Source of the DNA: a virus
Lineage: Duplodnaviria > Caudoviricetes
Length of the DNA: 31,149 nucleotides
Reading direction: 5' to 3' (one strand)
IMG/VR virus record: IMGVR_UViG_3300025571_000145
Span: 1 to 31,149 of that record
The stretch's first letter is position 1. Each line of letters begins with the position of its first letter. A model generated the notes under the pieces. That model ran no database searches. It was not told the origin of the DNA and was given only the letters and a program-made list of their open reading frames with translations. Shown here in pieces: positions 1 through 31,149 of this stretch. The position numbers and the translations under genes were made by a program.

Positions 1-281
1 CAACCCGCCGGGCCCGACTCCCCAAAGACTGGCCGAAACGCCGCGCCGCCGTACTCAAACGCGACAACGGCGTATGCCACGTCTGCCACGGGCCCGGCGC
101 CGACGCCGTCGACCACATCATCCCCGGGGATGATCACTCCCTCGAAAACCTGGCGCCGATACATGACCGGGTGTGGCCACACTGCCACCGCCGCAAATCC
201 GCGTCTGAGGGCAGCCGCGCAGCCCAGGCCAAGCGCATCCCGCGCCGGCGTCCGGAGGAGCCACACCCCGGACTCATCTGA
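1..281 (+). CDS. Phage HNH endonuclease, 5'-truncated by window edge (terminase-associated type)
   Basis: Not in ORF track. Frame from nt 3 reads TRRARLPKDWPKRRAAVLKRDNGVCHVCHGPGADAVDHIIPGDDHSLENLAPIHDRVWPHCHRRKSASEG...HPGLI*, with CxxC, VDHIIP, ENL and CH motifs; TGA at 279-281; lies upstream of terS. Confidence 0.9.
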   Translation, partial: TRRARLPKDWPKRRAAVLKRDNGVCHVCHGPGADAVDHIIPGDDHSLENLAPIHDRVWPHCHRRKSASEGSRAAQAKRIPRRRPEEPHPGLI

Positions 282-332
282 CCCGAAATCTTGGCCGCAA
301 GCCCCGTCCTTCAGGGCGGGGTTAGGCCATCC

Positions 333-749
333 CTAGAGTGGTCTGCGCTGCTGTTCGATGTACTGGCGGATGATCTCCAAGGGTGCGCCGCCGCAGGATG
401 CGGCGAAGTAGGACGGCGACCACAGGTGTCCGTGCATGATGTGCCGGTTCATGTGGCCGGTGAACTCCTTGCGCAGAAGTCGGGCCGAGACGCCTTTGAG
501 GCTGTTCACCAGCTTTGATATGGCGACCTTTGGCGGATAGTGCACCAGTAGATGCACGTGGTCGTCTTCCCCGTTGAACTCGACAAGATCAGCCTCGAAG
601 TCGGCGCACACGTCCCGCATGATCTGCTCGCAGCGCTCAAGGATCTCGCCGGTCAGCGCTCCGCGCCGGTGCTTCGTCACGAAGACCAAATGGACGTGGA
701 GCGCTGAAACAACGTGTCTGCCGCGCCTATAGTCGGAATCATTCGCCAT
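333..749 (-). CDS. tnpA: IS200/IS605 Y1 (HUH) transposase
   Basis: 138 aa; HLVFVTKHRR, HUH motif DHVHLL, SLKGVS, LWSPSYF and catalytic helix YIEQQ. Confidence 0.96.
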   Translation of the reverse strand: MANDSDYRRGRHVVSALHVHLVFVTKHRRGALTGEILERCEQIMRDVCADFEADLVEFNGEDDHVHLLVHYPPKVAISKLVNSLKGVSARLLRKEFTGHMNRHIMHGHLWSPSYFAASCGGAPLEIIRQYIEQQRRPL

Positions 750-773
750 AGACCAAATGCTAGACTGGGTACC

Positions 774-1922
774 GTGCAGCTTCGGTACAACTTCCGCCTC
801 TACCCGACAGCCGGTCAGCGCGCCGCGTTGGCCAAGGCGTTCGGGTGCGCCCGGGTGGTATTCAACGACGGGCTGCGCTTACGGCAGGAAGCCCACGCGG
901 CCGGGCTGCCGTACATCAAGGACGCCGACCTGCAACGCCAGGTGATCACCGAGGCGAAGAAGACCCCGGAACGCTCCTGGCTGGGAGAGGTGTCCAACGT
1001 CGTGCTGGTGCAGTCGCTCAACGACCTGCACAAGGCGTACCGGGCGTTCTTCGCCTCGGTAACGGGCAAGCGCAAGGGGCCGAAGGTGGCCCCGCCCCGG
1101 TTCAAGTCGAAGAAGGACAACCGGCAGGCGATCCGACTCACCCGCAACGGCTTCAGCATCCGCCCAAACAGGCGGCTGTACGTGGCCAAGGTCGGCGAGA
1201 TAGAAGTCCGCTGGTCCCGTGCTCTGCCTGCCGAACCGTCGTCGGTAACGGTGGTCAAGGACGCGGCCGGACGGTACTTCGCGAGCTTCGTGGTAGAGGT
1301 CCCCGGCGAGCCGCTGCCGGAGACGACGGGTGAGGTTGGGATCGACCTGGGCCTGTCGCACTTCGCCGTGCTGTCGGACGGCAGGAAGATCGACAATCCG
1401 CGTTTCATCCGCCGAGCCGAACGCCGCCTGCGCAAGGCGCAAAAGGCACTGTCCCGCAAGCAGAAGGGCAGCGTGAACCGGGCCAAGGCCCGGGCCAGGG
1501 TCGCCAAGCTGCACGCCAAGTTGGCCGACGCGCGCCGGGACTGGGCACACAAGCTTTCCACGCAGATCATCCGCGAGAACCAAGCGGTATACGTGGAGAA
1601 CCTTTCTGTGTCCGGGCTCGCGCGCACGAGACTGGCCAAGAGCGTGCATGACGCGGGCTGGTCGCAGTTCGTCGCCATGCTTGAGTACAAAGCGGCCCGG
1701 TACGGGCGGACCTTCCACCAGATCGACCGCTGGTTTCCCAGCTCGAAGCTATGTTCCGCATGCGGGACGCTACAAGAGTCGATGCCGCTGAACGTCCGGG
1801 AGTGGACTTGCCCGTGTGGTGCGGTCCACGACCGGGACGTTAATGCTGCAAGGAACATCCTCGCCGCCGGGCGGGCGGAGAGGTTAAACGCCTGTGGAGG
1901 GACCGTAAGACCCGCCGCCTAG
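774..1922 (+). CDS. tnpB: RNA-guided endonuclease TnpB
   Basis: Start moved to GTG 774 (MQLRYNFRLYPT). RuvC-I GIDLG, RuvC-II VENL, zinc finger CSACG...CPCG, RuvC-III HDRDVNAARNI; all three acidic residues present. Confidence 0.96.
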   Translation: MQLRYNFRLYPTAGQRAALAKAFGCARVVFNDGLRLRQEAHAAGLPYIKDADLQRQVITEAKKTPERSWLGEVSNVVLVQSLNDLHKAYRAFFASVTGKRKGPKVAPPRFKSKKDNRQAIRLTRNGFSIRPNRRLYVAKVGEIEVRWSRALPAEPSSVTVVKDAAGRYFASFVVEVPGEPLPETTGEVGIDLGLSHFAVLSDGRKIDNPRFIRRAERRLRKAQKALSRKQKGSVNRAKARARVAKLHAKLADARRDWAHKLSTQIIRENQAVYVENLSVSGLARTRLAKSVHDAGWSQFVAMLEYKAARYGRTFHQIDRWFPSSKLCSACGTLQESMPLNVREWTCPCGAVHDRDVNAARNILAAGRAERLNACGGTVRPAA

Positions 1923-2036
1923 CGGAGGGCAGGACCCGGTGAAGCAGGAAGCCACAGAAGTGCCGCACGCGCGGCACAGGCTGAATCCCCGGCCTTCAGG
2001 CCGGGGAGCGCGTCAAAAAGATCAACCCTTCCGAAA
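1864..2036 (+). ncRNA. Predicted omegaRNA (reRNA) of first IS605 element; scaffold ~1864-2016, guide from 2017 (AAAGATCAACCCTTCC...)
   Basis: Overlaps tnpB 3' end and right end. 5' hairpin CCGCC-GGGCG-GGCGG whose loop can pair with CGTC(AA) at the terminus. RNA ends are inferred. Confidence 0.75.
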
Positions 2037-2130
2037 TCAACACCACAAGCTGGCGGGTCGCCTGCACCCCACAAGACAACAGGCCGCACAGCAGACGGCC
2101 CGCCATTCCCAGCCCTAACAAAGGCGTAGC

Positions 2131-2376
2131 GTGACAGAACAGAAGATCGGCCACATCATCGACGGCCTCGGCCTAACCCTCGACCTCGGCGAAGGCGACC
2201 TCATCGCCTCAGCAGTCGTCCTCTGCAAGATCATCAAGCCGGACGGTGAGACGGTCTTCGGCTTCGCACACTCCGAAGGCATGTGCTGGATCGAGTCGAT
2301 CGGCCTGGTCACGATCGGCGCCGAGATGATCAAGCAGGGCTATGTAGAGACCTTGGCCGACGACGAGGAGCCCTGA
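2131..2376 (+). CDS. Hypothetical phage protein (81 aa)
   Basis: GC3-rich codons, protein-like composition, acidic C-terminus, same strand as neighbours. Confidence 0.7.
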   Translation: MTEQKIGHIIDGLGLTLDLGEGDLIASAVVLCKIIKPDGETVFGFAHSEGMCWIESIGLVTIGAEMIKQGYVETLADDEEP

Positions 2377-2430
2377 CGCTCGAGCAGGCGTGCCGGCGCG
2401 GCCTCGCCTCCGGCCTGCTGCGGCACACCT

Positions 2431-2516
2431 CGACCAAGATCGCTTGCAGGTCGGCCGATCAAGATCGTCTAGTCACGCTCGACCAAGATCATAAACCGGC
2501 TCGAGCGACCAAGATC
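2431..2516 (+). repeat. Four phased 11-bp direct repeats CGA(C/T)CAAGATC
   Basis: Copies start at 2431, 2456, 2480 and 2506 (period 25, 24, 26 bp) in non-coding DNA upstream of terS. Confidence 0.9.
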
Positions 2517-2592
2517 AACACCGCGGCGCGCCGTGCGCACGCCTGTGTACATATGGGTGGGTATGCCCCCCTTTGTCCAAATTTTTCTCGAC

Positions 2593-2603
2593 CGGGCCGG
2601 TAT
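2593..2603 (+). other. Candidate cos (cohesive end) site CGGGCCGGTAT
   Basis: Between HNH and terS; resembles CGG...GGTAA-type 3' overhangs of actinophages; close to a visible switch from C-rich to G-rich top strand. Confidence 0.45.
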
Positions 2604-2721
2604 AGCAGCTCGCTGTCTGTACGGGTTGTGAGGTCGCGACACGCTGCGTAATCGGCGTGAGGTGGCATGCCGCGCGCCGAGCTCACCCCTGCCTCACGCA
2701 GGACTTTGATCTTGAACCGCT

Positions 2722-2760
2722 GTGCCCCGGCATGGGGTACGCGGACGTCCCGACATGGGA
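2722..2760 (+). promoter_or_regulatory. Tandem GNCAT-pentaloop hairpins covering the terS ribosome-binding site
   Basis: GTGCCCC-GGCAT-GGGGTAC (2722-2740) and TCCC-GACAT-GGGA (2748-2760); the second 3' arm is the start of SD GGGAGG ahead of ATG 2768. Confidence 0.6.
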
Positions 2761-2767
2761 GGAATCG

Positions 2768-3199
2768 ATGGCACGTCCGAGGGGCCCTGTCCCCAAGCGG
2801 AGCGAGGAGCGCCGCCGCCGGAACAAGCCGGAAGGCGGCGAGGTGACCAAGGTTTCTGCCGGTGTGGCCGTTGTGGAGTTCCCGCCGGCCCACGAGGACT
2901 GGCACCCGATCGCGCGCGAGTGGTACGAGTCGCTGCAGGTGTCGGGTCAGGCGGTCTTCTACGAGCCGTCCGATGTGGCGACCGCGGTGTATGTGGCGGA
3001 GGCCATGTCGCGCGGGCTGCAGGCGCCCCGGTTTTCGGCGCAGCTGTTTGCCGCCGTCTCCTCAGCGATGACCGAGCTGCTGACGACGGAGGGTGCGCGG
3101 CGTCGTGCGCGGCTCGAGCTCGAGCGGCATGGTGTTGAGGACGGGAAGCCGGCCAGCGTGCTCGCGTTGGACGATTACCGTGACGCTCTCGGCGGCTGA
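2768..3199 (+). CDS. terS: Terminase small subunit
   Basis: ATG 2768 with GGGAGG SD; GPVPKRSEERRRRNK N-terminus, WHPIAREWYESL, FYEPSD and LLTTEGARRRARLEL typical of actinophage small terminases; overlaps terL. Confidence 0.88.
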   Translation: MARPRGPVPKRSEERRRRNKPEGGEVTKVSAGVAVVEFPPAHEDWHPIAREWYESLQVSGQAVFYEPSDVATAVYVAEAMSRGLQAPRFSAQLFAAVSSAMTELLTTEGARRRARLELERHGVEDGKPASVLALDDYRDALGG

Positions 3200-4934
3200 C
3201 AACACGACGACTGTTGATCTTGACGCGTTGGAGCCGGTGCGGATCGGCCCGACGTGGCGGCGGGACCCGGATCATCCGAGCGGCTGGTATCTGCCGGAGC
3301 GCACGCTCGGGTGGAGCATCGTGATGTGGCAGGCCGAGGCGTTGCAGCATCCCTCGGGCCGGCCGTGGCGGTACACGCCTGAGCAGCTGCGGTTTGTGCT
3401 GTGGTGGTACGCGGTTGACGAGGATGGCCGGTGGCTGTTCCGGGATGGCGTGCTGCAGCGGATCAAGGGCTGGGGCAAGGACCCGCTGGTCGCGACGCTG
3501 GCGGCGACGGAGCTGGTGGGGCCGTGCCGGCTGGACTCGTCGGGGCGGACGGTTCGGGACCCGTGGGGGAATGAGCATCCGGCTGGTGTGCCGCATCCGG
3601 AGGCGTGGATTCAGATCGCCGCGGTGAGCAAAGATCAGAACCGGAACACGATGACGATCTTTCCGGGGATCTTCACCAAGGCGGCGCTTGAGCGGTACCA
3701 GATCGACCTCGGCAAGGAGATCATCTACGCGTTCAAGGGTGCCCGGCGGATTGAGGCGGTGTCGTCGTCGCCGCGTGCGCTCGAGGGTGGCCGGCCGACG
3801 TTCACGATCAAGAACGAGACGCATCACTGGCTCGCCACCAACGGCGGCCATGAGATGGACGCGGTGATCGAGCGTAACGCGACCAAGTCGTCGGACGGTA
3901 TGGCGCGCGCGCTGGCGATCACGAACGCGTACATGCCGGGTGAGGACTCGGTGGCGGAGCGGGCACGTGAGGCGTATGAGCTGATGGCGGCGGGCCGGGC
4001 CCGGGACACGGGTCTGCTGTATGACTCGCTTGAGGCGCCGGCGGAGGCTCCGCTGTCTGCGGAGGCCGCGCCGCGGGTGGTCGAGCTGGTGCGGGGGGAT
4101 TCGCACTGGCTGGATGTCAACGGCATCGTCCAGTCGATCTTGGACCCGCGGAATCCGCCGAGCCGGTCGCGACGGTTTTGGTACAACCAGATCGTCGCCG
4201 CCGAGGACGCGTGGGTCGCGCCGTACGAGTGGGATGCGTGCGAGCGTAAGGACCGGCTGGTGGAGCCCGGCGAGAAGATCACGCTGTTTTTCGACGGCTC
4301 CAAGTCGGATGATGCGACGGTGCTGGTCGGCTGCTGCGTGTCCGACGGGCATGTGTTCCTGATCGACTGCTGGCAGCGCCCGCCCGGCTTGGACTCCAAG
4401 GTGCCGTGGTCGGTGCCGCGGGAGCTGGTTGACGCGCGGGTGGACCGCGCGTGCGCCGAGTGGTCGGTGGTGGGGTTCTTCGCCGACCCTGGCGGTGGCG
4501 AGGATGAGACCGGCGAGCGGTATTGGGATGCGCTGCTGGATGCGTGGGCCGAGCGGCACGGCGCGGGCCTGCTGATTCATGCGGCGCCGCGGGGGTCGCG
4601 GAGCCCGCACCCGATCGTGTGGGACATGCGGACGCCAGCGCATCAGCAGGAGTTCACCGAGGCGTGTGAGCGTTCCTGGACGGATATCCGGGACCGTCTG
4701 CTGACGCATGACGGGAACCGGGTTTTGCGGCAGCACGTGGTGAATGCGCGGCGCCGCCCGAACAAGTGGGGCGTGTCGATCGGCAAGGAGCATCGCGAGT
4801 CGCAGCGGAAGATCGACGCCGCGGTGGCGATGGTCGGTGCGCGGATGGTGCGGCGGAAGCTGCTGGGGTCGGCGGAGTGGTCCAGGCAGTCGAAGGCGAA
4901 GCCCCGGTCGGGCCGGGTGTTCGGGTTCAGCTGA
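3180..4934 (+). CDS. terL: Terminase large subunit
   Basis: Probable GTG start 3180. YTPEQ adenine-binding motif, Walker-A-like RIKGWGKD, Walker-B-like IKNETHHW, nuclease FFDGSKSDDAT and KIDAAVA. Confidence 0.95.
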   Translation: MTLSAADNTTTVDLDALEPVRIGPTWRRDPDHPSGWYLPERTLGWSIVMWQAEALQHPSGRPWRYTPEQLRFVLWWYAVDEDGRWLFRDGVLQRIKGWGKDPLVATLAATELVGPCRLDSSGRTVRDPWGNEHPAGVPHPEAWIQIAAVSKDQNRNTMTIFPGIFTKAALERYQIDLGKEIIYAFKGARRIEAVSSSPRALEGGRPTFTIKNETHHWLATNGGHEMDAVIERNATKSSDGMARALAITNAYMPGEDSVAERAREAYELMAAGRARDTGLLYDSLEAPAEAPLSAEAAPRVVELVRGDSHWLDVNGIVQSILDPRNPPSRSRRFWYNQIVAAEDAWVAPYEWDACERKDRLVEPGEKITLFFDGSKSDDATVLVGCCVSDGHVFLIDCWQRPPGLDSKVPWSVPRELVDARVDRACAEWSVVGFFADPGGGEDETGERYWDALLDAWAERHGAGLLIHAAPRGSRSPHPIVWDMRTPAHQQEFTEACERSWTDIRDRLLTHDGNRVLRQHVVNARRRPNKWGVSIGKEHRESQRKIDAAVAMVGARMVRRKLLGSAEWSRQSKAKPRSGRVFGFS

Positions 4935-4957
4935 GGTCTCTTGGAGGGGGGCTGGTT

Positions 4958-6415
4958 GTGACGCTCTCCAAGAGTGAGGCGTTGGATGCGGCGGCGAAGC
5001 TGCTGGAGCTGCGTGAGGGTGAGCAGGCGCGGCTGAAGAAGATCTCCGCCTACATGAAGGGCGAGGCGTCGAGCGTCTATGTGCCGAAGGGTGCCCGCCA
5101 GGAGTACAAGTGGCTGATCCGGCGGGCCCGCGTCAACATCCTGCCGCTGGTGGTCACGGTGGTGGCGCAGGCGCTGTATGTGGACGGGTATCGGCCGGCG
5201 GGCTCGTCGCAGAACGCCAGGGCGTGGGAGATTTGGCAGGCGAACCGGATGGATGCCCGGCAGCATGGGCTGCACCGTGCCGCGCTCAAATACGGGGTGG
5301 CGTATGCGGTGGTGTTGCCGGGTGAGCCGGTGCCGGTGATCAAGCCCAAGTCGCCGCGCCGGTTGACCGCGTTCTACGCCGACCCGGTGGATGACGAGTG
5401 GCCGGAGTTCGCGCTTGAGGTGACCTCCCGGAACACGCTGAAGGGGAAGGTCAAGTCGGTGCGGCTCTACGATGCCACGCACCGGTACGACATGGAGGCG
5501 CGGGAGACCGAGGCGGGGAAGCTGCGCCTGGTCACGGCGGAGGAGCACGGGCTGGGTGTGTGCCCGGTGGTCCGCTACCTCAACGGTGACGACCTCGACG
5601 GTGACGATTGTGTCCGTGGCGAGGTCGAACCGCTGTTCGAGATGCAGGACCAGCTCAACGCCACGACGTTCAATCTGCTGATGGCGCAGCAGTATGCGGC
5701 GTTCCGGCAGCGGTGGATCGCCGGCATGGTGGTGACGGATGAGGACGGGTCGCCGCGGGCGCCGTTCCAGGCCGCGGTGGACCGGTTGTGGGTCGCCGAG
5801 GACGCCGACGTCAAGTTCGGCGAGTTTTCCCAGACCGATTTGTCCGGCTATCTGCAGTCGATTGAGGCGACGATCCGCAACATCGCCACGGTGTCGCAGA
5901 CGCCGCCGCATCACCTGCTCGGCCAGATGGCGAATCTGTCGGCTGAGGCGCTTGCCGCGGCCGAGTCTGGTCTGCAGCGGAAGATCGCCGAGCGCAAGAG
6001 CTCGTTCGGCGAGTCGCACGAGCAGATGCTGCGGCTGGCGTCGCTGGCCGCGGGGGACCGCAAGGGCTGGGAGGACACGGCGGCGCAGGTTGTGTGGCGT
6101 GACACGGAGGCCCGGTCGCTCAGCTCGACGGTGGATGCGCTCGGGAAGCTCGTGCAGATGCTGCAGGTGCCGCCTCAGGAGCTGTGGGAGCGGATCCCGG
6201 GGGTCACGCAGACGGATGTGGAGCGGTGGAAGGCGGCCGCGGAGCGTGCTCGGCGGGACGCGGATGCGATGGAGCAGCTGAACCAGATGCTGGACCGGCA
6301 GCTGGGTGGATCTGGCGTGCCGGAGCAGCCGGATGGTGAGTCCGCCGGGGCCGCCGAGGGTGGCGGCGAGCGGGTTTTGGAGGCTGCGGATGCCGTCGCA
6401 GAACCAGCTCGCTGA
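4958..6415 (+). CDS. Portal protein (SPP1 gp6-like)
   Basis: GTG 4958 after GGAGG; directly follows terL; NILPLVV, WQANRMDARQ, ALKYGVAY, HGLGVCPVV and NLSAEALAAAE motifs. Confidence 0.93.
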   Translation: MTLSKSEALDAAAKLLELREGEQARLKKISAYMKGEASSVYVPKGARQEYKWLIRRARVNILPLVVTVVAQALYVDGYRPAGSSQNARAWEIWQANRMDARQHGLHRAALKYGVAYAVVLPGEPVPVIKPKSPRRLTAFYADPVDDEWPEFALEVTSRNTLKGKVKSVRLYDATHRYDMEARETEAGKLRLVTAEEHGLGVCPVVRYLNGDDLDGDDCVRGEVEPLFEMQDQLNATTFNLLMAQQYAAFRQRWIAGMVVTDEDGSPRAPFQAAVDRLWVAEDADVKFGEFSQTDLSGYLQSIEATIRNIATVSQTPPHHLLGQMANLSAEALAAAESGLQRKIAERKSSFGESHEQMLRLASLAAGDRKGWEDTAAQVVWRDTEARSLSSTVDALGKLVQMLQVPPQELWERIPGVTQTDVERWKAAAERARRDADAMEQLNQMLDRQLGGSGVPEQPDGESAGAAEGGGERVLEAADAVAEPAR

Positions 6416-7124
6416 GCAGTACCGTGCCGCGCAGGCGCGTCTGGCGGCTCGGGTGACCCGTGACGTGCTGCGGCTGTGGCTGGACTCCTACCAGCCGCGG
6501 TCCCCGAACGTGTGGGAAGCGCTGATCGCCGCGCTGGTGGCGCTGATCTCGAGCTTCCGCCGCGAGTCGACCCGGTTGGCGACGAACTACTACCTCGAGT
6601 CACGCGCCGAGGCGCGGGTTCCGGGCCTGTTCGTGCCGTCGCCTGCTCCTGAGGCGCCGCGGGAGTGGATCGAGACCACAGCGCAGATCGCCGGCGCGCG
6701 CACGTATGGCCGTTCTCTGTCCGCCGATCTGCCTGAGCATCAGGCTCGGCAGAACGCCGGGGTCGCGCTGGCCGGGAGCATGGAGCGCATCGTCCTCGAC
6801 GCGGGCCGGCAGACCATCCTCGGCGCGGTCGATGAGGACCGGGAGGCGATCGGGTGGGCCCGGATCGGGGATGCGAACCCGTGCGCGTTCTGCGCGATGC
6901 TGATCAGTCGCGGGCCGGTGTACAGCGAGGCCACGGCGAAGTTCCAGAGCCATCCGCATTGTGCTTGCGTGGCGGCGCCTGTCTGGTCGCGGGACGAGGC
7001 GTGGCTGGGCCATTCCCGGGACCTGTATGAGCAGTGGCGGCGTGTGACGGCTGGTTATTCGGGTGCTGAGGCTCGGCGGGTGTGGCGTCGCTATTGGGAG
7101 GGCCGCGACCAGTCGGAGGAGTGA
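6390..7124 (+). CDS. MuF-like minor head / capsid maturation protein
   Basis: ATG 6390 overlapping portal end; GWARIGDANPCAFCAMLISRGPVY...HPHCAC Cys/His motif. Confidence 0.82.
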   Translation: MPSQNQLAEQYRAAQARLAARVTRDVLRLWLDSYQPRSPNVWEALIAALVALISSFRRESTRLATNYYLESRAEARVPGLFVPSPAPEAPREWIETTAQIAGARTYGRSLSADLPEHQARQNAGVALAGSMERIVLDAGRQTILGAVDEDREAIGWARIGDANPCAFCAMLISRGPVYSEATAKFQSHPHCACVAAPVWSRDEAWLGHSRDLYEQWRRVTAGYSGAEARRVWRRYWEGRDQSEE

Positions 7125-7127
7125 CGG

Positions 7128-7397
7128 ATGGCTGACCGTACCGCGGAGGAGATGCGCCGCCTGGTCCGCGAGGGCAAGGCGATGCGCACCGGCAGGGACG
7201 ATCCGCGGCCGGGCCGGTTCCCGATCGCGAACCGTGAGGATCTGCTGAACGCGATTCGCGCGGTGGGCCGGGTGCGGCCGAACACCGAGGAGGCGCGCGC
7301 TCGGGTGCGCCGGTTCATCATGCGGCGTGCGCGTGAGCTAGGGCTCGGGGAGCTGATTCCGCCGACGTGGAAGGCGGACGGCACGCTCGAGCGCTGA
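7128..7397 (+). CDS. Small conserved head-module protein (89 aa), function unknown
   Basis: GGAGG SD upstream; GRFPIANREDLLNAIRAVGR...IMRRARELGLGELIPPTW resembles a small domain recurrent in actinophage head modules (from recall). Confidence 0.8.
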   Translation: MADRTAEEMRRLVREGKAMRTGRDDPRPGRFPIANREDLLNAIRAVGRVRPNTEEARARVRRFIMRRARELGLGELIPPTWKADGTLER

Positions 7398-7398
7398 T

Positions 7399-7596
7399 CG
7401 AAATTCTTGGGCGCAGACCCCCGGCTTCAGCCGTGGGGTTAGCCCATGAACATCCTCGCCGCCGGGCTGGCGGTGACAGGGCGTGGAGACCTCGCCGTTG
7501 GGCGGTCTGTGAAGCGCCAACCACCCAAGGTAGAGGCAGCGTGAACGCGCCTCAGCCACGGGAATCCCCCGCCTTCAGGCGTGGGGAGGAAGTCAA
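7399..7596 (+). mobile_element. 198-bp non-autonomous IS605-family element (PATE-like) inserted 3' of TGAT
   Basis: Guide CAGA at +16..+19 (7414-7417) matches TGAT (7395-7398); LE hairpin CCCCCGGC-TTCA-GCCGTGGGG; TnpB C-terminal remnant MNILAAGLAVTGRG...VKRQPPKVEAA* from 7446; right end GAAT, hairpin, TCAA (7593-7596). Confidence 0.92.
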
Positions 7597-7616
7597 CTGA
7601 GGCTTTCTTGCCCCCT
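7459..7616 (+). ncRNA. Predicted stand-alone omegaRNA; scaffold ~7459-7596, guide from 7597 (CTGAGGCTTTCTTGCC...)
   Basis: 5' hairpin CCGCC-GGGCT-GGCGG, loop complementary to terminal AGTC(AA); GGCGTGGAGAC...GTCTGTGAAGCGCC stem; shares GAACATCCTCGCCGCCGGGC (7448-7467) with 1853-1872. Confidence 0.75.
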
Positions 7617-7620
7617 TGTG

Positions 7621-7652
7621 GGCCGGTTGGCCGTCATGGCTGCCGGCCTTTT
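7621..7652 (+). terminator. Possible intrinsic terminator/attenuator upstream of scaffold gene
   Basis: GGCCGGTTGGCC-GTCAT-GGCTGCCGGCC followed by TTTT. Confidence 0.5.
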
Positions 7653-7665
7653 GTGTTGTTGGCCT

Positions 7666-7702
7666 GGGCCGTCAGGGCCCCGGCCGTGGTCCCGGCATGG
7701 GA
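7666..7702 (+). promoter_or_regulatory. Tandem GNCA(T/G)-pentaloop hairpins covering the scaffold ribosome-binding site
   Basis: GGGCC-GTCAG-GGCCC (7666-7680) and TCCC-GGCAT-GGGA (7690-7702); GGGAG is the SD for GTG 7709. Confidence 0.6.
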
Positions 7703-7708
7703 GTTGAC

Positions 7709-8548
7709 GTGTCTGAATCTGTGGTGTCCGAGTCCCCTGCCGCCGAGGTGCCGGAGGCTGTGGCTGGCTCCGACGAGGATGCTGCGGCGGAGGCGATGCT
7801 TGCCGCAGCGGTGGCTGCCGAGTCTGAGGGTGATGGTGAGGCCGGCGAGGGGCGGCCGGAGCGTTCTGTGCGCCGGTCTGGCCGGGGGCGGCAGTCTGAC
7901 CGTGTGCCGGACGCCGAGCCCGGCGGCAAGGAGCCTGACGAGCCGCCCGCCGAGGCCGAGGTGGGCCCTGATGGGTACCCGCTGAACACGCCGGTCAAGG
8001 ACATGACGCCTGAGCAGCAGGCGGCGTATTGGCGTGCGCAGGCGAAGAAGCACGAGAAGGCCGTCAGGGCCTTCGGCCGGTTCCGGCCGGAGCAGGTCAA
8101 GGAGATGGCCGAGCGGCTGCGCGAGATCGAGGACGCGCAGAAAAGCGAGGCCGAGCGGCTCGCCGAGCGCCTGGCGGAGGTGGAGCGGCGCGCCCGGGAG
8201 GCGGAGCTCGCCAAGGCGAGGCTGCTGGCGGCGTCGGCGCATTCGGTGCCCGCGAGCCTGGTGGAGCGGCTCGCCGGCGAGACCGAGGAGGAGATCCTCG
8301 AGGCGGCGGAGGCGCTGGCCGAGGGGATCGACGCCGAGGTTGAGCGTCGGCTGGAGCCGCTGGTTGAGAAGCGGGTTGCGGAGCGGCTTGCCGAGCTCGA
8401 GCAGGAGCGGAAGCAGCAGGCCGCGGAGCGTGCCCGTGCTCGTGGCGGGTGGCCGGTGGAGTCGCTGCGGCCTGGTGCGATGCCGGCATCGGAGGACCCG
8501 GACCCGAATGAGGCGTTCCGCCAGTTCTTGATGGGTGGTCGCCGTTAG
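7709..8548 (+). CDS. Capsid scaffolding protein
   Basis: Probable GTG 7709; acidic disordered N-terminus, YWRAQAKKHE motif, coiled coil, LAGETEEEILEAAEAL; directly precedes major capsid gene. Confidence 0.88.
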   Translation: MSESVVSESPAAEVPEAVAGSDEDAAAEAMLAAAVAAESEGDGEAGEGRPERSVRRSGRGRQSDRVPDAEPGGKEPDEPPAEAEVGPDGYPLNTPVKDMTPEQQAAYWRAQAKKHEKAVRAFGRFRPEQVKEMAERLREIEDAQKSEAERLAERLAEVERRAREAELAKARLLAASAHSVPASLVERLAGETEEEILEAAEALAEGIDAEVERRLEPLVEKRVAERLAELEQERKQQAAERARARGGWPVESLRPGAMPASEDPDPNEAFRQFLMGGRR

Positions 8549-8627
8549 TTCCCCTTGTTGGTTGAGCAGCGCCGGTTCCTTGCACGGGGCCCGGGGCCGC
8601 TGCTGTGTGCATTGAAGGGAGTGCCCC

Positions 8628-9578
8628 GTGCCTACCTACAGCGACATGATCACGCGGGACGTCAGCGACGATCCCCTTATTCCTGAGCCGGTGTCGGCTC
8701 AGATCATCCAGGAGCTGCCGTCGCAGTCCTTCCTGCTGCAGCGTGCCGCGCAGGTCCGGATGTCCACCAAGACGCAGCGGCAGCCGGTTCTTGACGTGCT
8801 GCCGACGGCGTACTGGGTGAGCGGCGATTCCGGGATGAAGCAGACCAGCGCGGTGGACTGGAAGAACGTGATGCTGGTCGCCGAGGAGCTCGCCGTCATT
8901 GTGCCGATCCCGGAGGCGTACCTGGATGACGCGCAGGTGCCGATCTGGGATGAGGTGCGTCCGCGGATCGTGGAGGCCCTCGGCTACAAGATCGACGCCG
9001 CGGGTCTTTTTGGTGTGGACAAGCCGTCGAGCTGGCCGGCGGACATCTACTCGTCTGCTGTGGCAGCCGGTAACACGGTGGTGGTCGGCACCGGCACCGA
9101 CTTTGCGCAGGATGTCGCGTCGCTGGGTGAGCTGATCGCCACCGACGGGTTCCAGATCACCGGTTTTGCCGCGCGGCCGGGGTTGAAGTGGCGGCTAGTC
9201 GGGCTGCGGTCGCAGGATGGTGTGCCGATCTACCAGCCTGACCTGCAGTCGGGTGGTGGCGGCATGCTGTACGGCTACCCGGTGACCGAGGTGTCGAACG
9301 GGTCCTGGGACTCGTCTGAGGCTGAGCTGATCGCCGGTGACTGGACGAAGTGCATCATCGGACTCCGGCAGGACATCACGTGGAAGATGTTCACCGAGGG
9401 TGTGATCAGCGACGGTGAGGGCAAGGTCGTCCTCAACCTGATGCAGCAGGACTCGGTTGCGCTGCGGGTGACGATGCGGATCGCGTATGCGACGAGCAAC
9501 CCGGTGACGCGGCTGAACATGGACGGTAACACTCGGTTCCCGTTCGGTGTGGTTCAGGCGTCGACGGCTGGTAGCTGA
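8628..9578 (+). CDS. Major capsid protein (HK97 fold)
   Basis: 316 aa, AAGGGAG SD; LIPEPVSAQII, AYWVSG, AEELAVIVPIPE, LYGYPV, NLMQQDSVALRVTMR motifs; ends ASTAGS. Confidence 0.95.
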   Translation: MPTYSDMITRDVSDDPLIPEPVSAQIIQELPSQSFLLQRAAQVRMSTKTQRQPVLDVLPTAYWVSGDSGMKQTSAVDWKNVMLVAEELAVIVPIPEAYLDDAQVPIWDEVRPRIVEALGYKIDAAGLFGVDKPSSWPADIYSSAVAAGNTVVVGTGTDFAQDVASLGELIATDGFQITGFAARPGLKWRLVGLRSQDGVPIYQPDLQSGGGGMLYGYPVTEVSNGSWDSSEAELIAGDWTKCIIGLRQDITWKMFTEGVISDGEGKVVLNLMQQDSVALRVTMRIAYATSNPVTRLNMDGNTRFPFGVVQASTAGS

Positions 9579-9702
9579 TCCCGCCTGGTTGCGGTGTGGG
9601 TGTTGGCGGCCGGTGCCGGCGCTGGTGGCGTGATGCGTGGGTGCCGGTGCCGGCCGCGGGGCCCTGGCTGGTTGTTGGTGTCTCCTGGATTGGAGTTGTG
9701 TG

Positions 9703-10719
9703 GTGCGCCTGTTGGCCATGCTCCACGCGTATCCGCCGCACCATAACGCGGGCGCGGAGTGGATGGTCCACACGATGTTGCGAGCCACGGTGGAGCGTGG
9801 CCACGAGGTGGACGTGGTGTTGTCGTCACGGCTGCAGGATGGGCCGTACGAGCTGGACGGGGTGCGTGTGCACCCGTACACCGGCAAGGGGGACCTGTTC
9901 CGGTTCTTGAACTCGGCGGATGCGCTGGTGACGCATCTGGAGTGCACGCGCCGGGCCATGGTGATCAGCCGGCTGCATGGTGTGCCGCTCATCCAGGTGC
10001 TGCACAACACGTTCGACCAGACGAGGAACTGGGTGCGCCGGGGCCCGTGTGCGCTGGCGGTTTACAACTCGGAGTGGATGCGCGCCGAGTTTGAGGCGTG
10101 GCTGGATTCGGTGCGTGCGCCGCGGCCGGATGCGGTGGTGGTGCGCCCGCCGGTGCTCGCCGAGGAGTACGCCACCAAGCCGGGTGACCGCGTCACGCTG
10201 ATCAACCTCTACCCGCCGAAGGGGTCGGGGACGTTCTGGCAGCTGGCCGAGCGGATGCCGGACGTGAAGTTTTTGGCGGTGATCGGCGGCTACGGCCCGC
10301 AGGACGTGCGGGAGCTGCCGAACGTGGAGGTCGTGCCGAACGTGCCGGGCCAGCGGATGCGGGATGAGGTGTATGCGCGCACCAAGATCCTGCTCATGCC
10401 GTCGGAGTATGAGTCGTGGGGGCGGGTCGGGGTGGAGGCGATGGCCTCCGGTATCCCGGTGATCGCGCACCCCACCCCGGGCCTGTGCGAGTCCCTCGGT
10501 GAGGCCGGGATCTTTGTGGACCGCGACGATTTGGACGGCTGGGAGCGGGAGATCCGCCGGCTGCTGACGCCGCGCGCCTACGGCACCGCCTCCAAGAAGG
10601 CGAAGGCGCGGTCGGCGGAGCTGGATCCGGCGCCGGATCTGGAGCGGTGGGTGGCGGCCGCGGAGATGGTCGCGGCGCAGCGTGACCGGATGCGCATGCT
10701 CGCCCGGCTGACGCACTAA
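9703..10719 (+). CDS. Glycosyltransferase family 4 (GT-B), copy 1
   Basis: Start GTG 9703 chosen by alignment with copy 2 (MRLLAMLHAYPPHHNAGAE); KG motif and E-X7-E motif in LMPSEYESWGRVGVEAMASGIPVI. Confidence 0.92.
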   Translation: MRLLAMLHAYPPHHNAGAEWMVHTMLRATVERGHEVDVVLSSRLQDGPYELDGVRVHPYTGKGDLFRFLNSADALVTHLECTRRAMVISRLHGVPLIQVLHNTFDQTRNWVRRGPCALAVYNSEWMRAEFEAWLDSVRAPRPDAVVVRPPVLAEEYATKPGDRVTLINLYPPKGSGTFWQLAERMPDVKFLAVIGGYGPQDVRELPNVEVVPNVPGQRMRDEVYARTKILLMPSEYESWGRVGVEAMASGIPVIAHPTPGLCESLGEAGIFVDRDDLDGWEREIRRLLTPRAYGTASKKAKARSAELDPAPDLERWVAAAEMVAAQRDRMRMLARLTH

Positions 10720-10734
10720 AAGGGGGGGTGTCCG

Positions 10735-11352
10735 GTGGAGAGTCTGGCGACTGAGGCCGACCTGGTCGCGCGGCTCGGCCGGGACCTGACCGACGATGAG
10801 CGGGTGCGGGTGTGCGCGCTGCTGGCGGACGCCTCTGCGCTGATCCGGGGCTATACCGGCCGCGATTTCACCCAGGCTGTGGATGACACGGTGGTGCTGC
10901 GCGCGACCGGGGGGACGCTCCGGCTGCCGCAGCGGCCCGTGATCGAGGTCAAGCGGGTGGAGGCGATCGGCGTCAGCGGCGCCCCCGACATCACGCTCGC
11001 CGACTGGCTGTTCGACGGGATCGACCAGATCCGGCTCGGCGAGGGCAATTGGATCATCAACCTGCCGGAGATCTGGTGGGACGATGACGGCTTCCCCGGC
11101 ACCTACCGGGTGACCTACACGCACGGGTATGCGCAGGTGCCGCCGGATGTGGTGGCGGTGGCGTGCCAGATGACGCTGCGCACGCTGACCTCCCCGGCGA
11201 TGGTCGGCGGGGTGACGAGCGAGACGGTGGGCCCCTACAGCTACCGGTCGGAGACGCCCGGTCAGGGGCTGGCGGTGACGTTGACGGATGCCGAGCGGCG
11301 GGTGCTGGACCGGTACCGGACGACCACCGGCACGATCACAGTGAGGATCTAG
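10735..11352 (+). CDS. Head-to-tail adaptor
   Basis: LATEADLVARLGRDL...LLADASALIRGY, VTYTHGY..VPPDV, SETVGPYSY, LTDAERRVL; position after capsid. Confidence 0.85.
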   Translation: MESLATEADLVARLGRDLTDDERVRVCALLADASALIRGYTGRDFTQAVDDTVVLRATGGTLRLPQRPVIEVKRVEAIGVSGAPDITLADWLFDGIDQIRLGEGNWIINLPEIWWDDDGFPGTYRVTYTHGYAQVPPDVVAVACQMTLRTLTSPAMVGGVTSETVGPYSYRSETPGQGLAVTLTDAERRVLDRYRTTTGTITVRI

Positions 11353-12342
11353 ATGCGGGTTTTGGCGCGGTTCCACGCCTACGTGCCGGAGCACGGCGGC
11401 GGGGCGGAGGTGATGGCGCACACGCTCCTGCGTGAGCTGGTGGCGCGTGGCCACCAGGTGCGGGTGTGGCTGTCCCAGCACAACGGGCGGCGCGAGCCGT
11501 ACCGGGTGGACGGGGTCGAGGTGATCCCGGTCAAGGCGCGGCAGGATTTCCTGCGCTTGGCGCGGGATAGCGATGTGGTGGTCTCGCATCTGGAGAACGT
11601 GCGGGCAGCGGCGGCGGCCGCGCGCGGCTGGGGCCGCCCGCTGGTGGTGTTGTGCCACAACACTTTCCCCGCCACCTTCTCCGCGGTCGGGTCTGGCACG
11701 ACCGCGCTGGCGGTCTACAACAGCCAGTGGATGGCGGCGGAAGCCGAGCGATGGTTCGCGGAGAACCCTAAGGCCGCGCGTCCGCTGGCGAGTGTGGTGG
11801 TCCGGCCGCCGGTGCGCGCAGCCGACTACCGCACCACCCCCGGCGACCACATCACGCTGGTCAACCTGCACAAGCCCAAGGGCGGGGATGTGCTGTGGCG
11901 GCTCGCCGAGCGCATGCCGAACCACCGGTTCCTCGCCGTCAAGGGCGCCTACGGTGAGCAGATCGTCGGGCAGGCGCCGAATGTTGAGGTGGTCGAGCAT
12001 GTGCCGCCGGCGCAGATGGCCGAGCGGGTGTATGCGCGCACCCGTGTGCTGATCATGCCGAGCGAGTATGAGTCGTGGGGTCGGGTCGGGGTGGAGGCGA
12101 TGGCCTCCGGTATCCCGGTCGTGGCCACCCCCACCCCGGGCCTGTGCGAGTCCCTCGGTGAGGCCGGGATTTTCGTCGAGCGTGATGACCTGGACGGCTG
12201 GGTGGCGGCGCTCACCGCGCTCGACGACGCGGAGGCGTGGCAGGCCGCGTCGAAGCAGGCTAAGGCCCGGGTGCGTCAGCTCGACCCTGCCGCGGACCTG
12301 GCGCGGTGGGTTGAGGCGGTCGAGAGGCTGGGCCGGCGATGA
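11353..12342 (+). CDS. Glycosyltransferase family 4 (GT-B), copy 2
   Basis: GGGAE N-terminal loop, KPKGG, IMPSEYESWGRVGVEAMASGIPVV; ATG abuts adaptor TAG and its TGA overlaps the next ATG. Confidence 0.92.
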   Translation: MRVLARFHAYVPEHGGGAEVMAHTLLRELVARGHQVRVWLSQHNGRREPYRVDGVEVIPVKARQDFLRLARDSDVVVSHLENVRAAAAAARGWGRPLVVLCHNTFPATFSAVGSGTTALAVYNSQWMAAEAERWFAENPKAARPLASVVVRPPVRAADYRTTPGDHITLVNLHKPKGGDVLWRLAERMPNHRFLAVKGAYGEQIVGQAPNVEVVEHVPPAQMAERVYARTRVLIMPSEYESWGRVGVEAMASGIPVVATPTPGLCESLGEAGIFVERDDLDGWVAALTALDDAEAWQAASKQAKARVRQLDPAADLARWVEAVERLGRR

Positions 12343-12665
12343 CCAGGGGTGAGACCGTGACGGTGCTGACCCGCTCGCCGGCCGGGCGCGACGCCCACGG
12401 CAACGAGATCTGGACGTGGGCTGAGCGGGACGTGGCGGGCTGCATCGTCTGGCCGAGCGGGAGCAGCGAGCAGACCGAGGCGCGGGACACGGTCACCGAC
12501 CGGATCAACGTCTCGTTCCCGTATGGGACGGATCTCTCGGCGGTGTCGCGGATGCGGGTCCGCGGCGAGCTGTATGAGGTGGACGGCACACCGGAGCAGT
12601 GGAGCTCGCCGTTTACCGGGTGGCGGGCCGGTGTGCTGGCCCGCGGGGTGAAGGTCACCGGCTAG
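12339..12665 (+). CDS. Head-to-tail stopper
   Basis: 108 aa; GETVTVL...RDAHGN, RVRGELYEVDGTPEQWSSPFTG. Confidence 0.82.
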   Translation: MTRGETVTVLTRSPAGRDAHGNEIWTWAERDVAGCIVWPSGSSEQTEARDTVTDRINVSFPYGTDLSAVSRMRVRGELYEVDGTPEQWSSPFTGWRAGVLARGVKVTG

Positions 12666-12689
12666 CGCAGCGCGTCCTTGAGGGAGGGG

Positions 12690-13007
12690 ATGGCGGTGGC
12701 GGCGGCTCGTGCACGGTATCGGCCGGACATCCGCGGTTTTGGCCGTGTCCTGGCCTCCCGGCAGATGCAGGAGGAGATGCGGCAGCGTGCCGAGCGGGTC
12801 GCGCGCCGCGCCCGCGAGCTGGCGCCGGTGGACACCGGCGAGTACGCCCGGTCGTTCCGTGTCGAGGTCGGTGTGCGGGAGGGTCCGCGGCCGCGCGCCG
12901 TGGCCTTGGTGATCAACGACGATGTGGCGGCGCCGTATGTGGAGTGGGGCACGAGCCGTACGCCCCGCTACAGGGTGATGGGCCGGGCCGCGGAGAGTGC
13001 CCTATGA
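12690..13007 (+). CDS. HK97 gp10-like neck / tail-completion protein
   Basis: ATG 12690 after GGAGG; APVDTGEYARSF and APYVEWGTS motifs. Confidence 0.82.
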   Translation: MAVAAARARYRPDIRGFGRVLASRQMQEEMRQRAERVARRARELAPVDTGEYARSFRVEVGVREGPRPRAVALVINDDVAAPYVEWGTSRTPRYRVMGRAAESAL

Positions 13008-13387
13008 GCGTCGTGGTTGATATTGAGGCGCTGATGGTGGCCTGGGTCACGGATGTGGTCAGGCTGCCGGCGAGCACGGAGACACCGGCGGATCTGGAGT
13101 CGCGGGTGCCGTTTGTGCAGGTGACCGGCACAGGCGGCGACCATGACGGGTACCGCCGGGATGAGCCCAGCGTGGACATCAGCGTATTCGCGGCCACGAC
13201 GGTGGAGGCGGCCGACTGGGCCGGCCGGATCCACTGGCTGCTGCATGAGCAGCTGGCCGAATCGGTCTACGACGGGGTGTCGGTCAACCGGGTGCGCACG
13301 TCGGTGCGGCCGCACCGGGTGCCGTACGACAACCCGGCTCTGCGCCGCTACGAGGCGAGCTACAGCCTGGTGGTGCACCCCGTCTAG
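13004..13387 (+). CDS. Tail terminator protein
   Basis: ATG 13004 overlapping previous TGA; DIEALMVAW, PFVQVTGTGG, PSVDISVFA, PYDNPALRRY; precedes major tail gene. Confidence 0.8.
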   Translation: MSVVVDIEALMVAWVTDVVRLPASTETPADLESRVPFVQVTGTGGDHDGYRRDEPSVDISVFAATTVEAADWAGRIHWLLHEQLAESVYDGVSVNRVRTSVRPHRVPYDNPALRRYEASYSLVVHPV

Positions 13388-13406
13388 CAGCACTTTTTTC
13401 CTGTTC

Positions 13407-13439
13407 GCCCCCCGGGGCCGCCGGTCGCGGGGGCTTTTT
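13407..13439 (+). terminator. Possible intrinsic terminator/leader hairpin before major tail gene
   Basis: GCCCCC...GGGGGC imperfect stem followed by TTTTT. Confidence 0.45.
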
Positions 13440-13466
13440 GCTGCCCCAGCATGTGAGGAGCACATC

Positions 13467-14051
13467 ATGCCCACTATCTACCGGGACGCCAAGCTCGCGG
13501 TGGTCGGCACCAACGGCGGTGTCTGGGTGGCGCCGCTGGGTACGGCGCAGCCGTCGGACCCCGAGGAGCAGCCGCCTGCGCCGTGGCTGGCCATCGGCGC
13601 GATCTCCACTGATGGTCTGACGAATGGTGTTGAGGAGGACACCGAGCAGTTCACTCCGTGGGGTCTGACCTCGCCTTTCCGCACGGTTGTGACGAGCTCG
13701 GTGCGGACTTTCAGCTTCACGGCGTGGGAGATCAATCGCCCGATCGTGCGGGCCCTGCAGAACCGGCTCGAGGTGGATGACCTGCAGCCGGATCTGGACG
13801 GGATCGTCCGGTACGCCGAGTCCGGCACGGCGGAGCCGGACCGCCGCAGCTGGCTGATCGACGTGTATGACGGCCAGGTGTGGGAGCGTTTCTACATCCC
13901 CGAGGGTGAGATCACCGAGCGTGGCGAGGTGACCTACCAGCAGGGTGAGATGGTCGGGTACGAGTGGACGATCTCCACCTACCCCGACTCGGCCGGGAAC
14001 CTGGTCTACCACAGCTACTTTGCGCCTCAGGTGGAGGATCACCTGTCCTGA
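13467..14051 (+). CDS. Major tail (tube) protein
   Basis: ATG 13467 after GAGGAG; GGVWVAPLGT, IGAISTDGL, EITERGEVTY, VGYEWTISTYPD; 194 aa ending EDHLS. Confidence 0.92.
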   Translation: MPTIYRDAKLAVVGTNGGVWVAPLGTAQPSDPEEQPPAPWLAIGAISTDGLTNGVEEDTEQFTPWGLTSPFRTVVTSSVRTFSFTAWEINRPIVRALQNRLEVDDLQPDLDGIVRYAESGTAEPDRRSWLIDVYDGQVWERFYIPEGEITERGEVTYQQGEMVGYEWTISTYPDSAGNLVYHSYFAPQVEDHLS

Positions 14052-14365
14052 TGACTACCAACAAGATCGCCCAGGAGCCGGTCAGCCTGTTCTCGCTTCG
14101 CCGGCGTGCGCAGGAGGCCAAGAAGGAGCCGTTCACGTTCGATGTGGACGGCAAGATTTTCACGATGAGGGACCCGACCGAGGCCGACTGGCAGGTCACC
14201 GCGGCGCTCGGCAGGGGCGAGGGTGACCTGCGCGAGTTCATGCGCGAGCTCCTCGGCGACGATTACGAGGAGTTCGCCAAGATCCGCGGCATCAGCAGCG
14301 CTGACATCAACGCGCTGATCGAGGCCGCCACCCGCCACTACCAGGGGGTCGGCCGGGGGGAATAG
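14051..14365 (+). CDS. Tail assembly chaperone (gpG-like)
   Basis: ATG overlaps major tail TGA; 104 aa ending RGE* with slippery G GGG GAA before the stop. Confidence 0.88.
   Translation: MTTNKIAQEPVSLFSLRRRAQEAKKEPFTFDVDGKIFTMRDPTEADWQVTAALGRGEGDLREFMRELLGDDYEEFAKIRGISSADINALIEAATRHYQGVGRGE
14356..14362 (+). other. Programmed -1 ribosomal frameshift site GGGGGAA
   Basis: G-GGG-GAA-TAG; the -1 frame is open from here to 14883. Confidence 0.85.
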
Positions 14366-14883
14366 CCGGCCTGGCCCGCCTGCTCGGCGAGCACTATGAC
14401 GCGGTCGAGGCCGACCTGTGGCGCTACTACCAGCTGGATGTGCGGGATCTGTGGCGCCCAGGCGGCGGCCGCTCGGCGCTGACGTGGCGGCTGCTCGGCA
14501 ATTTGATCCGGCATCTGCCGCCGGAGTCCGCGGTCAAGACCGAGCTGCGGAACGCGATGAGCGACGCCGAGATCAAACGGCTCGCCGAGGAGGCCGACCC
14601 GTCGCAGGGTCAGTGGTCACACACGGAGATGCTGATCGCGTCGCTGATCGACGCGGTGCGCACCAACACGTTCGTGCTGCAGCGGGTCAACGGCGTCAAG
14701 GTCAAGGCGCCGGAGCCGATCCCGCGGCCGGGTGTGCCCTCCAAGAAGCGCAAGAAGCGCCGGCAGCTGACTCCTGAGCAGACGGCTCTGGTGCTGGCGC
14801 GGATCCGCGGGGAGCGGGTGCCGCTTGGCCGCGGCATGTGGGTGCAGTCCCCGCCTGGTCTGGTTACTCGTCCTGTCCGGTAG
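14362..14883 (+). CDS. C-terminal (-1 frame) part of gpGT-like tail assembly chaperone
   Basis: Reads IAGLARLLGEHYDAVEADLWRYYQLDVRDLW...LPPESA...PEPIPRPGV; lies directly before the tape measure gene. Confidence 0.85.
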   Translation: MAGLARLLGEHYDAVEADLWRYYQLDVRDLWRPGGGRSALTWRLLGNLIRHLPPESAVKTELRNAMSDAEIKRLAEEADPSQGQWSHTEMLIASLIDAVRTNTFVLQRVNGVKVKAPEPIPRPGVPSKKRKKRRQLTPEQTALVLARIRGERVPLGRGMWVQSPPGLVTRPVR

Positions 14884-14927
14884 TCGCCGGGGTGGCCCCG
14901 GCTCACCTTGCGAAAGGGGGTGAGCCG

Positions 14928-17900
14928 GTGGCCCAGTTCGTCGCCGGTGAGGTCGTCGTCCCCGTCGTCCCGGACGCGCGGGGTTTCCACCGGGAGCTGC
15001 GCAAGAGCCTGGTTCCCGGTGCGGAGCAGATCGGCCGGGAGGTCGGTGCGCAGATCGCCCGGGGTGTGCAGGCGCAGCTGGGGGATGTGTATGCGCCGCT
15101 GCGTGAGGCGGCTCGGCGGGAGCAGGCGCGTGCGGGGCAGGACGGTGCGCAGGTCGGTGGCGCGTTCGCCCGCGGGGTGAAAGCCCAGCTTGAGGCGGCG
15201 TTCCGTTCGCTGCCGAAGATCGAGCTCGACGCCGACGCGAGCGAGGCGCAGCGCAAGGTCCAGGAGCTTCGTGCCCGGATCGAGACCCTCTCCGGCAAGA
15301 CGGTCGGCATCGACATCGATGCCGGGGCCGCGCTGGCCGAGGTGGCGGCGATCCGGCGCGAGCTGGAGCAGCTCGACGGCAAGGACGCGTCCGTTGATGT
15401 CCGTGCGGACATCGGCCAGGCGCTTGCGCAGCTCGCCGCGGCGGAGACGGCGCTGTCCGGGTTGGATGGCCGGACGGCGCACGTCCGCGTGGATGTGGAC
15501 ATCTCCGGCGCGCTGGCGGCGATCGGGACGCTGTCGATGGCGCTGGCCGGTTTGGCGGCGATCCCGGTCGGTGCGTCGCTGACGGCGGGGATCGCCGGGA
15601 TGCTCGGCCCGCTCGCCGCCGCCGGCGCCGGGTTCGCGGGGCTTGCGGCGGTGGCGATCCCCAGCATTGGCCGGATCAATGAGGCGCTGGAGGAGCAGGA
15701 GAAGGCCGGGCAGCGGGCCGCGTCCGGGCTGACTGCTGCCGCTGGTGCGACCCGGAATCTGGCGATTGAGTCGCTGCAGGCGCAGATCCGGCAGCTGCAG
15801 GCCGCCAACGCCGCCGACCAGCTACGGAACGCCCAAGACCGGGTCAAAGACGCCGTTGCCGGGGTTGCCGCGGCGAAAGACAGGCTCAAGCAGGCGGCCC
15901 AGTCGGCGGCGCAGGCGCAGGCCGCGGCCGCGCAGCGGGTGGCGCAGGCCGAGCGTGCGCTGGCGGACGCGCAGAAGGCAGCGATCCGCGCTCAAGAGGA
16001 CTTGAACAGGGCCAGGCAGCAGGCGATCAAAACCCTCGCCGACCTGGGGCGCAGTCTCCGCGGCAACGCGCTCGATCAGCGTGAAGCGGCGTTGGACCTG
16101 CGGGAGGCCGAGGCGGAGCTGGCCAAGGCCCGCGAGAAGGGCGACCCGGAGGCGATCGAGCGGGCCGAGATCGCCTACGAGCGGATCAAATTGCGGATCG
16201 AGGAGCTGCAGGTCCAGGAGCAGGAGCTGCAGGAGCAGCAGGCCAAGGGGGTTGAGGGCCAGGACGCCGTTGTCGCCGCCAAGGAGCGGCTCGAGCAGGC
16301 CAGCCAGCGGGTGCTCGACCAGGAGAAGGCGCTTGCGAAGGCGTACGAGGACGCCGGGAAGGCGGGTGAGGAGGCCGCCCGTCGTGTGGCGGAGGCGCGG
16401 AAGGCGGTCCGGCAGGCCGAGGAACGCGTTGACGACGCCAAGCGTGCGCTCGAGGCGCTGAAGCGGCAGCAGCAGATCCAAAAGCTTCAGGAGAAGATCC
16501 AGAAGATCCGGGAGCGGGAGCAGGCCAAGGCGCAGGCCGCGGCGGCCGCGCGTGCCGCGCAGGCGGCGGCTGCCGCTCAGGCGAAGGCGACGGAGAAGAC
16601 CCGCGCCTTGACGCCGGCGGAGCGCGCGGCCGCCGAGCAGATCAAGGCGTTCAAGGACGCCTACGAGGATTTCCAGAAGGCGCTGGCGCCGAGCGTGCTG
16701 CCGGCGATCACCGGTGCGCTGGGTCTGCTGCAGAAGGCGTTCAAGCCGTTGACGCCGCTGGTGCAGGGCACGGCCGGCGCGCTCGTCGAGCTCGAGAAGA
16801 GTGCGGGGCGTGCGCTCGGCGGTGACTTTTGGCAGGGGTTTTTCCGGGACCTGTCCGCCCAGGCGCCCGACGCTGTGACCGGGCTCGGCAAGAGCATAGG
16901 GAACATCACGACCGGTATCGCCGGGCTCATCCGGGCGTTTCTGCCGTTTGTGCCGACGTTCGTCGGCGGGCTGGAGCAGGCGACCGCGGCTTTCGCTAAG
17001 TGGGGCCAGGATCTCGGGAAGTCCGAGGGTTTCAAGGCCTTCATGGACTATGTCCGGCAGACCGCCCCGACGGTCATCGGGATCTTCAAGGACATTTGGA
17101 CGGTCCTGACGAATCTGCTGTCGGGGCTGGCTGGGGACGGCGCGACCGCGCTCGACATCGTCAAGAGCATTACGGGCTGGCTGGCCAGTTTGTCGCCGGA
17201 GACGCTGCGGGCGTTCACCCTCGCCGTGCTCGGCGTGGTCGCCGCGTTCAAAACGTGGAAGATCATCAAGACCACGGTCGACGGTGTGCGCCGGGCGATT
17301 CAGATCGCTCAGACGGTCTGGTCGGGGCTGTCGAAGGCGGCGTCGCTGGCGGCCAAGGGGGTCAGCCTGGCCGCCAAGGGGATCGGGGCCGCGGCGCGCG
17401 GGGTCGGCGCGGCGTGGTCGGGGATCTCGACGGCGGCGCAGCGGGCCGCGCAGGTGGCCCGGTCGGCGGGGTCGGCGATCGCGAACGCGGCGCGTACCGC
17501 CGGGTCGGTCGCTGCGCGCGGCGCGACCGCGGCGTGGGACGGGATCCGCACGGCGGCGCAGCGCGCCGGCGCGGCGGCCCGCACGGCCGGGACGGCGATC
17601 GCGAACGGTGCGCGGGCTGCGGCCGGCGCGGCGGCGTCGCTTGGCCGGGCCGCGCTCGAGTACGGCAAGATCGCCGCGCAGGCTGCGTTGGCGCGGGCCC
17701 GGACGCTGGCGTTTGCGGCGACGCAGGCGGTGATCCGCGGGGCGACGCTGGCGTGGGCCGCCGCGCAGAAGGTCCTCAACATCGCGCTCAAGGCCAACCC
17801 GATCGGCCTGATCGTCACCGCGATTGGGTTGCTGGTCGCCGGGCTGGTCTACGCCTGGAACAACTCCGAAACGTTCCGGAACATTGTCACGGCGGCGTGG

Positions 17901-20360
17901 GAGGCCATTAAGACGGCCATCAAGACCGCGTGGGAGGGCTTTATCAAGCCCGCCCTCGAGGCTTTGTGGTCGTTTATCAAAGACACGCTGGGGCCGGTCT
18001 TCGAATGGATCTGGCAGAACATCATCGTCCCAGCCTGGCAGGGCATCCAGACCGCTATTCAGACGGCGTGGAACAACTTCATCAAGCCCGCGCTGCAAGC
18101 GATCTGGAATTTCATCAAGAACACGCTCGGCCCTGTCTTCACGTGGATCTGGCAGAACATCATCGTCCCAGCCTGGCAGGGCATCCAGACGGCCATCAAG
18201 GCCGCGTGGGAGAACGTCATCAAGCCCGCGCTCCAGGCCATCTGGAACTTCATCAAGAACACGCTGGGGCCGGTGTTCACCTGGATCTGGAAGAACATCA
18301 TCGTCCCGGCCTGGGACGGCATCAAGTCGACGATCACGACGGTCTGGGAAAAATTCCTCAAGCCTGTCTTCGACAAGCTGTATGAGGTGATCTTCAAGAC
18401 CATCCCGGACGGCTTCAAAAAGGGTGTCGAGCTCATCCGGACCGCCTGGGACAAGGTCAAGGAAGCCGCCCGCGCCCCGGTGAAGTTCATCGTCGATGTC
18501 GTCTACAACAACGGCATCGTCAAGGTCTGGAACACCGTCGCCGATTTCCTGAAGCTGCCGAAGCTGTCGACGCTGGCGTTCGCGCGCGGCGGCGTGGTGC
18601 CCGGCTACACCCCGGGTAAGGACGTCGCGCTGGCCGCCGTGTCCGGCGGTGAGGCGATCATGCGCCCCGAGTGGACGAAGGTTGTCGGCGAGGAATACGT
18701 CCACAAGATGAACGCGGCCGCGCGCCGGGGCGGTGTGGCCGGTGTGGCCCGCGCGCTCGGTATCGCCGGCGACCCGTCCGGGTTTGCGGGGGCTTTCGCC
18801 GAAGGCGGCATCGTCGGCGATGTGAAGAAGGTCCTCGCGGGCGGTATCAAGATCGGTGCCGAGAAGCTGCTGAATCCGCTGCTGGATGCGGCGGAGCGGG
18901 CGATGGGGGACAGCGCGTGGGGCCGTATGCTCGTCGGCATCCCCCGCAAGATGATCAGCGAGGTCATCAACTTCCTCGGCGAGAAGGAGATGACGGCCGG
19001 GGCGGGGAAGGCGATCGCCTACGCGCGTGCGCAGATCGGCAAGCCGTACCAGTGGGGCGGCACGGGCCCGGACGCGTTCGACTGCTCGGGTCTGGTGATG
19101 CGGGCCTGGCAGGCGGCCGGGGTGAAGGACATCCCGCGCACGAGCCAGCAGCAGATGGCGTGGGTCAAACCGGTCCAGTCCCCGTCGCCCGGTGACCTGG
19201 GGTTCCCGCACCCGGGGCACGTGTGGCTGTATTCGTCGCCGACGACGATCATCGAGGCGCCCTACACGGGCGCTTTTGTGCGTGAGGTGCCGGCGCGTGC
19301 GGCGCAGCTGATCGGCCGCCCGCCGCAGGCGTTCGCCCGCGGCGGGATCGTCGGGTACGCGCGCGGCGGGATCAGACGGCCGAGGGCTCACATCACCGAC
19401 ACTCCGACGGTGCTGTTCGGTGAGGCAGGGCCGGAGGCTTTCATTCCGCTGCGGCGGGATCGGCGGAGTCTGCGGGTGCTGGGGCAGGCAGCGGCGGCGA
19501 TGGGCCAGGCCGTGGTCCCCGCGTCCAGCCTCGCCGGCGGCGGCTATCTCGAGGCGCTGCAGGCGGCCGCGTTCATGGCCGCGGGCGGGGTGATCCCGCC
19601 CACAGGCTCGGGGTCGGCCGCGTCCGCGGCGGTGCGGCAGGTGTCGGCCACGGTGTCCCAGTCCACCGGCACGATCTCGGCGACGCTGGTCAAGTCGAGC
19701 GAGATGCTGCGGGAGGCGCTCGCCGAGGGCACGACGGTGCTGACCGGCGCGGTCGGTGACGCGTGGCAGCGCGCCTCGGCCGGGTTGACGTCCACGTCGC
19801 AGACGCTCTCGGCGGCGTGGGACCAGGCGGCGGAGGCGACGGCCCAGAGCATCACGCAGGTCGCGGAGGCGGAGACCGAGGCGGCCTCAAAGCTGGTGGT
19901 CGCCACCACGAACCTCGGCGAGACGGTCGCCAAGGCGACCGGTGAGCTGCAGGCGACGCTGGTGCAGGTGGCGGCGACGGCGGGGAAGGCCGCCGCGGGC
20001 GCGGGCAAGACGTCCGCGAAGTCCGCGGCGGCTCCCGTGGACAAGATCAAGTCGTCGGCGATGCTGGCCTCGGTCCGGCAGCAGCAGGACGTGGTGGTGC
20101 TGGTCAGCAAGAACGAGGACATCCCGGTCCGGTTCGGCCACTATGACCAGGGTGGCTGGCTGATGCCGGGCACGAGCCTGGTCTACAACGGCACCGGTAG
20201 GCCGGAGCCGGTTCTTACTGATCAGCAGTGGCGGGATCTGCGCTCTGGCGGTGGGCCGCTGGTGCAGATCGAGGAGTTCCACGCCACACCCGAGCAGTCG
20301 CCGTTCGCGATCGCGCAGGAGCTGCGGCACATGCTCGGCGCGCAGCTGCGGATGCGCTGA
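14928..20360 (+). CDS. Tape measure protein with NlpC/P60 peptidoglycan hydrolase domain
   Basis: GTG 14928 after AAAGGGGG; 1810 aa Ala-rich helical protein; ANPIGLIV, Trp-spaced repeats, FARGG motifs, QIGKPYQWGGTGPDAFDCSGLV...PGHV (~19011-19320), YDQGGWL...NGTGRPEPVLT. Confidence 0.96.
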   Translation: MAQFVAGEVVVPVVPDARGFHRELRKSLVPGAEQIGREVGAQIARGVQAQLGDVYAPLREAARREQARAGQDGAQVGGAFARGVKAQLEAAFRSLPKIELDADASEAQRKVQELRARIETLSGKTVGIDIDAGAALAEVAAIRRELEQLDGKDASVDVRADIGQALAQLAAAETALSGLDGRTAHVRVDVDISGALAAIGTLSMALAGLAAIPVGASLTAGIAGMLGPLAAAGAGFAGLAAVAIPSIGRINEALEEQEKAGQRAASGLTAAAGATRNLAIESLQAQIRQLQAANAADQLRNAQDRVKDAVAGVAAAKDRLKQAAQSAAQAQAAAAQRVAQAERALADAQKAAIRAQEDLNRARQQAIKTLADLGRSLRGNALDQREAALDLREAEAELAKAREKGDPEAIERAEIAYERIKLRIEELQVQEQELQEQQAKGVEGQDAVVAAKERLEQASQRVLDQEKALAKAYEDAGKAGEEAARRVAEARKAVRQAEERVDDAKRALEALKRQQQIQKLQEKIQKIREREQAKAQAAAAARAAQAAAAAQAKATEKTRALTPAERAAAEQIKAFKDAYEDFQKALAPSVLPAITGALGLLQKAFKPLTPLVQGTAGALVELEKSAGRALGGDFWQGFFRDLSAQAPDAVTGLGKSIGNITTGIAGLIRAFLPFVPTFVGGLEQATAAFAKWGQDLGKSEGFKAFMDYVRQTAPTVIGIFKDIWTVLTNLLSGLAGDGATALDIVKSITGWLASLSPETLRAFTLAVLGVVAAFKTWKIIKTTVDGVRRAIQIAQTVWSGLSKAASLAAKGVSLAAKGIGAAARGVGAAWSGISTAAQRAAQVARSAGSAIANAARTAGSVAARGATAAWDGIRTAAQRAGAAARTAGTAIANGARAAAGAAASLGRAALEYGKIAAQAALARARTLAFAATQAVIRGATLAWAAAQKVLNIALKANPIGLIVTAIGLLVAGLVYAWNNSETFRNIVTAAWEAIKTAIKTAWEGFIKPALEALWSFIKDTLGPVFEWIWQNIIVPAWQGIQTAIQTAWNNFIKPALQAIWNFIKNTLGPVFTWIWQNIIVPAWQGIQTAIKAAWENVIKPALQAIWNFIKNTLGPVFTWIWKNIIVPAWDGIKSTITTVWEKFLKPVFDKLYEVIFKTIPDGFKKGVELIRTAWDKVKEAARAPVKFIVDVVYNNGIVKVWNTVADFLKLPKLSTLAFARGGVVPGYTPGKDVALAAVSGGEAIMRPEWTKVVGEEYVHKMNAAARRGGVAGVARALGIAGDPSGFAGAFAEGGIVGDVKKVLAGGIKIGAEKLLNPLLDAAERAMGDSAWGRMLVGIPRKMISEVINFLGEKEMTAGAGKAIAYARAQIGKPYQWGGTGPDAFDCSGLVMRAWQAAGVKDIPRTSQQQMAWVKPVQSPSPGDLGFPHPGHVWLYSSPTTIIEAPYTGAFVREVPARAAQLIGRPPQAFARGGIVGYARGGIRRPRAHITDTPTVLFGEAGPEAFIPLRRDRRSLRVLGQAAAAMGQAVVPASSLAGGGYLEALQAAAFMAAGGVIPPTGSGSAASAAVRQVSATVSQSTGTISATLVKSSEMLREALAEGTTVLTGAVGDAWQRASAGLTSTSQTLSAAWDQAAEATAQSITQVAEAETEAASKLVVATTNLGETVAKATGELQATLVQVAATAGKAAAGAGKTSAKSAAAPVDKIKSSAMLASVRQQQDVVVLVSKNEDIPVRFGHYDQGGWLMPGTSLVYNGTGRPEPVLTDQQWRDLRSGGGPLVQIEEFHATPEQSPFAIAQELRHMLGAQLRMR
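17940..18353 (+). repeat. Three tandem 138-bp (46-aa) repeats in tape measure gene
   Basis: ATCAAGCCCG recurs at 17943, 18081, 18219; unit FIKPALQAIWNFIKNTLGPVFTWIWQNIIVPAWQGIQTAIxxAWxN. Confidence 0.92.
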
Positions 20361-20383
20361 CCACAAGGGGTCTGGCGCGGCGC

Positions 20384-20959
20384 CTACTTGGTGAGGTGCC
20401 AGATGCCCTTGTGGTCGGCCATCCCGCTGTTGAGCGCGAACTGCAGCCGGGTGATCTTGGCGTTCTTCGGCACCTCGAACCCGATCACGCCCTTGCGGAC
20501 GTCGCCGGGGGCGAGGGTGACGGTGCCGCCGAACGACGCGCCGCCCTTGAGATCCACGATGGTGGTGCTGTACTGCTGGCCCTCGCTGTCGATCACGAGG
20601 GCGCAGTTGGAGGGGGAGTCCTCGTAGGCGGTGTCGCCGACGTTTTTGAGGACGAGCTCGACCCCGTAGTAGCGTTTGCCGGCGTCCGGCTTGAAAAAGC
20701 CGTCGGCGGTGGCATCGGGGAGTACGCGGCTGACCTTCACGGCGATCTTGGCGTCGTCGAACCCGCGCAGGGTGATGACGCTGCCGATCGTGGCCTCTGC
20801 CGGCTTCTTCTTCTGCTCCTTGCGCTGGGTGTCGCCGCTTGCGGCCTGAGCGGACGTGCCGCTCGCCTCGGTGTCCTCGGTGCTGGTGACGGTCGGCGCG
20901 CCGCAGGCGGTCAGGGCTGCGGCTAACAGCGCAACGGCGAGTGTGAATCGTGCTCGCAT
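20384..20959 (-). CDS. Lipoprotein with DUF4352-like Ig-fold domain
   Basis: Signal peptide with lipobox LTAC, Ser/Thr linker, PDAGKRYYGVELVLKNVG...LAPGDVRKGVIGFEVPK pattern; antisense to the tail operon. Confidence 0.85.
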   Translation of the reverse strand: MRARFTLAVALLAAALTACGAPTVTSTEDTEASGTSAQAASGDTQRKEQKKKPAEATIGSVITLRGFDDAKIAVKVSRVLPDATADGFFKPDAGKRYYGVELVLKNVGDTAYEDSPSNCALVIDSEGQQYSTTIVDLKGGASFGGTVTLAPGDVRKGVIGFEVPKNAKITRLQFALNSGMADHKGIWHLTK

Positions 20960-21085
20960 TCGGTCCTCCGTGATCGAGGTCAGGTGTGCGGTGCCATCAT
21001 CGCCTGCTCACGGCCGCCTCGGCGCGCACCTCGATCCCCTCGTGACCCAGTTGTTTGTGCTTGTTGTCTGAAAGGGGCGGGCGAT

Positions 21086-21331
21086 ATGTCCCGAATCCAG
21101 GCGTATACGGCCGCTGACCTGGCTCGTCTCCGGTCGATCCACACGCCGCCGGCCGGCGGGTGGACGAACGCCACACGTGACCAGGTCCGCGAGTACCGGG
21201 ATGCGAACGGCCAGCTCGTGCAGGAGGTGCTGGACCAGCTGGGCAACCGGGTGCGGCGGCGCATGCGCCGTGTCGGCGGCCGCTGGGTCGAGGTGCAGGA
21301 TGTGCGGATCAACCTCCGGACGGGGGTGTGA
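21086..21331 (+). CDS. Hypothetical protein (81 aa)
   Basis: ATG 21086 after AAAGGGG; ends 3 nt before the next tail gene. Confidence 0.65.
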   Translation: MSRIQAYTAADLARLRSIHTPPAGGWTNATRDQVREYRDANGQLVQEVLDQLGNRVRRRMRRVGGRWVEVQDVRINLRTGV

Positions 21332-21334
21332 GGC

Positions 21335-21802
21335 GTGGCCATCGATCAGGACGGCTGGTTCGTCGACACGTTCGTCAAAGCCCTGGCCGATGACATCGCG
21401 CTCGACCTGGGTGACACCACTCCCGGCGCGTTCAAAGGCGCCCTGTTCACGGACGGTGTGACGCCGGATTTCGACCAGGAGGACCCGGCGTACGGGTCGT
21501 CGCCGTGGGATGCGAACGAGGCGTCCGGCACCGGCTACACGCCGGGTGGGGCGGATTTGACGGTGACCGGGTGGGGACAGCTGAGCGATGCCCACAGGGT
21601 GGGGTGGAGCTTTGACACGGTGACCTGGGCCGACTCGACGATCTCGGCGGCTGGGCTGCTGGTCTACTGCCCGTCGCTGTCGGACCGGTGCGTGATCCTG
21701 CGCGCGTTCGGCCAGACGTACAGCACTGAGGCCGGTGATTTCGAGATCACGTTCGATCCTGAGGGTGGGGCGTGGCGCAACACCCTCCGCAACACCCCCT
21801 AG
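21335..21802 (+). CDS. Minor tail / virion structural protein
   Basis: FKGALFT...NEASGTGYTPGG...FDTVTW...GDFEITF pattern seen in small virion tail proteins; acidic, Gly/Thr rich. Confidence 0.72.
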   Translation: MAIDQDGWFVDTFVKALADDIALDLGDTTPGAFKGALFTDGVTPDFDQEDPAYGSSPWDANEASGTGYTPGGADLTVTGWGQLSDAHRVGWSFDTVTWADSTISAAGLLVYCPSLSDRCVILRAFGQTYSTEAGDFEITFDPEGGAWRNTLRNTP

Positions 21803-21811
21803 GAGCAGACC

Positions 21812-22288
21812 GTGGCTAAGTCGGGTTACGCGATCACTACTGATGGTGCTGTCGCCCTGTCCACAGCCCCCAAGAGCATCCTCGGCGTCAAGTCGGGTGC
21901 GACCACCGCCAACCACGGCGTCGACTTGCTGGGCATCCGTGTCGCGTTCGATGGGGTGACCGCGTCGGCGACACCGGTGCTGGTGGAGCTGTGCGCGGCG
22001 ACGTTCGCGACCAACGCACCGGGCACGAACTCGACCTCGGTGGCGGTGCGGCAGCGGTACGGCAGGCTCGCGGGCACCGGGTTTACGGCCGCCAAGAACT
22101 GGACTACTGAGCCGACCGTCTTGACGGTGGTCGAGGAGTGGCTGCTCACCCCGAACGGGGGCCTGGTGATCTATGACTGGCCGCTCGGCACGTCGCCGGA
22201 CTCGCCGCTGGGTGAGGGGTTCGTGATCCGATGCACGGCCGGCGCCGCGGTGAACGTGCGCGCCACCATGTATTTCGAGCGGTGCTGA
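21812..22288 (+). CDS. Putative minor tail protein
   Basis: AGGAG SD; beta-rich Thr/Ala/Gly composition; within tail module. Confidence 0.65.
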   Translation: MAKSGYAITTDGAVALSTAPKSILGVKSGATTANHGVDLLGIRVAFDGVTASATPVLVELCAATFATNAPGTNSTSVAVRQRYGRLAGTGFTAAKNWTTEPTVLTVVEEWLLTPNGGLVIYDWPLGTSPDSPLGEGFVIRCTAGAAVNVRATMYFERC

Positions 22289-22301
22289 GAGGAGGGCGCC
22301 A

Positions 22302-22973
22302 ATGCCCTCTCTGCGTGGCAATGCGACCACGGCCACCGGCACCACGGCGAGCCTCAATGTCACCCGGCCCACTGGCGTCGTGTCGGGTGACCTGATGTTC
22401 GCGCTGCAGCAGAGCGAGTACAGCTTGAGCGGCGGTTTGCCGTCGGGGTGGACGCAGATCTACAGCGGCGGCTCTGGGTTTGCGGCGCGCCTGTCCTACC
22501 GGGTCGCCGGGGCTGGCGAGCCGAGCAGCTACTCGTTTGGCGGGGGGAGCGGCGGCGCCCGCCACAACGTAATTCTGATCGCGATCGCGGACGCTGACCC
22601 GGATACCCGGACGCTGCAGTCCGGTAACGCGGGGTCCACCAATACGGTGACCGCGCCGGCCGCCACGGCGGAGCGGGACAGCGCGCTGGTGGTCAGGTTC
22701 GGCCTGGTGGCGACGAACCCGGCCTCGACGTGGACACCGCCCAGCGGCCATACGGAGCGGGCTGAGATCAGCCAGATTCACGGCTGCTCGTGTGCTACCC
22801 AGGATGCGCTGGCGGGGGCGGGGAGCGTGGCCGCGGCCAGCTTCACGGTTTCGGGGGTAATTTTTGATTCCGTTGTCCGGCTCGGGATCACATTGATCGT
22901 GTACCCGCCGCCGGGTGGCGGGCGGCGGGCTGTGGTGTCTGCGGCGGCGGTGCACCGGGCCTGGTCCTGGTAG
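22302..22973 (+). CDS. Putative tail adhesin / minor tail protein
   Basis: GAGGAGG SD; VTRPTGVVSGDLMFA...PSGWTQI...YRVAGAGEPSSYSF, paralogous to the N-terminus of the 24174 gene. Confidence 0.7.
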   Translation: MPSLRGNATTATGTTASLNVTRPTGVVSGDLMFALQQSEYSLSGGLPSGWTQIYSGGSGFAARLSYRVAGAGEPSSYSFGGGSGGARHNVILIAIADADPDTRTLQSGNAGSTNTVTAPAATAERDSALVVRFGLVATNPASTWTPPSGHTERAEISQIHGCSCATQDALAGAGSVAAASFTVSGVIFDSVVRLGITLIVYPPPGGGRRAVVSAAAVHRAWSW

Positions 22974-22988
22974 CAGGGGGGTGGCGCT

Positions 22989-24068
22989 GTGGCTCGTCTG
23001 GGGCGCGGACGCCCGAACCGGTTCGTCTTCGCCCACCCCCGGCTGGGGCAGATCCATGCGCGGCAGCAGCTGCCGGCCTGGGAGACGGCATCCGAGTGGC
23101 CTCCGCTGCTGGTTGAGACCCCGGATGCGCGGCTGTTCCTGCCGGTGTGGGAGACGGCGGCGGAGTGGCCGGCGCTCGACCTGCGGAAACACGCCTACCC
23201 CAAGGGTGTTTGGGAGACGGAGTCCGAGTGGCCGGACCTGCAGGTCACCGTGCCGGTCCGCCCCGGCGACCTGATCACCGGGGACTTCCAGATCGAGTGG
23301 GCCGGGCTGGTCTTCGGCGGGCCGGGCAACGTCTACCAGATCATCAACGGGACGTTGGAGGGCTGGGATGACATGCCCGAGCTCATCAGCGGCAACGCCC
23401 CCCGGGGTGCGCGGCACGGGTCGTGGCCCGGCCGTGACTGGCTGAACGAGCGGGTCGTGTCGGTCACCGTGGCTATCAGCGGGCCCACCGACTCGGAGGC
23501 GTTCACCCTGGCCAGCCGTAATCTCCGCCGAGCGATGGGTATCTCCGCGTCCGGCACGGAGTCTTTTCTGACGATCCGGACCGCGGGCGAAACGCTGATG
23601 GTGGAGGCCAAACCCGACGGCCGGATCATGCCCACCCAGCACTACGGGCAATACTTCACCCCGGTGCAGCTGCGGTGGCGCTGCTCGGACCCGACCCGGC
23701 TGGATGTGCGGCAGCAGTCGGTGCTCGTGCCGGTCGGCGGGCAGCGCACCTGCGACAACGAGGGCGACATGGAGGCCTGTCCGCTGCTGCGGATCCGCGG
23801 CCCGGTCGTAAACCCGGTGATCACCAACGTCACGCTCGGCCGGGTGCTGCGGTTCGACATCACGGTGGGTGACGGGGACCGGCTGGATATCGACACCAAG
23901 CGTGGCACTGCGGTGATCGGCGGCCAGTCGAAGATGGACAGCCTGTCGACGCAGAGTGTGCCGCCGGAGGAGTGGATCCTCGCCGCCGGCCCCAACGTGG
24001 TGTCTTTCGCGGCTGATAGCGGCGGCACCGCAGGGTGCGAGATCCTGTTCCGCTCGTCCTACACCTGA
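22989..24068 (+). CDS. Distal tail protein (Dit)-like with N-terminal extension
   Basis: LEGWDDMPEL, RHGSWPG, CSDPTR, NEGDMEACPLLRIRGPVVNPVI, LDIDT, LAAGPNVV; three WETxxEWPxL repeats at the N-terminus. Confidence 0.82.
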   Translation: MARLGRGRPNRFVFAHPRLGQIHARQQLPAWETASEWPPLLVETPDARLFLPVWETAAEWPALDLRKHAYPKGVWETESEWPDLQVTVPVRPGDLITGDFQIEWAGLVFGGPGNVYQIINGTLEGWDDMPELISGNAPRGARHGSWPGRDWLNERVVSVTVAISGPTDSEAFTLASRNLRRAMGISASGTESFLTIRTAGETLMVEAKPDGRIMPTQHYGQYFTPVQLRWRCSDPTRLDVRQQSVLVPVGGQRTCDNEGDMEACPLLRIRGPVVNPVITNVTLGRVLRFDITVGDGDRLDIDTKRGTAVIGGQSKMDSLSTQSVPPEEWILAAGPNVVSFAADSGGTAGCEILFRSSYT

Positions 24069-24079
24069 CCTCGTCTGAT

Positions 24080-24132
24080 CGAAATTCTTGGGCGCAGCAC
24101 CCCGGCTTCAGCCGTGGGGTTAGCCCATCCCT
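24080..24132 (+). mobile_element. Orphan IS605-family left end inserted 3' of TGAT
   Basis: 24080-24128 matches 7399-7447 at 47/49 positions, both preceded by CTGAT; no tnpB remnant or GAAT-hairpin-TCAA right end follows. Confidence 0.88.
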
Positions 24133-24173
24133 CTCGATCCTCAGACATTAGATAGATGTGCGGGGAGGTGCCG

Positions 24174-26039
24174 GTGCCCTCCATCCGCAGCATCTCGCAG
24201 CGCGCGTTCGCCGGCTCGAGCGCCACCATCCAGCGGCCCTCCGGTGTCCAGCCGGGCGATCTGCTGATCGCTTTCATGGGCTCCGACCAGGGAAGTGTGT
24301 CGGATCTGCAGATCAGCGGCGGGTGGACGCTGATCAGCCAGCAGGGCGGGTTCATAGACGCGTGGGCCGGGTCGAAGGTGTGGCGGCGTGTCGCCACCGC
24401 GAGCGAGCCCACCTCGTACACCGTGTCGCAGCACTCCGGTGCGGACGGTGTGGTCATCATCGTCGCGCTGCGGGATGCCTCAGCCAGCGGCATCATCGCG
24501 GTCGGCGACGGGGCGGAGGAGCCGTTCACCTGGGCTGTCCGGGTGCCGGCGGCCACGCCGAGACAGCCCGGATGCCTGGCGCTGCGGTGGGCCGCGGGCA
24601 CCCAGTACCTGCCCGGCGGCGATGTCGACTGGTTCTACCCGGCGGGGCATCAGGGCGTCACGCAGCTGCAGTCGCGGGATTTCGCGTCCGCGGCGCTGGC
24701 CGTGCGGCAGCTGCCGTCGAACAGCCCGATTGGTACGGCGTGGTTCGAGGTCGACCCCTGGGTTGACGTCTGGCAGAGCTTCACGGTCATTGTGCCGCCG
24801 CCGTCGCAGTCGGGGCCGACGCCTCCGCCCGCGCCGGCGCCGACGATCCCGGCCATCGACTCCAGCGAGCAGGTCGTCCACTACACCTATGTTTTCGCCG
24901 ACCTGCTGACGGATGAGCTGGTGGCGAATGACCTGGATCTGCAGGACGTCACATATGAGCGGCGGATCGGCGAGCCCGGGAGCTTCTCGGCTACGGTGAG
25001 CGTCGTCGACGAGGTGACCGCGGCCAAGGTCGCCCGCGTGGTGCCACGGCATCCGGAGGACCTGTCGACCGGGCCGGGCCGGACCGTCTGCCACGTGTAC
25101 CGCAACGGTGTGGTCTGGGGGAGCTACATCATCTGGTCCGCCAGCATCTCCTGGGGTGGCCGGGATCAGCCGATCCAGGTGCGGCTGGAGGGCTCGAGCC
25201 TGGAGTCGTACCTGTTCCGGGTCAAGATCCGCGAGGACATGGGCCCGTACGAGGGCGTCGACCAGATTGAGATCGCCCGGGATCTGCTGGCGACGATGCA
25301 GCTGACGCCGCGCTACAACATCGGGCTGGTGCTCACCTCCGGGACGTCCGGGGTGACGCGGGATGCGCATTTCCTCGCCTCGGATGCGGCGTCGGTCGGT
25401 GAGCGGCTGCGTGAGCTCGCCGATGTCGATGACGGGTTCGAGTGGATGATCGTCGTCGTCGACAATGGTGACGGCACCCGCACCAGGCATTGGGTGTGGG
25501 GGTACCCGCACATCGGGTCGGACGCCACCGACCACAAGTTCTTGCAGCCCGGCAACGTGCTGTCCTGGTCGGAGTCGATCGATGTGCGGGGTGGCACGGC
25601 GTTCCAAGCCCGCGGGCAGGCGTCGAGCGATGACGCCTCGGAGGAGACGCAGGCGCCGGTGTCGGATGTGATCCTCGCCCAGGCCCATCTTGACGCCGGG
25701 TGGCCGGGGCTGGATGTGACGACCGACCACTCGAATGTCAGCGACGTGGAGACGTTGAACGCGTACGCCAGGTGGGGTGCGGCTAATCGTGCGGGTGCGA
25801 CGCGGCTGCACGAGGCCACCGTCCGCCTGCCGGCGAACACCACGTTCGGGCCCGGCAACCTCGGCGACAAGGTGACGTTGATGCTGGTTAACCCGTGGTG
25901 GCCGGTCGAGAACGGCGTCGCCAGCTTCGCGAAAGCATGGCGGGTGGTCGGCATGCAGATCAAGCCGCCGTCCCGCGGCAGCGACATCGAGGAATGCACC
26001 CTCACGTTCGAGGAAGAGGAGGAGATGCCGGGTGCCTGA
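24174..26039 (+). CDS. Minor tail / baseplate hub protein with N-terminal adhesin-like domain
   Basis: GTG 24174 after GGGAGG; N-terminal RPSGVQPGDLL domain, Pro linker, then YVFADLLT...PGSFSAT...VYRNGVVWGSYIIW...DQIEIARDL...DGFEW hub-like region; follows Dit. Confidence 0.82.
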   Translation: MPSIRSISQRAFAGSSATIQRPSGVQPGDLLIAFMGSDQGSVSDLQISGGWTLISQQGGFIDAWAGSKVWRRVATASEPTSYTVSQHSGADGVVIIVALRDASASGIIAVGDGAEEPFTWAVRVPAATPRQPGCLALRWAAGTQYLPGGDVDWFYPAGHQGVTQLQSRDFASAALAVRQLPSNSPIGTAWFEVDPWVDVWQSFTVIVPPPSQSGPTPPPAPAPTIPAIDSSEQVVHYTYVFADLLTDELVANDLDLQDVTYERRIGEPGSFSATVSVVDEVTAAKVARVVPRHPEDLSTGPGRTVCHVYRNGVVWGSYIIWSASISWGGRDQPIQVRLEGSSLESYLFRVKIREDMGPYEGVDQIEIARDLLATMQLTPRYNIGLVLTSGTSGVTRDAHFLASDAASVGERLRELADVDDGFEWMIVVVDNGDGTRTRHWVWGYPHIGSDATDHKFLQPGNVLSWSESIDVRGGTAFQARGQASSDDASEETQAPVSDVILAQAHLDAGWPGLDVTTDHSNVSDVETLNAYARWGAANRAGATRLHEATVRLPANTTFGPGNLGDKVTLMLVNPWWPVENGVASFAKAWRVVGMQIKPPSRGSDIEECTLTFEEEEEMPGA

Positions 26040-26463
26040 ATACCGTGACGACCTCCTCAAGGAGCTCGCCGATCTCAGGCGGAGGGTTGACCAGCTCTCC
26101 GCCCTGGTGCAGCGGCGGTCGGCGCTGACTACGGCGTCGGCCGGGTGGGTCATCCCTAACCGGTCGACACCGTCGGCTCCGGAGAGCGGTGCGCACCTGT
26201 ATGCGGCGAACGGTCAGTTGATGGTGCGCCAGTCTGATGGGACCACGTTCCCGGTGGAGCCGGCTCCGGAGATTCCGTTCGAGCCGGCGGCCCCGGTGTC
26301 GGATGTGCCGGTGTTTCAGTCCCCGTCCAATCCCCCTCAGACGGTTGAGGGGCTGCACTCGGCGTACCGGTCGTTGCGTGATGACTGCCAGTCGGGGCTG
26401 AGGGCGAATCTGATCGAGTTGAAGACGTCGCTGCGTAACGCGGGGATCTTGTTGGGTTCCTGA
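26032..26463 (+). CDS. Putative minor tail protein
   Basis: Overlaps hub gene end; N-terminal coiled coil DLLKELADLRRRVDQL; C-terminal ELKTSLRNAGIL. Confidence 0.7.
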   Translation: MPEYRDDLLKELADLRRRVDQLSALVQRRSALTTASAGWVIPNRSTPSAPESGAHLYAANGQLMVRQSDGTTFPVEPAPEIPFEPAAPVSDVPVFQSPSNPPQTVEGLHSAYRSLRDDCQSGLRANLIELKTSLRNAGILLGS

Positions 26464-26581
26464 TCTTTGGCTTTCGGGTCGTGCCGCCCGCGTGCGCCTG
26501 GGCTGGGCTGTCCGGGTGCGTCAGTAGAGGGGAGCGCGGGCGGCCCTCTTGTTTCTCAGGGGAGGCGTGTTGGAGGTCCCC

Positions 26582-26890
26582 GTGCAGCAGCCCACCCTCG
26601 GCGAGCTCGCCCGCACGCTGGAGCGCCTCGAGGCGGAGGTGTCGCGGCGGCTTGACCAGATTTGCGAGCAGATGAGCCACATGATCACCCGCGATCTGCA
26701 TAACGCGCACCTGGCTGCGACGCAGGAGGCGATCGCGCAGATCCGTGACGATCTGCGGACGGAGCGGGAGCGGCGCGCAGCAGATCGGCGGATGGTGACG
26801 GGTGCGCTGTTGACGGCCGCGTTATCGCTGGTGGTGACGGTTGTGGGTGCGGCGTTGATGATCGCGCTGCGCTTGCAGGGAGGCGCGTGA
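26582..26890 (+). CDS. Lysis-cassette membrane protein (coiled coil plus C-terminal TM helix)
   Basis: GTG 26582 after GGAGG; PTLGELAR start; TM segment MVTGALLTAALSLVVTVVGAALMIAL; stop overlaps endolysin start. Confidence 0.75.
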   Translation: MQQPTLGELARTLERLEAEVSRRLDQICEQMSHMITRDLHNAHLAATQEAIAQIRDDLRTERERRAADRRMVTGALLTAALSLVVTVVGAALMIALRLQGGA

Positions 26891-27750
26891 TGCCCACTGT
26901 GGAAGCCGTCCGCAGAGAGCTCAAGCGGCATATCGGGTATCGGGAGACGGGGACGAACGACACCGTTTTCAACCGTGAATTCGGGCGGATCCCCGGCTAC
27001 CCGCATGACGGCTACGGCTACCCCTGGTGCCACAGCTTCCTGTCGGTCTGCCTCAAACGCGCCGGGCTGAAGCCGGGCGAGGATTTCCCGTGGACCGCAA
27101 GCTGCCTCAACGGCGTCGACTGGTTCAAAAAACGCGGCCAGTTCGGTAAAACGCCTAAGCCCGGGGCGATGGTCTATTACGGGCCGGACGGCGGCACCCA
27201 CGTGGAGTGGGTGGAAAGGGTCACCGCGGATTCGATCGTCACGATCGGCGGGAACACCTCTGGCACGCTGAATGGGGCCTATTTCAACGGTGACGGCGTC
27301 TACAGCAAGACTGTCGCCCGGTCGAGCTCGCGGATCTACGGCTACGGATATCCGGTTTATAAGGAGGACGACGGCATGCCCAGCGCGAAGGAGATCGCCG
27401 AGGAAGTCTATAAGCGGCTCACCCACACGGTCGCCAAGGGTGTGTGGGCCGAGCGTGAGGGCATTTTCGCCGAGGGGCACCGTATCGATCCGCGGTCGGC
27501 GTTCCGCCAGATTTGGGCCTACTGCAAGGATGCCTACCAGCGGCTGCGCGAGCTCCTGTCCCTGTCGCGGCAGATTCTGGCGAAGCTGGAGGCGCAGGAC
27601 GCCACGATTAAGGCGCTCGTCGAGGCGCTCGCCGCGCGGGACGCGGCGATTGACGCGGATGCGCTGATGGCGCGGATCCGCTCCGAGATCTCCTCGATTC
27701 AGGTCCGGCTGGTGGCCTATGGGGGGCCGCCCGAGGACGAGACGTCCTGA
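26887..27750 (+). CDS. Endolysin with CHAP-family catalytic domain
   Basis: HIGYRE, YPWCHSFLS (Cys), PKPGAMVYY, HVEWVE (His), TIGGNT, IYGYGYPVY; helical C-terminal region. Confidence 0.9.
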   Translation: MMPTVEAVRRELKRHIGYRETGTNDTVFNREFGRIPGYPHDGYGYPWCHSFLSVCLKRAGLKPGEDFPWTASCLNGVDWFKKRGQFGKTPKPGAMVYYGPDGGTHVEWVERVTADSIVTIGGNTSGTLNGAYFNGDGVYSKTVARSSSRIYGYGYPVYKEDDGMPSAKEIAEEVYKRLTHTVAKGVWAEREGIFAEGHRIDPRSAFRQIWAYCKDAYQRLRELLSLSRQILAKLEAQDATIKALVEALAARDAAIDADALMARIRSEISSIQVRLVAYGGPPEDETS

Positions 27751-27777
27751 TCGGAGATTGGCTTTCTTCCCTGGGAC

Positions 27778-27804
27778 GCGCCCTCAAGGTGGGGGCGCTG
27801 TTTT
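27778..27804 (+). terminator. Possible intrinsic terminator after endolysin
   Basis: GCGCCCTC-AAGGT-GGGGGCGC followed by TGTTTT. Confidence 0.55.
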
Positions 27805-27820
27805 GTGTGTTGGAGGAGTT

Positions 27821-28384
27821 TTGAGACGCATTCTCAGCGGCGTCGTGCTCGCCGTTACCGCTGTGCTGCTGGTGGCTCTGACCGCGCCCACCGCCCACGC
27901 GGCGGCGCGGCGGGACATCGATGGCCTGGTGATCGGGCAGGTCGGCTACAACGCCGTCGGGCCCGACCGGCTCTGGAACCGTAACCAGGAGCACGTCGAC
28001 GTCAGCAACGTCGGCCCGTCTGCGGTCAACGTCAAGGGCCTGGTCGTGGAGGACTCGTGGGCTCGAGCGAACCGGGCCACCAACGACAAGGGGTGCAACA
28101 CCTTCACGGTGAACTCGCTGCCCGGTGTCGACGAGGTCGACGGCAAGCTGATGCTGCAGCCGCGGCACACGATCCGCGTCTACGTCGGCCAGGGCACCCC
28201 GCGCACCTTCGGTTTCGGCAACCGGATTCACGCCGTGTACATGAACCACGGCGTGGGTGACACCGCCGGCTGCGGTTACAACGGCCATTTCCTGAACAAC
28301 ACCCACGACCGGGTGTGGATCAAGCTCGGTGACAGTGAGAAGTCCAAGGCTTACGACTTCCGCCACGGCTACTACCTCCGGTAA
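27821..28384 (+). CDS. Secreted lamin-tail-domain (LTD)-like protein
   Basis: TTG 27821 after GGAGGAG; Sec signal ending AHA; LVIGQVGYNAVGPD...NQEHVDVSNVGPSAVNVKGLVVED...TIRVYVGQG...FLNNTHDRVWI follows the LTD pattern. Confidence 0.8.
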   Translation: MRRILSGVVLAVTAVLLVALTAPTAHAAARRDIDGLVIGQVGYNAVGPDRLWNRNQEHVDVSNVGPSAVNVKGLVVEDSWARANRATNDKGCNTFTVNSLPGVDEVDGKLMLQPRHTIRVYVGQGTPRTFGFGNRIHAVYMNHGVGDTAGCGYNGHFLNNTHDRVWIKLGDSEKSKAYDFRHGYYLR

Positions 28385-28407
28385 TTCCCTGCTTTTAGGA
28401 GGGGCGC

Positions 28408-28680
28408 ATGTCCCTGTCTGACGTGATCGCGTCGCTGATCCGTACCTGGGTCGCTGTCTGGGTGCCCGTTGCCGTGAGCTGGCTCGCCAGCTTCGGTGTC
28501 GAGGTGCCGGTCGAGCCGGCCACCGCGGTGGTCGTCGCCGCTCTGATCAGCGGCTACTACACGGTGGTCAGGCTGCTGGAGGCCCGCTGGCCGTGGGTCG
28601 GCACCCTGCTCGGGTGGAAGGCTCAGCCGACCTACCAGAAGAGTGAGGATTCGACGGTGGTCCGCCTGCCCGGCTCGTGA
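28408..28680 (+). CDS. Putative holin
   Basis: AGGAGG SD; 90 aa with two hydrophobic helices; SLIRTWV and YYTVVRLLEARWPWVGTLLG; near endolysin. Confidence 0.75.
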   Translation: MSLSDVIASLIRTWVAVWVPVAVSWLASFGVEVPVEPATAVVVAALISGYYTVVRLLEARWPWVGTLLGWKAQPTYQKSEDSTVVRLPGS

Positions 28681-28723
28681 TGACCGGGTCCGCGTCGCCT
28701 CCTCTGCGGGGGTGATGTGGTGT

Positions 28724-28764
28724 GCCCTGCCTGCCCCTTGTGGGGCGGGCAGGGCGCCTTTTTT
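28724..28764 (+). terminator. Intrinsic terminator ending the late operon
   Basis: GCCCTGCCTGCCCC-TTGT-GGGGCGGGCAGGGC then TTTTTT. Confidence 0.85.
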
Positions 28765-28935
28765 GTTTTGTGCGCCGTATGTCTATTTCGCCGGGCAGGC
28801 TGTGATCATTTTCTGGCGTGCCGGTAGCGGGTTTGTGTATTTCGGGAAATGCCGGACGTGTGGGGTTGGGCCGTGGCATGATTGTCACATCGAGCCCAGA
28901 TGGCTCGGGGATCCCCTTTTCTCTGGAGATTCACC

Positions 28936-29424
28936 ATGATGTCCCGTAAGCGTATCCTCGCCGCGGTTTTTGGTGCCGCGGCTCTGATCGCCACCGTCCC
29001 CTCCGCCGCGGCCGCCACCGCCCCCGCCAAGCCGAAGCCGCACAAGCCCGCCGTCACGACCTGGACGCTGTGCGCGCACAAGACCAAGGGCACCGTCCGC
29101 CTCGCCACCAAGCGCCGCCCGTGCACCTGGCGGGAGGAGCGCATCGTGGTCGCCCCCGCCCAGCCGAAGCCCCAGCCGAAGCCGGCCGACGTGCGGCCGG
29201 CGCCGTACTACCTGCGGGACGGCTCCGTCACCAAGCACTGCGCGGCCACGGGCAAGTGGCGCGGCACCTGGGTCGTAGAGTGCAAGCAGGTCGGCGTCAA
29301 GCCGGTGCCCACCCCGGTGCCGTCGCAGACCGCCACCCCGGAGCCGTCGCAGACCGCCAGCCCGGCGCCGCAGTCGACCCGCACCACGCCGGCCAACCCG
29401 CGCGGCCCGCGGGACGCCAGCTGA
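28936..29424 (+). CDS. Secreted basic protein with Cys pairs and Pro/Thr-rich tail
   Basis: ATG 28936 after GGAGA; signal peptide MMSRKRILAAVFGAAALIATVPSAAA; four Cys; own downstream terminator. Confidence 0.75.
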   Translation: MMSRKRILAAVFGAAALIATVPSAAAATAPAKPKPHKPAVTTWTLCAHKTKGTVRLATKRRPCTWREERIVVAPAQPKPQPKPADVRPAPYYLRDGSVTKHCAATGKWRGTWVVECKQVGVKPVPTPVPSQTATPEPSQTASPAPQSTRTTPANPRGPRDAS

Positions 29425-29458
29425 CCTAGCCACTCACTCTCGTCGCTCACACTCGGGT

Positions 29459-29497
29459 AAGGCCCCCGGCTCCGGAATCTGGAGCCGGGGGCCTTTT
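29459..29497 (+). terminator. Intrinsic terminator, possibly bidirectional
   Basis: AAGGCCCCCGGCTCC-GGAATCT-GGAGCCGGGGGCCTT then TT. Confidence 0.85.
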
Positions 29498-29534
29498 CCA
29501 CGACCACAGGGTCTTTCGCAGGGTGCCCCGGCCT

Positions 29535-29735
29535 TCAGGCCGGGGGTGAATGCGACCCCTGCGGAGCAGGGCAAGGAAAGCCGTTACGCTCTTGGGCGGA
29601 ACGGCGTTCAGCCTCTTCGACGGCACGCCGCACTACGGCGATCAACCAGGAGTTCAGGGAGCGGTCGTCGGCGGCGGCAGCGGCCTTGGCGCGCTCGTGC
29701 AGATCGTCGGGCAGTCTCAGGTTCACATGCTTCAT
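29535..29735 (-). CDS. Ribbon-helix-helix (Arc/CopG/HicB-like) DNA-binding protein
   Basis: MKHVNLRLPDDLHERAKAAAAADDRSLNSWLIAVVRRAV: alternating beta strand, helix, RSLN turn, helix; divergent from tnpB. Confidence 0.88.
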   Translation of the reverse strand: MKHVNLRLPDDLHERAKAAAAADDRSLNSWLIAVVRRAVEEAERRSAQERNGFPCPAPQGSHSPPA

Positions 29736-29763
29736 GGGATCATTGTGATGCTAAGATGGTCCC

Positions 29764-30954
29764 ATGTCGAGGTTTCGGATGTACCCCACGCCGCAGCAGG
29801 AGCAGCAGATGCTTCTGCACTGCGCGCACGCCCGGTACGTGTGGAACCTCGCTGTCGAACAGCAGTCGTTTTGGCGTCCGGGCCGCAGGTCCGCGCCAGG
29901 GTTCGCCGAGCAGTGCCGCCAGCTCACCGAGGCCCGCGCCGTGTTCGACTGGCTGCGCGCCGGGTCGGTGAACATCCAGCAGCAGGCGCTCAGGGACTTC
30001 GCCCAGGCGATGGCGAACTACTTCGCCGGGACGCACAGGCGGCCGACCTGGCGCAAGGCGGGACGGCATGAGGGATTCCGTGTCGTCGGCAAGGATTACC
30101 GCGTACGCAAGGTATCCCGGAAGGTCGGCGAGGTCTGGGTGCCCAAAGCGGGATGGGTGCGGTTCCGCCTGTCACGCCCGCTTCCACCGGAAGCGAAGTC
30201 GTACCGGATCACCCGGGACCGTGCGGGCCGTTGGCACGTGGCGTTCGCCGTCGCGCCACACCCGATCCCCGCGCCGGGCACGGGCGAGATAGTCGGGGTG
30301 GACCGGGGTGTCGCCGTGTCGGTGGCGCTGTCCACCGGGGAACTGCTGACCGCGCCAGGCCTGCGCGAGACGGAGAAAGCACGGCTGCGCCGGTTGCAGC
30401 GGAAACTCGCCCGAGCTAAGCGAGGATCTAACCGGCGGGCGCGGGTCAAGCTGGCCATCGCCCGGCTGAGGGCCCGTGAGAGCGATCGGCGCAAGGACTG
30501 GGTGGAGAAGACCTCCACCGACCTCGCGCGCCGGTTCGACATGATCGTCGTCGAGGACCTGAAGATCTCCAACATGATCCGCTCGGCGAAAGGCACCCTC
30601 GACGCGCCGGGCCGTAACGTCCGGCAGAAGTCTGGGCTCAACCGGAGCATCCTCGCCGCCGGGTGGGGACAGCTCGTAACCCGCCTGGAGCACAAGGCTC
30701 CGGGAAGGGTCGTGAAGGTCAATCCCGCGTACACGAGCCAGCGTTGCTCGGCGTGCGGGATCGTGGACCGGGAAGCGCGCGAGAGCCAAGCACGTTACCG
30801 GTGCCGGTCCTGCGGATACGCCGCCAACGCTGATGTGAACGCGGCCAGGAACATCAGGGATACCGCCGCAGGGCATGCGGTGGCTGCGCGGGAAGGGCTT
30901 CGGGTTGCCAGGCCGATGCACCGCGAACCTCAGCCCGTCCTCCTCTCTGTGTAG
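29764..30954 (+). CDS. tnpB: RNA-guided endonuclease TnpB
   Basis: RFRMYPT start, RuvC-I GVDRG, RuvC-II VEDL, YTSQRCSACG...CRSCG, RuvC-III NADVNAARNI; catalytic residues intact. Confidence 0.96.
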   Translation: MSRFRMYPTPQQEQQMLLHCAHARYVWNLAVEQQSFWRPGRRSAPGFAEQCRQLTEARAVFDWLRAGSVNIQQQALRDFAQAMANYFAGTHRRPTWRKAGRHEGFRVVGKDYRVRKVSRKVGEVWVPKAGWVRFRLSRPLPPEAKSYRITRDRAGRWHVAFAVAPHPIPAPGTGEIVGVDRGVAVSVALSTGELLTAPGLRETEKARLRRLQRKLARAKRGSNRRARVKLAIARLRARESDRRKDWVEKTSTDLARRFDMIVVEDLKISNMIRSAKGTLDAPGRNVRQKSGLNRSILAAGWGQLVTRLEHKAPGRVVKVNPAYTSQRCSACGIVDREARESQARYRCRSCGYAANADVNAARNIRDTAAGHAVAAREGLRVARPMHREPQPVLLSV

Positions 30955-31020
30955 AGCGACGGGTTGGAATCCCCCGCCTTCAGGCGGGGGAGGATGTCAA
31001 ACGGAAACGATGATCACCCG
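30866..31020 (+). ncRNA. Predicted omegaRNA of second tnpB element; scaffold ~30866-31000, guide from 31001 (ACGGAAACGATGATCA...)
   Basis: 5' hairpin CCGCA-GGGCA-TGCGG with loop complementary to terminal TGTC(AA). Confidence 0.72.
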
Positions 31021-31043
31021 CGAGGATGTGCTCGCGCGCGAGC

Positions 31044-31149
31044 TCAGAGGTGTCCGCTGAGCTCGCGGCGGTAGGTGAGCCACGCGGCGGCGGCGTCGGC
31101 GGCGCGCCGGCGCCGCGCGCGCAGCTCGTGCGGGCCGCGCTCGGCCATC
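31044..31149 (-). CDS. 3' end of a hypothetical protein entering from the right edge
   Basis: Minus frame ...MAERGPHELRARRRRAADAAAAWLTYRRELSGHL* with GC3-rich codons. Confidence 0.4.
   Translation of the reverse strand, partial: MAERGPHELRARRRRAADAAAAWLTYRRELSGHL

Follow-up and report, generated by a model that had tools for sequence, protein, structure and literature searches.

A protein-less 198-bp IS605 derivative between two head-region genes of a virus, with two transposon ends and an omegaRNA predicted to be complete

Elements of the PATE kind, which carry no protein gene, have been described from Haloquadratum walsbyi, Halanaerobium hydrogeniformans and Geobacillus stearothermophilus. 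The PATEs of H. walsbyi have near-terminal palindromes and no terminal inverted repeats, cause no target duplication, are too short for a transposase and arise from IS605-type elements that lose their core; many of them occur in multiple copies, and for several the deletion was repeat-mediated (PMC3119063). The 271-nt IS605 PATE-like element of H. hydrogeniformans, described before omegaRNAs were known, is a single chromosomal copy (28 + 58 + 160 nt) with a short hairpin left end, no tnpA, a tnpB tail and a whole right end (PMC7290912). According to Meers et al. (10.1101/2023.03.14.532601), PATEs often encode omegaRNAs that need TnpB in trans; in Geobacillus, a single TnpA proved able to excise several IS families, and elements are retained there through TnpB, which cuts the sites left empty. 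The PATE-like elements of G. stearothermophilus in that study keep both ends and the omegaRNA, have no protein gene, and are predicted to use TnpA and TnpB in trans. Two related systems are the standalone omegaRNAs of OMEGA systems, guide RNAs without an effector that share a genome with one and are reported to be active in trans when the effector is compatible (PMC10691335), and a plasmid IS605 TnpB gene drive, in which inheritance is biased because empty sister replicons are cut and the TnpB lies inside the element (10.1101/2025.02.20.638934). The words 'phage', 'PATE' and 'in trans' are absent from the main text of the latter study, and no passage on PATEs was found in a review on OMEGA homing (PMC13565253). 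The PATE literature leaves the arming of TnpB by omegaRNAs in trans mostly at prediction, and our literature search, in which subscription papers and preprint supplements were incompletely covered, found no PATE omegaRNA tested in a phage.

We have analysed a whole viral record of 31,149 bp (the window), whose + strand carries terminase, portal, head, tail and lysis genes. A protein-less IS605 derivative of 198 bp, here called M1, lies at 7399-7596 between two phage head-region genes, and the original prediction of such an element with a TGAT flank, a CAGA guide and a TCAA end is thereby confirmed. M1 is an example of the PATE kind already described, and every sequence-level feature in the definition (PMC3119063) is present in it. 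There are near-terminal palindromes at both ends (DNA hairpins 7418-7438 and 7566-7586, alike at 19 of 21 positions in direct orientation); terminal inverted repeats are absent (self-BLAST gave no inverted end match); there is no target-site duplication, a contig joining 7398 directly to 7597 with the insertion 3' of TGAT; 198 bp is too short for a transposase or nuclease gene; and the ends are common to an IS605-type parent, with identities of 49/49 and 149/149. M1 therefore has the features listed above for the H. walsbyi PATEs, but it occupies a single site and has zero microhomology at its junction. It has the same parts as the H. hydrogeniformans element and is likewise single, although that element is chromosomal. 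The composition is also that of the G. stearothermophilus elements, from which M1 differs by its place in a phage late operon, its single site, an exact parent, a co-occurring empty allele and its other IS family (TGAT). Unlike the standalone omegaRNAs of OMEGA systems, M1 and its cognate TnpB are known from separate records. An IStron was considered and rejected: the left part of M1 is only a 49-bp transposon end, and a search of Rfam found nothing at 7399-7616 with E up to 1. The coordinates of all features are given in Table 1.

Table 1. Positions of M1 and other features in the 31,149-bp window
Feature	Position	Strand	Basis or remark
E1: unrelated IS605 element, divergent tnpA 333-749, tnpB to 1922	283-2016	+	flank TGAC
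89-aa conserved head-region ORF	7128-7397	+	ORF; relatives in 32 viral loci
TAM, TGAT	7395-7398	+	sequence; TGAT precedes 14 of 16 family left ends
M1, PATE-like	7399-7596	+	parent prefix 49 + suffix 149 = 198; one contig skips exactly 7399-7596
M1 left end, 49 bp: presumed DNA guide CAGA 7414-7417, subterminal hairpin 7418-7438	7399-7447	+	parent-identical; DNA fold -13.1 kcal/mol
32-codon frame: junction-made ATG + last 31 tnpB codons	7446-7544	+	likely no gene
Predicted omegaRNA scaffold, 141 nt	7456-7596	+	pair counts, 37 family sequences
Stem 1; loop strand 7465-7468 pairs with 7591-7594 as predicted pseudoknot	7456-7476	+	93.4% paired
Stems 2 and 3	7480-7518	+	98.4% and 93.2% paired; two-sided changes in 4/5 and 3/8 pairs
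Variable stem-loop	7524-7562	+	only 60% paired in modelled register
M1 right end: presumed DNA guide GAAT, hairpin 7566-7586, terminal TCAA 7593-7596	7562-7596	+	no family conservation beyond TCAA
Predicted RNA guide = phage right flank	7597-7612	+	position relative to right end
Head scaffolding protein gene, likely GTG start 7709	7709-8548	+	PHROG 1793, E 1e-15; start inferred from relatives
M2: 78-bp left-end-only relic of M1's parent, after TGAT	24080-24157	+	also in L042
E2: unrelated tnpB element, tnpB 29764-30954, small Arc-like gene	29535-31000	+	left boundary provisional

The TGA of the TGAT at 7395-7398 doubles as the stop codon of the 89-aa ORF upstream, and thus M1 breaks no reading frame. 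This ORF has the head maturation gene on one side and the scaffolding gene on the other, and it matched no PHROG or Pfam family. According to the TnpA pairing rule of the IS608 literature, CAGA presumably pairs with TGAT and GAAT with TCAA, and we take these tetranucleotides to be the DNA guides on that ground. No TnpA sequence is left in M1, and TnpB is represented by residues 367-397 only. The fused tnpB tail noted in the original prediction is therefore present, with 31 codons in place of the 32 proposed; the apparent first codon, the ATG at 7446, was created by the junction, and the parent reads AAG there.

A scan of viral contigs for the left end of M1 recovered the parent, a 1,743-bp tnpA-tnpB IS605 element in a provirus record (L035), in which the left end is followed by tnpA (132 aa), tnpB (397 aa) and the right end. 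M1 consists of the first 49 and the last 149 bases of this element at 100% identity, which places a fusion previously put at about 7447 exactly at 7447/7448. Microhomology at the junction is 0, and a microhomology-mediated origin of the deletion was therefore rejected. The parent TnpA and TnpB have full Pfam domains, and what we take to be their usual catalytic residues are visible by eye. The parent TnpB is 45% identical to the TnpB of E2 and 31% identical to that of E1, so that the third cognate TnpB expected elsewhere does exist, outside the window. Its closest named relatives are a protein of Thermocrispum municipale (91% identical) and proteins of Streptosporangiales (79-82%), from which we infer an actinomycete host. 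A 578-bp contig in an Algoriphagus assembly (L085), which matches part of the parent TnpB at 99% identity, is likely contamination.

The left-end scan of metagenomes gave eight loci: two of M1 at the same phage site, one of M2 and five parents, two of them complete at 98% identity and three cut by contig ends. Together with the two viral matches, these comprise three M1 at the same site, one M2, six parents and no M1 elsewhere. The parent family has moved recently, because the parent occupies at least five different sites (including that in L035), all after TGAT, with the flank of one locus too short to judge. Partial M1 matches were found in 8 records of the phage collection and in 19 of the plasmid collection, none covering 80%, and one plasmid matches the parent at 75% identity over a third of the parent length. 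No parent copy is present on the phage record, and a 74-kb contig holding the M1 region has the left ends of M1 and M2 only. In two runs (X3 and X4), contigs are unbroken through the 149 parent-identical bases of M1, among the pieces listed and with the proviso that contigs omit rare variants, which suggests that these runs hold little or no parent sequence. Conversely, in the listed contigs of run X20 the parent is present and the phage flank absent. The cognate TnpB was thus found in other records, and was not seen together with the phage flanks.

The omegaRNA of M1 was modelled by analogy with the ISDra2 architecture (PMC10097598), without alignment to ISDra2, and its structure was drawn from M1 itself. 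The model comprises stem 1, the pseudoknot, stems 2 and 3, the variable stem and the hairpin of the right end. When 37 family sequences, including M1 and the parent, were placed on this model, 84.0% of cells were paired. Two-sided changes were found in 19 of 47 pairs, compared with 9.2 +/- 1.9 in shuffles that ignore kinship, and 0 of 500 shuffles reached the observed value. In the predicted pseudoknot, pairing is 99.3%, with a two-sided change in one of the four pairs. Covariation therefore gives good, though not rigorous, support to the predicted scaffold and pseudoknot. Stem 1 is separated from the junction by 8 nt, not about 12 as had been estimated, and thus the modelled scaffold loses nothing; in ISDra2 the 5' part upstream of the scaffold is dispensable (PMC10097598). 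The original prediction is accordingly supported in that M1 is an IS605 derivative without a protein gene, has kept its two ends and carries an omegaRNA that is whole as predicted. The same prediction held that the scaffold differs from the two local tnpB elements beyond its first ~25 nt. Overall it is indeed only 62-63% identical to both, but the likeness is not limited to that part, since the 3' hairpin also matches, at 34/36 positions for the element ending at 31000 and at 29/35 for that ending at 2016. Family conservation ends after TCAA, and therefore the flanking phage sequence is predicted to serve as the guide, with the empty site as its target. TGAT followed by the 8-nt seed is absent as a target within the window itself. 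Contigs of two metatranscriptomes cover M1; such RNA-library contigs may derive from DNA and show neither strand nor ends.

M1 is identical in three other assemblies (L001, L036 and L040), at the same site in all three. Among the 32 loci carrying the 89-aa protein, one, an identical second assembly, matches M1; it is absent from the other 31, including four phages at ~90% identity and one locus that ends 37 nt after the gene. Single contigs span all of M1 in two of four RNA-library runs (X3 and X4), and unbroken contigs cross 7447/7448 in three of the four. In run X4 an empty allele was also found, as one 72-nt contig, with a short side of 29 nt that falls under the 30-nt caution line, which joins 7398 to 7597 and skips exactly 198 bases. 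This run therefore holds the filled and empty alleles together, and thus a target exists. The empty-allele contig differs by one further base, at a position inferred as 7609 (guide position 13) from the start and stop points of neighbouring contigs; this difference points more to a sister haplotype than to a fresh excision. Nine viral-contig matches to the empty-site motif were rejected as chance, being one unrelated virus group of 48-50% GC in which only 13 guide bases match, with no other likeness to the window.

Among the loose contig ends listed for the four RNA-library runs, none joins M1 to another flank; all derive from M2, from the parent or from different elements. A full-length parent at 7398 was not found in the contigs and assemblies examined. 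The exact left-end pattern had no match in genome contigs. A pattern fitted to M1's subgroup gave two viral matches (M1 and the parent) and matched 2/401 and 4/301 genomes, and a version with a spacer one base longer, which detects the sister subgroup only, gave six genome matches and no viral one.

The phage contains a further piece of the same parent, M2, which was not mentioned in the original prediction although its left end, at 24080, is near-identical to that of M1 (52/54 aligned bases, flank included). M2 starts 11 nt past the stop of the distal-tail gene, before the next tail gene, and has no right end; its DNA guide is changed by an AC-to-CA swap at positions 19-20 of M2. In a related phage, the TGAT at this place is present and nothing is inserted after it. 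M2 shows that the same parent entered the phage twice and was trimmed here also. An origin of M2 by precise mis-excision at an internal AGAT is not supported: the related phage has 23 nt from TGAT to the next start and only 16 nt follow M2, which fits an imprecise deletion.

The other two IS605 pieces, E1 and E2, each with a full tnpB, stand at the two ends of the phage record. The TnpA of E1 (Pfam Y1_Tnp) is intact-looking and 42% identical to the parent TnpA. In E2, a 66-aa Arc-like ribbon-helix-helix ORF (29535-29735, - strand; Pfam Arc, E 8e-7) is divergent from tnpB. A 2026 preprint is said to deal with Arc in IS605 elements. All four pieces share the late-operon orientation, and at both E1 (TAM 279-282) and M1 (7395-7398) the TGA of the TAM is the stop of the upstream gene, namely an HNH gene and the 89-aa ORF. 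Among 69 classified loci of the family, nine are internally deleted and keep both ends, with lengths of 575-1,669 bp. The short derivatives known are only four, namely M1, M2 and two from bacterial genomes, L142 and L248; omegaRNA-pattern scans of the family select for omegaRNA retention. L142 (1497-1718), an independent mini-element of 222 bp, breaks at stem 1 and retains the greater part of the scaffold. L248, in which the element follows 2004, is a mini-element of 155 bp that has lost the 5' half of the scaffold.

We favour, with somewhat better than even confidence, the reading that the parent inserted whole and was trimmed in place, and that the M1 omegaRNA would direct the parent TnpB to cut phages with an empty site. 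The most likely history, and the simplest, is one of two full-parent insertions at intergenic TGAT sites, each later trimmed in place. At M1, the full 1,743-bp parent would likely have inserted after TGAT at the stop codon of the head gene, and a 1,545-bp core would likely then have been lost in place. What remains is a pair of intact-looking ends with an omegaRNA that is predicted to be complete. The M1 RNA, lying on the same strand, may be made by late-operon read-through, because a scan for sigma-70 types found no promoter-like site in 6900-7900 and the upstream region of the parent is deleted. A TnpA could excise M1 cleanly. The original prediction had M1 borrow its TnpA in trans; the protein need not come from elsewhere, as an intact-looking tnpA (333-749) is carried by the same phage, and the TnpA of E1 is a candidate because one TnpA excised several IS families in Geobacillus. 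The parent TnpB would load the M1 RNA and cut TGAT plus right flank in empty-site phages, and repair from a filled genome might then restore or spread the insert. The TnpB of E1 would likely not cut the TGAT site, because the flank of E1 is TGAC and single-base changes in the TAM abolish cleavage (10.1101/2023.03.14.532601). If the parent is not in the cell, M1 would be a nearly neutral passenger. We think it rather improbable that M1 goes further and acts as a guide-only gene drive, in which the RNA of a 198-bp cassette would arm a host TnpB against co-infecting element-free sister phages and so copy itself in; the cut would fall in the head operon of the sister phages, and the phage would have shed 1.5 kb and kept 198 bp. 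On this bolder reading, the extra base of the empty allele, probably at guide position 13, could amount to a partial escape. Such a proposal resembles the plasmid IS605 drive (10.1101/2025.02.20.638934), which concerns plasmids and keeps TnpB inside the element.

M1 may also be an inert relic, its omegaRNA spared by accident or by hairpin-favoured breakpoints and its RNA never loaded or never meeting TnpB, and we regard this as a quite possible, though not a probable, explanation. Other trimmed copies did lose scaffold (the 5' half in L248, the whole right end in M2), contigs of the two runs spanning M1 (X3 and X4) show no sign of the parent, the empty allele persists beside the filled one, and the promoter scan was negative. 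However, M1 has zero mutations relative to the parent, with both ends and all stems intact, while M2 has decayed (the lack of mutations may only reflect a recent origin), both of its breakpoints lie ~8-9 nt from essential hairpins, and the independent 222-bp L142 also breaks at stem 1. Active mobility as a minimal cassette, formed elsewhere, moved here by TnpA as a 198-bp unit and with sisters in the host, was the original prediction and now appears unlikely. It would suit the intact ends, DNA guides and TGAT flank, the exactness of the empty allele, and the view that PATEs are often transposable in trans (PMC7290912). The 49/149 junction pattern, however, had no match in genome contigs and one in viral contigs, at this same phage site, with the host genome outside the search, and 0 of 10 left-end matches (eight metagenome, two viral) is an M1 elsewhere; the scans thus yielded the full-length parent that had been anticipated, but not a sister copy at a second site.

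Domestication by the phage, whether to supply a guide for superinfection exclusion or a regulatory spacer that tunes scaffold and capsid expression, we consider very unlikely. In its favour, the operon in which M1 stands is conserved and essential, conserved motifs are repeated in the leader that directly follows M1, and the guide of M1 matches its own flank only. Against it, M1 has no match in 31 of the 32 related loci, is polymorphic within one sample and shows no conservation beyond the sequence of the parent. Least credible of all is an assembly artefact in which a full-length element was collapsed. Multi-copy IS elements can indeed be mis-joined in metagenome assemblies, but the same junction recurs in three other assemblies and in unbroken contigs of three of the four runs, and there is no microhomology to cause a collapse.

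On the reading that we favour, of insertion followed by trimming in place, M1 is a clean and ordinary case of IS605 shrinkage in phage genomes, for which the parent, the exact junction, the empty allele and a second relic are known. The set is a convenient natural test of whether a protein-less PATE omegaRNA arms TnpB in trans and biases inheritance between phages. M1 is also a near-minimal natural unit (a 49-bp left end and a 141-nt scaffold) for a TGAT-targeting TnpB from compost and bioreactor communities.

Three further features of the phage may be mentioned. One contig of run X4 has a 28-nt CRISPR-repeat-like end joined to phage sequence at 7306, which suggests a host spacer against the phage; the repeat resembles, in our judgement, type I-E. 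Within the structural module, two glycosyltransferase-like genes (9637-10719 and 11353-12342) lie on either side of the head-tail adaptor and possibly serve virion glycosylation. In the leader of the scaffolding gene (7597-7712), a CCG(A/T/G)CATGG-like motif occurs three times, and its final copy is fused to the ribosome-binding site. The motif is present in three to four copies (up to two mismatches), with invariant columns, in all five related phage leaders tested, and it may serve a control function as a conserved RNA element or protein-binding site.
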